From a virus (taxonomy: Duplodnaviria; Caudoviricetes), in the IMG/VR virus record IMGVR_UViG_3300033463_000005, positions 128,001-192,000 of that record: 64,000 bases of DNA; one strand, written 5' to 3'. Under the pieces are notes generated by a model. The model did not search any database. It saw only the letters and a list, made by a program, of their open reading frames with translations, and had not been told where the DNA came from. This document shows, piece by piece, positions 1 through 64,000 of this stretch. Position 1 is the first letter of the stretch. Every line of letters begins with the position of its first letter. Position numbers and translations under genes: made by a program.

Positions 1-1
1 T

Positions 2-391
2 GTCAGAGACAAACGTGCAAATGAATTGATCAATAAATACATGGTGGGTGATACCAAAGAATTCAATTGGGAATGGTTGACCATGTCACCAACACAATTC
101 TCATATTTCATCTACAAGGTGACTTGTCATGAGGATGGAACTTGGAGACGTATCTATGGTTCTTCATCAAAACAAAATCGTGATGTTGTTCAAGCATTGT
201 GTGCATTGAATGAACGCGGTACAAAATGTTTGGATAAAGATGGATTGATCTACGTATCTGATCCAATTCGCACAATTGAATTTGGCAAGAGCGAGATTGT
301 TGAATCCAAGAATGAAGAAGTCATGTGTGTCACTGTTAAGAGTGGCGCATTCTTAATGCGTCAAAATGGTTATACAACCATCACCGGAAAT
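2..391 (+). mobile_element. Intein, C-terminal portion (degenerate LAGLIDADG endonuclease region plus HINT blocks F/G)
   Basis: EDGT...SSSKQNRDVVQALCALN resembles the end of an intein endonuclease domain. Terminal Asn (codon 389-391) is followed by Cys+1 (392-394). Confidence 0.8.
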
Positions 392-1117
392 TGCCCTGGT
401 GAGTATATCTATTCTCGTGCACAACAAATCTGTGATGAAGTCAATGCCAAATTGAATCCTCCTGAACCACAACCGACACCAACACCGACTGTTGAAATTA
501 AAGCTGGTGATTTGGTTAAGATTGCAGCCGGTGCTGTCTATTATGGTACTTCCAAGAAGATTCCACAATCTGTCTATGATCAGAATTGGTATGTGGATTC
601 TGTATCTGGTACACGTGCTGTATTGGGTAAGAATGAAAAGGGAGATATGAATATCAACTCCGCCGTTGATACAAAATATCTGACTGTGGTAAAAGAGGCA
701 CCAAAGGAAACACCAAAACCTGTTGAACCTGTACAACCAAAGCAGAAATGTCCATATGTCACGAAACTTGCAAAAGGTTCATCTGTATATACAATCAATG
801 GATCATCTGCAATGTTCGCATCTTCCATTACCGTTGAAGGTATGTATACGATCATTGAAGAAAAGACAATCAAGAATGGTGTGTATGGAAAACTGAAAAG
901 CGGTGCAGGTTGGGTGTATCTGCGAAGAAGTGAACAAAAAATTTCTGTTGGAGACTATGTGAAAGTCTTGAAGGCTGTTACATATGATGGCAAACCGTTC
1001 AAAGTGTATCTTGCAAAATACAAAGTTTTGCAAGTGAATGGTGACCGGATTGTGATTTCGTCCGATGGAAAGAAAGTCACTGCGGCTGTCAAAGCATCCA
1101 ATCTTCAGAAACTATAA
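2..1117 (+). CDS. Endolysin (N-acetylmuramoyl-L-alanine amidase, Amidase_2-like) containing an intein; 5'-partial; C-terminal SH3-like cell-wall-binding modules
   Basis: Frame is open from the window start. Intein C-terminal block VMCVTVKSGAFLMRQNGYTTITGN is followed by the amidase motif CPGEYIYSR, then a Pro/Thr linker and SH3b-like repeats (YGKLKSGAGWVYL). Confidence 0.8.
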   Translation, partial: VRDKRANELINKYMVGDTKEFNWEWLTMSPTQFSYFIYKVTCHEDGTWRRIYGSSSKQNRDVVQALCALNERGTKCLDKDGLIYVSDPIRTIEFGKSEIVESKNEEVMCVTVKSGAFLMRQNGYTTITGNCPGEYIYSRAQQICDEVNAKLNPPEPQPTPTPTVEIKAGDLVKIAAGAVYYGTSKKIPQSVYDQNWYVDSVSGTRAVLGKNEKGDMNINSAVDTKYLTVVKEAPKETPKPVEPVQPKQKCPYVTKLAKGSSVYTINGSSAMFASSITVEGMYTIIEEKTIKNGVYGKLKSGAGWVYLRRSEQKISVGDYVKVLKAVTYDGKPFKVYLAKYKVLQVNGDRIVISSDGKKVTAAVKASNLQKL

Positions 1118-1124
1118 AAAAGAA

Positions 1125-1148
1125 ATGGGGGCGCATATGCGCCCCCAT
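1125..1148. terminator. Perfect 24-bp palindrome, bidirectional terminator candidate
   Basis: ATGGGGGCGCATATGCGCCCCCAT between convergent genes; identical copy at 27672-27695. Confidence 0.7.
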
Positions 1149-1217
1149 ATATTTCAAACCGTATCGCCAAGAGCCTCGATCCTTTCTGGTGACAGTTGGA
1201 TCGTCCACTCAAGACGA

Positions 1218-1517
1218 TTAAACTTTTGACCATTGCGCAACCGTGTATGCATTGATAACACGGTTGAGAAATGTTGCAAGATTCATATGCGGTGGCACAT
1301 TAATCCTGCTTATTGCGGGGTTACGCATTTCATCGTATGTAAATACGACAATCGGCACCCGCTTTCTGTCACTTATCAATATTTGCGTTTCATTGTGATC
1401 CATTGCAACAATGAAATGCTCAGAACTGAACAACGTCCAATTCTTTCGAATTTCACCGAAACGATCTTCCGGTGTAAATTCGGATTTGAGTGTTTCAAAG
1501 AGATCAGACATTTCCAT
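1218..1517 (-). CDS. Hypothetical protein (putative early)
   Basis: About 99-aa ORF overlapping the upstream gene's stop; GGTGA RBS. Confidence 0.65.
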   Translation of the reverse strand: MEMSDLFETLKSEFTPEDRFGEIRKNWTLFSSEHFIVAMDHNETQILISDRKRVPIVVFTYDEMRNPAISRINVPPHMNLATFLNRVINAYTVAQWSKV

Positions 1518-1842
1518 CAAGATCACCTTCTTTAAGATTATTAAGGGAGCAGATCATGTTCAATATGCCGATCAACTCCTGTGCTTTGGTATACAAAGCA
1601 GCGATCTTCTCGGAATTCGATACCATCTTATCATAGAGATTGACTGTATCGTTCATTGCGAATTCGATCCGACCATCGTCATCTGTCGGATCCTCTTCTT
1701 TGAGTTTTGCGATTTCTGCTGCACGAGAATCAGCCAGTGTCTGCAGTAACTGACCATAGTGGTCTCGACGCTGCATTTCTTTGAGAACGATATCAAGTAC
1801 CGCTCTCAGATCATCGATTTGCTCTTTTAGTTTTGCTTCCAT
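1504..1842 (-). CDS. Hypothetical coiled-coil protein (putative early)
   Basis: GGAGG RBS before ATG 1842 (MEAKLK); downstream of a TATATTATT promoter motif. Confidence 0.7.
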   Translation of the reverse strand: MEAKLKEQIDDLRAVLDIVLKEMQRRDHYGQLLQTLADSRAAEIAKLKEEDPTDDDGRIEFAMNDTVNLYDKMVSNSEKIAALYTKAQELIGILNMICSLNNLKEGDLDGNV

Positions 1843-1894
1843 ATTGATGTACCTCCAACAAATTTGAATGTGAATAGGTGATTGATTCCTATTC

Positions 1895-1945
1895 CAGATT
1901 AATAATATATATGTTAAAATAAGAAATGTTCGGACATATATTATT
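1895..1945. promoter_or_regulatory. Back-to-back putative early (phage RNAP) promoters
   Basis: CATATATATTATTAATCTG on the minus strand (1895-1913) and CATATATTATT on the plus strand (1935-1945); the motif recurs across the window. Confidence 0.6.
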
Positions 1946-1999
1946 CCACTGGAATCCCGGGAACAAACTAACAATCTTGTTTGCATGGAGGGTACGTAC

Positions 2000-3841
2000 A
2001 TGGAAGAAAAGAAACTACAATCCAAAGAACCAAAGCCATTGAATTACACTGCTGGTAGTGTGTTATTCGATGTACGATATTATCGAAAACCAGAATGTTT
2101 TGAAGTCATCACATGGAATCCGATTACACGACAACATGAGGTGAATTATGAAGAACCAATCATTGATATCTGGTTTGTAAAACCTGAATTTCGTATTCAC
2201 AATTATCAGGAATCACAAATTGAAATGGATAAGTGTTATCCATTCTATTGTAAACCATCTCAAGTTGCAAAAGTCATTGCACAAGAGATTGGTGGTGAGT
2301 GGGCTGAATGGTATCAAGCAAATTTGGATGCAGAAAATTACAATGACATCACACGACATATGTGTGAATGTCCATGGGTATATGCAGCAGATTTTGAACC
2401 AACCGTATATTTTCGATTGAGATGGTTCGATCAATACGGAAAAGATATTGATTTAACAAAGATTACAAATTCATATTTGGATATTGAGATTGATACAATT
2501 GACCGTGCCATTGATGCAAAGAATATCAATGATTCACCAAATCCAATCAATGCAGTTACATTGATATTGGACAATGTCAAGATATGTGCAGTATTCATCC
2601 TTGGACCTCGACCCAAACATAAAATTGATCAAAAGTTTTGGGGTTTATTGGAGAAGCAGGAAAAAGAGTACAAATGGTTATTACAACATCAAGACGAATT
2701 CAAACGAATGATTCGAGAAGATGATGAAGATAACAAAAAATATCTGGAAGGATATGAGATCCGATTACACATATATGAATTCCAGGATGAGATCAAACTG
2801 ATCAAAACGATATATGATTATATCAACAAATATCGTCCATCATTTGTTGAATCATGGAATGCAAAATTTGACCATCCGAGATTGTGGCATCGAATTGAAT
2901 ATCTTGGATATGATGCAAAGGAAATCATGATTCCAAAAGAATTTAAAACAGACAGAATCTATTATCAGGAAGATATGTCTGGTAACTTCCAGATGAAGAA
3001 TTCTCGTGATTGGTTCCACATATCTTCTTATTCGGTATGGATTTGTCAATTACGAAAATTTGCTGCAATCAGAAAATCACAACAAGAAAGACGTTCATAC
3101 TCTTTGGAATCGGTTGGTTCCGATATGTGCGGTATTCATAAATTAACAGAGTCTAAATCTGGATCATTTCGTCAATTCCCATATACGGATTTTCTGAAGT
3201 TTATTTTGTACAATGTGCGTGATGTGGTTGTACAAAAAGCAATTGGAGATGTGACGGGTGATTCTCGCACATTGGTATCCCGTTCATTCAAGTTTGCAAC
3301 TGTATATTCAAAATGTTTCCAGGAAACACATATCGTGCGAAATGCACGTGAATATTATTATCGGAAATTCTCTCATAAAGTACAAGCATGTCGTTTGCTT
3401 GTGGATAAAAGCGTTGATTCATCTTTCAAAGGTGCTTATGTGGCACCGCCAGAAAAGAATGCTCCAACTGGTTTGGTTTTGAATGGAAAACGACATCACA
3501 ATATCATATATGGTTCTTTGGATGCGGATGCAGAATCATACTATCCGTCGACAAAGATGGGTATGAATATGGACCCGATGTCGTTATTATATAAATGCAT
3601 TATCAAAAATGAAGTGTTCAAAAATGGAACATCAACGAATCGTTCACTGTGTCAAGAGTATGATTGGTATGATGCGAAGAATCGTGCACATGCTGAAGAT
3701 TTGACTGGTCCGCTCATCAATGCATACAAAAATAGAAACATATTCTCATTAATGTATAACTGGTTTAATCTACCTTCCGTATCTGAATATTTCAAATATT
3801 TGGATATGTGTTTTGGTAAATCAATAAACGGAGGAAATTGA
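2000..3841 (+). CDS. Family B DNA polymerase, N-terminal part (3'-5' exonuclease plus palm motif A) of a split polymerase
   Basis: ExoI YLDIEID, ExoII SWNAKFD, ExoIII YNVRD, FKGAYV and motif A DAESYYPS; motifs B and C are absent here and present at 54051-55976. Confidence 0.85.
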   Translation: MEEKKLQSKEPKPLNYTAGSVLFDVRYYRKPECFEVITWNPITRQHEVNYEEPIIDIWFVKPEFRIHNYQESQIEMDKCYPFYCKPSQVAKVIAQEIGGEWAEWYQANLDAENYNDITRHMCECPWVYAADFEPTVYFRLRWFDQYGKDIDLTKITNSYLDIEIDTIDRAIDAKNINDSPNPINAVTLILDNVKICAVFILGPRPKHKIDQKFWGLLEKQEKEYKWLLQHQDEFKRMIREDDEDNKKYLEGYEIRLHIYEFQDEIKLIKTIYDYINKYRPSFVESWNAKFDHPRLWHRIEYLGYDAKEIMIPKEFKTDRIYYQEDMSGNFQMKNSRDWFHISSYSVWICQLRKFAAIRKSQQERRSYSLESVGSDMCGIHKLTESKSGSFRQFPYTDFLKFILYNVRDVVVQKAIGDVTGDSRTLVSRSFKFATVYSKCFQETHIVRNAREYYYRKFSHKVQACRLLVDKSVDSSFKGAYVAPPEKNAPTGLVLNGKRHHNIIYGSLDADAESYYPSTKMGMNMDPMSLLYKCIIKNEVFKNGTSTNRSLCQEYDWYDAKNRAHAEDLTGPLINAYKNRNIFSLMYNWFNLPSVSEYFKYLDMCFGKSINGGN

Positions 3842-6114
3842 TTATGTCATTTGAGGAACAGATGCCAACACTGGAATTGGGTGATGTATCAAAACGATAC
3901 ATGCAATTATACGGTGTGAATATCGTGTTGCAACGTGCCATTCCAATGTTGGTTGACGGATTGAAGCCGATCCATCGACGTATCATGTATGCAATGTATC
4001 GTGTTGCACGTGGTAACATGATGAAGGTTGCAACGATTTCTGGTGAAACAATGAAGTTCTCCCCGCATTCCGACCTGGGTACAAGATACATTGTTGCCGG
4101 TTTAGCACAACCGTTTTCAAACAATGTTCCATTCTTGACTCCGAATGGAAACTGTGGTACTGCAACACATGGTGATGATGTTGCTGCAGCACGTTATTGG
4201 GACGCATCATTATCCAAATTTGCACTGGATGTATTCTTCTCTGAATTTGATGGTAAGGTCAATATGAAAGAGAATTACGATGGCGAATTGATGGAGCCAA
4301 TCACATTACCAGCAAAATTCCCAACGATTCTGTTGAATGGTTCTCATGGTATTGGATATACGATGTCGTCGGATATTCTTCCGTATAATCTGAATGAAGT
4401 TGCGGATGCAACCATCAAACTTCTTAAGAATCCAAAAGCCGATGTTCATTTGATTCCAGATTCACCGACTGGATGTGACATTATCAAACGTGATGATCAG
4501 ACATTTGTAATGCAATCATCATTTGAAATCGATAATGTGAATTACATCATCACGATCAAGAATACACCATTTGGAGAATATCTATGTGATATCGATAAAC
4601 GGTTATGTGAAATTCAGGACGGACCGAATCCAATTAAAGAGATTCTGAATGCAGATAATGAATCAGAATTGTCAGAGAACAAAATCCGATATGTGATTCG
4701 TTGTAAACCATGCAATCTGTATCAGGTAATCAATCAACTGTTCAAACGTGTTGCTGGATTCCGCATTACATTATCAACAAGAAATTGTGTTGTGGTTGAT
4801 GCAAATAACAGAACGCAAAAATATAATGAACGACAAATTCTGATGGCATGGATTACAAACAGACTGAAAGAAAAGCGTTCATTCTTCTTGAGAGAATTGG
4901 TCGCAAAGACGACGGAGTATAACATGTTGAATGGTAAGAAGTTCATGTTATCTCCGCAGAATCTGACAAAGACAATCAAAGTCTTCCGTTCCTGTAATAA
5001 GAAAGATGAAATCATTCCAGCATTGGTAAAAGCTTATGATGGCAAAGTCACAACATCACAAGCGAATTATATCTCCGGGTTATATGTATATCAATTGACA
5101 GAAGGTGAATATCAAAAGACCCTCGAGATGATTGACAAAATCACAAAGGAAATCCAATATCTAAAATCAGTTGTGGAAGATCCCGAAAAAGTCAGAGATG
5201 TTATCATTGATGATATCAAGACAATTAAATCAAAATATGGAAACCCCCGTCGTTCCAAAATACTGAATGCAAACGGCGGGGAACAAACAAACATCGGGAT
5301 CTGTCAAATTCTAACGGATGGATCCATCCTATTTTCGGAAACAGAGAATCCGGACCATTTCGCATCCGATGTGACACCAATCGATGGTGATGAAGTATGT
5401 CTGATTGATCAGTACGGAAAATCATTATGGGTGCAACTGGATAAAGTACCACATGACAAACCTCTGACATTAACATCAATTGGTAGAGAACCAATGGGTG
5501 AATGTTTGGCAGTTGTATCAAATTCAGATCGTTCCATCGTGATGTTGACCAATAAAGGTCGTATCAAATTAATGCCGATTAATAAGATACCCTCCAATCA
5601 ATCCAGAAAAGCGTTGATTCCATTGCAGGATGATGAACGCATTGTATCCATATTGGAAGTGTCTAACACGTCAGATGATTTGTTAATGTATACTTCGGAT
5701 GGATATGGCAAACGATTCTCCGTATCAGATTTGAATTCAGTTAATTCACCGGATGCACAGGGACAATTCATTGTCAAAGAGAATTGTGATGCCGCTGGAT
5801 TATTTATGGTGAATTCGAAAAAGCCGCTAATTTTCTATGTTACACGACTGGGTAGAGTCAGGGTGAATCATTCCAAGTTCTTGGTATCCGGAAAGAAGTT
5901 TGCCGGTTTGAAGCCAATCATCAAACTGTCACCACAAGATGATTTAATCGCAGTATTCTGTACAACAAACGACCGAACAGTAACATTATATCATGCGGAC
6001 GGACGTGTATCTTCTGTGAATGTGAATTCGTTGGATCCGGTGACGATGAATACACCTCCACAGAAACCAAGACATGTTCCTGGTGTGAAGGTGATTCGTG
6101 CAACAATCTCATGA
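3838..6114 (+). CDS. gyrA: Type IIA topoisomerase (gyrase/topo IV) subunit A
   Basis: RAIP..VDGLKPIHRRI, PHSD, catalytic AAARY, FPTILLNG..GIG; C-terminal beta-pinwheel repeats (LTNKGRIK, YTSDGYGKRF, VTRLGRVR). Confidence 0.92.
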   Translation: MIMSFEEQMPTLELGDVSKRYMQLYGVNIVLQRAIPMLVDGLKPIHRRIMYAMYRVARGNMMKVATISGETMKFSPHSDLGTRYIVAGLAQPFSNNVPFLTPNGNCGTATHGDDVAAARYWDASLSKFALDVFFSEFDGKVNMKENYDGELMEPITLPAKFPTILLNGSHGIGYTMSSDILPYNLNEVADATIKLLKNPKADVHLIPDSPTGCDIIKRDDQTFVMQSSFEIDNVNYIITIKNTPFGEYLCDIDKRLCEIQDGPNPIKEILNADNESELSENKIRYVIRCKPCNLYQVINQLFKRVAGFRITLSTRNCVVVDANNRTQKYNERQILMAWITNRLKEKRSFFLRELVAKTTEYNMLNGKKFMLSPQNLTKTIKVFRSCNKKDEIIPALVKAYDGKVTTSQANYISGLYVYQLTEGEYQKTLEMIDKITKEIQYLKSVVEDPEKVRDVIIDDIKTIKSKYGNPRRSKILNANGGEQTNIGICQILTDGSILFSETENPDHFASDVTPIDGDEVCLIDQYGKSLWVQLDKVPHDKPLTLTSIGREPMGECLAVVSNSDRSIVMLTNKGRIKLMPINKIPSNQSRKALIPLQDDERIVSILEVSNTSDDLLMYTSDGYGKRFSVSDLNSVNSPDAQGQFIVKENCDAAGLFMVNSKKPLIFYVTRLGRVRVNHSKFLVSGKKFAGLKPIIKLSPQDDLIAVFCTTNDRTVTLYHADGRVSSVNVNSLDPVTMNTPPQKPRHVPGVKVIRATIS

Positions 6115-6131
6115 AAGGATGTGCATGAAGG

Positions 6132-6356
6132 ATGTTCAAAAAGGATAAAGTGCTACACAAAAAGACAGTTGTATCAGAAATCAATGGAGATAGAGTGTTG
6201 ACAAAAACCGAACATTTCAGATTATATATCATCATGGGAAAAGACAAACATTCAGAAGATGAGATACTCGGAACAACTCTATTGACAGAAGCACAAGCAA
6301 CTGTATTGAATGATACCTGCAATTGTAGAGGCATCAAATTCATTCGTAAATTGTGA
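6132..6356 (+). CDS. Hypothetical protein
   Basis: 74-aa ORF in operon with RBS. Confidence 0.6.
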   Translation: MFKKDKVLHKKTVVSEINGDRVLTKTEHFRLYIIMGKDKHSEDEILGTTLLTEAQATVLNDTCNCRGIKFIRKL

Positions 6357-6365
6357 GGAGAGCAT

Positions 6366-7874
6366 ATGTTCAAAGTCACAGTACGAGCAACAAGCATCCT
6401 GGTAACACCGGGCCAGGATGCTCTATTGCCGTTGAAGAAATTATTGGATATGCATGAATACGAGGATGAATATCAAGAAACGACCAATATCCTCGGATAT
6501 ATGTATGATGAAGAACATGATGTGTTGTACATGCACAAAGGTATTGATATTGAATATCTGAGACTATTGCTTGGTGATGTAGAAATCAAATACAACCTGT
6601 ACGACGCATTTCAAGAAATGCATTACGAATTTGAAGAAGTGATTCCGCCACGTGATGAAGATCAAATATCGGCAATTCATTTTATCACGGGAGAAAAAGA
6701 GTACGCGTCCAATATCAATGATTCTCAAATATTCCTTGTCCTAGATACTGGAAAAGGAAAGACATTCTGTACTGGATATGGGATTGGTGTATATGGTGTG
6801 AAGACATTGATTATCATGCATCGTGATAATCTTCGAACACAGTGGGTAAAATCATTACGTGATTTAAATGGATATACATCATCCGAATTATATGAATTGA
6901 CATCTTCATCAGAATTGGAAGCAATTGCAAATGGAACATTGAAACTTGATTATGATGTATATCTTATGACACATGCAACATTCCGTGCTGCATGTAATCG
7001 CATCCGTGATTGTGAGAAGATTCGTAATATCGCAAAGAATTTACGGATTGGATTTAAAGTCATTGACGAAGCGCATCTGGAATTTCGTGATACATTATTG
7101 ATCGACTTCCTGTTTAATATAAAACGAAATCTATATTTAACCGCAACGGACGGTCGTTCATCAAAAGATGAGAATGCAATCTTCAAACATGTATTTTCCA
7201 ATACAACATTCTATCGAAAGATTACAACAAGTTCGACACATCCAGACAAATGGGTTGAATACATCACAATCGATATCAATACACATTGTAATCCAAACAT
7301 CTATCGATTCCGTGTGAATGGTGGACGTGGTATGTCCGCAATCACATATGGTAAATGGGTGATTCAACATGATAAAAAACACACGCATTTCAAAGTGTGC
7401 AAAGAAATCATCAAACAAATCTACGAGGATGAACCGAATGCAAAAGTGATTGTATTCATGCCATTAATTGATTTATGTACGGAATGTGCATATTTCTTAA
7501 ATATGGAATTGAATAATGATGAATCGTTTGAATATTCACTTGATGTAAAAACAGTAAATTCTCATAATTCAAAATCAGAAAATGAAATGAATAAAAAGGC
7601 TGATGTAATTGTTACAACCATACAATCGCTTGGAACTGGTTCGGATATCAAGGGCATTACAGATATCATAAATTGCTCTCCGATCGTTTCAAAAATTGTC
7701 GTAAAGCAAGTACTCGGTCGAATCCGATATATTCCATTACAATGTCACTACTATGACATCGTGGATCAATCGGTTCCAGCAGATTGTTACTGGTGGAAAT
7801 CTCGTTCTCGGACATTAAAGTCATTGACAACAAAATACACACATCTATCATGGCAAGAGGAGGAAACAACATGA
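6366..7874 (+). CDS. Superfamily 2 (DEAH) DNA/RNA helicase
   Basis: Walker A LDTGKGKT, motif II VIDEAH, motif III LTAT, motif VI QVLGRIR. Confidence 0.9.
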   Translation: MFKVTVRATSILVTPGQDALLPLKKLLDMHEYEDEYQETTNILGYMYDEEHDVLYMHKGIDIEYLRLLLGDVEIKYNLYDAFQEMHYEFEEVIPPRDEDQISAIHFITGEKEYASNINDSQIFLVLDTGKGKTFCTGYGIGVYGVKTLIIMHRDNLRTQWVKSLRDLNGYTSSELYELTSSSELEAIANGTLKLDYDVYLMTHATFRAACNRIRDCEKIRNIAKNLRIGFKVIDEAHLEFRDTLLIDFLFNIKRNLYLTATDGRSSKDENAIFKHVFSNTTFYRKITTSSTHPDKWVEYITIDINTHCNPNIYRFRVNGGRGMSAITYGKWVIQHDKKHTHFKVCKEIIKQIYEDEPNAKVIVFMPLIDLCTECAYFLNMELNNDESFEYSLDVKTVNSHNSKSENEMNKKADVIVTTIQSLGTGSDIKGITDIINCSPIVSKIVVKQVLGRIRYIPLQCHYYDIVDQSVPADCYWWKSRSRTLKSLTTKYTHLSWQEEETT

Positions 7875-8233
7875 TCCCATCCAAATTTATCAAAAATATC
7901 ATCCGTGGAAAAAATCGTTTTCGGTATCTGACCATCATCATTCTTGTTGCCATCTTTGTTACGGCAACAATGATTCATGATTGGAATCAGTTATCCGAAA
8001 ATCTGTATTACTACGGTATCGTCGGATCAATCATTGTCATTGCAATCGTTGTCTTAGGAATCATCGCCAAATCATTGGATTCACACTGGTATGGAAAGAT
8101 CAATGATCAGATTGATCGCGAAGCAGAGGAACTGGTCGAATTAATTCACAATAAGAAATTATTTGCACATACTGAAATTCGTCCTGTTATTGATGCTTTG
8201 ATTGTTCATTATGGAAAAGAGAAAGATGAATAG
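7871..8233 (+). CDS. Hypothetical membrane protein (2 TM)
   Basis: Two hydrophobic segments; GAGGAGG RBS; ATGA coupling to the helicase gene. Confidence 0.7.
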   Translation: MIPSKFIKNIIRGKNRFRYLTIIILVAIFVTATMIHDWNQLSENLYYYGIVGSIIVIAIVVLGIIAKSLDSHWYGKINDQIDREAEELVELIHNKKLFAHTEIRPVIDALIVHYGKEKDE

Positions 8234-8236
8234 GAT

Positions 8237-8260
8237 ATGGAGGGGCGAAAGCCCCTCCAA
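8237..8260. terminator. Bidirectional terminator hairpin
   Basis: GGAGGGGC-GAAA-GCCCCTCC between convergent genes. Confidence 0.7.
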
Positions 8261-8271
8261 TTATTTTATCA

Positions 8272-8685
8272 TTATGATTTTGGAATATCTAAACCATCGT
8301 CACCAAATACTTCAGGTGGATCTGACAAATGTGGAAACTCAACAGATGGATCCATTTCATGGATTTTATTTTCCAACCAGGAACGATATCGATGATCATC
8401 CCCCATAATCCATTTCATCAGTGATATGATCTTCTTGTTCAGAATATCAACCCGTTGTTCTAGGATCTTATTCGATTCTCTGACTTCGGAAATTTCTGTT
8501 TTCAATTTTTCATGCAATTCAATCAATGATTGTTTCACATATTCCATTTCTGTTCGCTCGTTTTGAATACGGAGTGCTTCTGCTTCAGCACGAAACTTTT
8601 TGTACTGAAATAGAACTGTTAGCACTGCGGCGAGTCCAGCACCTCCACCAATAGCACCAAGAATCGCGACAATTACCGTTCCCAT
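8272..8685 (-). CDS. Membrane-anchored coiled-coil protein (possible lysis accessory)
   Basis: N-terminal TM (VIVAILGAIGGGAGLAAVLTVLF) followed by a long heptad region. Confidence 0.6.
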   Translation of the reverse strand: MGTVIVAILGAIGGGAGLAAVLTVLFQYKKFRAEAEALRIQNERTEMEYVKQSLIELHEKLKTEISEVRESNKILEQRVDILNKKIISLMKWIMGDDHRYRSWLENKIHEMDPSVEFPHLSDPPEVFGDDGLDIPKS

Positions 8686-8947
8686 GATTCATACCTCATT
8701 TCTTCAATATTATGTCATCATAATAGACAAGCACTATTATTACAAATCTGTGATCATATAAATTTACAGGATGAACCATATGATATTGATAGTTGTGCAA
8801 GAGCTATCAATATTCTATCTATCACTTCTGTAAATTCTGCCCATTTCCAACATTTGAACTGATGTGACATAGGTTCAATCTCATGAATCATGCAATCATA
8901 TTCTACGATTCATGATGGAGAAACGAAAACAAAGGAGAAAGTGTAAA

Positions 8948-9928
8948 ATGAAAAGATTTACAGTAATTGAGACCCTTCGTAAGAAAATGTCTACGATGCG
9001 AGCGAAACACACAATTGTTACATCGTCACTAATTGTGATCGCTGTATCAGCTGTGTTTGTTGCATCGGCATTTTCAAATCAACCCATGACAAAAGTGAAT
9101 GCCCCCGTTGTCAATGCCGAAGTTGTTGTAGAGACTACAGAAACAACGACAGAAGAAACAACAACTGCGACAGAAACAGAGACCGAGGAAACAACTGTCA
9201 CAACGACAACAGAAGAAACCACGACAACTACTGCTGAAGAAATGACGACAGAAACATCAGCAGAAACAACAACGGCATCTCAAGCAAAGACGGCAGTTGT
9301 TCAAGCAAACAATGCAACAACAAAACGGACAACTGTTACGACAACACAGACAACAACATCCGAAACAGTATCAACCACAACAACCGAAGTGAAGATTGTG
9401 TATAAACCCTCCACACATTATTTCCACCTCACTTCATGCAAATGGTTTGATAAAACATGTGTATTCGATTATGACATTAATGAGATAGAAGGGCGAATCT
9501 GTTCAAAATGTCATCCCGATGTAACACTTGTAAAAGAATACAAACCTCCGGTAAAAGAAACACAGGTGTCTACATCGAGTGGTCCTTACACTATGGAGAA
9601 TCTTCCGGTTACACAAGCAGAATTCTACATGCTTGCAAATCTGGTTGCACATGAATATGGCGCTGACTGGGTATCATTACCGGAAAAAGCCAAAGTGGTT
9701 ATGACAGTCATGAATAGAGTCCGCGATTCCAGATTTCCGAATTCCATTCGTGCAGTAATTCTTCAACGGAATCAGTTCTGTTGGGTACCTGATTCCTATT
9801 ACTGGAGAAGAACTTCACAGAGTTGCAAAGATGCTGTATTGTATTATTTCAATCATCAGTCCTCATTCAGCACACGTCTCAACAGCTTTTACGGCGACGG
9901 TTGGCGTAATCACTTTTACGCCGCGTAA
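8948..9928 (+). CDS. Secreted/membrane-anchored cell wall hydrolase (SleB/Hydrolase_2) with Thr-rich stalk
   Basis: TM/signal segment, T/E-rich linker, H..C...C..C Zn-like motif, then LANLVAHEY...VMNRV...FPNSIRAVILQRNQF and GWRNHFY. Confidence 0.8.
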   Translation: MKRFTVIETLRKKMSTMRAKHTIVTSSLIVIAVSAVFVASAFSNQPMTKVNAPVVNAEVVVETTETTTEETTTATETETEETTVTTTTEETTTTTAEEMTTETSAETTTASQAKTAVVQANNATTKRTTVTTTQTTTSETVSTTTTEVKIVYKPSTHYFHLTSCKWFDKTCVFDYDINEIEGRICSKCHPDVTLVKEYKPPVKETQVSTSSGPYTMENLPVTQAEFYMLANLVAHEYGADWVSLPEKAKVVMTVMNRVRDSRFPNSIRAVILQRNQFCWVPDSYYWRRTSQSCKDAVLYYFNHQSSFSTRLNSFYGDGWRNHFYAA

Positions 9929-9952
9929 TATTTAACCACTCGGAGGTTTATC

Positions 9953-10192
9953 ATGAAAAAAGGGACACAGATTTTATCCGTTACATTTACAAAAGATGGT
10001 CGTGTAAAAGCGGAAGCACGTTTAAAAACATTGACCATCGATCTTGCATTGACTCGCAACCAGCGAAATCTATTCCGACATTACCGTGACCACGATTTCT
10101 TGGATCAAATTGCTACAGAGTTTGGCAATGCTTCCATATTGAGCGATGACTTCTTCATCAAAATCAATGATGAAATCGTGTACAGAAAGTGA
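9953..10192 (+). CDS. Hypothetical protein
   Basis: 79-aa ORF with GGAGG RBS. Confidence 0.65.
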   Translation: MKKGTQILSVTFTKDGRVKAEARLKTLTIDLALTRNQRNLFRHYRDHDFLDQIATEFGNASILSDDFFIKINDEIVYRK

Positions 10193-10204
10193 TAGAATAA
10201 GAGT

Positions 10205-10230
10205 TATACGGGGGCGAAAGCCCCCGTATA
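10205..10230. terminator. Bidirectional terminator hairpin
   Basis: TATACGGGGGC-GAAA-GCCCCCGTATA between convergent genes. Confidence 0.7.
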
Positions 10231-10236
10231 TTCTCA

Positions 10237-10587
10237 TCATTTTTCCTCGTCATCTTCTTCAAACACTTCGTCAGATTCGACCTCAACGTCCTCAAATGCT
10301 TCGGGCGGGAGTTGTTCTGGTTGAAGTTGTTTGTAAATCTGATGACAACCTGTTGCGGCTGCTCCAGCACTGATACCAATAAAGATTGCTTCAATGATGT
10401 TATTACCCATCTCAACATTCGGAATATAAAATCCGGAAATACCAAGAATAATTCCGAATACGATGGAACAAATCGGAATGAATTTATTCACATCCTTTCC
10501 AAGTGTTGATGCAATCTTTTTCACAACCTCATTTAAAATACCAACAAATGCAGAGATTGTAACGATTGAAAATTCCATAAAATTCAT
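10237..10587 (-). CDS. Holin
   Basis: Three TMs with NKFIPICSIVFGIILG and GISAGAAATGCHQIYKQ, typical of Firmicute phage holins; acidic tail. Confidence 0.8.
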   Translation of the reverse strand: MNFMEFSIVTISAFVGILNEVVKKIASTLGKDVNKFIPICSIVFGIILGISGFYIPNVEMGNNIIEAIFIGISAGAAATGCHQIYKQLQPEQLPPEAFEDVEVESDEVFEEDDEEK

Positions 10588-10636
10588 CTCCCTTATAAAT
10601 ATATTATTTCACAGAATACTGAAGAATATACAGTAT

Positions 10637-10648
10637 TACAAAAACGTT
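10637..10648 (-). promoter_or_regulatory. Putative late promoter AACG-N6-TA
   Basis: AACGTTTTTGTA upstream of the holin; same spacing at six other gene starts. Confidence 0.55.
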
Positions 10649-10662
10649 TAGGAGGTAATCAT

Positions 10663-10833
10663 ATGTTCAAGTTCTTCAAGAAGCGTAACCGACAGACGGA
10701 TGATGCCATCATTGTTGAAGATGAAAACAAGAATGATGTTATCATCAAAGGTGAAAACACCGCGATCAAGGATATTGCCAGAACAGGTAGATTCCCGAAA
10801 ATCAAACGGAGGAAAGCAGATAATGATGAATGA
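10663..10833 (+). CDS. Small hypothetical protein (56 aa, not in ORF track)
   Basis: AGGAGG RBS; MFKFFKKRNRQTDD...ADNDE; overlaps the next gene start. Confidence 0.6.
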   Translation: MFKFFKKRNRQTDDAIIVEDENKNDVIIKGENTAIKDIARTGRFPKIKRRKADNDE

Positions 10834-11350
10834 TCACATGACTGACGTAACCAATGAACATGATGTATCAGATGAAGTCATGGTACATGATGAGAGTGTA
10901 ATCCCATCTATCAATGAAGACGATGTTGACATGTCGAATTCAATGAGATTTGTATCCATGGATACAAACACATACCTGATGGATAAATCTATCATCAATT
11001 GGGAAGAGACATTGAAGAACAAACGGAACATCGAAGAAAACTTGTTCTTCGTTCGAAAGGTTCTGAATGAACTAATCTTCCAACATAAAGAAGAACACAA
11101 TTCTGGCATTGATGAAGCTTTTGGTCCGGTATTAGATTTCATCAAAGAATTTGGATTCGATCCAACAAAGAGTTATGCAAAGATGTACCCGGATGCAAAC
11201 GATTTCGATTTTGCATTGATGTATTGTATTGATGCAATTGAAATCATGAACGTCTTGTTACAGGAAATTGCATCATATGAGGGTGCAAAGAATGCAATCG
11301 GTTCCATTATGGAAACAATGAACAATATTGGAGGAATGAATAATGAGTGA
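10823..11350 (+). CDS. Hypothetical protein, paralog family member 1
   Basis: INWEETL motif shared with the two following genes. Confidence 0.7.
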   Translation: MMNDHMTDVTNEHDVSDEVMVHDESVIPSINEDDVDMSNSMRFVSMDTNTYLMDKSIINWEETLKNKRNIEENLFFVRKVLNELIFQHKEEHNSGIDEAFGPVLDFIKEFGFDPTKSYAKMYPDANDFDFALMYCIDAIEIMNVLLQEIASYEGAKNAIGSIMETMNNIGGMNNE

Positions 11351-11888
11351 AGAGCTGAAGAATCCGTCTAATGGTGAAAATGATGAGAGAATATATTATC
11401 ATCTTCTGAATGGTAATGTGATTTACTCTGATGCGAAGTCTATTAACTGGGAAGAAAACATTAAGTCAATCGGTGTAATTTCCGAGATGGCAGACAATTG
11501 CCGTGCAATGATTGCACGACTCATGACTGGTGAACCTGTAAAAATCACAGATGAAAATGGATACGAAAAAGAGGTTCCAATCATTGAACATGCAAAAACA
11601 GAATGTGAAAAATTCTTTGAGACAAATCATATTAAAATTGATTACTCCATGTTTGATAATGCGGATATTACAGAACGTGAAAAGTTAATTGCGCGTCTGA
11701 TTGATATACTGACAATCCATAATGAACTGATTATGGTGTCTGCTATTCTGAATGCTAGCGCAACAACACGTCATTATTATGAAACCATCATTCAGAATAT
11801 GAGCAATACAAATAACAATGAATCGGAGGAACATAACAATGAAAATCAAGAGAATCAGAATGGTACCGAAGTTCATCACGCTGAGTGA
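11343..11888 (+). CDS. Hypothetical protein, paralog family member 2
   Basis: RIYYHLLNG...INWEENI. Confidence 0.7.
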   Translation: MSEELKNPSNGENDERIYYHLLNGNVIYSDAKSINWEENIKSIGVISEMADNCRAMIARLMTGEPVKITDENGYEKEVPIIEHAKTECEKFFETNHIKIDYSMFDNADITEREKLIARLIDILTIHNELIMVSAILNASATTRHYYETIIQNMSNTNNNESEEHNNENQENQNGTEVHHAE

Positions 11889-12741
11889 TGTAACTGCAAT
11901 CACCGCGCACTTCAACCTGATTGATCGTCGTGATCAGAATATCATCACTGCCATTTTATCCACCGACACTGTTGATGTGGATGATATTGTGATGGTAGAT
12001 CTGGATGTAACAGATACATCTGATATTAACATCACATCCCAAGAATTTGCGAATGATATTATGCAACTTCTTACTGCAATGAATGATGATGATGTTCTGG
12101 GCTTCGGTGTTACATCGAGTGCATTGGAGACATATCACGCATGCATCGATAATGTATTCAATGAATTGGATGCGCTGTTCCATGTAAATGTCCCGGAACC
12201 TGATGCAGATCAGAATGCGGGGTTTGATCCGAAGAGAATTTATTTCCCGCTTGTAACAGGTGAAATTTTCGATGTTGAAATCGACAAGGTAAACTGGGAT
12301 GATACACTGGAACATATCAACGACATATTGACAAAGCTGAATTCATTCCGCGGCATTGCATATAATATGCTGCGTGGTGATGTTGAAACCGACCAGGGCT
12401 TGATGAATGGTGCAGAAGAAATTATCACCAGCGCATATGAAGCATTGGGCATGAATCCGAATTATAACGGACTCAACTTTGAAGGAAATCGGAAACTGGA
12501 GATTCTGACAAAGTTGTTTGATCTGTGCACGGTATACAATGAGTTTGTCACGTATATCAACATTTATGCAATCCGGACAAATACTGTCAAAGAATTGTTT
12601 GCAGTCATCAAACGTTTGCAAGGTCAGACTGACAAAGAATCTTCAACTGATACAACAGAAGAAGTGGTCGAAGAAGTCGGTGAAGATTCCTCATCGACAG
12701 AAGAAATTGCCGATAATATTACATTTTCATATGGAGGGTGA
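11839..12741 (+). CDS. Hypothetical protein, paralog family member 3 (extra N-terminal domain)
   Basis: RIYFPLVTG...VNWDDTL. Confidence 0.7.
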   Translation: MKIKRIRMVPKFITLSDVTAITAHFNLIDRRDQNIITAILSTDTVDVDDIVMVDLDVTDTSDINITSQEFANDIMQLLTAMNDDDVLGFGVTSSALETYHACIDNVFNELDALFHVNVPEPDADQNAGFDPKRIYFPLVTGEIFDVEIDKVNWDDTLEHINDILTKLNSFRGIAYNMLRGDVETDQGLMNGAEEIITSAYEALGMNPNYNGLNFEGNRKLEILTKLFDLCTVYNEFVTYINIYAIRTNTVKELFAVIKRLQGQTDKESSTDTTEEVVEEVGEDSSSTEEIADNITFSYGG

Positions 12742-12747
12742 AGAATC

Positions 12748-12945
12748 ATGAAACAATTTCTCAAATTATTAATTGCATTCTTGGCAGGTTTTGCTGTTCG
12801 GACATTGATTGATTCCATCGAAATCGTGAACGATGAAGATTGTGAACATTGCAAATGTCATGAACACCGTGATGACGATTGTTTAGAACCTGCACAACGT
12901 GAGGAGGCTATTGAGGATGACACCGATTTTGATTCACCACAATGA
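12748..12945 (+). CDS. Small membrane-anchored hypothetical protein
   Basis: GGAGG RBS; N-terminal hydrophobic segment, CxxCxC, acidic tail. Confidence 0.55.
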   Translation: MKQFLKLLIAFLAGFAVRTLIDSIEIVNDEDCEHCKCHEHRDDDCLEPAQREEAIEDDTDFDSPQ

Positions 12946-13909
12946 TGACGATGGACGCTGTGCCGGCGCAGTTGTTGTTCGCGAATTATGTGATGTGTGG
13001 AATCGTCCGACAATGGATACCGTGTTTGAATACAAACACGGTTATTCATTGATCGTTCCAACTGATGTGATTGAGAACACCGATTCCATTTACATTGTTG
13101 ATGTTGCGATTGATAATCAGATTCTGAATTTCGTGAAATTGGTACATGATATCCGCGGTGATAACATGCCGAAAATTGTGTTTATCGATCATCACCAAAC
13201 ATCCAAAGAAATTCTGGACAAAGGCATGCAGGATGAACGTTTTGAATTGTTCATGATCTATGTCAAAACATTTGTCAAAATGGGAATCTCTGGAACATTG
13301 TTAACATGGATTTACGCATGCATGACGGAAGAAGAACGGAATGGGGAACCGAACTTTGATTTTACTGAAAAACGGACACATATTGGTTTTTATCCGGAAC
13401 AGAAAAATGAACGAATCATCAAGATTCCGCTCGCAGTTCGTTTGATTGATGATTGGGATGTTTGGAACCATGACATTTCCGACACAAAATATTTCAATCT
13501 TGGATTCTCACTTGTACCGGATAAACATCCGCTGAATGAAATTTGGGACATTGTCATTTACGGTGATGATCGTTGGTTGTCCCAAACGTATATCGACAAA
13601 GGTCGTATCATTTATGATTACCAGACGAAAGTGAATGAACGCGCCATGAGTCGTGCATTTGAATCCGAGATCGATGGTGTCAAATGTTTATGTCTGAACC
13701 AGACCGGAAATAGTATGGTATTCGGTGATAAGATCAAAGAATATCCAATGGTATGTCTGTACTATTATGACGGAAAGATCAAACAATGGAAATATTCCTT
13801 GTATTCAGATGAAACAACTGGTGTTGATGTTTCTGTGATTTGCCAAAACCATGGTGGAGGTGGACACATTCACGCTAGCGGTTTCAACATTCCGGAATTA
13901 ATTGTATAA
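12917..13909 (+). CDS. DHH/DHHA1 family phosphoesterase
   Basis: HHNDDDG, IVD, IDHH and C-terminal GGGGHIHASG. Confidence 0.88.
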   Translation: MTPILIHHNDDDGRCAGAVVVRELCDVWNRPTMDTVFEYKHGYSLIVPTDVIENTDSIYIVDVAIDNQILNFVKLVHDIRGDNMPKIVFIDHHQTSKEILDKGMQDERFELFMIYVKTFVKMGISGTLLTWIYACMTEEERNGEPNFDFTEKRTHIGFYPEQKNERIIKIPLAVRLIDDWDVWNHDISDTKYFNLGFSLVPDKHPLNEIWDIVIYGDDRWLSQTYIDKGRIIYDYQTKVNERAMSRAFESEIDGVKCLCLNQTGNSMVFGDKIKEYPMVCLYYYDGKIKQWKYSLYSDETTGVDVSVICQNHGGGGHIHASGFNIPELIV

Positions 13910-13917
13910 ACAGATTT

Positions 13918-13949
13918 GTATATGTGGGGGCATATGCCCCCACATATAC
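13918..13949. terminator. Perfect 32-bp palindrome, terminator candidate
   Basis: GTATATGTGGGGGCATATGCCCCCACATATAC. Confidence 0.65.
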
Positions 13950-14274
13950 GCTTTGACATTACCGCCGATCATCATACGACGGGACCGATAACAGACCCGA
14001 GCGAAGAATCTATTATCGAATTTATATAAAATTACACAATATATACTTTTTGACCATGTTGAAATTGTTCCATACCAATCATACATATCAGGAGGTGGGT
14101 TGATATGCATAATTGGGTGACGTCAATGGATTCACGTATGTTCATGATATGTATAACACCGAATCATTCTTTTTTATTCACATAACCTGTGTAAGCTCAT
14201 TCCTGTTATACATCATTCACATTTGTTACAATCTCTTCATGAAAGCATATATCATGTAATCAGCGCAAGGATGA

Positions 14275-16197
14275 TCAAGCTTTAATGACTTTTTCCAATG
14301 GTGTTTGTGTTGGTGGAATGCCACGGATTGTGTGTGATAAACCAACTGTAATTGCAGTTGAAATATCTTGGAATAGCAATCCTTGTAGAATGCCAGCACG
14401 TTGTACAGCAACACGGAATGGTTCTTTGTCATATGACATCGGATCAACATCTGATTTACCATACACGGATGCAAATGATTTATTCCCGTGTCGGCAAACA
14501 CGTCGTGCTAACATTTCATATGTGATGGAAGGACCATTCAGATCAATACCATTCAATTCCAAACAACGGAACATCAACTCTGTCATTAGATTATATGGTA
14601 ATTGTGGAGATTTACTATGTAAATATATTTGATTGATATAAAATTCAATATTTGCAACGGATTGTTGCATTGCAACTGAACACACTTGATCTCCTGCGTC
14701 ATATTGAATGATGTAATAATCTGGATCTTCCTGAATATCATCATAGATGTTGAATCGCAATGTTGCCGGAATTGTCATCAGAGTTGACAATAACACAGAA
14801 CCGTCTTCTTTGTAAAATTTTACAGGTAATACACCAAAGCTTTCACATACGGTTGCTTCAATGGAGAATCCAGAAAATTCTTCAAACAATTTTGGCACAA
14901 ATACTTTCATGATGGTTTTTGGAACAATGCATCCTTCATGAATATCATAATATGAATTTGCATCATTGAATATATACTTCTTATCGATGATGGATGCTTT
15001 TTGCGACAAGTCATGTTTTGATTTCAGTTTCTTATTCAACAATGCTTGTGTGATCGATGTGACAAGTAAACCGACATTTTGAACACCCAGATTATGGAAC
15101 ACTCTACCACCGCATTTACCACAGATTGATTCGTGGATGCAACACTGTGGAGAATACAATTCAACCGTTTTACCGACATAAGAACCAATGTTTTCCAAAG
15201 TGGTCAATACTTTCTGACCACCATCATTGATATACCGATATAATACATACTGTTTGTTTTTATCTGTGATTGTGAGTGGAATTGTTTTTGTTGTACCACA
15301 ATCGGAATTCGGATCCGCATCAATATGTTCTGACTGTAATAATGCGAGAATAATTTTTGCCATGTAACCAGAATCCGCAGTACCAACTGCAGAAGGATAT
15401 GCACCTGCAACAATAGAATTTGCAAATGCCGGAATATCCTTTTTCTTCACACCATCCATCAGTGAGGAATCGACGATATCAAATCTACCGGTAATGTTAT
15501 TAAACACAGCGCCACGCATAACATTGATCGTTTTATAGTTATTATCTAGATTACCATCGCCGGATGCATACATGTCATAGCCAGTATCACCTTTCAGATT
15601 CTGACGAACCATTTCCATCAATTCTTTTTCAATTTTATTCATTGCGAGAATTTGCTTGGTTGGATCTTTGGAATAAATATCATCGTGGTATTTTTCCATC
15701 AATTCCATTTTCCGTTGATTCACATTATGCATCGGACGAATCAATCCGGCGGAAATTGAAGTAGACAGAAATGCAGTTGCTTGGAATCCCAGTTGGTCAC
15801 GGCGGTCAACGAATTTTGCATTTGTATATGTATCAATTTGATCCGTAATAATCAAATTGTTGACAGCAACATTTAATGCACCAAGACCTTTTTTGTCTAG
15901 TGTTCGATTCCAATACCCAATAAATTGAATGACGCCAGTATATTCCAACAGGAATCGATTCATGAATAATAATCCAAGTGTTGTTTCGACAGAATCTTTC
16001 ACATATTGATATTCAGCATGAGACAGTGTGATTTTATCTGTTGGATTGAATGGTGCCTGTTTTGCTTGGTTGGTTTCTTTATCATAATATGCTGCAAACA
16101 AAGATTCCAGGAAATCCTTGTTAAATTCAGAAATATCTGCAGATAGAATTCGTTGCTTTCCAATGGTTGCATTGGATACTTGTTTCTCTATTGCCAT
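14275..16197 (-). CDS. rpoC: Multisubunit RNA polymerase beta' subunit, C-terminal part
   Basis: Bridge helix AVGTADSGYMAK, DCGT, Zn site SPQCC...ICGKCG, NVGL. Confidence 0.85.
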   Translation of the reverse strand: MAIEKQVSNATIGKQRILSADISEFNKDFLESLFAAYYDKETNQAKQAPFNPTDKITLSHAEYQYVKDSVETTLGLLFMNRFLLEYTGVIQFIGYWNRTLDKKGLGALNVAVNNLIITDQIDTYTNAKFVDRRDQLGFQATAFLSTSISAGLIRPMHNVNQRKMELMEKYHDDIYSKDPTKQILAMNKIEKELMEMVRQNLKGDTGYDMYASGDGNLDNNYKTINVMRGAVFNNITGRFDIVDSSLMDGVKKKDIPAFANSIVAGAYPSAVGTADSGYMAKIILALLQSEHIDADPNSDCGTTKTIPLTITDKNKQYVLYRYINDGGQKVLTTLENIGSYVGKTVELYSPQCCIHESICGKCGGRVFHNLGVQNVGLLVTSITQALLNKKLKSKHDLSQKASIIDKKYIFNDANSYYDIHEGCIVPKTIMKVFVPKLFEEFSGFSIEATVCESFGVLPVKFYKEDGSVLLSTLMTIPATLRFNIYDDIQEDPDYYIIQYDAGDQVCSVAMQQSVANIEFYINQIYLHSKSPQLPYNLMTELMFRCLELNGIDLNGPSITYEMLARRVCRHGNKSFASVYGKSDVDPMSYDKEPFRVAVQRAGILQGLLFQDISTAITVGLSHTIRGIPPTQTPLEKVIKA

Positions 16198-16261
16198 GAT
16201 ATGATTCCTCCTTATCGTGAACGAATTACTGTTCGGTTTATTATACTTTATAATTTTTTAT

Positions 16262-16306
16262 TATATATATATTATTTATATGGATAGAATATGATGGTTC
16301 TATCCA
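16262..16306 (+). promoter_or_regulatory. Putative early promoter plus 5' leader hairpin
   Basis: TATATATATATTATTTATATG followed by TGGATAGAAT...GTTCTATCCA. Confidence 0.6.
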
Positions 16307-16333
16307 TTCAAAATATTTTGAAAGGACTTGATT

Positions 16334-17317
16334 ATGATGATGGATCTGGCAAAGTTTAACCGAATACTGATGAATCACCGAACGGGAGTATCAAAGGATA
16401 TTCCAATGAGAACTGTTCTCGGTATGCTAAAAGATACGCTGTATGTGTCAGATGATACATACCACAAAGATCTACCATACGACGAGAAGGTGAAGTTCTA
16501 TAACAAGAACATGAGCAATATTTTCAATGAAAGCGGAGACCGGCTTCCAATACCCACAGATTCTATGCGACTTGCATTGATACAACGAAATGAACGATTC
16601 TATGATGTCGTGAAATACATGCTTGTCAATTTCAATGTGGACGCAATTACGTACTACATGATTGCAAGTGGCGAATTAACAGATTCCGTTACACGGGCCA
16701 TCGAACGAAGTAGACTATGGCTGCCTCATGAAAAACGTTCTGCATATTTCGTCACAGAATATTATTACTATATGATCAAACGCGCGTTGGTACTGTCCGT
16801 ATTCGGAAAAAGATTCGAATGCGAAGTGGATTCGTTTATCAAAGACTTTGAATTCACAATGGACAACTATGTGTCGTTAATAAACTATGACGACAGGATT
16901 GAGGTGTATGGTCGAAAAGAGTATGCATACAGAGATGAACAAACCATCTGTGTTGATTATCCAAAGCAGCTTTTAATCCCAATCAATCTATTATCCGTGA
17001 ATGCGGATATCATTCATGCGGATGATATATTCGTAATCGCCGCATTTGGAGATGTGATTGTTTTGTGGAAAAACGGTGATGAATATATGGATGAGAATAA
17101 ACTCGTTTCCCCATATCGCGAATTGCTGCTTCCGGATAATGTCGACCCATACGTTCCGTTTAAGTTTGATTATGACAACGGAAAAATCATTGTCACAACG
17201 CAAAAGCATATCGTCGAGATTATTATTCACAATCTCGACTGGTCAATCGATGGTCGTGCATCCAAGACCACACGGCGTAAGGATTTCAATGTTATTAAAA
17301 GACCAGAAACTGAATGA
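16334..17317 (+). CDS. Hypothetical protein (putative early)
   Basis: Long ORF with AAAGGA RBS between a promoter motif and a terminator. Confidence 0.75.
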   Translation: MMMDLAKFNRILMNHRTGVSKDIPMRTVLGMLKDTLYVSDDTYHKDLPYDEKVKFYNKNMSNIFNESGDRLPIPTDSMRLALIQRNERFYDVVKYMLVNFNVDAITYYMIASGELTDSVTRAIERSRLWLPHEKRSAYFVTEYYYYMIKRALVLSVFGKRFECEVDSFIKDFEFTMDNYVSLINYDDRIEVYGRKEYAYRDEQTICVDYPKQLLIPINLLSVNADIIHADDIFVIAAFGDVIVLWKNGDEYMDENKLVSPYRELLLPDNVDPYVPFKFDYDNGKIIVTTQKHIVEIIIHNLDWSIDGRASKTTRRKDFNVIKRPETE

Positions 17318-17321
17318 TTGA

Positions 17322-17356
17322 AATGGGGTGCCAATGGCACCCCATTCTATTTTTTA
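17322..17356 (+). terminator. Intrinsic terminator
   Basis: AATGGGGTGCCAATGGCACCCCATT followed by a T-tract. Confidence 0.7.
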
Positions 17357-17358
17357 TT

Positions 17359-17385
17359 TTTTCATATATATATTATTAATATGAA
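17359..17385 (+). promoter_or_regulatory. Putative early promoter
   Basis: 27-mer TTTTCATATATATATTATTAATATGAA, identical at 43562-43588. Confidence 0.7.
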
Positions 17386-17949
17386 TAGAGAGGAATGGCA
17401 GCCCTCTATTCTACATCTAATTTCTCCTTAAGGGTCCCACCAACCCGGGATCGAAGAGATCCCTCTGGTCGCAGGCTTGCCAGGAAATACTTTGGTAAAA
17501 GCCTGAATAGTTGCCGGTCTATAAAACCGGAGTAATCGGTATCCTGCTAGAAATAATTCCAATAGCAGGACTCATAAGTCAGTCGCTCGTGGGATTGACA
17601 TGAGATAGGGCACACTACCTAAAACCGAACAAAGAAGCACCGCGCGCACGGCGGTGTGAGTGGTCACGAGAATCCGTTTCCATTGGTGGTGGAATTGCAA
17701 GTGCTCATTGTTGGGATGGTTTGAAACGGCCATGCCCGACCGGGTCGATTTACCCGTAAAACTGTAGGTTGAGATCTACAGTAAAGAGCCTGAGGAGCTG
17801 CTCAACCCCATATGGGGGACCTCACCATGTAAGTTGTGGTGAATGCAAATACAGGGAACGTGCACGCATGAAGTGCATTGTGAACTGTGACAACTTGGAA
17901 AGAATGTATGGGAATGGTGGTGTGGCCAATTCTCATACATTCTTTTTTT
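17383..17949 (+). ncRNA. Putative large structured non-coding RNA (~560 nt)
   Basis: No credible ORF; GC-enriched; about 15 hairpins plus candidate loop-mediated long-range pairings; own promoter and terminator. Confidence 0.7.
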
Positions 17950-17968
17950 AATTTATTTAAAATATATA

Positions 17969-17995
17969 AAAAGGAGCGCCATCAGGCGCTCCTTT
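17969..17995 (-). terminator. Terminator of the minus-strand tail operon
   Basis: AAAGGAGCGCC-ATCA-GGCGCTCCTTT with an adjacent A-tract. Confidence 0.65.
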
Positions 17996-18007
17996 ACAAT
18001 TTATTTT

Positions 18008-18262
18008 TTATTCACGAACCTTTTCGCGTCGAATAATCAACACATCTTTGTGTCCGGATTTCGCAATACCATTCATCCACTCGATATTTTGTTCATGCCT
18101 AATATTATTATTCTCGATACTGGAATAATGTTTCATTAACCATTGATCTAGTGAGGCTTGGGAATCAAATATTTTGATTCGAAGATTTGGATTCTCCAAT
18201 GATGAAGAGTCACGTCCATCACGATTTACAACAAGAATATGAACCGAACGTTCAAAAGCCAT
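18008..18262 (-). CDS. Hypothetical protein
   Basis: GGAG RBS before MAFERSVH. Confidence 0.6.
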   Translation of the reverse strand: MAFERSVHILVVNRDGRDSSSLENPNLRIKIFDSQASLDQWLMKHYSSIENNNIRHEQNIEWMNGIAKSGHKDVLIIRREKVRE

Positions 18263-18263
18263 A

Positions 18264-18713
18264 TCATTTTCTCCATTTCTGAAATATAAAATGATACATT
18301 GAATGCGATTCATCAAATAGCATAGATCGGATGACGTCATCCAATAAGATTGCAATCGCACTCAATGGAATCCAATATAGCAAAGTATGATGTAAACACA
18401 CTTGTCCATATAGATTTAAAAATCGGTTAGAATAATCCCAAATATTCAAACCTAACTGAATATTTAGTATATATCCGGATATAAATTCTAATGCAGTTAT
18501 GACACATCCACCAATGAGTGTTTGTACTTCAAATAGCATATCTTCTGTATACCATTCATTGATTAATCCAATTATGATGAAACATAATCCACCAACAATA
18601 CCCATGGTCCAATGTGTAAATCCACGAACGGTTGTTTCGATATACATGTATATCAAACCACCAATGATTCCGAGAATGAATTCACGAATTAAGAATCGGA
18701 TTATCTTCACCAT
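18264..18713 (-). CDS. Membrane protein, ABC_trans_CmpB-like family
   Basis: RGFTHWTMGIVGG, LEFISGYILN, IWDYSNRFLNLYGQVCL. Confidence 0.75.
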   Translation of the reverse strand: MVKIIRFLIREFILGIIGGLIYMYIETTVRGFTHWTMGIVGGLCFIIIGLINEWYTEDMLFEVQTLIGGCVITALEFISGYILNIQLGLNIWDYSNRFLNLYGQVCLHHTLLYWIPLSAIAILLDDVIRSMLFDESHSMYHFIFQKWRK

Positions 18714-18806
18714 TCGATGATTGGAAGTCTCCGTCATCATCACTTTGTTCATCTTCGTCTGGTAATGTTTCCGGTTCAATTGGGTCATCTCCAGTCATTT
18801 ACATTG

Positions 18807-19385
18807 TTACATATTATTCCATATTGCATCAATTGCATCACCATCCAAAACAGTAAAAGATGCATCAAGATCATCAACATAATTTGTTATTGCCTGATTC
18901 TCAACTGGATTTGTTGATGATTTTGATACGGATGAATCAACTGTAATAGATTGCGGGGTTTCACAATACAGATCTGTTGATGTATTATTGATCGTGATTG
19001 TTCCCAATTTTGTTCCAGATAATAATGTCGGGGAGAATGAGACAATTGATTTTGAAGCAGCCAAATCATATGCTTGTTTTACAGCAGATGGAGTTGCCGC
19101 TTCTGTTGTTGATGTGGAATTTATAGCTTGTGATAATGGCAAAACTTGGGGTTTGATCGTAATTGTTCCTTCCGGATTTTCTTGTGATGACGGTGTATAT
19201 GTGTACGTTTGTAAATACCATGAATAGATCTTTGCCAATTCCAATGCGGTATTGGTTTTGCCAGATGGATCTAAATTATCCAATAAATGAACAACTTGCT
19301 GATCAATTGTTTTTCGTTTTTGTGGATTATCTAAATCGGTCAGAAACTCAAAGAATACTTGTACGTCGGGGAATCCACGTGCCAC
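18807..19385 (-). CDS. Tail fibre-related protein
   Basis: Phage tail-fibre repeat STSTTEAATPSAVKQAYDLA; S.NPVEN module. Confidence 0.7.
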   Translation of the reverse strand: MARGFPDVQVFFEFLTDLDNPQKRKTIDQQVVHLLDNLDPSGKTNTALELAKIYSWYLQTYTYTPSSQENPEGTITIKPQVLPLSQAINSTSTTEAATPSAVKQAYDLAASKSIVSFSPTLLSGTKLGTITINNTSTDLYCETPQSITVDSSVSKSSTNPVENQAITNYVDDLDASFTVLDGDAIDAIWNNM

Positions 19386-19414
19386 ATATATCACCTCCTT
19401 GTATAAATAGTATA

Positions 19415-20188
19415 TTAATCAAAGAATATACGTGACATCAAACAACAATAATATTCATGATCGCCAACTGTAACAATTGATCCAGTATTGGTTAATTGGT
19501 CAACACATGATGCCATGAATACATGTGGCATATATTTAATATCATTTTGAGAATTATTCCAAACTGGTAGATTGGATAACATTGTTTGCCTTATAGCAGG
19601 TGCCTGTACACTTGTTGATGACGCGCCTTCATTAAAACTTATATCAACAACTCGGTATTGTGCAGATGTTGTATCACCATCTTTTGTTAAAGTAGCTAAT
19701 GAACCTGGATAAATGCTAAATGAGGAATTATACACCGCTCCTTTGTTATAAAATGCACAAACTTCTCCATGATTATCAGTTGTAATAATCATGACATTTG
19801 TTGTGAGTATACAACCACTGGCAACTGCTGTTGGCCAATAAATTACAGCAATACAATTATCAGAACATACAATTCTGAAATTTGCATTGTGATTAGTACC
19901 ACTATAATAGTCTAATATTTGAGACAGATATTGTGAATTAGTAAATGATGTAATGTTAAGATAACATGGGGAAGTATAGTTATATCTGACCTGGAAATCT
20001 ATTCGACCATTATTTGATATGGCGGTATATAAATTAAATACTAAAAACCACCAGGTACCATTAGTTGTATCCGCATATACATTGACACTAGATAATGATT
20101 CTGGTTTATTTGCATTTATAAATGTACTCATATCTTCGACTTGCTGTGTGTTCGTAATATTTAAAAATTCACGTGTCACAAATGCCAT
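19415..20188 (-). CDS. Hypothetical virion (tail) protein
   Basis: GGAGG RBS; beta-rich; lies in the tail operon. Confidence 0.6.
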   Translation of the reverse strand: MAFVTREFLNITNTQQVEDMSTFINANKPESLSSVNVYADTTNGTWWFLVFNLYTAISNNGRIDFQVRYNYTSPCYLNITSFTNSQYLSQILDYYSGTNHNANFRIVCSDNCIAVIYWPTAVASGCILTTNVMIITTDNHGEVCAFYNKGAVYNSSFSIYPGSLATLTKDGDTTSAQYRVVDISFNEGASSTSVQAPAIRQTMLSNLPVWNNSQNDIKYMPHVFMASCVDQLTNTGSIVTVGDHEYYCCLMSRIFFD

Positions 20189-20203
20189 ATTATTTCACCT
20201 CCA

Positions 20204-21346
20204 TTATGATGATGGGATTGTCATATGACCCATTACATTTGTTACAATGCCATTTTCATACAATGGAATCGTATGTCCAATCGGTTGTGTTAATTCGGGT
20301 TCTGGTGGTGTTGGTGGATCCACCATTGGATTATTATTGCACAGAAACCATATCTGACCTAATGCAGCAAATGGATCGATATCATATGAAAATTCATTTT
20401 TGGTCACAGTTATTGCACCAGGTGTTTCTTCTGATAATTGAACATCAGTTACACCACTGGCACCAACAGATTTCCATGTTCCATCAGATGCAAGAAATGT
20501 ATCAACATCTTCAGTTGTTGGTGCAGGGACCAAACCACGTACACCGTCTTCTTCACCATCTGTACCAACAAAATCATCATAATTTTCTAATGATGCAAGC
20601 TTCGTCTTTTCTTCCGTTGTATAAGATGCCGTGGTTGCATCCAACACAACAATGTTGTCATGTTTATGCGCCCAATCCACAACAGGTTGCGTGACCTGAT
20701 CTAATACTGCTTTATTCGTATGCGTATGTACATCATCCACAACTTCTTGGGTGACTTGATCCAATACTGCTTTATTGGAATGCGTATGGGAATCATCCAC
20801 CACAGATTGTGTGACTTGGTTTAATACATTCATATTGGAATGCGTATGTGCAACTGATTCCAATGATTGTAATCGTGGATATACTTCGGACTTTTTACAA
20901 TATTCCGATAAGTCGACATCTACAATTCCAGTGACACAAATCCATTTATTCCCATTCCATAAATATGTAAATGGATCATCACCATCAGGATTTCGAACAA
21001 ATCGAACATCACCCTGTGAGTTTCCTGTGGAAGGTAATGTTTCTTTGGATGGATATTCATTAATAGATTTAATGGACATATAATCCAAATTTTTGATGAT
21101 TTGATCAATTTCTTGTTTGGTATAATAATTGGATAAATCTCCACCATCACCACCGACATATGGTAATTGTGAATAGTATTTATTTCCTTCACCGATTTTC
21201 AATTTGGTTTTGTAATCGGTTGTTAATTCAATACACAAACAACCACGTGGAACAATCCAGTTGGCAATTGCACGGTCATTCCATTGTGCTGTTGTTTTTA
21301 CAATATGCATATGGGAATCGGGTGCTGGATTGACTGCTTGTGACAT
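20204..21346 (-). CDS. Tail fibre protein with Mtd-N/hyaluronidase-N-like domain and HTH-N repeats
   Basis: TTAQW...GCLCIELT..KLKIGEG...SQLPY; HTHSNKAVLDQVTQ repeats; GVRGLVPAP...FLASDGTW. Confidence 0.7.
   Translation of the reverse strand: MSQAVNPAPDSHMHIVKTTAQWNDRAIANWIVPRGCLCIELTTDYKTKLKIGEGNKYYSQLPYVGGDGGDLSNYYTKQEIDQIIKNLDYMSIKSINEYPSKETLPSTGNSQGDVRFVRNPDGDDPFTYLWNGNKWICVTGIVDVDLSEYCKKSEVYPRLQSLESVAHTHSNMNVLNQVTQSVVDDSHTHSNKAVLDQVTQEVVDDVHTHTNKAVLDQVTQPVVDWAHKHDNIVVLDATTASYTTEEKTKLASLENYDDFVGTDGEEDGVRGLVPAPTTEDVDTFLASDGTWKSVGASGVTDVQLSEETPGAITVTKNEFSYDIDPFAALGQIWFLCNNNPMVDPPTPPEPELTQPIGHTIPLYENGIVTNVMGHMTIPSS
20640..20850 (-). repeat. About 3.5 copies of a 60-bp (20-aa) tandem repeat
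   Basis: HTHSNMNVLNQVTQSVVDDS / HTHSNKAVLDQVTQEVVDDV / HTHTNKAVLDQVTQPVVDWA / HKHDNIVVLD. Confidence 0.8.
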
Positions 21347-21372
21347 ATGATACACCTCCTTCTACACCAAGT

Positions 21373-21384
21373 TACAAAACCGTT
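21373..21384 (-). promoter_or_regulatory. Putative late promoter AACG-N6-TA
   Basis: AACGGTTTTGTA about 27 nt upstream of the tail fibre start. Confidence 0.55.
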
Positions 21385-21432
21385 TTCATTGTGGGGCATA
21401 TGCCCCACTTTCTATAATTTTAAAATTTAAGA

Positions 21433-21449
21433 TTTATATTATTAATATG
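21433..21449 (+). promoter_or_regulatory. Putative early promoter
   Basis: TTTATATTATTAATATG. Confidence 0.6.
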
Positions 21450-21530
21450 AACTAAACATACGATATTATTTGTGTATCTCATGGCAAATGATATTGTCTT
21501 TTTAACATGAGAAGAAACCTGGAGGGATCT

Positions 21531-21956
21531 ATGATGATCATCAGAGACCTTTATATCACCCCGTCAATTGAGGAAAATGGTGATATCGATATCACTATCG
21601 AAAAAACCAAAGCAAGAGGAGAAGATTGTCCGCCTTCTTCCTGGATCGTTCATCTTGAATGGACGGTGAATTCTACATCATATGATGTTGAGTTCTTTAT
21701 CGGCAATTGGAAAATTGCCTGGGTATCGCCAGAAGATGACGATACCGACATAAGTATGGCTGTTGGCATCCACAACACTTATGTTGATATGCTCGAATTA
21801 ATCGGGCGTGAAATCAAGGACCATATGAATTGGTTGTCCCCATTGACAGGTGGGGACAAGATTGGTGATGTTATTATTGATCACAACAATAATTATATCC
21901 CGACCATGATTGCTAATGAGGCAATCAAAAGACTCCATGAATATGGGGTCTTGTAA
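21531..21956 (+). CDS. Hypothetical protein (cassette inside the tail block)
   Basis: GGAGG RBS; flanked by a promoter motif and a terminator at 21966-22001. Confidence 0.7.
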   Translation: MMIIRDLYITPSIEENGDIDITIEKTKARGEDCPPSSWIVHLEWTVNSTSYDVEFFIGNWKIAWVSPEDDDTDISMAVGIHNTYVDMLELIGREIKDHMNWLSPLTGGDKIGDVIIDHNNNYIPTMIANEAIKRLHEYGVL

Positions 21957-22046
21957 TGAATATGGGAATGGGGCGCTTAATGCGCCCCATTCATTTTTTT
22001 TGTTAAATTGGTTTTGATGTCAAACTTTGATGGATGATATTGTGGC

Positions 22047-25000
22047 TCACTTATAAACAGGGGAGGCGCCGATGTGCCAAGCCGAGAGGGACGCCGCGGT
22101 ATACACATTAACATACCGCAAGCCGGAGTAAGCATCGTTGTCACAGTAACCACCGCGAATGGCGACGCGAACACCAGATTGATTCTGATAGAAATAATCA
22201 CAATAGTATGTCGATTGTGTGCCACCAACAACCGTCGGCAAACTTCCAAACTGTGTAGATACTTCTGTCTTGATGTAGTTGTTCGATGTCGGTGATTGCG
22301 CAACAGATGTACTGATTGCGGTATATCCTTCTCCGGTAAGATTGTACGCGGGATGCTCTTTGATCTTATAGATACCGGCATCAAGAATAAGACCAAGCTC
22401 TATATCCCATCTTTCAGCCCAGAGTGCTTCCATGCCGAAGCACTTGACTTGTGAAGTGGTGGTGGAATATCCAAAGAACTTGCCCTTGTCATTGAGCGTT
22501 CCACAGTTAAGGAAATCAGATGCAGAATTTCCGCCGGTAGAATGCCCTTGACCGAACTTGCCTTGCGTGTCAAGGCTCTTGCTGATAAGCGTGAGCAGGT
22601 CACAAAGCATTTCTTTCGACGTGTAGTCCCAAATCTGCCAACCTGTTCCAAGTGCGGACGCGGCATCGACTTCCTGCTGCGCGGTTGTGCCTGATTGTGG
22701 TTTCACTCCAGATATAGACCGCAGTTTGCCATCAACCATTGACCCTTTGTAGATCGGCAGATAAATATACGGCTTCACAACACCGTTTGCGTCCTCGTGT
22801 GCATAAGCATGGAAATCACTATCAAGCTGTCTGTCTGAAATCTCGATGTAGTTGTAGCTGCCATCGTCTGTGCGCTTTATCCACACGGTCGGGAACGCGA
22901 TCATGGCGTTCATTGATTTCGTGGAATCGGCAATATCAGACGCGGTTCCATCGAGTTTCTTTGAGTAATCGTTCGGGTCAATGTCATATGCTTCCGTGCC
23001 GTCGAAATTGAGCATGACAGGACGAGCGTTCTTGATAAACCAGACATTTTCCCAAGAACCGTAGTCGAACACACCGTTTGCGAAATCCATTCCTGCCGGT
23101 GTCATTGTTACAGCATCATGCGTATAGATGACTGCATTAGACGGATCAGAAACAGACTTGTCGATCTTGAAGCCGAAATGGACAGGTTTCGCGTGTACTT
23201 TTACAGTCATAGAAGACGGCGCTATCGTTGTTCCCACAGAAATTGTCGTTGTTCCGTCATTAGTCGGCAAAGTAACACCCGCCTGCTCGCTTGTGAGCGT
23301 GTCCACATAGCTGCCGATTTTCATCAATGGCTCGTTGACTATGCCGGTCTGCTCGTTTGCTAGGACGTACCAGACGGTGACGGGCGTGCCGGCGGCGTAT
23401 TGACTTGCAAGATATGTTTTCCACGCGTCCGTTGTCTGAACAGTTCCAGTAGAAAATGCAAGCCATTTCTGCGTCGATGCAACGCCAACGCCTACAAATA
23501 AACCGTCGTAAATAACATTAAACGGTTTCGATTCATAGTGGGTAGATATTGCTTCCCCACCAACAAGAATATCACTTGCTACGATATAGAATGATTTACC
23601 CGAGGTTCCAAGTTCAGACCAGCTCTCCGTCCCATACAGCACCAACTTCTTAATCCTTCTCGTCGTCTGCACTCTGCCAAGATAGACATTCTGCGTCTGT
23701 CCGGCGGATGTGAGGGAGATTTTATATCCATCGGTTAAAACCACATCGCCGATGGTGCAGACGAAAACAATATTGGCATCGCAGAAAATCACTGACGCAT
23801 AGACTTCTTCGGAGCCATTGTACGATGTACGCCAGACGCCATCTGATGTAATCGTTACAGATGTGCCGGGTACAATCTGATTTCCAGAAACTCTTCGGAA
23901 GCAGATTCTGAATTTTCCGTTTGAGTAAAGCCCCGCAGAGCCATTACTAACTTTTACCTGGAAATACGTCGTTTTGTATGTTGGAATCTCATCTGTCAAA
24001 TTAAATGCAAGGTAGTTTGTTCCGGTTGATAATGTAGATTCTACGGAAAAAGTTCCGTCAGAATTTTCTGTAACAGTGAAAACAGGGCTGTTTTGTCTCC
24101 ATCCGCCAGACCATCCGTTTATTTCATCCCCACACCCGTCCACCGAAACCGGCGCATCCTGTGCAGGTGTGCCGGACTGAACTGCGTTGCCGTCAATAGA
24201 CCAGCTCTTAACCGGCAAGCCATATCCTCTCACAGAGATAGACGATGTTCCGGTGAAGGTGTCAGCTCTGCCCCATGCGATTGCATAAGCTCCTGTGTCA
24301 AGAGAATATGTGCCGCCTTGTTCGGGGGTTCCGTTTGCGGTAGGATAGATGGGGTTTGTCGGGGATGGTGTTCCGGTTTGAGTTAGGAAACCTTCGACTG
24401 TGCCTGTGAGGTTTGAGGGGACTGTGATTGTTTCTGTGGTGGGGGTGGCTAGGACGTACCAGACGGTGACGGGCGTGCCGGCGGCGTATTGGTCGGCAAG
24501 GTAGGTTTTAAAAGCGTCTGCTGTCGAAAATACTGTGTCTTTGAACCTAAGACCGCTACCGCCATCAGATGTGTGCCATGACAAAAATTCTGAATACTGT
24601 CCTCCGTGTTGCGCCCATTCCGCATTTGAAATTGACACAAAATGCGAGCAGCACCAGAAAATGTCTGATGTTTCCGGTAGCGTCATCGGTTGTGTCAGGA
24701 TTAGTTTAAACGGTGCAGACGATCCGAGTTGATATGTCACCGTTTCCTGCCCCGTCAGTACCAGCTTCTTAATCTTTCTCGTCAACCCACCACTAGACAA
24801 ATCCAGTGTATCCTTATATGTGCTGATTCCACACAGTGGGTTTGTGAGACCGTGGAGGATGACTCTGGTTTTTGCTTCCCATGCTTCTTTGGTGATGCGG
24901 TAAGGAACGTATTGTGATGGTGCTATAGATCCTTCAACAACCATCATTGTATCAATGCATTGTTGAATCTCTTCCGCAGTATTTGAATCTGTTCCAGCAT

Positions 25001-25727
25001 GCTTCGCATAATATACGACAATATATGCACTATCTGCAGCAGATGTAGTTGTAATAGAATATGCGTCGGAATCAAAAACTGCACCAGATACAACCTGATC
25101 TTTATACAGAGGAAAACTGTCGACAAATCCAACAGTGAACCGGTGCAGAATAACCTGTCGTGATACGGTATATATTGTATTTGGTTTACATGGTAGCACG
25201 AACATATCACAATTTACTGATGCAACAACTTTTGTTGTGATGTACCAGTCTCCACCACTGACAATATTATTCTTATCGAACAAATTTTCTGTCCGTGCTT
25301 TTACATAAACATGATCCAGTGGCTTCTCAATACGGTATGGTTCATAAGGTAATGCTGTAGTTCCTGTATTAATCATTAACTGAAAATCATCATCTAGCTC
25401 AGGCATAGAACCGTCTGAACGCTTAATTACAACTGCAATATATGGTGATGTTCCTTGATATGAAGTAACCCATGATGTATATTCTTTTGTATATAATTGA
25501 TTTGAATCAAAGAAGCACAAGAACACGTTGAAATTAGAATTAATTGTTAAACTAAATTCACCGTTTGTTTTTATCAAGTATATACTTCTTAAACGCGTTG
25601 TGCCAGGTGTATCTTTTTTCAATTGTTCGTATGTGGCACCAACAGCTGTAGCCTGTTCTGCAACAGTTCCACGCTCTATACTTTTTTCATCAAATAGATT
25701 ATTTGTTCTTGCCCATAAATGAGACAT
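22047..25727 (-). CDS. Large mosaic tail fibre/receptor-binding protein with C-terminal CLec (DGR-target-like) domain
   Basis: Repeated NLFD...YEPY and KLVL...TPVTVWYVLA modules; C-terminus VAIRGGYCDND..SGLRYVNV..AAS.S.WHIGAS. Confidence 0.8.
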   Translation of the reverse strand: MSHLWARTNNLFDEKSIERGTVAEQATAVGATYEQLKKDTPGTTRLRSIYLIKTNGEFSLTINSNFNVFLCFFDSNQLYTKEYTSWVTSYQGTSPYIAVVIKRSDGSMPELDDDFQLMINTGTTALPYEPYRIEKPLDHVYVKARTENLFDKNNIVSGGDWYITTKVVASVNCDMFVLPCKPNTIYTVSRQVILHRFTVGFVDSFPLYKDQVVSGAVFDSDAYSITTTSAADSAYIVVYYAKHAGTDSNTAEEIQQCIDTMMVVEGSIAPSQYVPYRITKEAWEAKTRVILHGLTNPLCGISTYKDTLDLSSGGLTRKIKKLVLTGQETVTYQLGSSAPFKLILTQPMTLPETSDIFWCCSHFVSISNAEWAQHGGQYSEFLSWHTSDGGSGLRFKDTVFSTADAFKTYLADQYAAGTPVTVWYVLATPTTETITVPSNLTGTVEGFLTQTGTPSPTNPIYPTANGTPEQGGTYSLDTGAYAIAWGRADTFTGTSSISVRGYGLPVKSWSIDGNAVQSGTPAQDAPVSVDGCGDEINGWSGGWRQNSPVFTVTENSDGTFSVESTLSTGTNYLAFNLTDEIPTYKTTYFQVKVSNGSAGLYSNGKFRICFRRVSGNQIVPGTSVTITSDGVWRTSYNGSEEVYASVIFCDANIVFVCTIGDVVLTDGYKISLTSAGQTQNVYLGRVQTTRRIKKLVLYGTESWSELGTSGKSFYIVASDILVGGEAISTHYESKPFNVIYDGLFVGVGVASTQKWLAFSTGTVQTTDAWKTYLASQYAAGTPVTVWYVLANEQTGIVNEPLMKIGSYVDTLTSEQAGVTLPTNDGTTTISVGTTIAPSSMTVKVHAKPVHFGFKIDKSVSDPSNAVIYTHDAVTMTPAGMDFANGVFDYGSWENVWFIKNARPVMLNFDGTEAYDIDPNDYSKKLDGTASDIADSTKSMNAMIAFPTVWIKRTDDGSYNYIEISDRQLDSDFHAYAHEDANGVVKPYIYLPIYKGSMVDGKLRSISGVKPQSGTTAQQEVDAASALGTGWQIWDYTSKEMLCDLLTLISKSLDTQGKFGQGHSTGGNSASDFLNCGTLNDKGKFFGYSTTTSQVKCFGMEALWAERWDIELGLILDAGIYKIKEHPAYNLTGEGYTAISTSVAQSPTSNNYIKTEVSTQFGSLPTVVGGTQSTYYCDYFYQNQSGVRVAIRGGYCDNDAYSGLRYVNVYTAASLSAWHIGASPVYK
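23359..24491. repeat. 44-bp identical direct repeat (23359-23402 and 24448-24491)
   Basis: GCTAGGACGTACCAGACGGTGACGGGCGTGCCGGCGGCGTATTG occurs twice, encoding QYAAGTPVTVWYVLA. Confidence 0.9.
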
Positions 25728-25740
25728 TGATGTTCACCTC

Positions 25741-26055
25741 TCAATCATAGGTAAAGTAGACGTCTGCAGTTTTCGTTGCAAGTTGTGAATATGCGGTTTC
25801 AGACATAATTTCACCAACAATCGTTGTTTTCAAATTACCACTGGCATCTGTTGTCAAACCATCGCCGACTTTCACACCCACAACATTACTTGCGAGACTA
25901 ATTGCAGTTCCGGTAGTTAATGCATCTTGTTTTCCGTTTACAACGGTCTGTATATTTGATATGGCATTTGATTGGGTTTCCAGCTCATCTTTCGTAATCC
26001 CAATCAATGTTTTAATAGCATCTTCTGATACTACTTTTTTATCAGGAAATTGCAT
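25741..26055 (-). CDS. Small tail fibre-associated protein
   Basis: AGAGAGG RBS; KQDALTTG and VGDGLTTDASGNL fibre-like motifs. Confidence 0.65.
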   Translation of the reverse strand: MQFPDKKVVSEDAIKTLIGITKDELETQSNAISNIQTVVNGKQDALTTGTAISLASNVVGVKVGDGLTTDASGNLKTTIVGEIMSETAYSQLATKTADVYFTYD

Positions 26056-26103
26056 AATACATACCTCTCTTTCAAGATTTTCGTGCATGATATGTTGCAC
26101 GGT

Positions 26104-26115
26104 TATTGAAACGTT
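26104..26115 (-). promoter_or_regulatory. Putative late promoter AACG-N6-TA
   Basis: AACGTTTCAATA upstream of 26055. Confidence 0.5.
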
Positions 26116-26300
26116 TTGTGCATGTACAAACATTTCTATAGCACTAATCGTGTGAATCGGATCAGATGCTATAATAGCAACCATCATATATCCGTTGGTT
26201 TGAATGGATTTTCGTATATCCATACCGAACGTGGTCCATATCGCATTTATATTAAATATTTTATTTTATGAACAAGGGACATTTTTACACAAATAAAAAA

Positions 26301-26414
26301 ATGTCACCCTGCTGAGTGGCAATTGGAATAATGCTAGTAATGCAGGATTGATGTATTGGAATGTGAATAATACCACGTCGAATCGGAATCGGAATATCAG
26401 TACCCACCAATGTT
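26301..26414 (+). repeat. DGR template repeat (TR)
   Basis: 114-nt ungapped match to the reverse complement of 27849-27962; all 23 differences are at TR adenines; rich in AAT codons. Confidence 0.95.
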
Positions 26415-26529
26415 GTGAAATTTATATGTGTACGTTCCAAACCACACCTCTTGGTGAAATACATAACATGTGATAATCCGTATTGGTAACGAAAGTGAAG
26501 ATTCGGTAATACCACAACACAAAGGATGA
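26415..26529 (+). ncRNA. DGR RNA 3' spacer (between TR and RT)
   Basis: Non-coding; contains CCTCTTGG and GTATTGGTAAC...GAAGATTCGG elements resembling, from memory, Firmicute DGR spacers. Confidence 0.5.
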
Positions 26530-27639
26530 ATGTATAAAATGAAACGTGAATTATATGCCCCCGGGAAACCCGGGGTCACATTATTTGATGACATTATTTC
26601 CATGGATAATCTAAGAGAGGCACATAAACATGCAAGAATGAATAAAACATGGTATAAGGAAGTACAAATGGTCGATTCTGATCCAGATTATTATTTACAA
26701 CGAATTCATGATGCATTATACAGCCATACATTTCATACATCAAACTATGATATATTTGAACGCCAAGAATTTAATAAAACCCGCGTAATATATAAATTAC
26801 CATATTATCCAGATAGAATTGTTCAGTGGGCAATCATATTAAAAATTCGACACATATTGGAACGGACATTTATTTCAACAACATATTCATCTATTCCAAA
26901 TAGAGGACCTTTGCGATGTATGATAAAAGTTCACAAAGATATGTGTCATGATTATTATGGAACAATGTGGTGTCTAAAATTGGATATTCACCATTATTAT
27001 CCATCGATTGATCACATGATTTTGAAACAAATGTATCGACGATTATTCAAAGACGATGAATTATTATGGTTAATAGATGATATAATTGATTCAGTTCCAA
27101 ACGATAAAGGGGTTCCAATTGGAAATTTCTTATCACAGTATTCCGGGAATTTATATTTAACATGGTTTGATCATTGGGTCAAAGAAGTTTTACATGTTAA
27201 ATATTATTATCGATACATGGATGATATGGTATTTTTATTTGGTGATCCAAAAGTAGCATGGAGTGTATTTTCTAAAGTGACTGAATATCTGAATATAATG
27301 CTGCGCTTAAGTCTAAAAGAAAATTATCAGTTATACCATGTCGATACAGATGGCATTGATTTTGTTGGATTCAGAATTTACCATGATCATGTTTTGATAC
27401 GGAATCGAATTAAAAAGAATTATATTCGAAAAGTGAAAAAATATAGATTCAGAAAAATGACACCATCAATATTATCATCATATTCGTCATATATGGGATT
27501 TCTACAACATGCGAATACATACAATTTGCAAAAATTACATTCACGCGAAATTGATTTAAATTGGGGATTAAAACGAGATATCAAGACAATAAGAAATCAA
27601 CCATATTTCAGATTGTTTAAAACAAATAAACAAAAATGA
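26530..27639 (+). CDS. DGR reverse transcriptase
   Basis: YPDRIVQWA, LKLDIHHYYPSIDH, GVPIGNFLSQY (DGR-type SQ), YYRYMDD, IDFVGF; adjacent to TR; start may be 26539 (MKR). Confidence 0.95.
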   Translation: MYKMKRELYAPGKPGVTLFDDIISMDNLREAHKHARMNKTWYKEVQMVDSDPDYYLQRIHDALYSHTFHTSNYDIFERQEFNKTRVIYKLPYYPDRIVQWAIILKIRHILERTFISTTYSSIPNRGPLRCMIKVHKDMCHDYYGTMWCLKLDIHHYYPSIDHMILKQMYRRLFKDDELLWLIDDIIDSVPNDKGVPIGNFLSQYSGNLYLTWFDHWVKEVLHVKYYYRYMDDMVFLFGDPKVAWSVFSKVTEYLNIMLRLSLKENYQLYHVDTDGIDFVGFRIYHDHVLIRNRIKKNYIRKVKKYRFRKMTPSILSSYSSYMGFLQHANTYNLQKLHSREIDLNWGLKRDIKTIRNQPYFRLFKTNKQK

Positions 27640-27671
27640 ATTCGGTTTTATTCATATAACAATAAAGATGA

Positions 27672-27695
27672 ATGGGGGCGCATATGCGCCCCCAT
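27672..27695. terminator. Perfect 24-bp palindrome between RT and target gene
   Basis: Identical to 1125-1148. Confidence 0.65.
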
Positions 27696-27725
27696 GGTGT
27701 ATATAGTATAAAAATCGCATACATC

Positions 27726-27751
27726 GGCGGCAAGTATATAAAGTTGCCGCC
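27726..27751. promoter_or_regulatory. GC-rich hairpin downstream of VR (candidate DGR target-recognition hairpin)
   Basis: GGCGGCAA-10 nt-TTGCCGCC, about 80 nt past the target gene stop. Confidence 0.4.
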
Positions 27752-27831
27752 ATTGTTTATACTAGATTCTATATTGATTACATTGCGGGCGGTATTTTTA
27801 AATGATACCTTTGCGACATTTTGTGTTCACA

Positions 27832-29670
27832 TTATGTTTGAGGATAGTAACACAGGCGGGCACCGATATACCGAGCCCGAGCCGACGCGGCATTATACAC
27901 AATCCAATACATCAATCCCGCATAACCAGCATAATACCAACGGCCACCCAGCAGGGCGACATACCAGCCATTGGAAGTATTGTGATAATTGTAATCTCCA
28001 ATAACTCCATTTGCAGATCCAGACGAATATTCAGATCCAATGAATACCCAGTCGGTATCTGAATTCCCATAACCGAATGCGGTGACATAATTGTTTGTTG
28101 TTGGTGACTTGAATCCAACATCTGTAAATCCAGTAGAAGTTCCTTCTGTGAAGGTGAAATCATTACACACAAAGAATGATACTGCTGATGATGCCGTTTG
28201 GGCATTCAGACCCATTGCAAAAGTCCATATATTACCCCAGGCATTTTCTTTACCGCGATATGACACAGCAAGTTTATTTGCTGCTGTTTGGTCGGTTCCT
28301 TGCCAATCCTTTGTAATTGTAGCATTGCCAGAAGCATTACCGAGCGATGATGTAGAACCAGTGTACGATGAACAGTTCTTTGATGAATCAGGATCAGAAC
28401 CGAATGCAACACCATTTCCGAGTGACAACTGTGAATTGGCAGAAGCATACTCAATAATGAATAACATCTGATCCACCGATGCCACTTTGAATGTTTCAGA
28501 GTGCCACCCAGCACCACGGTTTTGCGCAAGTTTCTCCGAATTTGCCCGCGTCAAATTATTAGATGTTGTTTCACCGGACATTGCACGCACATTTGCAATA
28601 GATGAAAGTTTATCTTCGTCGACATTCATAACCTGTGAATCATCAGTAATGTATGCAGATGCAGATGTATCATACAGGCATCCTTCATATGCACTAATGA
28701 GAACATAATCAACAACATTACCAGCTTCATTGATAAATGCAGGATGGAGTTTGAATCCAGGAATTGGATAATCGGAAAGATAATAATTACAAGTTCTAAT
28801 ATGGTAACCACCCAATGGGTTTGCATCCTTTGTTACTGGTTCCACCTTGTAATAGAACTTCGGTTGATAAACCATTACCTGTCCCATTGAGCCATCTTCT
28901 GCAAAGTTTGCGTCACCATACCACGATGTGATAGTACCATCATCAGCAACAGTACAGCGCTTTCTATCTTTATAAGCATGGAAAGCAGATGGAATACCAG
29001 CAACGATTCGGCAGTTCGATGCATTCTGGTAATCAATATATGTCTGAACATATGTGTTGTAATCCCACATTGCAGTGATATCTGCTGCTGTAATTGGGAC
29101 AATCGCATTATATGAATTCGTAATAGAGGAATAGATACCGGATGACTTAACTGGATTTGTGGAAGATTGTAATGGTTCATTATCAAATGTCAACCCATCA
29201 ATATCAGTGATTTGTATTTTTACGATAATAATGTATCCGCTACCATTCAAACCGGTTGCACTATATACATCCAACGTATTATTTGCAAATGCATTGATAC
29301 CGTATCCGGTGAACTCTTGAACACCGGATTCTGCAGTCTTTCTCAAAATGATATGATGCTTATAACCATTGATTGTTGGCGTAAACAGAATCTCTGAATA
29401 ATCACCATTTCTCATGCTTTGAAGTTTTGCCACATCTGCAGATGTTGGTTCAAATCTCCATGTAACAGAACCAGTTGATGTTGCTGTTCCAGTAATTTCG
29501 GGAACATTCGCAAGATTCGACAGTTTCGTTTGAAACGCGGTTGTGAAATCGTTCGTGGACAAACCTTTTCCACTCTCGGTATCTACCTTCAAATCAAGTG
29601 CTTGTTGCACCAATTTTATCAGTTCTTCAACACCTGAACGATTCACAAATTCTTTTGTTTCGAATGGCAT
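27832..29670 (-). CDS. DGR target: tail fibre/receptor-binding protein with C-terminal CLec domain
   Basis: KVD.ESGKGLSTNDFT fibre motif; YRGKENAWGNIW; VR encodes VALLGGRWYYAGYAGLMYWIVYNAASARARYIGARLC. Confidence 0.9.
   Translation of the reverse strand: MPFETKEFVNRSGVEELIKLVQQALDLKVDTESGKGLSTNDFTTAFQTKLSNLANVPEITGTATSTGSVTWRFEPTSADVAKLQSMRNGDYSEILFTPTINGYKHHIILRKTAESGVQEFTGYGINAFANNTLDVYSATGLNGSGYIIIVKIQITDIDGLTFDNEPLQSSTNPVKSSGIYSSITNSYNAIVPITAADITAMWDYNTYVQTYIDYQNASNCRIVAGIPSAFHAYKDRKRCTVADDGTITSWYGDANFAEDGSMGQVMVYQPKFYYKVEPVTKDANPLGGYHIRTCNYYLSDYPIPGFKLHPAFINEAGNVVDYVLISAYEGCLYDTSASAYITDDSQVMNVDEDKLSSIANVRAMSGETTSNNLTRANSEKLAQNRGAGWHSETFKVASVDQMLFIIEYASANSQLSLGNGVAFGSDPDSSKNCSSYTGSTSSLGNASGNATITKDWQGTDQTAANKLAVSYRGKENAWGNIWTFAMGLNAQTASSAVSFFVCNDFTFTEGTSTGFTDVGFKSPTTNNYVTAFGYGNSDTDWVFIGSEYSSGSANGVIGDYNYHNTSNGWYVALLGGRWYYAGYAGLMYWIVYNAASARARYIGARLCYYPQT
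27849..27962 (-). repeat. DGR variable repeat (VR)
   Basis: Matches TR except at adenines (13 A>G, 7 A>T, 3 A>C). Confidence 0.95.
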
Positions 29671-29688
29671 ATCTTATAACACCTCCTG

Positions 29689-30372
29689 TTATGAGTTGGA
29701 TGTATCATTCCAGATTGTATCAATTGTCGTAGATGAAATTGGAGAGAATGAACCATCCAGACTATCGATTGTACCAGTAATGATTTTGTTCTGAACTGGA
29801 TTTTCTGATTCCAATGACATGACTGCATCAACAGTCATTGTGGTTGTACCGATGTACTCCCAGTTGTTATCGAGTGTATATGTATACTCTTCGAATTCTG
29901 TTGCAGTTGTCAAACCAACGAGATACACCCAACCTGGTTGTGGATCTTGAACATTTGCCAAATCTGCAACGGTATCAACACGACCCTTCATCATCATTGG
30001 ATTCTGAATTGATGCAAGTTTTTGTTTTTCTTGTGCCGTGTAATCTTCTTCGGACAATCCATATCCTTCGATCTTATTTACTTTTTCATTCAACAATGCA
30101 TCGGTTTGTGCTTTGGTGTATGCATCTACAGCTCCACCGCCACCGCCAGGAGCCATATCAGGGAAATAATCATAAAAGTTTGTTCCATCAATTGGCGTAC
30201 CATCTTCATCCGTAATGAAGTATTTCGAAATCTGAATCAGATCCCATACTTCTTGACCTGTTGCGGAATATCCTGTAACAGGATTCGGTTGGTTGATTAC
30301 TGCAATATTGATTGCGCGCAATGGTGGTACGGATCGATCAACGACATTAATCGTGACAGTCGTATCTGCCAT
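29689..30372 (-). CDS. Tail fibre-associated protein
   Basis: YTKAQTDALL.EKVNK.EGYGLSEEDYT fibre motif; N-terminal domain paralogous to 30394-31488. Confidence 0.7.
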   Translation of the reverse strand: MADTTVTINVVDRSVPPLRAINIAVINQPNPVTGYSATGQEVWDLIQISKYFITDEDGTPIDGTNFYDYFPDMAPGGGGGAVDAYTKAQTDALLNEKVNKIEGYGLSEEDYTAQEKQKLASIQNPMMMKGRVDTVADLANVQDPQPGWVYLVGLTTATEFEEYTYTLDNNWEYIGTTTMTVDAVMSLESENPVQNKIITGTIDSLDGSFSPISSTTIDTIWNDTSNS

Positions 30373-30393
30373 GTGATTTCACACCTTTCTATT

Positions 30394-31488
30394 TCAATTA
30401 GTATTATTACCGGTATTAACATCATTAACATCAGATCCAATCAGTGATTGCCATGATGAATTGACCTTTAAGAATGTATCGATGACTTCATCATCATATT
30501 GCCCTGCAATGAAAGATACAGTTCCTTGATTTGGATAAAATACATCATTGACAATATCATACATACCAATCGCATTATCAGAATCACGTTCTGCTGGAAC
30601 AAAATGACGAACCAATGTTCCATTATCCCATTGCTTACAATAATAGATTCTGAAGTTATTGATAGAACTGATATCACCACCACGAGCAAACAAATACAGT
30701 GGTGTTCCAACAGATATACCACTCCAGTTACCAGTTTGCTTTACGGATCCATCGACACTGATACCATTTTCATCAACAACAAATGTGTGAATATCAGTAT
30801 CATTTGCTTGAATCGCACCGCCACTAACAATGTATCCTTCAAACCTGTTATTTTGGAAACCGAGAATTGGTGATCCCTTACTTCCAGAGAATGCCCCATA
30901 GAACCATGTATTATGGTTGGGAGTACCAACCAACTGTGCTGAAATTTCACAAGAGATATTTGAAGAACTTGTTAATCCGGTATCGATATATGCTCCAACT
31001 GTTGATCCCGTTTGAATATATGATAATGCGGTATATCCGGTTGGGAGATCGGCATTATCAATATATCGCACATATATATCTCCATTGTTTCCGATCGCAT
31101 CTGATGGTACTGATGATCCCGCTAATACAGTCGCGCTTTTTATAATAGATGGAACATCCACAACTACTGTAGAATATCCATCCGCATCATCATCTATTGC
31201 AGAATACTCTCCATTTTCAGTAATTGTTTTATCAATCAAAATGGCGGATCCACCACCGCCTCCACCACCACCAGATTTCGGAAAGTATTTATAATAATTC
31301 AAACCAGATACTTGTTCACCGTTTTCATCCGTGATAAAATAATTCGGAATTTGAATCAACTTTGCAACTTCATCTGCAGTTGCCGTATATCCTTCAACTG
31401 GATTTGGTTGATTGATGACCGCAATATTCACATGGTTTAATGGTGCAACCGAACGGTCCACAACATTAATTACCAATGTATTTGCCAT
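30394..31488 (-). CDS. Tail fibre/adhesin-like protein with a C-terminal lectin-like beta domain
   Basis: Shared N-domain plus poly-Gly; LPTGYTALSYIQT..YIDTG and LVRHFVPA...GMYDIVN. Confidence 0.7.
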   Translation of the reverse strand: MANTLVINVVDRSVAPLNHVNIAVINQPNPVEGYTATADEVAKLIQIPNYFITDENGEQVSGLNYYKYFPKSGGGGGGGGSAILIDKTITENGEYSAIDDDADGYSTVVVDVPSIIKSATVLAGSSVPSDAIGNNGDIYVRYIDNADLPTGYTALSYIQTGSTVGAYIDTGLTSSSNISCEISAQLVGTPNHNTWFYGAFSGSKGSPILGFQNNRFEGYIVSGGAIQANDTDIHTFVVDENGISVDGSVKQTGNWSGISVGTPLYLFARGGDISSINNFRIYYCKQWDNGTLVRHFVPAERDSDNAIGMYDIVNDVFYPNQGTVSFIAGQYDDEVIDTFLKVNSSWQSLIGSDVNDVNTGNNTN

Positions 31489-31560
31489 GCGATTTCACAC
31501 CTTTCTATTTCAAATAAAAACATATGCGGGGGTAGATCCCCGCATATGTTCATATACACA

Positions 31561-32757
31561 TTATTGCGTGTTTGTAACCGGGATCAGTTTACCAGTTGCA
31601 ATATCATTCTGGAATGCTTCTGCAACTGTAACAGATTCATCATCGGTTGTCGTATAATCTTCATTGACTTGATACAGAATACCCTTTGTGATCCATGTCA
31701 ATGCACCTTCATGATAGAAGGTTGCTTTCTTATACTCTTCCGATGTATAATACATATTGTTGATATCTGCACGGAGCGTTGCAATCTGTTCTGTCATCAA
31801 TGCAACTGTTGCTTTGAGATCTTCAACTTCCTTCACAAGTTTATCCACAATTTCTTGTGTTGGTTCATACAAAGCTTTGTATACACCAAATGCGTCACCT
31901 GCAGCAATTGTATTTGACATAAATGCAACAAATGAAATCTTCAACCGTGTTGTGACATTCAATTGAACTGCCATGCCATGGTTGATATCCACGGATGCAA
32001 TCAGAATCGTATCATCCTTTTCGGTTGAATCAATCGTATCATGTTGCATCGTGATATGTGTGTTGTTGTCAGTCCATTGATAGTATGGATTCATATCACC
32101 TGTAGTATGCTGTTTGGTATCAATCGTATCCACATATGCTTCCATTTTATCAATGATCAATGTATAAATACCCGCATAATCAACTTGTGGGATATTTGTT
32201 GCCATGACATTCTTAAATGATGTCACGAAGAAATCATTGACATCCGTGTAGTGGAATAGATGTTCTTTCACAATGGATGTGATGGACGATTCATACACGA
32301 CACCACCAGAAACATTCTCCAGATGGAAATACAGTTTGAATTTCACACCACTCTTCTGAATTGGAAGAACTTGGTCCAGTGTTTCATATTGACCAGAAAT
32401 GGTATCTTGTAAGAATGCATTCCAAACTGTATTTGTGATAATATCACCGGACATATCAATTCTCGCATCCAGATTAATGCAAGATGGATCTTTTCGTTTG
32501 GTAACTTGTGTATACATCTGCTCTGATACAGAAATCTTGGTACCATAATTTGTGGTTGTATTATCCAATACATATGGAACGGTATTTACAACCATGAATG
32601 CATCTTCCTGCATTTGACCCGATGCAGGATATTTGGATGTATTTGGTTGATGCATTGCATTGCAACAATCACACTGATACATCGCACCACGTGATGTATA
32701 TGGGTAATTCACGAGAATGGTAGGTTGGCAATTGCAACCACATTGTTTGTTATTCAT
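31561..32757 (-). CDS. Hypothetical virion structural protein
   Basis: 398-aa ORF in the late block; C-terminal coiled coil. Confidence 0.65.
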   Translation of the reverse strand: MNNKQCGCNCQPTILVNYPYTSRGAMYQCDCCNAMHQPNTSKYPASGQMQEDAFMVVNTVPYVLDNTTTNYGTKISVSEQMYTQVTKRKDPSCINLDARIDMSGDIITNTVWNAFLQDTISGQYETLDQVLPIQKSGVKFKLYFHLENVSGGVVYESSITSIVKEHLFHYTDVNDFFVTSFKNVMATNIPQVDYAGIYTLIIDKMEAYVDTIDTKQHTTGDMNPYYQWTDNNTHITMQHDTIDSTEKDDTILIASVDINHGMAVQLNVTTRLKISFVAFMSNTIAAGDAFGVYKALYEPTQEIVDKLVKEVEDLKATVALMTEQIATLRADINNMYYTSEEYKKATFYHEGALTWITKGILYQVNEDYTTTDDESVTVAEAFQNDIATGKLIPVTNTQ

Positions 32758-32777
32758 ATATCATACCTCACTTTCAA

Positions 32778-34058
32778 TTATTTGATTTTCAATGTTTGTT
32801 TGATAATCCAGATGATAATTGGTGTCCACAAGAATACTTCTTTTGACATGGAATTATCAAACAATTGATCACCGGTATACAATGACAGATCACGAATGGA
32901 TGTGATTTTCCCATGGATGTAATCATGAATCAATGACACATAATCATATCGTTTTAATTTATATGCACGAATGCATGTATCGCGACATTTGCAACATGTA
33001 CAATCGCATATATTACATTCGCGAATATCCGTTTCATTTTCCAAAATGGAATATACTTCTTGTGGGAAGAAATCCGCAAATCCGGGATTCTCACACCATG
33101 AATCACCATATACCATTAATTGTACATCATCCCCATATTGATAGAAGGATGAGTCTGGATAATTTGAAGATGATACCAATCGGTATTTAAATGGCATTAA
33201 ATACCGCAATGGTGCATCCCGTTCAATCCATTTGTATGGAGAACGTTCATACATGAACCACATCTCGGGTGTCCGAATCTTATTCTCATTCAATACAATA
33301 TTTCCATTTGCATTATCACGAATGATCAATCCGTTCTTTGCCATGAAAACATTTGCACAAATATCAAATAATGACATACCATTCAAATGAAGAATGAAAC
33401 AATTGTGTCGATGATCATAATAATTTGCAACGTAATTACAAATCATATCATCAACCATTCGAATCAAACGATGACGCAGTTCATAATCTTCTTTCCCAAT
33501 GACTGGTGTTAAATCCTCACCACCAACCGTTTGCAAATCCATAATGAAATTACCAATGACTTGGTGATTCAAAAAGGTGATATCATTTGGATTTGTGGAA
33601 TATAGACTGTATGAAATCCGATACGAACCATCGGTATTGAGTCCATCTTGTGTGACTTCCGTGACACGAATCAAATGTGTCATGCGTAAATGATTGATAA
33701 TGAAGAAATCATTTTCGCGTGGCATCACGGTTCCGGGTATGATGAATGCTTCGCCATTCAGATTATAATTGCGAACTGATGTTTGACCAGTCGATGTATT
33801 CTCCGGGGATAACGGCGACATTCCCATTATCATCATATTTTCTATACGACGATATCGCAACGGAGAATCGGTTCCGAGGATCTGATATACGGTATCAAAA
33901 CCAATTCCAGTTGTAGTAGTTGCATCATCGATATTGAAATATGTTACAAGTGTTCGATCCGTTCCTGTATATTTATTGATACGGGAATGAAGAAATTTGT
34001 CATATTGATACATCTGACCATCTACCAATGACTTTTCATCATAAATCAATTGTGCCAT
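32778..34058 (-). CDS. Putative virion structural (neck/baseplate) protein
   Basis: Long ORF downstream of the late motif AACAGCTTCGTA. Confidence 0.6.
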   Translation of the reverse strand: MAQLIYDEKSLVDGQMYQYDKFLHSRINKYTGTDRTLVTYFNIDDATTTTGIGFDTVYQILGTDSPLRYRRIENMMIMGMSPLSPENTSTGQTSVRNYNLNGEAFIIPGTVMPRENDFFIINHLRMTHLIRVTEVTQDGLNTDGSYRISYSLYSTNPNDITFLNHQVIGNFIMDLQTVGGEDLTPVIGKEDYELRHRLIRMVDDMICNYVANYYDHRHNCFILHLNGMSLFDICANVFMAKNGLIIRDNANGNIVLNENKIRTPEMWFMYERSPYKWIERDAPLRYLMPFKYRLVSSSNYPDSSFYQYGDDVQLMVYGDSWCENPGFADFFPQEVYSILENETDIRECNICDCTCCKCRDTCIRAYKLKRYDYVSLIHDYIHGKITSIRDLSLYTGDQLFDNSMSKEVFLWTPIIIWIIKQTLKIK

Positions 34059-34107
34059 GTTATAATCACCACCTTTAATCAATTTATCGAAATCAATGAT
34101 TCGACAT

Positions 34108-34119
34108 TACGAAGCTGTT
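34108..34119 (-). promoter_or_regulatory. Putative late promoter AACA-N6-TA
   Basis: AACAGCTTCGTA. Confidence 0.55.
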
Positions 34120-34249
34120 TCATACCATTATTATAGTTCTTTTTATAATATTTTTATCCCACATACATATATGATTTTTATGGTATGGATGAATTATAAT
34201 TCAATTCAAATAATTCAAAATCAAATCCATACGAAGAAAGGAAATCAGT

Positions 34250-34846
34250 ATGAAAATGACAAAGATCAAAGTAACCAAAAGAATGGAAAGCGACGTCACA
34301 GAGATGTTCGCAAACGGATGGCGGGTATCTGTATTCCGTCATGATGATTTCAGATATGATTTTCTGATCATATCTAAAGACAGAATTCGGTTTGAAATCA
34401 GACCGGACAAAGAGACCCACTGTATTATCGTCTCCAGATTCGTTGATGGAAAGAAGGTGGACTATAAGAAATTCTATGACACTGGACTCGGTGTCACCGG
34501 CACAGTCTGCATCCTGGAAGATACAATGGACAACACATACTGCTTCTTCCGGACAGAAGATCTGCAGCAGCTGATTGATACATACAGACTGAAGAAGGTT
34601 CTGTTTGCCAAGCAGGCTGGTGAGAAGTTCACGTACACGATGCTGTACAATCCGGAACTGCACAAGAACTCGTTCGCACCCATTCATACGGATGGAACGA
34701 TGACAAACAAGATGATCGAAGGAAAGGATTCGATCGAGATTGTGGATGCGACATATGTTTATGATGCATCACAGTCGATTCTGGTGATTCCGCAGGTATA
34801 TGATCCCGTTGTGATCAATTCGTTGATGAAGGAGATCATCGGCTAA
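34250..34846 (+). CDS. Hypothetical protein
   Basis: AAAGGA RBS; preceded by the early-like motif CATACATATATGATT. Confidence 0.7.
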   Translation: MKMTKIKVTKRMESDVTEMFANGWRVSVFRHDDFRYDFLIISKDRIRFEIRPDKETHCIIVSRFVDGKKVDYKKFYDTGLGVTGTVCILEDTMDNTYCFFRTEDLQQLIDTYRLKKVLFAKQAGEKFTYTMLYNPELHKNSFAPIHTDGTMTNKMIEGKDSIEIVDATYVYDASQSILVIPQVYDPVVINSLMKEIIG

Positions 34847-34869
34847 TATCATGAAAGGATGTGATCACC

Positions 34870-36027
34870 ATGAGCATCCAATACAACTATCCCGTTGAAC
34901 AGCTGGATGCACTGATCGAGCAATTGTCCAACGGCATCACACCAATGATGTCGGATGCTTTGAAAGCAGAAGTGCAATTGCGATATCAGGAACTCCAACA
35001 CGAAGGATACGACGATGAAGACGACGAAGATTATCGTTCTGCAGTTCAGAAGCACGAAGATGCAATGAAAGCAATTGAAGATAATCGTCGTCGTTCTCAT
35101 TCCAGAAACATCATGATTCTGGATTTGACCGATGCAGAAAAGCAAAAATTGTCCGATGATATGGATGTATGTTATATTCGATCCGACCCGAATTCAACAT
35201 ATAATCTATCGGATGAAGATATCTCCGAAGATGTGGAGCGTCGTCGAATCTATAAACAGTTACAATCCATCGGTAAAATCTATTATCATCAGGAAGATTA
35301 TCGAAATGCAATCAACATCATTCATGAAGCAATCGAATATTCGTTGAAACATGATTATCCGTGGATGACATATGAGGAAGCGTGTGAAGAGTTCCGGAAA
35401 GGAAGAATCAAATTCACATTCTCTCAACTTCCGTTATTGTATATCGATTATCACACACAAATCACAGACCCGACAATTCTTGCGGGTATTGTGAAAGGTG
35501 AGGTGAATCTGATTGATAAGGACGAGCAACCGGTGAAGAAAAAGAAGAAGAAAGACGAGGTTGGCATTTCGGTTCCATATTCTGTTATTGGTCCATACGA
35601 GCATGCAGAATATGTCAAACGTCATCAAGCCGGTTGGGATTCTCCGATTTCTCCGATTCTCAAATCTTGTTCGACGATTTACAACCGGTATGTTATGCCG
35701 TCTTCTCTCACATTCGGCAATCAGTCTCAACAAGATACATTGCCTGAAGTCGACTGGACAATGCCCGGAGCGGGAGAAGCATATTTCAATGCAAAGCACG
35801 GTATTCAGAAGAATGCAATCTCTGAGGTCGTGTCATTGTTGAATGATGCAAACGATGGCAAACTCCGTCAGACCATTGGTATGGGTATGAAATCATTCTT
35901 GGAAGGATGGAATCAACAACCACAAACATTCCGTTCTATTTCAACATCGTTGCAGCAGAACGATAAAGTCGCAGAAATCGAATCCAAGATTCTTGGTATC
36001 ATCCGACAATCCAATCCGGGATTATGA
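34870..36027 (+). CDS. Hypothetical protein
   Basis: About 385-aa ORF with acidic and poly-Lys tracts; followed by a terminator at 36038-36061. Confidence 0.75.
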   Translation: MSIQYNYPVEQLDALIEQLSNGITPMMSDALKAEVQLRYQELQHEGYDDEDDEDYRSAVQKHEDAMKAIEDNRRRSHSRNIMILDLTDAEKQKLSDDMDVCYIRSDPNSTYNLSDEDISEDVERRRIYKQLQSIGKIYYHQEDYRNAINIIHEAIEYSLKHDYPWMTYEEACEEFRKGRIKFTFSQLPLLYIDYHTQITDPTILAGIVKGEVNLIDKDEQPVKKKKKKDEVGISVPYSVIGPYEHAEYVKRHQAGWDSPISPILKSCSTIYNRYVMPSSLTFGNQSQQDTLPEVDWTMPGAGEAYFNAKHGIQKNAISEVVSLLNDANDGKLRQTIGMGMKSFLEGWNQQPQTFRSISTSLQQNDKVAEIESKILGIIRQSNPGL

Positions 36028-36167
36028 AGTAGGATATATGGCGGGGCATTGCCCCGCCATAATCCCATTTCGAAAGGAAGTAACACCATGTCCAACCCAA
36101 CCCCGACAGATGTATCCCGCGCATCTGCCGTATATCAATGAATAATCATTGATATTAATTTTTTGTT

Positions 36168-39100
36168 TCATCCAAGCCAAATGACTTCTGCATTCTGTGC
36201 ATCCCAAGGTGCTCCAGCAATCGATCCAGCTGGTTGATTAATGTAAATTCGCTCCAGACTATATGTTCCCGTAAATGCGTAATTGTGAATCGAACAATTC
36301 GGACTTGCATTAATATGTATTTCTTTGACTGCAGTTCCAGGTATAAATGCTGGATCAATTCTCTCAACGACAGAACTCCAGTGCACTTCATCCAGATTTG
36401 TACAACTTGCCAAAAATGCATTTGGCATATAATGTTCTCTTGTTGTATACAGGAAGAATTTCTTGAGATTTTGCATACCGCTCAGACTACCGGTCTCTGT
36501 CTCCAGATAATTTTCATTGTATCTGTATGCTGGTGTAATGACAAACTCATACAATGCATTTGGATCAGATTCGTTTCTGAACCATGTCTTCGCATTATCA
36601 TATACCAGTGGGCCATCTGCAAATTCTTGTACAATCGCTCTGGTGTTACAATCGCGAATATAAATTGCGGTTGTTGGTAGTGGTTCAGGATCATACTCAT
36701 GTTCTGGCAGTTGAATCGGATACGTATTTGGCATCGTTGATAGAACCCATTTTCCGGAATATTTAAATGATAATGCAACATGTGTGGTTGGAAGAATTGC
36801 TGGAATAATCTTCACAACATTTTCGGTATCGGTTATGGGTGCATCTGGAGTGTTTGAAATATATAATGTATATGTAAATTGGTTGGAACCGATCGCATAC
36901 ACATCATAATATTTGTCTTTGTACACATGACATTTCAACTGTTGGAACGATTGTGCACGTGTCAGATTCTGAACATCACGTGATGATTGCATCCCGCCAG
37001 TCATAATCTCACGTTTCCAAACATCATCCATCATATTCAAAATTGTCTCATGATTCATTTCGACAAATCCCAATGATGTGGATGTTTCATTTTGTAATGT
37101 AACACCATTAATCGTTGGGTGATTCGTTGTATCATCATATGACAAATTTTGTGGTGGAACGATGTAATCCAAAATGTCATGTTCGATATCCACATTATTC
37201 GTGATTCGAATTTGATCCGGAACATACTGATCTAATTTTGACACAGTGTTTTGATTGAATTTGAATTGAATTTTTTGATCAATAATGTTTGCATTTTGTA
37301 ATGATGCCAATTGATATGTGGGGTACGTCTTCCCATTGATATCAATGTAGCATGTTCCATTTTGTGTGATGACAGAATCCTCCAAATCATCCACCAATTC
37401 AATGACTTCCAGATTCCGTAATGAAGTCAGATTCCGCAACTGGAATGTTGTTGGCGATAATATCGTCAGATGGTTATCATCATTCACATACCGACCATTC
37501 ACCCAGAATTCATACCGATCACGTGACAGTGGTGTTGGAACATATCCTGTCAAATCGATGACTCCATTTTCTGGAATATGGGAAGCAACGTATCTGGATA
37601 CATGCAGATAGTTGGATCGAATGCTATTGATACTAGGGTTGTCAGATGGATCTACGATTAATCGTGTATGAATATCGTTCTTCCGAATATCTGCGATTGG
37701 ATAACGGACATCATTTGTTTGATCATAATAATACACAAATGGGTCCTCTATGAATTCATCTGAATTCAATTTGTAATGATTTGATAAACGGATGATCGCG
37801 TGTTCATCTAATGTGATTCCATTTGGAACAAGAATGCATGTATCTGGAATCAGTCGATATGTTGGTGAAATTAACTTCATCCAATTTGTGATATTCGAAA
37901 TTGTTACCCATTCACATGTACGTTTGATTGAGATCAAACCACCGGACATATGATGGGATTCATCCGGAATAACTGTACACAGATACGTTTGTGTTGCATC
38001 TGTTGTCAAATTGGAATCAATGATCTCAATATCATCATCCGTTGTTCTACCGCGGAATATGATATTGGATGCACCACCATCAAATGATTTTTCGGATGAA
38101 TTCTGAATACAGATCAATGTGATGCGTTTGTTTGGTTCAAATCCATTTATGTCAATTTTCGTCGATGTAACATAAGAAATTTGCATCTGTTGTTGTGGGA
38201 TGGAGGTGTCTTTCATTGGATTTGGAACATACACATCAAAGTCATCAATGGCATATTCTGAACCATCAGATTCAACTGTCATATTGCAAAAACGAGTCGT
38301 AGAACCTTCCGTATGCAATCCACTGCGTTGATACCGTTTTAACAAGACTCCTTCTTGATATGGAAAGTCTTCTGGAACCGGATCTAACTGTGACACCGCA
38401 TACGCTTCATCCGTGTCATAATGTTTCCGAATTCGAATATTCGCATACAGATTATCGGTGTAATGAGACGGATCGATTGTAACAACAGGACGGAATCGAA
38501 CTTGACATGTATCTTGATTGAGTTGGATGTCATCAAACACATCAGAATTATCGTATGCGAAGAAAATCAAAATCCGACGTGATGCAAATGCCGAATCCAC
38601 AAACGTAATCGTCAATGACGTCAACACATCATTTGTATCAAACTCGTGATAATGATCAAATAACAAACCATCTTCAATGGTTTCATCAACCGTATACAGA
38701 TTTGAATCGATCCAACTTTGTGTATCCATATCATACAACCGAATTTGAACCTGATCGGAATACATCAAATCTTGGATATGTGGACGATATACATGCGAAA
38801 TGTATGCACGCCCGTTGTTGATATATGTCAACGCAGCTTCATACGAGATAACATTATACCACGTTGTCGGTGTTTCCAATTGTTCCAAATACAATTTGAA
38901 TCGTTTTACATTGTCATCATAATATTTCATTTTCATTTGTGCATTTTCAATTTGAATTTTGATTTCATCTTTTTCCGCTTTTGTTGTCGCATGTTGTAAT
39001 GCAATTGATAATGCTTGAATCTGCATTGCTGTTGATGAGATCTTTGTCATTGTTTGTGTAATTTCATTTTGGAACACTTCACGTTCCTGATCCCACACAG

Positions 39101-42100
39101 AATGATCATCCGGTTCTGTTCGTAATACTGGATACAACTCCGGATCTGTCAATGTATTGAAATTATGACGGATCATATTGATTGTGATGGTTTCGTCTTG
39201 TTGTTGTACTCTTGCGGAACCAATGTAAATTGCGTGCATTTCTTTATTAAATATTTCAGTCAATGGTTCTGGAAGATTCGGTTCATTGTATTCATCCAAG
39301 AAATTTCGAACATTATCATCCGCGATTGTACATGTGATATTCTGCATCAGATATTTATGCATCACATTATAATCATTCGTGCCAAACCATTTTGCATGAT
39401 GTTCATCCACTTTTGCTTCGATCATGCCATGTGCACGAGAATGATCAATCGCAGTGATGATCAATGGGAATAAACTCATGCCGTCATCTGTATATGCATA
39501 TACGGTTTGACCAACATGGTATTTTCCACCAATGGATTCGATCACATTTTCGGATGGTGTAATATGAATCACTTCACATGCTTTGAAGAACATCGTCTTT
39601 GGTGGACGCAATTCTTGTGATATAATACCATATCGATTCAATTCATTGCATGGAATATAGATCGCATCATTCGGACCCTGAAGATCATCGGTATTTGGAT
39701 TTTGATATTCCGACATCTTTTCCAATGGTTTAAAATGATTACCCGCCAATAATTCATAATGCAATTCCGAATGTGGTTGATTCACAACTTCGTCATTTGT
39801 GTTTGTTGTAAATGTTTCATGTACATTCTGAACATTCAAACGAAGATTTTGTGAACCGATGTATTTGCGAATATCGTTCATGATATTGGACGATGATGAA
39901 ACTTTCTGGAATGACAACGTAATATCATTGAGTGTTTGCAATGTGGAACCTTCACCATCACAAATCACAAATGATACTGTAACATCAGAACCATCAAAGA
40001 ATGCAAATTCACATGTTGGAATTACGCGTGTAATCACATATTCCGAATTGACTTCCTCGTACATGATATGGAATAATATTGCGGAATCACCCGTTTTAGA
40101 AACATTCGGCAAATGCATATGATCATCAGAGTTTGCAATCGTCACATATCCATATACAGGTTTCTCTTGTAATGTAACAGAACCAAGTTCAACTTTATCG
40201 AGAATATAAATGTCGAACAAATAACTCTGCGCGATGCCATCACAATATGATGCGAGCGGAATTAAACTTGATGTGAAGACAGACCCATCAATGTCGTCCA
40301 ATGTTGATTGAATCAATGGTGCATTTGTTTGAATTTGATTGATGAAGATTTGCAAATGTGCTGCATATGTTTGGAATAATGTTTTGGTATATAAAACATT
40401 TGGATTATCAGAATACAAATTATGCAATTCATTCATTGTTGTCATATCCAATGTTTGTGCCCAATATTCCAATTGATGCAAACTCATATTGGTGTTGATT
40501 TCTTTTAATTGTAAATACAAACGACGAATCCGCGCGATTGCATACAGATCGAATCCGGTATAATCAAATACCTTTTGCATGATCATCAGAATTGTGGATA
40601 CCAGACCATACAGTTTGAATGATTTATTTGCCAAAGTATTTGTCCAAATATACATTTCAGACACTTGATCATATAATGTCTGTAATGTTTGATACAACGT
40701 GTCCTGTGTGATATCCTCAAACGTTGCAACAATTCCCGGTGTTTGTGACGATTGTGGATTAAAGTTGTCCCCACGTTCAGAAACAAATTCACGAATTGCA
40801 TTTGCATGTTTTTCCATACAATGCAATGTATTCTGAATTTCTGTCCGTTGATTCCAAATGGATGTGTAATTTGTAACAAGATTGTTGATGTGATTGTACA
40901 CATCACTCAAATACAACGAAACCATATTCGCAATCTTTGCATCATCATAATATTGATATTCATCCAGAATCATGGATTGAACGGGATCCGTATATTCCAC
41001 GTAATAATTCGGATCCACGCCGTCATTTGTGAACAGAATATGTTTCTGCGTTGGTTGATAACGATTCAATGTATTCCGATAAGATTGTGCATTCAACGGA
41101 AATACATTGTGATCTGTTCCAACAACGAATGGAAGACCTGCATACAATGTCACTTCGTTAGTATCCGGGAATGAACAGTGTGCTTTTTCAGGATCCGGAA
41201 TCCAATATGGACACGTCATGACAATACCATAGTTCACCAATTCTGTCTCCAAAGAAGAATCCATTTCATCAATTGACAGATCTGCATAGCGTGGATAAAA
41301 TTCCTTTTCCACAATCATATGAATCAGATATGCCAACAGTTGATCTTTATTATCATACATCATCTGCAATGTATAGAACATGAAGTTCAATGCAAACGGT
41401 GCACGAATGTCATCTTCATTCGCATCCAGATGATCGGATGATGCATTTGATGGTTCATAATTCATCATGGAAGGATATTCCAAGAATGTATCACCATTCA
41501 TCTTTTGCTGCAGAATCTTTGAAAGCACATTGATCTTCGCATTGTTGTAATCGTCCATATACATCATATTGGCAAACTTCTCCAACCGATTTTCAACATG
41601 CCAATATTTCACAAATCCAATATGACGATCAACTTCTTTTGTGAATTGATCAAAGTCAATCAATTGTTCAACGGAGAATGGTTCCGTTGTTTCTTCATGT
41701 GGATTCTTTGTGTCAGTATATAAGATGAAGAATTTATAAAGCTCATCGCCACGTAAATCATTTCTGATATAGAACGTATTTCCGATACCACTAAAGTGTT
41801 GGATAGTCGGTGTATCAAATAACCAACATGATTCCGCACGATCGTATTTCAATGTGATGAAACATTGTTCTGATATTGGCCGATTGAATCGATGTTCATT
41901 ATCCACGGCAAAGTAGTTTGTAAATGAATCTGCAATTACACGCAATGATGTAAACGGTTCCAATGCAAATGGTTGTGCAATTTCATCAATAAACAATTGG
42001 AAATTGTCATCAAACAATTCGTCGAACACATACTTTTGTACTTCGGAATATGTTGCTGTGACATTCCCTAACGTTTCAAACTTTTGAATCAATGTCTCAA

Positions 42101-43478
42101 ATCGTTTCAAATTGTCATGTGAAATCATGGATGTCACAATTGCACATTTCAAATAGGTTTCATATTGCGATCTCAATACTGAAGCGATAGACGATGAAAC
42201 CGATTTGATATTTGTTTCGATGTATTGTGATGTCGCAATAGATGGCCCAACATTGCAATCAACACCAAGTTTTGTGATTGTCGGTTTCAATGTTTCTAAT
42301 TGTGTGATCATGCCAAAACAATTCGTGAGAGTTCTGTATGACATGTCGGAAGGACGATCGACGCAGATTGGTGGTGTGCATACTTCATTCATCGCAATAG
42401 ATTCCGTATGCTGTAGGATAATTCTTCCACCGTCTTCATTTGCAACATGATTCCATTGATCATCATAAACAACTTGTTTTCCCATCATGTTGTAATAGTT
42501 GATTGCGGGGAAAACATTTGGAATCTCATGGATGTATTTTAATACATACACACGAACATTCAAATTCTTTGAGTTTAATTGTTGGATTTTGTTCAATGTG
42601 TGTGTTTGGATATTTTTAATATCCAAACCATATCGTGTTAAACAACCAAAGTTCGGAGCAACCAATACTGAATTCTGATATTGTTCGTCATACACTTCAA
42701 CCAAACAATTGCATCCAATCCATGATCGAACATCTTTCGTATTTTGGAACATTGTATACGGAATCGTCTGTTCATTTGTGATATAGATGGAAGGAACGAC
42801 ACCTTCGATTACTTTGGATGAATCCAATTTATAAATGATGAAATTTGGATCCGCGGTTTGATTCCATGGGATCTTGAAACGGAATCCTTTGTCATCAACA
42901 CCAACACTCCAATTTCCAACCATGAATCCATTTACAGTACATAGCAATGTGAATCCAAGAATCGAAGATATCTCATCCGATAAGAATTCATTTGCCGGAA
43001 CATAATATTTGGACTCTGTCTCATACATTTTGTGAAGCTTCTGACGAATGAATTCATCACGATCTCCAAAATGTAATTGATCATATGGCACATCAACAAT
43101 GAAATCTCCAAACCGATCTGTTGATACACTTTTCGAATCACCGTATTTCACGGATGCAATGACTGCATGTGTATTCACTAACATATCACTCATTGCATTC
43201 TGTAATGACATTTTATATGTTTCAATCAAAGATTCATTCAAATCTTCAAATGAATAATTGGAACGTTCCATCAAATCTGTTAACTGTTGGAATCCATAAT
43301 AATTACCGACAACACCGTACGGTTGTCTGTCGATCAATTGTGAATCCAACGCAATCAGATTCTGATAACGTTTGTTGATGGTTTCCCATTTTGTATCGTT
43401 GAATGATTTGATTCCATTTCTAGAACCCGTCAGATATTCATGATACTTATGAAACCATTGATTGTAATTCATAATCAT
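36168..43478 (-). CDS. Giant (2436 aa) putative virion/baseplate protein with a C-terminal BspA-like LRR tip
   Basis: Late promoter motif upstream; C-terminal NAFLASCTNLDEV..., IHNYAFTGTYSLERIYIN...IAGAPW. Confidence 0.7.
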   Translation of the reverse strand: MIMNYNQWFHKYHEYLTGSRNGIKSFNDTKWETINKRYQNLIALDSQLIDRQPYGVVGNYYGFQQLTDLMERSNYSFEDLNESLIETYKMSLQNAMSDMLVNTHAVIASVKYGDSKSVSTDRFGDFIVDVPYDQLHFGDRDEFIRQKLHKMYETESKYYVPANEFLSDEISSILGFTLLCTVNGFMVGNWSVGVDDKGFRFKIPWNQTADPNFIIYKLDSSKVIEGVVPSIYITNEQTIPYTMFQNTKDVRSWIGCNCLVEVYDEQYQNSVLVAPNFGCLTRYGLDIKNIQTHTLNKIQQLNSKNLNVRVYVLKYIHEIPNVFPAINYYNMMGKQVVYDDQWNHVANEDGGRIILQHTESIAMNEVCTPPICVDRPSDMSYRTLTNCFGMITQLETLKPTITKLGVDCNVGPSIATSQYIETNIKSVSSSIASVLRSQYETYLKCAIVTSMISHDNLKRFETLIQKFETLGNVTATYSEVQKYVFDELFDDNFQLFIDEIAQPFALEPFTSLRVIADSFTNYFAVDNEHRFNRPISEQCFITLKYDRAESCWLFDTPTIQHFSGIGNTFYIRNDLRGDELYKFFILYTDTKNPHEETTEPFSVEQLIDFDQFTKEVDRHIGFVKYWHVENRLEKFANMMYMDDYNNAKINVLSKILQQKMNGDTFLEYPSMMNYEPSNASSDHLDANEDDIRAPFALNFMFYTLQMMYDNKDQLLAYLIHMIVEKEFYPRYADLSIDEMDSSLETELVNYGIVMTCPYWIPDPEKAHCSFPDTNEVTLYAGLPFVVGTDHNVFPLNAQSYRNTLNRYQPTQKHILFTNDGVDPNYYVEYTDPVQSMILDEYQYYDDAKIANMVSLYLSDVYNHINNLVTNYTSIWNQRTEIQNTLHCMEKHANAIREFVSERGDNFNPQSSQTPGIVATFEDITQDTLYQTLQTLYDQVSEMYIWTNTLANKSFKLYGLVSTILMIMQKVFDYTGFDLYAIARIRRLYLQLKEINTNMSLHQLEYWAQTLDMTTMNELHNLYSDNPNVLYTKTLFQTYAAHLQIFINQIQTNAPLIQSTLDDIDGSVFTSSLIPLASYCDGIAQSYLFDIYILDKVELGSVTLQEKPVYGYVTIANSDDHMHLPNVSKTGDSAILFHIMYEEVNSEYVITRVIPTCEFAFFDGSDVTVSFVICDGEGSTLQTLNDITLSFQKVSSSSNIMNDIRKYIGSQNLRLNVQNVHETFTTNTNDEVVNQPHSELHYELLAGNHFKPLEKMSEYQNPNTDDLQGPNDAIYIPCNELNRYGIISQELRPPKTMFFKACEVIHITPSENVIESIGGKYHVGQTVYAYTDDGMSLFPLIITAIDHSRAHGMIEAKVDEHHAKWFGTNDYNVMHKYLMQNITCTIADDNVRNFLDEYNEPNLPEPLTEIFNKEMHAIYIGSARVQQQDETITINMIRHNFNTLTDPELYPVLRTEPDDHSVWDQEREVFQNEITQTMTKISSTAMQIQALSIALQHATTKAEKDEIKIQIENAQMKMKYYDDNVKRFKLYLEQLETPTTWYNVISYEAALTYINNGRAYISHVYRPHIQDLMYSDQVQIRLYDMDTQSWIDSNLYTVDETIEDGLLFDHYHEFDTNDVLTSLTITFVDSAFASRRILIFFAYDNSDVFDDIQLNQDTCQVRFRPVVTIDPSHYTDNLYANIRIRKHYDTDEAYAVSQLDPVPEDFPYQEGVLLKRYQRSGLHTEGSTTRFCNMTVESDGSEYAIDDFDVYVPNPMKDTSIPQQQMQISYVTSTKIDINGFEPNKRITLICIQNSSEKSFDGGASNIIFRGRTTDDDIEIIDSNLTTDATQTYLCTVIPDESHHMSGGLISIKRTCEWVTISNITNWMKLISPTYRLIPDTCILVPNGITLDEHAIIRLSNHYKLNSDEFIEDPFVYYYDQTNDVRYPIADIRKNDIHTRLIVDPSDNPSINSIRSNYLHVSRYVASHIPENGVIDLTGYVPTPLSRDRYEFWVNGRYVNDDNHLTILSPTTFQLRNLTSLRNLEVIELVDDLEDSVITQNGTCYIDINGKTYPTYQLASLQNANIIDQKIQFKFNQNTVSKLDQYVPDQIRITNNVDIEHDILDYIVPPQNLSYDDTTNHPTINGVTLQNETSTSLGFVEMNHETILNMMDDVWKREIMTGGMQSSRDVQNLTRAQSFQQLKCHVYKDKYYDVYAIGSNQFTYTLYISNTPDAPITDTENVVKIIPAILPTTHVALSFKYSGKWVLSTMPNTYPIQLPEHEYDPEPLPTTAIYIRDCNTRAIVQEFADGPLVYDNAKTWFRNESDPNALYEFVITPAYRYNENYLETETGSLSGMQNLKKFFLYTTREHYMPNAFLASCTNLDEVHWSSVVERIDPAFIPGTAVKEIHINASPNCSIHNYAFTGTYSLERIYINQPAGSIAGAPWDAQNAEVIWLG

Positions 43479-43506
43479 TACGAGTTGATCTCCTTTCGTA
43501 ATAGGT

Positions 43507-43518
43507 TACAGAACCGTT
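43507..43518 (-). promoter_or_regulatory. Putative late promoter AACG-N6-TA
   Basis: AACGGTTCTGTA. Confidence 0.55.
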
Positions 43519-43561
43519 TTGTTTGGGATTCTGGTCTCACGCTGTATCCTATTATTCTAAC

Positions 43562-43612
43562 TTTTCATATATATATTATTAATATGAAGGGAGAAATAAA
43601 ATTGCTCTCTTT
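43562..43612 (+). promoter_or_regulatory. Putative early promoter plus leader hairpin
   Basis: 27-mer identical to 17359-17385, then AAGGGAG...CTCTCTT. Confidence 0.7.
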
Positions 43613-43719
43613 GCAAATTTTACAGGTCTCTATGAGACCAGAAAGTGAGGAATACCATGAAAATGAATTCTATTTTCAAGCGGTTGCGTCGGCAATTCAC
43701 AAATAAGGAGGAATCTATT

Positions 43720-44103
43720 ATGAAAACGAATATGACATATTTTGATTTTGAGGGAATGCCGACCCTCAAGATCGAAACAAACAACAATATCGGAACGGGG
43801 TATCTCCACCCGTTCAGAGCCTATTCATTCCAAGTCTCGGGCTCTGCTGACGGGCAGGGGGATTACGGGGCAACGTCTGTAATAGACTTGCCTGCCATTG
43901 CCAAGCATTTGACCGAAGCAAATTCTATGATTATTCTGCGCGAACTTGCGCAAACCGCAGTTTCCAATTTCCTCGGGGTGTCTCCCCGAGATGCCGCATT
44001 TGAATGCGGCTCCATTAATAACTTCAAAGAATTTGACCGATGGCTTGATGCAGTGTATGCCGGATTAATCCGGCAGGACTGTCGGTTTGGCCACTGGTGC
44101 TAA
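43720..44103 (+). CDS. Hypothetical protein (putative early)
   Basis: TAAGGAGG RBS; alternative in-frame start at 43658-region. Confidence 0.7.
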   Translation: MKTNMTYFDFEGMPTLKIETNNNIGTGYLHPFRAYSFQVSGSADGQGDYGATSVIDLPAIAKHLTEANSMIILRELAQTAVSNFLGVSPRDAAFECGSINNFKEFDRWLDAVYAGLIRQDCRFGHWC

Positions 44104-44122
44104 TTATAAAGGAGGAAATGTT

Positions 44123-44458
44123 ATGAAACTCAGAAAAACGAATATCGCGCTGTTCTCCAACGTTGTCGAGCGCACTTTCAGCGACACAAAGAAATACCGT
44201 GAGCTGAATATCTGCAGGTCCAACGGGTACTGGCGTTTCAGAGAAGTGGACGCCTACACAGGTACCTGCTTCAGTGAAATTATCCTTGGTATATCGTCAA
44301 AGTACTTATTGAATGAATTCCTCATCGTGAGGAGGAATTCAACCATCAAAACACTCAAGACCGCAAAAACGCTGGGGGAGGCCCTGGCGTTTATAACTGA
44401 TACCGTCTTCCAAAAGCGGTATTATGTCACGATCGAGGATCTTGCGACCCTCGGCTGA
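44123..44458 (+). CDS. Hypothetical protein (putative early)
   Basis: AAAGGAGG RBS. Confidence 0.7.
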   Translation: MKLRKTNIALFSNVVERTFSDTKKYRELNICRSNGYWRFREVDAYTGTCFSEIILGISSKYLLNEFLIVRRNSTIKTLKTAKTLGEALAFITDTVFQKRYYVTIEDLATLG

Positions 44459-44545
44459 ATAGCAACCCACTACCGCTCTTCCGCAAAAAGAACCCAAGCC
44501 GATATGGCAAAGGGTTCCTAGTGGGAGAGCGGAATACGAAACAAA

Positions 44546-44580
44546 ACAACCGGGGGATGATCCCCCGGTTGTATTTTTTT
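44546..44580. terminator. Bidirectional terminator
   Basis: CAACCGGGGGAT-G-ATCCCCCGGTTG followed by a T-tract. Confidence 0.7.
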
Positions 44581-47500
44581 ACAAATTGCCTTCCCAAATT
44601 CTTTTTACTTTTTTCTTCAATTCAATTAATATCTTATTTGCCGATGCAGTCACGAGCATACTCGGAATCATACGACCCAAGATAGAACGTGGGGATACAA
44701 ACATACTGATTTCTTCACCAGGTTCGGATTCCGCATACGGCTCCAATCCTTCAGGAACAACTTCCGAAATGACTTGTTTGGATGCAGCGTACACAACACA
44801 TTTATCTCCAATTGACACTTCGTCAGAATGTTCGATATAGATTTCAATTAACACATCACAGTTGATGCCTTTGATGGATGATGCTCGTAATGGTTGCGTT
44901 GGAAGTGAATACAACGTTCCGAGTTTATACACGCCATCCGTCTTATCATATTTATCCAACGTTTTTCTTTTTTCAATGTTTTCTTTGAAATGATTGTCGA
45001 TGATATCAAACAAAGATGGAGACAGTTTGTCCATACTCTTGATTGTATACATGCGAATATCCACAACCCGTCCTGCATGCTTTGATTTGATCGTACGTTT
45101 TGCAGTATCCATGATGTTGGAATCTGTTTGGAATGCTTTCAAGAAATCGTCAACCGCTTTATCGCCGGTATCACCTAAACCAAACACAATCAACGGATCA
45201 CCGATTTCAACCTCATCTCCGACTTTCACAATGAAATCAACATCATCGGTCGCATTTAACTTTGATGCTTGACACATTGTGACTGCAGATGACAACCGCT
45301 TGGACATCTTATGTGTCATCAAACCAGCGTCTTCATATGTAGAATACAAACCGGCGAACGCAACTTTTGCCAATGGTCCAATGTTCAATCGAACCATACC
45401 GGATGAATCTTTCGAGAAGAACTTTTCGTGATATGCCAAGATATCATTCTTCTCAAATGTATCATCTTTCTCAAAATTGGACACGAGTTTATTATCCACA
45501 TAGAAACCGGAACCAGGATTGAATGAATACCGATCAGAAACAGGGATCGCTTGTTTCTTACCAGACTCATATTCAACGACCATGTATCCATTTGAAATAT
45601 CAATGACTTTACCATTCTCTTTTGCGGTCACAGCAAATTCCGATGACAAATAAGATGGTACAATTTCATCAATACCATTTGAAACCAGAACCGGTTCCGC
45701 GTCTGCGGTTGGAAGAATATGAGATGTTTGCGATGTTGCAATTGCATTACGAATAGAATCATCACGAGATACAGTTCCCGGTGTTAACAGTTCGGAGAAT
45801 GATGCTAATTGCAAATCGTTGTAATCCGTTGATATGTCTTCCGTTGATGTATATCCACGCAACGATTCCACCTTTGGATCAACAACAAGCTGACGTGTAA
45901 TACCAACCGTACCATTGTTTGGAGACGACAGTGCGAGTTTTCCAATCATGGATTCCTCATAAGAACGTTTCGGCAATGAGTATGCTTCTGGTTCATTAAC
46001 ACCATGGAATCCTTTCTTGGAGACATTCTCTCTATCATGCAATTCAACCATTGGATTCAATGCGGAAATACCATTCACCGTTTCAATCTTGATCAATGTC
46101 TGAATTAGATCATTTGGATTCCATGGCAATTTTGCATCCGCCATCTTACTACCAATCTGGTTGTTATACCGGGAAATCGCTTTTGCCAACAAGCCATGAA
46201 TAATTGCAGGAATGATTTCGGATGCTCGAACACGATACAACGAGGAACTCGTTTCACCTTTGAAGTGATTGTCTGCCAACATATTTGCAGCATAAATCAA
46301 CATATCACAAATATCGGTCGGCAAATGATAATGCTGACACACATCTTCTGTGATTGCATCGATAAAGAAGTGATAATTTGTTCGGAAAATAGATAACTCC
46401 GAGAATTGTTTGAAGAACATCTGATTGAAGATATCAATGAAAACAGAATTGGAATCAAACACGGTGGAATCCAGATCGGTTGTATTGTATTCTTTCGGAT
46501 TCAAACGGAAGAAGCCGTTGAACAACAACTGATTGTTCACCGTGTTTTGAATTGCCAATGTTTTATCTTTGAATGGGATTTTAATGAATCCGGGAGCATC
46601 TTCATTTTTTGTAATGTATTTATACTGCGCACCAGACCGTTTTAACAACGAAGACAAACCTTCCCATGCAGCGATGCCAACACCAACCGGCATTTTGATA
46701 TTACCGATCTTCATTTTGGCATACATGGAAATCTTTGTCGGTTTGGTTTTGTTGAACACTTTCCACATTTCTTCTGGTAAAATTTGTGATATGATTTCTG
46801 TCAAGCTTCTACCACGACGATCCAGACCAGTTTCTGTATTCAAAACAACCGGAACCTGATTGATGGAACCACAACAGAATTCATTTTCTTGAACAGTTAC
46901 AAAGCCATACTCACGCAAGCATTGTTCACGGTTAAACAGAATCTTGCATTTTTGAGAATCGTCGATGTAATGCAGCCAACGTTTTGCATACTCATCATAT
47001 TCGATTGTCGAAACGAATCGAGAGTTTGTTGCCGTGGATGAACCATACCGAACATACGGGTTTGTTCCATCCGGTTTATTTGCGGATGCGACAGCTTTCA
47101 ATAATAAGGAAACATCAACCAATGATTTTGTATCATAACGGATGATATCAATCTTGTTGTAATTGGTCGTCAACATCACACGCTTCTGATTAATCTTCAG
47201 AATCGGAATGGGGAAATCTTGTTTTCCAATATTATTCCATGTTCCATTATAATAGAATCTACCATTCATCAATTTTGGAACATAAATATTGATATGAGAT
47301 TTCGATCCAGTTTTTCGATTCACAAGTGATACTTTCCAGTTGTGCATCAACGATACTGGTGTTGAGATATCTTCCACATCAATATTTGTAACATCGAATC
47401 CCTCTGGAAGTTTTTTCAATGTCATGAATGTCGCAACGATATCCTGATCCAACATTTGTTCCTCATATGCTTCTTGCATATTTGCAAATGATGATCCTTG

Positions 47501-48775
47501 CATTGCACCACGGTTTGTTGTTGTAATCTTCAACGGACGAACCGGTGGTGGTTTCGGGATATCCGTGATGGTTTTCATTGCATTGATGTTTAAACTCTTT
47601 AAACGAATCTGTCCAATATTTTCACGCATCTTTGTTTCACGTGGTGATGTCAAAGTTTGCATAATACTCTTTTCATCCGAAACAGCACGTGAATCCGCAA
47701 TCTCTTTCGATGCTTGATTGATGATATCGTTTTCAACCGGAGTATCACCACCAGTTTCCAAATCACTCGCAATTCGTTTATAATCCGAAACTGCATTTTG
47801 ATTCGGATTAATGCGATGAATCAATGATGCATTGATCTGTAATGTCTTTGCAGAATACAATGTATCTTTTTCTGAACGCGCATCATCCACACCCAATTTC
47901 TTTTTCAACTGTTGCAATGAATTCTTTAATCCAGAACCACCACTCGATGCGGTTGTCGGTTGACCTTGGTCTTCTTCGGTTTTGTTCGCTTGTAAATCAT
48001 TCAACATTTCATCAACGCTTTCATCTGATGAAGTTGAATGAGTGACACCTTTGAACGATGTACCAATTTTGTCAACCATTGTTTGCAGCAGCGGTTGCTT
48101 TTCAGCATTCATCATCGGGAAATGCATCTTGTAATCTGTAGTAGATGAACGGAAGATCAATGTGATATCAGATTTGACATTCTGATTCGCATCGTTCAAG
48201 AATGATTGCACAACACCGTTTACAAGATCGGATTTGCAAGCATCCTTATTTTCCGAATCATAAATACGAAAACGATCTGTATTGATAATCAATACTTTCT
48301 TTTGTGCTGGAGAACATAAACCCATCATCGTGGACATCATTTGAACTGCATGCTGATGGATGTATTCAGTGGATAATGCACGATAACCAGAATTGAATTT
48401 CATCAACACATCGGAGAACGGAATGTAAGCATTCTCTTTCAATGTTTTCATACTCGTCGGAGGAATGATTTTCAATTGTGGAACTAGCTTTTGTTTCTGG
48501 ACATATTCCACTTTTCGTTTATATGATTCATTTGATAATTGATATTTGAAATCCATCGTTCCAATTTTACCATGAATAGAATATGGAATCACAATAGATT
48601 TGAAATTGATACGTGGAGGTGGAACCCGTTTGATCAATTCAATATCATATTCAAACGATCCAGACAAAAGAAAGACAGCAGCACCATCTTTTTGATCTGG
48701 TAACTGATATGGTGCTAACACTGGTTGCAGTGTTTTACCATTCACAAGATTGGTTGCTTCTTGAATGAATTGCAT
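44579..48775 (-). CDS. rpoB: Multisubunit RNA polymerase beta subunit (probably virion RNAP) with long N-terminal extension
   Basis: SSPNNGTVG (TPE..xG region), DDSIRNAIATSQTSH, YEDAG, IGDKC, VSPRSILGRM; begins with FIQE. Confidence 0.85.
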   Translation of the reverse strand: MQFIQEATNLVNGKTLQPVLAPYQLPDQKDGAAVFLLSGSFEYDIELIKRVPPPRINFKSIVIPYSIHGKIGTMDFKYQLSNESYKRKVEYVQKQKLVPQLKIIPPTSMKTLKENAYIPFSDVLMKFNSGYRALSTEYIHQHAVQMMSTMMGLCSPAQKKVLIINTDRFRIYDSENKDACKSDLVNGVVQSFLNDANQNVKSDITLIFRSSTTDYKMHFPMMNAEKQPLLQTMVDKIGTSFKGVTHSTSSDESVDEMLNDLQANKTEEDQGQPTTASSGGSGLKNSLQQLKKKLGVDDARSEKDTLYSAKTLQINASLIHRINPNQNAVSDYKRIASDLETGGDTPVENDIINQASKEIADSRAVSDEKSIMQTLTSPRETKMRENIGQIRLKSLNINAMKTITDIPKPPPVRPLKITTTNRGAMQGSSFANMQEAYEEQMLDQDIVATFMTLKKLPEGFDVTNIDVEDISTPVSLMHNWKVSLVNRKTGSKSHINIYVPKLMNGRFYYNGTWNNIGKQDFPIPILKINQKRVMLTTNYNKIDIIRYDTKSLVDVSLLLKAVASANKPDGTNPYVRYGSSTATNSRFVSTIEYDEYAKRWLHYIDDSQKCKILFNREQCLREYGFVTVQENEFCCGSINQVPVVLNTETGLDRRGRSLTEIISQILPEEMWKVFNKTKPTKISMYAKMKIGNIKMPVGVGIAAWEGLSSLLKRSGAQYKYITKNEDAPGFIKIPFKDKTLAIQNTVNNQLLFNGFFRLNPKEYNTTDLDSTVFDSNSVFIDIFNQMFFKQFSELSIFRTNYHFFIDAITEDVCQHYHLPTDICDMLIYAANMLADNHFKGETSSSLYRVRASEIIPAIIHGLLAKAISRYNNQIGSKMADAKLPWNPNDLIQTLIKIETVNGISALNPMVELHDRENVSKKGFHGVNEPEAYSLPKRSYEESMIGKLALSSPNNGTVGITRQLVVDPKVESLRGYTSTEDISTDYNDLQLASFSELLTPGTVSRDDSIRNAIATSQTSHILPTADAEPVLVSNGIDEIVPSYLSSEFAVTAKENGKVIDISNGYMVVEYESGKKQAIPVSDRYSFNPGSGFYVDNKLVSNFEKDDTFEKNDILAYHEKFFSKDSSGMVRLNIGPLAKVAFAGLYSTYEDAGLMTHKMSKRLSSAVTMCQASKLNATDDVDFIVKVGDEVEIGDPLIVFGLGDTGDKAVDDFLKAFQTDSNIMDTAKRTIKSKHAGRVVDIRMYTIKSMDKLSPSLFDIIDNHFKENIEKRKTLDKYDKTDGVYKLGTLYSLPTQPLRASSIKGINCDVLIEIYIEHSDEVSIGDKCVVYAASKQVISEVVPEGLEPYAESEPGEEISMFVSPRSILGRMIPSMLVTASANKILIELKKKVKRIWEGNL

Positions 48776-48822
48776 GATTATACACTTCCTTACAAACAAA
48801 ATTAAAAGGAGGGAGATCTTAT

Positions 48823-48981
48823 ATGTTTAAAGAAAAACGCACATACTATTACACATGTCCGTATTGCGGAGCCAATCTGGATCCAGGCGAGACATGCGAT
48901 TGTCAGAAGATTACCGAACAGTCCGATGACGAATCAAATGAAAAGGAGAATACTGATCATGAACAAACACGGGGAGAATGA
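48823..48981 (+). CDS. Small zinc-ribbon protein (52 aa, not in ORF track)
   Basis: AAGGAGG RBS; CPYCGANLDPGETCDC. Confidence 0.7.
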   Translation: MFKEKRTYYYTCPYCGANLDPGETCDCQKITEQSDDESNEKENTDHEQTRGE

Positions 48982-49228
48982 CATGTTGGGATTTATTACA
49001 ATGGAAGACATTACACATTGCAAAGAAGATCACAATTATGTTGTTTGGAATTATGGATTTCCGATTGAATATCGCATCAAAGAATTTAAACGAATTATGA
49101 AATACAAATTTAATCATTTCTTTTATAAAAAAGAAATGGATTACATTATTAAAGATGATTCCCCAATGCGAGCATCCGAATTTATTCGACGTGTTCGAAA
49201 TATTTTATTCCACGATTATTCTGTATAA
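48959..49228 (+). CDS. Hypothetical protein
   Basis: AAGGAG RBS; followed by a terminator at 49233-49258. Confidence 0.6.
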   Translation: MNKHGENDMLGFITMEDITHCKEDHNYVVWNYGFPIEYRIKEFKRIMKYKFNHFFYKKEMDYIIKDDSPMRASEFIRRVRNILFHDYSV

Positions 49229-49262
49229 AAAAGAAAGCGGGGTGAAAACCCCGCTTTCCATA

Positions 49263-49850
49263 TCATACACGTTCTTCAAAACTGGCAACCAACATGCCAC
49301 CTGACATATTGACCAAACGTTGAATGGTTGAAATCGATACAACCATTCCAGCTCGTTCAATCTCTGAACTCTTGTAATATTTTGAAACAAGCTGCGATAC
49401 ATTATTGACGATTGTTGATTTCAAGGTTGCGACCATTTTCTTTCTGACATCTGCCGGTGTGATCTGATAATACTGCAATACATCACCAAACATATGCAGA
49501 AAGTTTGCTTCCGTATCGAATCTCCATTCCATGATCGTTTGAAATTCAACATTCTGCATTGTGACAATACAGCACATGTTTGGCTGAACTCTTCTGACTG
49601 ATTGCAGTATCTCTGTCAGTTTTGTCTGTGAGATTGAATTCGTCTCTGAATTCAATAGTTTGCAAATGCGTTCATTCAACGCTTCTCCTCGGATGATATT
49701 CTCGTTTACTGCTTTACACAATGCTGTCATCAGAATATCATTGTTGACTTTGTGTGATGTATCAACGATAGGTTTGACTTCCACAACATCGTGTAGCTTT
49801 GACAATGCATCCGGATTTATCATTGTTTTTGCTTCCTCAAGGGTCATCAT
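49263..49850 (-). CDS. Hypothetical protein
   Basis: TAAGGAGG RBS before ATG 49850; early-like motif CATATATAATT upstream. Confidence 0.7.
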   Translation of the reverse strand: MMTLEEAKTMINPDALSKLHDVVEVKPIVDTSHKVNNDILMTALCKAVNENIIRGEALNERICKLLNSETNSISQTKLTEILQSVRRVQPNMCCIVTMQNVEFQTIMEWRFDTEANFLHMFGDVLQYYQITPADVRKKMVATLKSTIVNNVSQLVSKYYKSSEIERAGMVVSISTIQRLVNMSGGMLVASFEERV

Positions 49851-49962
49851 ATATAATTCCTCCTTATATTTGATATCGGACATTCCGTATATCCAAAGAA
49901 ATTATATATGTATAAAAATAATAAAATACAGTGGGGCCGAAGCCCCACTGTATTCGCTGTGA

Positions 49963-50799
49963 TTATTTAAAAATATCAAAGAAACTTTCTTGGATGGTTT
50001 TCTTGTTTGCATCCCAACCTCTGCGGATCGACATGGATGGATCCATCTTAAACAGATAATCCATTTCACACAAACAATACTCGATGATGGAAGCATTCAT
50101 TGCATCCTTGTGCGCAACGGTAATACCATAACCAGCACCTTCAGCAATGATTGCACCGGTCATCTTCAGAATTGTAGATTCATTTGTGGTGTCGTTCTCC
50201 TCAAGTGGAATCTCCTCTTCCTCGGATTCAGACTTCTTCTCAACAATTTTCTTGTCTAGATCATCAAATACCGGAGCAGCATTCGATTGTGTGATAACTT
50301 TCGCAACATCATCAACAACTTTCTTTGACACAATGTCTTTCAGCTGTTTCCGAAGTTCCTCATAGCTTTCAACATTCTTCAATTCATCCTTCATGTTTGC
50401 TTCCGCATCCACATCAGTCTCATTGTCATCGGTGATCTTTGATTGAACTGTCATTGCTTTATCATCGATTTCCTGAATGACATTGGAGAGAATTGGAGAA
50501 TTCAGTTTATCTCTGGATTTGCAGAGATAATCATAACAGGTACAACCATAATCATCATGAATATGTTTCATGATAGATTGATCGATCATACCATCGAGAT
50601 CTTTGGTTTCATCATGCATCATCGCACAGATGATGTCTTTGAGAACATACAATGACAGCTTCTCACGGAATTCACCGGCATCAAACGTTTGGGGTTCAGG
50701 TGTTCCCATATTCTGATGCAGTGTTGAGTTTACTGTATTCGGAATTTTATTATTGGTGCCATCAATGATAGCGTCCAAAATAGATTTCACATCCGGCAT
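49963..50799 (-). CDS. Putative internal head protein
   Basis: Acidic and helical, with VIQE/TIQE motifs; co-transcribed with 50823-53792. Confidence 0.55.
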   Translation of the reverse strand: MPDVKSILDAIIDGTNNKIPNTVNSTLHQNMGTPEPQTFDAGEFREKLSLYVLKDIICAMMHDETKDLDGMIDQSIMKHIHDDYGCTCYDYLCKSRDKLNSPILSNVIQEIDDKAMTVQSKITDDNETDVDAEANMKDELKNVESYEELRKQLKDIVSKKVVDDVAKVITQSNAAPVFDDLDKKIVEKKSESEEEEIPLEENDTTNESTILKMTGAIIAEGAGYGITVAHKDAMNASIIEYCLCEMDYLFKMDPSMSIRRGWDANKKTIQESFFDIFK

Positions 50800-50822
50800 T
50801 GTATATCAACTCCTTTCGTATA

Positions 50823-53792
50823 TTAATAGCAAGCCCAGTCAAACACAGCTTTGGAAAAATCACACTTTGAAAGTGCTTCTTTTGTAATAAAGATTTGACC
50901 TGTACCACAATCTCCCCACATAATCGGTTTTGTTGAGTCTAATTGCAGAAGCAGGAAGCAATTTTCTGATGTAAATTTCACATCATCATATGCTCTGAAA
51001 TCGGATTGTGTGAATCCCGGATATCCTCCGATCTTATCACCATATTGATCAAATATTCCTTTACGATCAATTTGTTCAGAAAAACCTTTCGGAATCATAT
51101 CGATGATCTTATCATAAGCTTTTGAATCATTCAATTTCTTTTCTGGATCCGAAACATTTTCATTCCATGTTTCTATAAAAATCTTTTCATAATCATCAAT
51201 TTCATTCCAGGACCACGGTGCATTACAATTTTCCGATTTCTTAAATGTGACAATGTATTGATCATTCTTTTCGCCAAAGCAATAAACTGAATCACGGTCA
51301 TCATATATGGTCATATCAATCTGATTCACGAGTTCTTTTGTCTTATCCAGTTTTTTCATATCATCGGAAGAATAATACAGAACTCTGTATCGATTATCAT
51401 TCTTATTCCAACGACCAGAATTCATATTGCGGTCTAACCAGAATTGCATAATTCCATTTGATGGTAATTCTGATAATCCCGGAACATCCGCGAAATTAAT
51501 CTGGATAACAAATCGTAACTGTTTTCCATTTTTATCTGTTGGAATTTCTGCAATAAATGGCGGAATACCACCAATGACACTTGATGTTGGTTTGACAGAA
51601 TCGGGGTTGGCTTTTGAAGACCACGATAACTCAACACATGGTTTCTTCGTCTTATTCTCGATTAGCTTCAGAATCTTCTTGAACTCATCTGCTGAAAGTG
51701 GAAATTCATTTGGTAACGATGGACCTGATGTTTCGGTTTGTTCCACCTTTTTTGATTTACCAAAAATCTTATCAAAGAAACCATTCTTTTTTATAAATGC
51801 CAATCTATCAAGACTAACATTTTTCTTTATTACATCAGGAGCATGTTTTCTTTTCAAAAACAATGCTGCTTCTTGAACAGGTTTCGGATTCTTCGACTCA
51901 ACGATTTTTGCGACCGCGGTTGCTTCTGAAACAAAAGCTTGAATCAAACGTTTCACAACAGAAACGGAATTATCATCAACATCAGAACGCATGAGCGCAA
52001 TTAAATCAACGAGGACATGATTCAGACGTCTTAATTGATTCCGTTCGGATTCATCAAAGACTTTCTTCATACCGGAAGCTTTATGAACAACACGATTTAA
52101 TTTCTTACCTTCCTTGCGGAATTGGGAGCATAATTCAGTGATATCCATATCATTGTTATTCAGGACACCCATTGTTTTTCTGAGGTGAATATCCAGCTCC
52201 TTACCGATATTACCTCTCGTCAGAAAAAAAGCTTCTTGCGCTAGCTCCTCTTCTGTACCTTCAGTGGATGTATCTCCGGAATTCATGAAATCTTTCAGCT
52301 GTTGAATTGTCATGCCCTTGAGCTTCTCTGTACCTTGAGCCAAAAGCTCATCAATTGTCATATTGTCGAAATCAAGGTTTGATGTATCTTCAACAGGTTC
52401 CGCACCGGTCGAGCCTTCATCACCGATATCAGCAGCCAACTCTTCATCGGTTGGAGCATCCGTTGTATCCGAAAGATCGACGTCATTTGTGTCAGTTGCA
52501 TCTGTTGTACCATTGTCATCCATCAGGTCATCGATGTTAACATCAGAGGAATCATCAGTATTGTCAGCCTTTGTATCAGCCGCAACCTTTTCTGCAATCT
52601 GATCAGAAACGTCATTGGTCTCAATCGCTTCCTTGTTGTCGTCCGTTGCAGGAGCATCAGTTGTCACATCTGCACCGGCATCAGGTGTTGCTTGTGCTTG
52701 ACCATCTGCTGGTGGTGTATCGATAGAAACATCTGCTGCATTGGAATCTGTTGCAGGAGCTTCATCCGGATTACCAAAATCAATCGCCTCTTGGAAGAAA
52801 CGACTCGGTCTTGCCGTTGGATGTTCTGCCTCATAAGCCATCTCTTGAATGGCTTCACGTTTTGTAGTCGCATGCAGTTTCTTGATATCAGCTTCGGAAG
52901 TCTTTGTGAAGTTCTTCTCCGTTGCATTGTGAGAACCTTTGATCGGAACAGTCCATGTGATATATGGATATGCCTCCGAACCTTCTTTACCATCAATCTC
53001 AAAACCAAAGGAAACGCAATATTTATCCATCGGCTCAACCGGGACAATAACCTCTGTTGGTGTAATCTTCTCCCAAATGTCATAAGGACGTTCTACACCC
53101 AGTTCAGCACCATGTTGATTAAATAAAATCTGACGAAGTTGTGTGCCAATATTATCAAAATACTTCTGAAGAACCTGAATACTCTCAAGCTGCTTCTTCA
53201 GAATCCGATGTTTCTTATCGACCTGCCAACCAATCGGAAGTTTGACATAATAGGAACCTTTGTCAGGATGCTTACCAAAGTCAAGCGTAATTCTAGAAGG
53301 AACAGAATTATCCGAAATGTTAATTTTACCAAATCCAAACAGACCTTCCTGAATGATTTGATCCGTGTACTTTTTGTATGCAACAGCAGCTTCTGCAGTA
53401 ACTCTCTCCTCAAAAGCAGCATCTGTTTCACGGGCAAACTGTGTCATACTATTGTATGTTTCGGTGTAAATCTGATCGTATGTCTTCATGCCAAAATGCT
53501 CAAGAGCAAGATCAGATTCCTGAACTGTTGCATCCATCGGGATATTCGTCACACGACCATCCAACAGGTTCATTTCAACAGAATCAATCTCGATGTCGTC
53601 TTCCAGAGGGATATCGATCTTCGTGTAAGGACGGCTGCTACCAGCAGATGTACCCTTCATAGACAGATCATCCAGCTCTTGGAATAGATGTGCATACTCG
53701 AGAATTGCTTCATTCATTTGAGTCTCCGATTGAGACTCATCAGTTTCAGTATGCATTCTTGCCTGAAGCTCTTTGCTGATGTAATCAAGCAT
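50823..53792 (-). CDS. Putative processed internal virion protein with a C-terminal YwqG/DUF1963 domain
   Basis: Six xQE motifs and a D/T-rich linker; C-terminal IGGIP..QINF..GIMQFW..KIGGYP.FTQ.D.R..LLLQLDS..MWGDCG..F. Confidence 0.75.
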   Translation of the reverse strand: MLDYISKELQARMHTETDESQSETQMNEAILEYAHLFQELDDLSMKGTSAGSSRPYTKIDIPLEDDIEIDSVEMNLLDGRVTNIPMDATVQESDLALEHFGMKTYDQIYTETYNSMTQFARETDAAFEERVTAEAAVAYKKYTDQIIQEGLFGFGKINISDNSVPSRITLDFGKHPDKGSYYVKLPIGWQVDKKHRILKKQLESIQVLQKYFDNIGTQLRQILFNQHGAELGVERPYDIWEKITPTEVIVPVEPMDKYCVSFGFEIDGKEGSEAYPYITWTVPIKGSHNATEKNFTKTSEADIKKLHATTKREAIQEMAYEAEHPTARPSRFFQEAIDFGNPDEAPATDSNAADVSIDTPPADGQAQATPDAGADVTTDAPATDDNKEAIETNDVSDQIAEKVAADTKADNTDDSSDVNIDDLMDDNGTTDATDTNDVDLSDTTDAPTDEELAADIGDEGSTGAEPVEDTSNLDFDNMTIDELLAQGTEKLKGMTIQQLKDFMNSGDTSTEGTEEELAQEAFFLTRGNIGKELDIHLRKTMGVLNNNDMDITELCSQFRKEGKKLNRVVHKASGMKKVFDESERNQLRRLNHVLVDLIALMRSDVDDNSVSVVKRLIQAFVSEATAVAKIVESKNPKPVQEAALFLKRKHAPDVIKKNVSLDRLAFIKKNGFFDKIFGKSKKVEQTETSGPSLPNEFPLSADEFKKILKLIENKTKKPCVELSWSSKANPDSVKPTSSVIGGIPPFIAEIPTDKNGKQLRFVIQINFADVPGLSELPSNGIMQFWLDRNMNSGRWNKNDNRYRVLYYSSDDMKKLDKTKELVNQIDMTIYDDRDSVYCFGEKNDQYIVTFKKSENCNAPWSWNEIDDYEKIFIETWNENVSDPEKKLNDSKAYDKIIDMIPKGFSEQIDRKGIFDQYGDKIGGYPGFTQSDFRAYDDVKFTSENCFLLLQLDSTKPIMWGDCGTGQIFITKEALSKCDFSKAVFDWACY

Positions 53793-54050
53793 CGTAAAAT
53801 CTCTCCTTTATAAAAAACTTTAATCTTTTTGGATATGTATATCATTTTCGAGAATGGCGAAACAATCTCGATTATAACAATACACCAAATACTTCCAGGA
53901 AGATTTCTGAAACCATGTCTGGAGTTAACTCAGATATACCGACGTCTTCCAACTCCAAATCACCATTGATTTCAGTGCCATTGATTGTTGGTTTGTTTTC
54001 CAAATCACCATAATCCATAAAATCACCTCATATGAAAGGACTGATGGTTT

Positions 54051-55976
54051 ATGAACCCTTATCAAGAATATCTTGAACGTGTATGTACAATGTACACAAC
54101 AATGCACCCGGATGTAGATCCGGGTATAGTTCGTCAACATATTCAAGAATTAACAGATCGAAACTTCAAAGACATTCCATGTTGTTTACACAACAACATT
54201 TCAAATGAAAGAGTCAATACAACTATATGCAATACATTTGATTGGATTGAAAAACAAAGTCCGATCATCACAGGTAATGGAACCTTCTTCAAACAACATT
54301 CAGAATATCTTGCACCAATCGTTGTTATGCTGGAAACATTGAAAGCAGAACGAAAAGAAGTCAAGAAAAAGATGTATCAATACGACAAAAAATCGATTGA
54401 ATATCAGTTACTGAATACAGAACAAGGTTCCATCAAAGTCATCATGAACGCAGACTATGGCGGGTCTGGAACGACATTGTCTCCGTTCTATTCTTGTTAT
54501 ATACCACCTGCAACAACAGGTTCAGCAAGGGTGATGACCACTACCTTAATTTGTTGTCTGGAGATGCTTACAAACAACCAGAACAAATGGGCAAAGATTC
54601 AAAATATCAATGGATTATATGATTTCATATATACTGTATTGACAGATACCGAAGAACGCAAAATTATCAATGCAAAATATTCGATTGATGAAGTATGTGA
54701 TGCATTGTTAGAACACGTTGTCGATTATTCCATTGAAGATATTCTGTATCTGAAAGCATTCTTATCAACATTGACAGACGAACAACGAACAAAATTGCGT
54801 TTGGCTTTCCATGTGAAATATGTGTTGAGTGAATTCTTAAAGCATGATATTAAAATAGTATCCGATTACATGAAGGCGCATCAGATTGATTGGAATAATG
54901 TAACAAAGGAAACGTTGCAAGTATCTGGTTTTGGTCCAAGTATCCCGGAAGAGATTCAGACATATATGGACCATATTTCACAAACGGTTTTGGACAACTG
55001 TTGTTATCCATTTATATTGAATGACAATGAGATTCGTGCAGCAGAAATGGAACGACTGATTGTTTGTGTTACAGATACAGATTCATTGATGGTTCATTTT
55101 GCCGCATACATCGATGAATTTCAAACGAGAACAAGCAACTTCCGTGATAGTTGTATCATGGCTTCTGCAATTGGAATGCGTTTGTATGTTGAAAATATCA
55201 TACCAAGAATGGTAAAGTATCTGACAATTGGATGCAATATCAAAGATGAATATTACAGAAAGAAATTTGTATTTAAGAATGAATTTGGATTCTTGGCAAT
55301 GGCATTGATTGCAAAGAAGATGTATGCATCTTCCATGTTTGTTCAGGAAGGTTCTCCTCGTGAGATTCATGATATTGCCGTTTCCGGATTGTCATTTAAG
55401 AAACGCGATTCTGCAGAGTTCTTGGAAGACATCATGGTACATCTGTATGATAAATATATTCTGACTGCAGATCATGTCTCTGTAAAGGGAATCCTGGATG
55501 AATATTATGCATTGCGAGAAAAGCTTCGTTCTGAATTGGATACAAATCCGAAATATTATCAAGTACAAAGTTTGAAAGATATCTCCGCATATGATCCACA
55601 TAAAGTATTACCAGAACAAATGCGTGGTGCATTGATATGGAATCAGATGATGCCGGATGAAGAAATGTTACCAATGGATCGTGTTATTGTGATTCGGTTG
55701 TCATTCGATTTATTACAGAAACATGCACAAACAAATTTGCGAGTTGCGGAAATGTTACGACTGTTATTGGTAAACAATGAGAAGATGGAAACAACACCAT
55801 ACATATGTTTACCAGAACATTACAAGACCATTCCAGACTGGATTCGAATTGTAATCGACAAAGAGGGATGTATTGATAAACTTTTAACTCCATTTAAACA
55901 GCTATTGAGTTTGTTTGATGTCATGGTTGCAGAAACAAAAGCAGGAGCTGTTTCCAGTCGTATGATCTATTTATAA
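54051..55976 (+). CDS. Family B DNA polymerase, C-terminal part (fingers, palm motifs B and C, thumb)
   Basis: Motif B KVIMNADYG, motif C VTDTDS, KKMYA, GLSFKKRD. Confidence 0.88.
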   Translation: MNPYQEYLERVCTMYTTMHPDVDPGIVRQHIQELTDRNFKDIPCCLHNNISNERVNTTICNTFDWIEKQSPIITGNGTFFKQHSEYLAPIVVMLETLKAERKEVKKKMYQYDKKSIEYQLLNTEQGSIKVIMNADYGGSGTTLSPFYSCYIPPATTGSARVMTTTLICCLEMLTNNQNKWAKIQNINGLYDFIYTVLTDTEERKIINAKYSIDEVCDALLEHVVDYSIEDILYLKAFLSTLTDEQRTKLRLAFHVKYVLSEFLKHDIKIVSDYMKAHQIDWNNVTKETLQVSGFGPSIPEEIQTYMDHISQTVLDNCCYPFILNDNEIRAAEMERLIVCVTDTDSLMVHFAAYIDEFQTRTSNFRDSCIMASAIGMRLYVENIIPRMVKYLTIGCNIKDEYYRKKFVFKNEFGFLAMALIAKKMYASSMFVQEGSPREIHDIAVSGLSFKKRDSAEFLEDIMVHLYDKYILTADHVSVKGILDEYYALREKLRSELDTNPKYYQVQSLKDISAYDPHKVLPEQMRGALIWNQMMPDEEMLPMDRVIVIRLSFDLLQKHAQTNLRVAEMLRLLLVNNEKMETTPYICLPEHYKTIPDWIRIVIDKEGCIDKLLTPFKQLLSLFDVMVAETKAGAVSSRMIYL

Positions 55977-55994
55977 TAGAAAGGATGATGTAAT

Positions 55995-56549
55995 ATGTTG
56001 GATGAAGTCTATACCTGGATAGAAGAATATGCAGGTACATCATATGACTTCAATGAAGCGATTCAAGAGATTGACGGGAATGCGGCATTCCTGTCACCTT
56101 TTGAATGGAGAACTGCAATCGATTTGATTCTGGATCAGATGGATGATGCACTCGACATTGTGGATAAATACTGGAGATTATTACCAGATACATTACCGAA
56201 TCGCACGAATCTGAAACGGATGATTACGGAAACAACATTGCGTGAACTCGTGAAAAACGTTGACTCCGTTTGTAAACAACTCAACATCAATACCCCAACA
56301 ATGACAACTGTTGATGACTTAAGAGACATTGTCGTCGCATTATGTGAATTATTGGATATTTTAATTGAACATGATACAGATGATATTATTAAGAACAATT
56401 TGTACGACGAGCATGAAGAAAACAACGAGGATTCATTTGCATACAAATTGGATATCCAAAAGGAAGACATGACACAACTGTCTTTCAATGTATCATCCAT
56501 TCGTCAAGCATATTTCGAAGGGCTTGACGAAGATGAAGAATCGTATTAA
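55995..56549 (+). CDS. Hypothetical acidic protein
   Basis: 184-aa ORF with RBS. Confidence 0.7.
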   Translation: MLDEVYTWIEEYAGTSYDFNEAIQEIDGNAAFLSPFEWRTAIDLILDQMDDALDIVDKYWRLLPDTLPNRTNLKRMITETTLRELVKNVDSVCKQLNINTPTMTTVDDLRDIVVALCELLDILIEHDTDDIIKNNLYDEHEENNEDSFAYKLDIQKEDMTQLSFNVSSIRQAYFEGLDEDEESY

Positions 56550-56581
56550 TCTCGGAAATATATAATTAGTTCCGAGTTAAT

Positions 56582-56593
56582 AACATTTACTTA
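56582..56593 (+). promoter_or_regulatory. Putative AACA-N6-TA promoter
   Basis: AACATTTACTTA. Confidence 0.5.
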
Positions 56594-56622
56594 CACTATT
56601 ATTTATGAGGAGGAATACGATT

Positions 56623-57192
56623 ATGCCTTTCCAGCAATCAAGCAATTTCCAGAATAACAATGGAAACATGGGTGAGAAGAAGCGTACCAATTTCCCGGTC
56701 GGTAAAGTGTATGGTTCAGATGCAATTCTGAATCTCACTGTGTGGGTTTCTGACTCTGCGGTGTACACTATTTTCCAGATCAAACAGGCAATTGGTAAAG
56801 ATCCTTCCACGGGTGCAAATGCCTTTGAGCAGAAAGCACCGAATGAACTGCCACGTGTGTTCCTGAATCCGGAATATCTGTGTGCACTTATTGAAGCTGC
56901 AAAGAGCAATCTTCCGGAGATCACCATTGCTCCAAAAGCAGGTTCGAAGCTCCACATCACTGGACTCAACACGAATCAGATCAAGATTACAGTCGAGACC
57001 GATAAGCTTGGTTCTCGCACGATCACATTTGATTCCATTCCCGTTGGTTCAACGAATATTGCGGCATCCTGGACGAATCTGCAGAAGCTTCTTGCCGTTG
57101 CATATAAGAAAGCTCTGTATGCAAAACTGAATCCGGAAGAGTTTGCAACTGCGCTCGGTATGGAAAATAATGCAGAGGAGTTGCCGATCTAA
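56623..57192 (+). CDS. Putative single-stranded nucleic-acid-binding protein
   Basis: Two strand-strand-helix units reminiscent of PC4/Whirly folds; acidic SSB-like tail EELPI; replication cluster. Confidence 0.4.
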   Translation: MPFQQSSNFQNNNGNMGEKKRTNFPVGKVYGSDAILNLTVWVSDSAVYTIFQIKQAIGKDPSTGANAFEQKAPNELPRVFLNPEYLCALIEAAKSNLPEITIAPKAGSKLHITGLNTNQIKITVETDKLGSRTITFDSIPVGSTNIAASWTNLQKLLAVAYKKALYAKLNPEEFATALGMENNAEELPI

Positions 57193-57800
57193 TGATAGAC
57201 TTTTCCGATATCGGAAGTCGAGCATTTGTGATCCAATATGAAGATTTGATTTCATTGATTGGATTGAATACGGTATCCTACATTCTATCAAAACAAAATC
57301 AGAACACATCGGATGATATGATTCTCGCATATTTAAATCGGGAAAATTACGACATGAGTCGGTTCGTAAAAGAGCAGACTCATGTCGATTTTTCTTTGGA
57401 AAATATGATGCAATCAAAGTTAGCATGTGTTCCCAATTTAGCATATGCATTCAAAATGATGAGTGCGGCGCATCAACATGGTATCAGAGATTTATACATC
57501 CATTCAAATCTATATTCACCAATCATTGAAAACTTCGTTAAGCAATTGGAAATTCCAACAAATTACGTGCACGGGGATATCATCCCCGTGTTACGTAATT
57601 TACCGAATTGCACATATACAACTTCCGATCCAAATAATATTCGAACATGTCTAAATGCAAACGTTCCGTTTGCATTGACAATTGTGGATGATTTCCAGTA
57701 TGTAGGTCCGATTGTAACGGACGAAAATCTGCTAAAAGAACTAGAAAAGAAAAATGTCTATGTTCAATACACTGGTGTCATCTCAGCCGGTGTATTATGA
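57192..57800 (+). CDS. Hypothetical protein
   Basis: 202-aa ORF, TAATG-coupled to the upstream gene. Confidence 0.7.
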   Translation: MIDFSDIGSRAFVIQYEDLISLIGLNTVSYILSKQNQNTSDDMILAYLNRENYDMSRFVKEQTHVDFSLENMMQSKLACVPNLAYAFKMMSAAHQHGIRDLYIHSNLYSPIIENFVKQLEIPTNYVHGDIIPVLRNLPNCTYTTSDPNNIRTCLNANVPFALTIVDDFQYVGPIVTDENLLKELEKKNVYVQYTGVISAGVL

Positions 57801-57833
57801 CAATCTAAATTATTTCGAAGGGAATGGTTTGTC

Positions 57834-59462
57834 ATGGCTGAAGCAATCAATAAGACGATGTTGTATCTATATGATCCGGAAGCGGATTATACATATAACA
57901 CCGCCCACAACACCGAATACCCATACAATGGCTTCCCCACCGGTCTTCACGGCAGGAAGTATAAAAAGACTCGTTTCATCAATTGGGAACCAGTCCCGGA
58001 AGATATTATTATCCGACACGCGGGTTCTCAAATATTTGTAAACTTTTCCGCATTGTTTCCGAATGATGTCATTGACCCCGCGATTCAATTATTCCAGATG
58101 AGAACCCGTCGACTGGATTTACAAAATTTGATTTGTGAACAGATCAATTTCTTCACCGCATTATATGATGATGATAATGATCTGGTTACAAGTATGCTGA
58201 TTGCAAAATATCTGACAGATTCACAGACATATACAATTGTGACATTCGAAGAATATCAGAACAAATTATTTGAAATCCTATTCCCTGAAAATACAATTGC
58301 GAAGATAAAGAAAATGGTAGAAGAAAATGATGTAGGAGACGATGTTACCGGATTATTCCCAGAGGATATGCCGCGTGATATTTTCATTGTATCATTCATG
58401 ATTAAGGTCATGCATATCTTTATCGAACATTTCATCATTTCAACGGGTAATTCCCCAAAGGATTTGTATGAACTGTTTGCAATCGCATTTACAAATGTCA
58501 TGAATCATATCAACCCGAATATCTACGTATTGTTGTATGACTATGTGTACAACTCGGTTGTCCAGAGCTGCTCGTCGAATGCGAACATCTATGACATGCA
58601 GGCGATTGATGGTGTTACCATTCCGACAACGACACAGTTTGTGATGCGGAAATCATTACTGTGTGATGGTTTGATTAAACTGACATTTGCTTCTGCATGG
58701 GATAAGATTAACAAACGCCCGACATATTCATGTGTCGGTTTGATTAAAGCGATTATTACACAGGCTTCATTCGTCACAAGAAAAGTGCAGCTGAGATATT
58801 CTCTCGTGAATGTCGACGATGTGTCGCAGTTGTTGAGTGATCAGATCTCCAATAACTCAACAATTTCTATGATTCGTTCGTTCAACCCCGGAGAATATTC
58901 TTGCATGTATAAAGATCTCAAAATCATCATTGCACAAATTGCATTGGAAGTCGACTTATCTCCAGTCGATTTCTATCTGGAACATTTGACACAAATGAAT
59001 GAACTGTCCAAGATTCTGATTGAAGCCGTGTTATATAATAAATTTCATTCGTCCATATCCATCAACACACTGTCTATGAAACAGAAATACATTTTACTGT
59101 TGTATGTCAGAAACATGATCATGCAGATTTATAATCTTACCGAAGACGATACAAAATACAATACAATGATCAATATGTTGATGGCAAGAACTGTGACACA
59201 CGCAACAAAAACATTGACTGCAAAAGATTTGAATTCCATCAAGAAATATGTCAAACTAAATAATCTGAAAGAATTCCTGCTGTCCGACAAGAATGTCAAC
59301 ACATTTGTGGAATCCATCATGCATTCTGTATTGTCATCATATACGATCGTTAATCACAATGATGCAGAACTGTTGGATACTCCACTACAGTATGATGCAA
59401 ATGCAATGACATTGGAATTGTTGGACATGTGTGTATCGTTATTTGATTACATTGCAAAATGA
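57834..59462 (+). CDS. Hypothetical protein, candidate sigma-like promoter-specificity subunit of the non-virion RNAP
   Basis: 542 aa, mostly helical, directly upstream of beta'-N; function is inferred only. Confidence 0.45.
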   Translation: MAEAINKTMLYLYDPEADYTYNTAHNTEYPYNGFPTGLHGRKYKKTRFINWEPVPEDIIIRHAGSQIFVNFSALFPNDVIDPAIQLFQMRTRRLDLQNLICEQINFFTALYDDDNDLVTSMLIAKYLTDSQTYTIVTFEEYQNKLFEILFPENTIAKIKKMVEENDVGDDVTGLFPEDMPRDIFIVSFMIKVMHIFIEHFIISTGNSPKDLYELFAIAFTNVMNHINPNIYVLLYDYVYNSVVQSCSSNANIYDMQAIDGVTIPTTTQFVMRKSLLCDGLIKLTFASAWDKINKRPTYSCVGLIKAIITQASFVTRKVQLRYSLVNVDDVSQLLSDQISNNSTISMIRSFNPGEYSCMYKDLKIIIAQIALEVDLSPVDFYLEHLTQMNELSKILIEAVLYNKFHSSISINTLSMKQKYILLLYVRNMIMQIYNLTEDDTKYNTMINMLMARTVTHATKTLTAKDLNSIKKYVKLNNLKEFLLSDKNVNTFVESIMHSVLSSYTIVNHNDAELLDTPLQYDANAMTLELLDMCVSLFDYIAK

Positions 59463-59489
59463 ATTTGATGTTAGGAGGTATATCATTTC

Positions 59490-60872
59490 ATGAAAGCAGA
59501 AAGAATCAATTTAACAACAGAATTCTTGGCTGATATCGCAACGCATAATGGTTTTCTCATTGAAAAAGAAGACCATTATGCACCAACCAATATCGATGTA
59601 TTGGTCGATTCATCAAAATTTACAGATTGTGAATATCGTTGCGATTGTGGTGCATTCATCGGTCAAGATCTCATTGGACAAGTTTGTCCAAAATGTCATT
59701 CCGAAATTTCCCTCCATTCTTTGAATTTTGCATATACCGGCTGGATTGATTTGAAGGGGCATAAAGTCATCACACCGGTATATTACATTATGCTGAAACG
59801 CGTTCTGGGAACGAACATGCTGCGGTTCATTCTTGGTGATTACAAATCAAAATTGAGCATTCAGTATAATGAGAATGATAAGGGGATGGAAGAAGAGAAG
59901 AAAGCAAAACGTGCGGGAAGAGTTTCCCAAGACGACATCCGTTATATCATCAAAAAGATTCCAAAGACAAAACTGTGCTATCAGGGAATTGGTCACGATC
60001 AATTCTATGAACGATTTGAAGAGATCTTGACATCATGTGCACCGAAGAACAATGAAGAAGTTGAGATTCTGTTAAAGAATAAGGAGTCTGTATTCACTTC
60101 ATACATACCACTGTATTCAACCGCATTCCGTCCTGTATCAAAGACATCAGAAACAAAGTTCTATCCGAAAATCAACAAATGGTTTTCGATGATGGTTTCT
60201 GTGTCATGTCGTATGGAAAACATGGTATTGGATATTGAACGCATGCAAGCGTTGAATTATATCCAGAAATGTTGGTTGGATGCCGTTGAACATCTGATCA
60301 AAAATGAAATTTCCAAGAAGGAAGGTTTTGTCCGTTCTGAAATTGTTGGTGGTGGTTTCTCATTCTCCGGACGTGCTGTCATTACACTCGATATTTCATT
60401 GAATGTTGATGAAATCGATCTACCGTATTCCATGGTAGTAACAGCATATCAGTATCGTTTAACATATATGCTGGCAACGCGTTATAATATGACACTGGAA
60501 CAAGCGTATCTGTTTGTCAATACTTATGAAAAGAATGACATCATCATTTCATTGCTGGATGAAATCATTGCAGAAGGACAATGGGTGGTGTATCTTCGTG
60601 AACCGACAAACAACCTTGCGTCAATTGTTTTGGCAAAGATTCGTCGGTATAAAATCGGTGATGACACTATGTCTGTCCCGCTTGAAGTTCTTGGTGGTTT
60701 GAACGCGGATTTCGACGGTGATGCTTTGGACATCTGGTTCCTGATCGATAAACAACTCGTTCAGAAATTCGAAGCATTTCATTACTCATGTCTCACAGAT
60801 CGTGTGGATGAAAGTGTAAAACTAGACATCCTTTCATGGTCTGATGTTGCATTGGGTAGAATGACAGAGTGA
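59490..60872 (+). CDS. rpoC: Multisubunit RNA polymerase beta' subunit, N-terminal/catalytic part (probably non-virion)
   Basis: Zn finger YRCDCG...CPKC, GWIDL, SGRAVI, LREPT and catalytic LNADFDGD. Confidence 0.92.
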   Translation: MKAERINLTTEFLADIATHNGFLIEKEDHYAPTNIDVLVDSSKFTDCEYRCDCGAFIGQDLIGQVCPKCHSEISLHSLNFAYTGWIDLKGHKVITPVYYIMLKRVLGTNMLRFILGDYKSKLSIQYNENDKGMEEEKKAKRAGRVSQDDIRYIIKKIPKTKLCYQGIGHDQFYERFEEILTSCAPKNNEEVEILLKNKESVFTSYIPLYSTAFRPVSKTSETKFYPKINKWFSMMVSVSCRMENMVLDIERMQALNYIQKCWLDAVEHLIKNEISKKEGFVRSEIVGGGFSFSGRAVITLDISLNVDEIDLPYSMVVTAYQYRLTYMLATRYNMTLEQAYLFVNTYEKNDIIISLLDEIIAEGQWVVYLREPTNNLASIVLAKIRRYKIGDDTMSVPLEVLGGLNADFDGDALDIWFLIDKQLVQKFEAFHYSCLTDRVDESVKLDILSWSDVALGRMTE

Positions 60873-60887
60873 ACGTGTCGATTACAT

Positions 60888-60915
60888 GATGGGGTGGGAA
60901 TATTCCCACCCCATA
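60888..60915 (+). terminator. Palindromic terminator candidate
   Basis: ATGGGGTGGGAATATTCCCACCCCAT. Confidence 0.6.
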
Positions 60916-60988
60916 TAATATTTTTTAGATGTTCATGATAGATATATCGTTCAATTGATATGTGACGGATATATCGACGAATATTCGG

Positions 60989-61000
60989 AACAAAATCATA
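60989..61000 (+). promoter_or_regulatory. Putative AACA-N6-TA promoter
   Basis: AACAAAATCATA upstream of the recA-like gene. Confidence 0.5.
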
Positions 61001-61025
61001 CTAACTTTCAAAGGAGTGTTTTCGT

Positions 61026-62378
61026 ATGCCTCAACCGAAGAAAAAACAAACACCACTGGAAGAAGATCTGTCAAAGTTAAACTTCATGACAATCATCGCG
61101 GATGGTGGTAACTCTCGGGTATTCTCAAAGAATACATTGGTTGATTATTCCTATCCGACCGGTATTCCAATTATTGATTACGCGTTAGGATATGAAGTCA
61201 ACGTATTTGATGGGGATAGGTTCATAAAGAAACGTGTCTGTTTGGGATTACAAGCAGGATCATTCAATGTTGTAACTGGTAGAACACAGTCTTACAAAAC
61301 AACAATCTGTATTCAGATGATTGCAAACATTGCAGTCAAGAATGGTGGAAATATCGTTCATTATGATGCAGAGCAGAGATTGGTTCTTCAACGTGCAAAG
61401 ACATTATCGAAACTTCCGTCGGATTGGTTCTCCGGAGACTACCCAAGATATTCATTGCGTTCTGGTGCAATTGGTTTTGATACATTACAAAATGACATTG
61501 CGGAAATATATGCAAACAAAATGAGAAATCGTCAATACTTGATAAAAGATACCGGTGAAGTGGATGATCAGAATCGTCCGATCAAGCTGATGCCACCAAC
61601 AGTTGTATTTCTGGATTCTTTGCAAGATGTCATTGAAAAAGAATATAATGCGGATGATAAGAAATGGGTTGAAGATTCCAAAGAATTACGCGGTAATATG
61701 TATGGAGCACAATCCGCAAAAACGATTCGTGGATTGTTGACTGATATTCTGCCAATGTTGAAAGAAGCAAATATCATATTGATTGCGATTGCACATAAAA
61801 CAGCAAACATGTCATTGAATCCATTTGCCGGTGTTAAGAAACAATTCCAGTATGGTGCAAATGATGAACGTATTTCCGGCGGTTCTGCTGTTGAATTTAA
61901 TGCTTCCGCTGTATTGAATCTGTCTGGTCAAGTATCAGAAGATTCTCGTTTCCATGAATCGAGTGATGGTTTCGAAGGAAATACTGTTTTGTTTGAACCG
62001 ACGAAATGTTCGACCAATGAATCTGGTAATGTAAAGACAGGTCTTGGATTCGACATCATTATCGATAAACGTCGTGAAGGTGTTGACAATATTCGAACAT
62101 TGATTGAATACTTGAGAAAAAAGGGAAGACTCAAAGGAAACAAAGCCGGATATCGCGTAATTGATGCAACCGGTGAACCAATCTCCGAAAAGTTCACATG
62201 GAAGAATTGTTATGAGGATTTCAAGAACGATGTGAAAACATATAAAGTATTTATGGTTACTGCAAAAGAAGAATTGGAGAAGTTGATTTCCCGCGCACCT
62301 GTTGATGTGATGGGTACAATTAAGCCATTTGACATTGATGATATTATCAATGATTTATCAAATGATAACGCTGCATAA
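61026..62378 (+). CDS. recA: RecA/UvsX-like recombinase
   Basis: PTGIPIIDYALG, Walker A GRTQSYKTT, YDAE, Walker B VFLDSL, SGGSAVEF. Confidence 0.85.
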   Translation: MPQPKKKQTPLEEDLSKLNFMTIIADGGNSRVFSKNTLVDYSYPTGIPIIDYALGYEVNVFDGDRFIKKRVCLGLQAGSFNVVTGRTQSYKTTICIQMIANIAVKNGGNIVHYDAEQRLVLQRAKTLSKLPSDWFSGDYPRYSLRSGAIGFDTLQNDIAEIYANKMRNRQYLIKDTGEVDDQNRPIKLMPPTVVFLDSLQDVIEKEYNADDKKWVEDSKELRGNMYGAQSAKTIRGLLTDILPMLKEANIILIAIAHKTANMSLNPFAGVKKQFQYGANDERISGGSAVEFNASAVLNLSGQVSEDSRFHESSDGFEGNTVLFEPTKCSTNESGNVKTGLGFDIIIDKRREGVDNIRTLIEYLRKKGRLKGNKAGYRVIDATGEPISEKFTWKNCYEDFKNDVKTYKVFMVTAKEELEKLISRAPVDVMGTIKPFDIDDIINDLSNDNAA

Positions 62379-62388
62379 ACAAAAAAAG

Positions 62389-62416
62389 AATGAGCGGGGT
62401 TCAACCCCGCTCATTT
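62389..62416. terminator. Bidirectional terminator
   Basis: AATGAGCGGGGTT-C-AACCCCGCTCATT. Confidence 0.7.
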
Positions 62417-62772
62417 CAACCCCATACAATCTGTTCTTCATAGAACATATCGAGCTGTATTTTTAATTTCACAAAGAAATCGCGAAGATCATCTTTTGTG
62501 AAATCACTTCTATTGCATGTATTCGTCCTACCGAGATGGTACAGTTTGTACCAGTTAATCTGGACACCAGATGGAAGATGAATGATATACACCTCCTCAT
62601 TATGATCAATGATGATTGCGAAATTCTCAATCAAACGATCACGAGAATTTGCAACGTCTGCAATTTTTAGCAGATAGCGTTCATAATCAGTACCGAATGC
62701 TTCTGCAAATGCTTCCGTGAAATCCTCACGGGAAAAGAAATACATGTGTAACTCTTTCATTTTTTCAGACAT
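62416..62772 (-). CDS. Hypothetical protein (putative early)
   Basis: AAAGGTGG RBS; downstream of a promoter motif. Confidence 0.7.
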   Translation of the reverse strand: MSEKMKELHMYFFSREDFTEAFAEAFGTDYERYLLKIADVANSRDRLIENFAIIIDHNEEVYIIHLPSGVQINWYKLYHLGRTNTCNRSDFTKDDLRDFFVKLKIQLDMFYEEQIVWG

Positions 62773-62797
62773 ATTTGTTCCACCTTTCAATCATAAT

Positions 62798-62837
62798 GTG
62801 AATATACATTCATATATTCACTATAATAATATATATT
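62798..62837 (-). promoter_or_regulatory. Putative early promoter plus leader hairpin
   Basis: AATATATATTATTATAGTG, then GTGAATATAT-GA-ATGTATATTCAC. Confidence 0.6.
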
Positions 62838-62880
62838 TATAATAAAAAATAAAGAAGGGGACCCGAAGGTCCCCTTATTA

Positions 62881-63582
62881 TTATAATGACATGTAAGTAT
62901 CTCGGATAACATCCATGACATCCTCGAAAGTTTCCGAGATATCTTCCGGGATATTATCAGATCCTTCATAAAACACAGAATCAGTTGCTCTTTCGAGAAT
63001 CCATTCAGACATACCGGTTTCAGGGTTTTCGACAGCCGTTTCTTTCAGGATCTCGGAGTCGTTTCTCAGGTCTTGTTCTTCAGCAAACGTAAGGCCTCTG
63101 TATTCCTTAAACTTTTTCATGTACAATCTAAACCGATTTATTGGTTCATATGTAACGGAATCATCCGACGTTTTTGTCGGAATTGTCACCATGATTTGCA
63201 AACCAAGAGGCATCGTCTCTATATTTTTCCGAACATAGTCTTCTACAAATCGTTCATTACGCGCTGGGACTGAGCGATAGAGCTTATGAATTACGATTAC
63301 CACTCGACCGAATTTATCTTCAAACTGGTCTTCGCCCTCACCGAATGTGAATGTTTGTTCACCAAGATGAAGTTCCATAGAAGCAATGTCTCTTGCTTCG
63401 TTTCTATCATAGAACTCGTCATCTTCGTTATAAAACTCTGAATCCGAGTCCTCGAACTTCGAGCCGGCAGCATTCTCCATTCTATTGCACATCCTAGCAA
63501 ACCAGTATGCAGTTTCCTCAAGCATGTCTGCCTGAATTTTCAGTTTGCCCATTTCCTCTTTCAGGATATTCGTAAAGATCAT
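62881..63582 (-). CDS. Hypothetical acidic protein
   Basis: AGGAGG RBS; 233 aa. Confidence 0.7.
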   Translation of the reverse strand: MIFTNILKEEMGKLKIQADMLEETAYWFARMCNRMENAAGSKFEDSDSEFYNEDDEFYDRNEARDIASMELHLGEQTFTFGEGEDQFEDKFGRVVIVIHKLYRSVPARNERFVEDYVRKNIETMPLGLQIMVTIPTKTSDDSVTYEPINRFRLYMKKFKEYRGLTFAEEQDLRNDSEILKETAVENPETGMSEWILERATDSVFYEGSDNIPEDISETFEDVMDVIRDTYMSL

Positions 63583-63632
63583 TTTAATTTCCTCCTAAAT
63601 AAATAATATTAATGGGGTGCATATGTGCCCCA

Positions 63633-63998
63633 TTATTTACCAATTTGAATGTCATATGGTTTTCCAAACCCACGCTGTTTATAATTCACCTCATCCGTTA
63701 ATTGCAATTCTTTCCAGATGCTTTCTGGGATTTCAAATGTAATTAATTCTGATTTGGATGAATTATGTTGGATACCAGATACCTCATATGTGATGTAACG
63801 ACGTGATTCTCGTTCATCACCAACCCCATCATTTCGATTTGATTTTTTCAATTCATATTCTGCATAATATGGATTTTTATCAAATCCTCCTGCTGTGACT
63901 TTATGGGTATCCTTCCATTTGTTAATATCATACTCATACCAGGTGTCGTATATATCAACAGAACTGTTACCGTGTTTTTCTGTCCTTCGTTTCTTGGA
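63633..63998 (-). CDS. Hypothetical protein, 5'-partial
   Basis: Frame stays open to the window edge (…IYDTWYEYDINKW…). Confidence 0.6.
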   Translation of the reverse strand, partial: SKKRRTEKHGNSSVDIYDTWYEYDINKWKDTHKVTAGGFDKNPYYAEYELKKSNRNDGVGDERESRRYITYEVSGIQHNSSKSELITFEIPESIWKELQLTDEVNYKQRGFGKPYDIQIGK

Positions 63999-64000
63999 AT

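Follow-up and report, generated by a model that had tools for sequence, protein, structure and literature searches.

A probable new family of large ornate RNA carried by an AR9-like jumbo phage

An AR9-like jumbo phage appears to carry a free-standing gene for a stable, nontranslated RNA of ~570 nucleotides, and this RNA is probably the founding member of a new family among the large ornate RNAs of phages; we place the probability of this reading at roughly 0.78. The phage is represented by a 258.5-kb viral contig that is 96% complete, and bases 128001-192000 of this contig form the 64,000-nucleotide stretch analyzed here (the window, to which coordinates refer unless another record is named). 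The predicted RNA has a body of ~15 helices, with a three-way junction domain, two hairpin series and at least two pseudoknots, an architecture that is shown by covariation among its homologues. Likewise, comparison of near-identical genomes shows the predicted gene to be an accessory module that extends from promoter to terminator within a variable early-gene slot. To our knowledge, elaborate conserved folds are rare among bacterial and phage RNAs longer than ~400 nucleotides, and this family would add a new fold of the large ornate kind.

Genomic setting, transcription signals and coding capacity

Just upstream of the RNA gene lies the gene for a 640-aa protein (14275-16197, minus strand) that forms part of a multisubunit RNA polymerase of the AR9/PBS1 type and whose best cultured relatives, at ~33% identity, are found in Staphylococcus jumbo phages and Bacillus phage AR9; the phage carries split RNA polymerase genes of the AR9 type. 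The RNA unit itself is placed between a terminator and a convergent gene and not within a gene (Table 1). The 327-aa orphan protein encoded upstream is without relatives in Pfam, PHROG or Atlas, and its cluster members occur solely in near-identical phages, one variant being a truncated call of 181 aa. As a partner of the RNA this protein was considered and rejected, because the phage that holds the distant copy of the RNA (see below) has no such protein. The two runs that hold the entire queried stretch are recorded as bovine gut metagenome and may represent the source sample. Across 15 studies, many runs from cattle and goat gut, including four RNA libraries, contain 6-30% of the sampled 31-mers of the 2.6-kb segment 16200-18800; these shares concern the whole segment and not the RNA in particular.

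Table 1. Positions of the RNA gene, its structural elements and its immediate neighbors in the window
Feature	Position	Strand	Details
Upstream orphan gene	16334-17317	+	327 aa; own early promoter
Terminator of upstream orphan gene	17322..17346	+	terminator scan, 11-bp stem; left neighbor of cassette
AR9-type early promoter, 27-mer	17357..17383	+	19-nt core 17365-17383; predicted start at G17383
Mobile unit: promoter core, RNA and terminator	17365..17951	+	from junction sequences of relatives
Hairpin H0	17383..17411	+	starts at +1; pair probability 1.0
Closing helix P1, 5' strand	17424..17436	+	partner 17786-17797; MFE probability 0.72-0.79
PK2, 5' strand	17437..17443	+	pairs with P8' loop 17683-17689
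Hairpins P3, P4, P5	17447..17530	+	P3 17447-17463, P4 17472-17505, P5 17514-17530; pair probability 0.85-1.0
Three-way junction domain	17536..17628	+	P6 17536-40 with 17624-28, P6a 17542-70, P6b 17571-17604, P6c 17608-20
PK1, 5' strand, in P6b loop	17586..17591	+	6 pairs with 17665-17670
Junction J6/7, invariant single strand	17629..17636	+	within 12-nt block ~17626-17637
Hairpin P7	17637..17657	+	3 double changes
Single strand and P8'	17658..17694	+	PK1 3' strand 17665-70; P8' 17678-82 with 17690-94, 7-nt loop
Hairpins P9, P10, P11	17710..17782	+	P9 17710-40, P10 17741-56, P11 17761-82; double changes: P9 5, P11 4
Candidate PK3	17770..17804	+	P11 loop 17770-73 with 17801-04; 4 pairs invariant in all sequences
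Variable 3' domain	17806..17889	+	P12 17806-17, P13 17822-42, P14 17850-89; pair probability 0.76-1.0
Long intrinsic terminator, RNA 3' end	17897..17951	+	19+3-bp hairpin 17897-17947, then U run
Bidirectional terminator	17970..17995	.	common to convergent 84-aa gene; outside RNA cassette
Convergent 84-aa gene	18008-18262	minus	shares terminator 17970..17995

The 19-nt core of the promoter occurs five times in the window with at most three mismatches (16264-16282, 17365-17383, 21431-21449, 43568-43586 and, on the minus strand, 1895-1913) where 0.09 occurrences are expected, and the motif has about 18 strong copies genome-wide and is kept in related phages. Its form, a conserved AT-rich block followed by six N and then G+1, fits the AR9 early consensus as established by dRNA-seq and primer-extension mapping (Lavysh et al. 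2017, PMC5312081). Early transcription in AR9 is independent of new protein synthesis, which led those authors to attribute it to the virion polymerase that is injected (PMC5312081). Based on this promoter homology we infer that transcription starts at G17383 and is immediate-early; that is, the polymerase that arrives with the phage DNA would start the RNA at this nucleotide.

Most copies of the early promoter are directly followed by a short hairpin at +1, variable in sequence, and then by a ribosome-binding site. The sequence of H0, the hairpin with which the RNA would begin, differs among the close variants, and given the +1 hairpins that follow most early promoters it is best assigned to the promoter type and not to the RNA-specific fold. 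Two early promoters (window 43543-43620 and genome 34966-35040) share a near-identical upstream and leader sequence over ~70 nt, and this duplicated promoter-leader module precedes ORFs of 152 and 111 aa at distant sites in the genome. At the other end of the unit, the terminator hairpin has a pair probability of 0.90-0.94 and is 100% paired in the close variants, with three one-sided, pair-preserving changes; it would stop transcription near 17950, and together the terminal hairpins at both ends should protect the RNA. The original prediction, made from this DNA alone, had proposed an early-promoter motif ahead of a unit starting at 17383 and a long terminator at its 3' end, and both signals are borne out, the +1 of the promoter coinciding with the proposed first nucleotide and the hairpin being followed by a U run.

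The unit bounded by these signals (17383-17949, plus strand) is the largest gap without an ORF of at least 60 aa in the entire genome, and its GC content is 0.47-0.52 compared with 0.39 for the genome, in agreement with its initial description as ORF-less and GC-enriched. One could nonetheless imagine that a small peptide is encoded, with the unit being an mRNA or an RNA of dual function, and short plus-strand ORFs of 46 and 60 aa are indeed present. However, none of the short ORFs has a ribosome-binding site, and all seven in the RNA stretch are uncalled in public gene sets, with none existing as a called protein among ~15 billion public proteins. Likewise, tblastx finds no peptide common to the RNA and its distant homologue (E>0.3), and the substitutions between homologues preserve base pairs, not codons. 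Furthermore, the RNA's own promoter is the only one of the 18 strong copies without an ORF of at least 50 aa starting within ~150 nt. We find a coding function barely credible in light of these observations, and the noncoding status that had been proposed for the unit holds.

The plus strand of the unit folds with a minimum free energy of -220.3 kcal/mol, compared with -169 +/- 6.7 kcal/mol for dinucleotide shuffles (z -7.7), and the corresponding value for the minus strand is z -4.5. The conserved G-U pairs, which are unable to form on the other strand, identify the plus strand as the functional one. The stems that had originally been listed by inspection are all present in the minimum free energy fold, with mean pair probabilities of 0.76-1.0.

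Homologues and a covarying fold

The homologue set consists of four sequences, namely three close variants (89-95% identity) and one distant copy. The close variants lie in contigs from other samples (L245 at 95%, L244 at 93.5% and L243 at 89% identity) and were reached through cluster members of the flanking proteins, that is, the upstream orphan and the downstream 84-aa protein. The distant copy could be reached only with nhmmer at full sensitivity (--max), being the one match in such a search of two complete relatives (E 1.8e-6), and the reciprocal search gave 1.9e-6. It occupies positions 85725-86412 of the 277.6-kb record IMGVR_UViG_3300031993_000004 and has the same layout, with an early promoter, a +1 hairpin, ~690 nt without an ORF and a long terminator hairpin; this 3' hairpin (9+12 bp) is the equivalent of the window terminator. 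The distant copy is situated elsewhere in its genome than the window copy, directly after an array of seven tRNA genes, and the two copies share no protein neighbors. In the window, ARAGORN finds neither tRNA nor tmRNA.

Two other ORF-free regions were encountered in the vicinity of tRNA genes. A few kb upstream of the tRNA array in IMGVR_UViG_3300031993_000004, a GC-rich stretch of ~450-650 nt (79300-79950) contains many degenerate short direct repeats and is iteron-like. In another relative, IMGVR_UViG_3300033463_000004, a tRNA region (244505-245193, equal to L028:4505-5193) has GC-enriched spacers of at least 300 nt between its tRNA genes; these match nothing in Rfam except tRNA and could hold other RNAs.

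Beyond these sequences, the RNA is sparsely distributed in what was searched. A sequence-only profile built from the two copies (R1) finds the RNA in 1 of 32 related jumbo-phage records, and 30 other records, six of them at least 90% complete, are without it by the same profile. BLAST of the window RNA against five relatives returned only chance 14-21-mers, and blastn of the window and distant copies against 50,697 phage records returned no match. In six relatives whose polymerase subunit is 61-73% identical, the polymerase-adjacent slot holds an unrelated ORF and no RNA. Pattern scans, which used blocks conserved between the two RNA lineages, gave a similar picture. Three scans of IMG/VR recovered the known distant copy and nothing else, apart from two chance matches in some of them, and among the 80 listed of the 116 matches of a fourth, all except the known copy are protein-coding or chance, with most of the coding matches listed falling in one conserved gene. 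A scan of JGI metagenomes yielded the same distant-copy contig and four chance matches, and the scans of GTDB genomes yielded 0 matches and 22 chance matches. It is also worth considering that the largest published survey of structured RNAs in IMG/VR was restricted to motifs of 29-151 nt with matches in three or more regions (PMC10690425), so an RNA of ~570 nt would not have been retained.

Homologue collection and a covariation analysis had been proposed as the check on the fold, and this was carried out by scoring the structure derived from the window copy on sequence-only MAFFT alignments and comparing it with slid controls in which the 3' partners were moved by 1-3 columns. In the two-lineage alignment, 88% of the cells of 73 pairs are paired, compared with 34-45% in the slid controls, and 21 pairs are changed on both sides, compared with 0-3. 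In the core of all five sequences, 96% of the cells of 67 pairs are paired (32-44% when slid) and 22 of the 67 pairs show compensatory double changes (0-3 when slid), a count reached by 0 of 500 shuffles; because the comparison comprises five sequences in two deep lineages, these statistics fall short of R-scape grade. Among the four close sequences the helices remain 100% paired despite substitutions, with the exception of H0, P1, the tip of P4 and part of P14. The alignments themselves are imperfect, in that MAFFT misaligns P7, P8' and the 5' domain, and the outer part of P1, P3-P5 and the 3' domain have no MAFFT alignment between the two lineages.

The support is distributed unevenly over the fold. 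In P1, 77% of the cells are paired in the close variants with shifts of register; the inner part is conserved and the outer part is weakly supported. Hairpins P3-P5 are invariant or changed in pair-preserving ways in the close variants, apart from the tip of P4, and the distant copy likewise has three hairpins in the same order ahead of the conserved junction, none of which MAFFT aligns with P3-P5. Within the three-way junction domain, P6a and P6b each contain three compensatory double changes relative to the distant copy and are 97-100% paired. A single-stranded block of 12 nt (~17626-17637) is identical in all five sequences. P8' corresponds in the distant copy to a stem of 7 bp that differs in sequence and encloses the equivalent loop, and among the variants P11 passes stepwise from U-A through U-G to C-G. 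A conserved core (~17437-17782) is followed by a variable 3' domain, in which the close variants display an A-U to G-C change in P13 and an A-U to G-U to G-C series in P14.

Both pseudoknots that had been proposed are supported in exactly the registers given for them. In PK1 (17586-91 with 17665-70), each of the three middle pairs differs at both positions in the distant copy, with pairing kept in every cell. In PK2 (17437-43 with 17683-89), a C-G pair becomes U-A in L243 and an A-U pair becomes G-U in L244, with 100% of cells paired; these changes fix the register and imply the hairpin formed by 17678-82 with 17690-94, so that its entire loop is engaged. PK3 should be treated as a candidate only, given that its pairs are invariant and thus without covariation; the extensions of this helix lie on different sides in the two lineages.

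Two further sequence features deserve mention. The apical loop of P7 (17644-17650) contains a self-complementary tetramer in every lineage, of which L243 and the distant copy share one version and the window type has a different one; the odds of this arising by chance are roughly a few percent, and the tetramer may form a kissing-loop contact. In the distant copy, a perfect 12-bp long-range complement connects the P6a region with the 3' domain (L059:5148-5159 and 5509-5520). This was rejected as an element of the fold, as it would form at the expense of the covarying P6a and the window copy lacks an equivalent, and it could reflect an alternative conformer or an intermolecular contact.

An optional cassette in a variable early-gene slot

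Comparison of contigs whose flanks are 94-98% identical to the window reveals three states of the slot in which the RNA gene resides. The RNA cassette is present in the window and in L243-L245, and two contigs (L237 and L238) break off inside it. In the second state the cassette is missing: L240 and L241 are without exactly 17365-17951 (+/- 3 nt), from the promoter core to the U run of the terminator, and a slightly larger segment is missing from L239, L242 and L250, with the larger deletion bounded by two 10-nt AT-rich direct repeats (17348-17357 and 18002-18011). The terminator of the upstream orphan gene is still present in relatives without the RNA, and the bidirectional terminator is kept in L240 and L241 and lost in L239. 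In the third state, the slot is filled by another cassette (L246-L249 and L251; for example L246:5255-5785, minus strand). This other cassette combines an early promoter, several hairpins and a long terminator of its own with a GC-rich, ~73-aa ORF that has a ribosome-binding site and was missed by public gene calls.

These natural deletions span the unit from promoter core to terminator and thus confirm the predicted boundaries of the gene, and the existence of near-identical phages without the cassette shows the RNA to be dispensable, with its gain or loss taking place over short time scales. As judged from these genomes, the slot is a hot spot of early-cassette exchange, and variable early-gene slots of jumbo phages would thus hold RNA genes as well as genes for small proteins. 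The patchy distribution of the RNA, its presence/absence polymorphism and the other cassettes found in the same hot spot are also what one might expect of a selfish or decaying cassette that has no function for the phage, with structure retained for stability or as a recombination substrate. However, compensatory changes keep ~15 helices and two pseudoknots intact between lineages that share just 72% identity in their RNA polymerase subunit, and the invariant junction is kept as well. Compensatory changes together with an invariant junction point to purifying selection on a specific fold and not on mere stability, and we give the selfish reading very little credence. The polymorphism, seen in a variable early-gene slot, fits a putative accessory role in interaction with the host; the functions suggested in the original prediction (scaffold, decoy or anti-defense RNA) are conjectures.

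Possible roles and comparison with known systems

It is informative to consider what a dispensable, early and elaborately folded RNA might do. Phage modules that are early, variable and dispensable usually have the host as their target, be it for takeover, exclusion or counter-defense. The large ornate RNAs characterized so far either display unusual biochemistry or, in the case of ROOL and GOLLD, assemble into RNA-only cages with no known purpose. The RNA described here has no linked protein gene, in that the compared loci have no conserved protein neighbor. We therefore rank first a reading in which the RNA would act in trans, as a folded particle, during the first minutes of infection, most likely in host takeover, in counter-defense or on the tRNA and translation machinery, as has been suspected for ROOL and GOLLD; any specific mechanism is put forward with low confidence. 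One such mechanism draws on two leads, the self-complementary tetramer in the P7 loop and the PK2 contact, in which an internal ACCA-containing strand pairs with a UGGU-containing loop. The latter resembles the way in which T-box and RNase P RNAs engage tRNA 3' ends. Hence, the RNA could conceivably be a self-assembling RNA-only particle, or a decoy of the tRNA 3' end, that neutralizes a host defense or translation factor in the first minutes of infection. We regard this proposal as speculative and rather unlikely as it stands; if true, this would be the first ornate phage RNA with both a defined infection stage and counter-defense-like accessory genetics.

A different possibility is that the RNA is a ribozyme, for example a catalyst of RNA processing or self-processing that is tied to the phage tRNA array. 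Catalysis is common among large pseudoknotted RNAs that have invariant single-stranded junctions, the 12-nt block is identical in five of five sequences, and one copy adjoins tRNA genes. Against this, neither copy matches an Rfam model for group I or group II introns, RNase P RNA or small ribozymes (nor for tmRNA, 6S or SRP RNA), no tmRNA or tRNA-like element is called, there is no tRNA gene near the window copy, and the RNA is dispensable in near-identical phages. A catalytic role therefore seems quite unlikely to us, and the trans-acting particle remains the preferred reading.

The question of family membership was addressed at several levels. A scan of the entire window with Rfam 15 matched no family at the gathering score, and with all 4227 models no structured-RNA family was matched at E<=10 for the window copy or at E<=5 for the distant copy, the weak matches on both copies being terminator look-alikes at their edges. 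The ROOL model RF03087 (gathering score 99.1 bits) likewise found nothing in both genomes and 20 related records, in a search that had no positive control. An Rfam comparison had been suggested at the outset, and at E<=10 it returned no ROOL, GOLLD, intron, RNase P or tmRNA for the window copy; the original prediction had left the choice between a divergent member of ROOL or GOLLD and a new class, and the missing Rfam match combined with strong covariation among homologues favors the latter.

The resemblance to ROOL nonetheless merits a closer look. ROOL RNAs are ~580-660 nt long with many helices and several pseudoknots, were first seen in cow rumen metagenomes and occur in phages and prophages, often beside tRNA genes, with no known protein partner or function (Weinberg et al. 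2017, PMC5737381; cryo-EM preprint 10.1101/2024.12.08.627333). The RNA described here falls in the same size class (567-690 nt), is phage-carried, comes from the rumen as ROOL did at its discovery and contains multiple pseudoknots, and the distant copy, although not the window copy, lies directly after a tRNA array, a typical context for ROOL and GOLLD. These similarities would be accounted for if it were a highly divergent member of ROOL or GOLLD. However, the 4227 Rfam 15 models match neither copy, RF03087 is silent (with the caveat on its control noted above), and the fold has about three multistem junctions (P1, PK2/P2 and P6), compared with the six reported for ROOL, and two supported pseudoknots plus one candidate. 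Also in contrast to ROOL, the promoter class and immediate-early timing can be inferred here, and the gene is seen to be an optional cassette. Divergent membership is thus very improbable in our estimation.

The comparison with GOLLD has a similar outcome. GOLLD is a large ornate RNA of phages and prophages that often lies near tRNA islands or contains them and has conserved and variable parts (Weinberg et al. 2009, as summarized in 10.1101/2024.12.08.627333); it is usually longer than 800 nt, and its expression rises during lysis of phage-infected cells (earlier work summarized in 10.1101/2024.12.08.627333). The conserved core and variable 3' domain described above are reminiscent of this organization, although there is no model match, and an early promoter here stands against the rise at lysis in GOLLD. 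For both families, tRNA encapsulation or ribosome binding has been proposed, not shown (10.1101/2024.12.08.627333).

Outside the realm of ornate RNAs, the gene resembles two known features of phage genomes. AR9 early units have the same promoter form, but the 41 early start sites of AR9 are described as upstream of annotated genes (PMC5312081), whereas here this promoter type would drive a noncoding RNA. In T4-type phages, repeated early promoter and stem-loop elements (PeSL) are found on either side of accessory genes within hyperplastic regions (Arbiol et al. 2010, PMC2839356; PMC4122927) and accompany the insertion, deletion and replacement of modules among close relatives (PMC2839356; PMC4122927). 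The +1 hairpin after early promoters, and a slot with RNA, empty and other-cassette states, are PeSL-like. The phage lineage, polymerase and motif are different, however, the cargo is an RNA gene, and the deletion junctions lie in short AT-rich repeats and not demonstrably in the promoter motif.

Taken together, the comparisons suggest that the RNA is like ROOL and GOLLD in kind and a member of neither; the searches for membership returned nothing for either family, and thus the family appears to be new although the kind, large ornate phage RNA, is known. It also offers three features that are mostly missing in ROOL and GOLLD: the time of expression can be inferred from the promoter, natural deletions mark the exact boundaries of the gene, and nearly isogenic phages occur with and without it. 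These features make the function of this RNA approachable.
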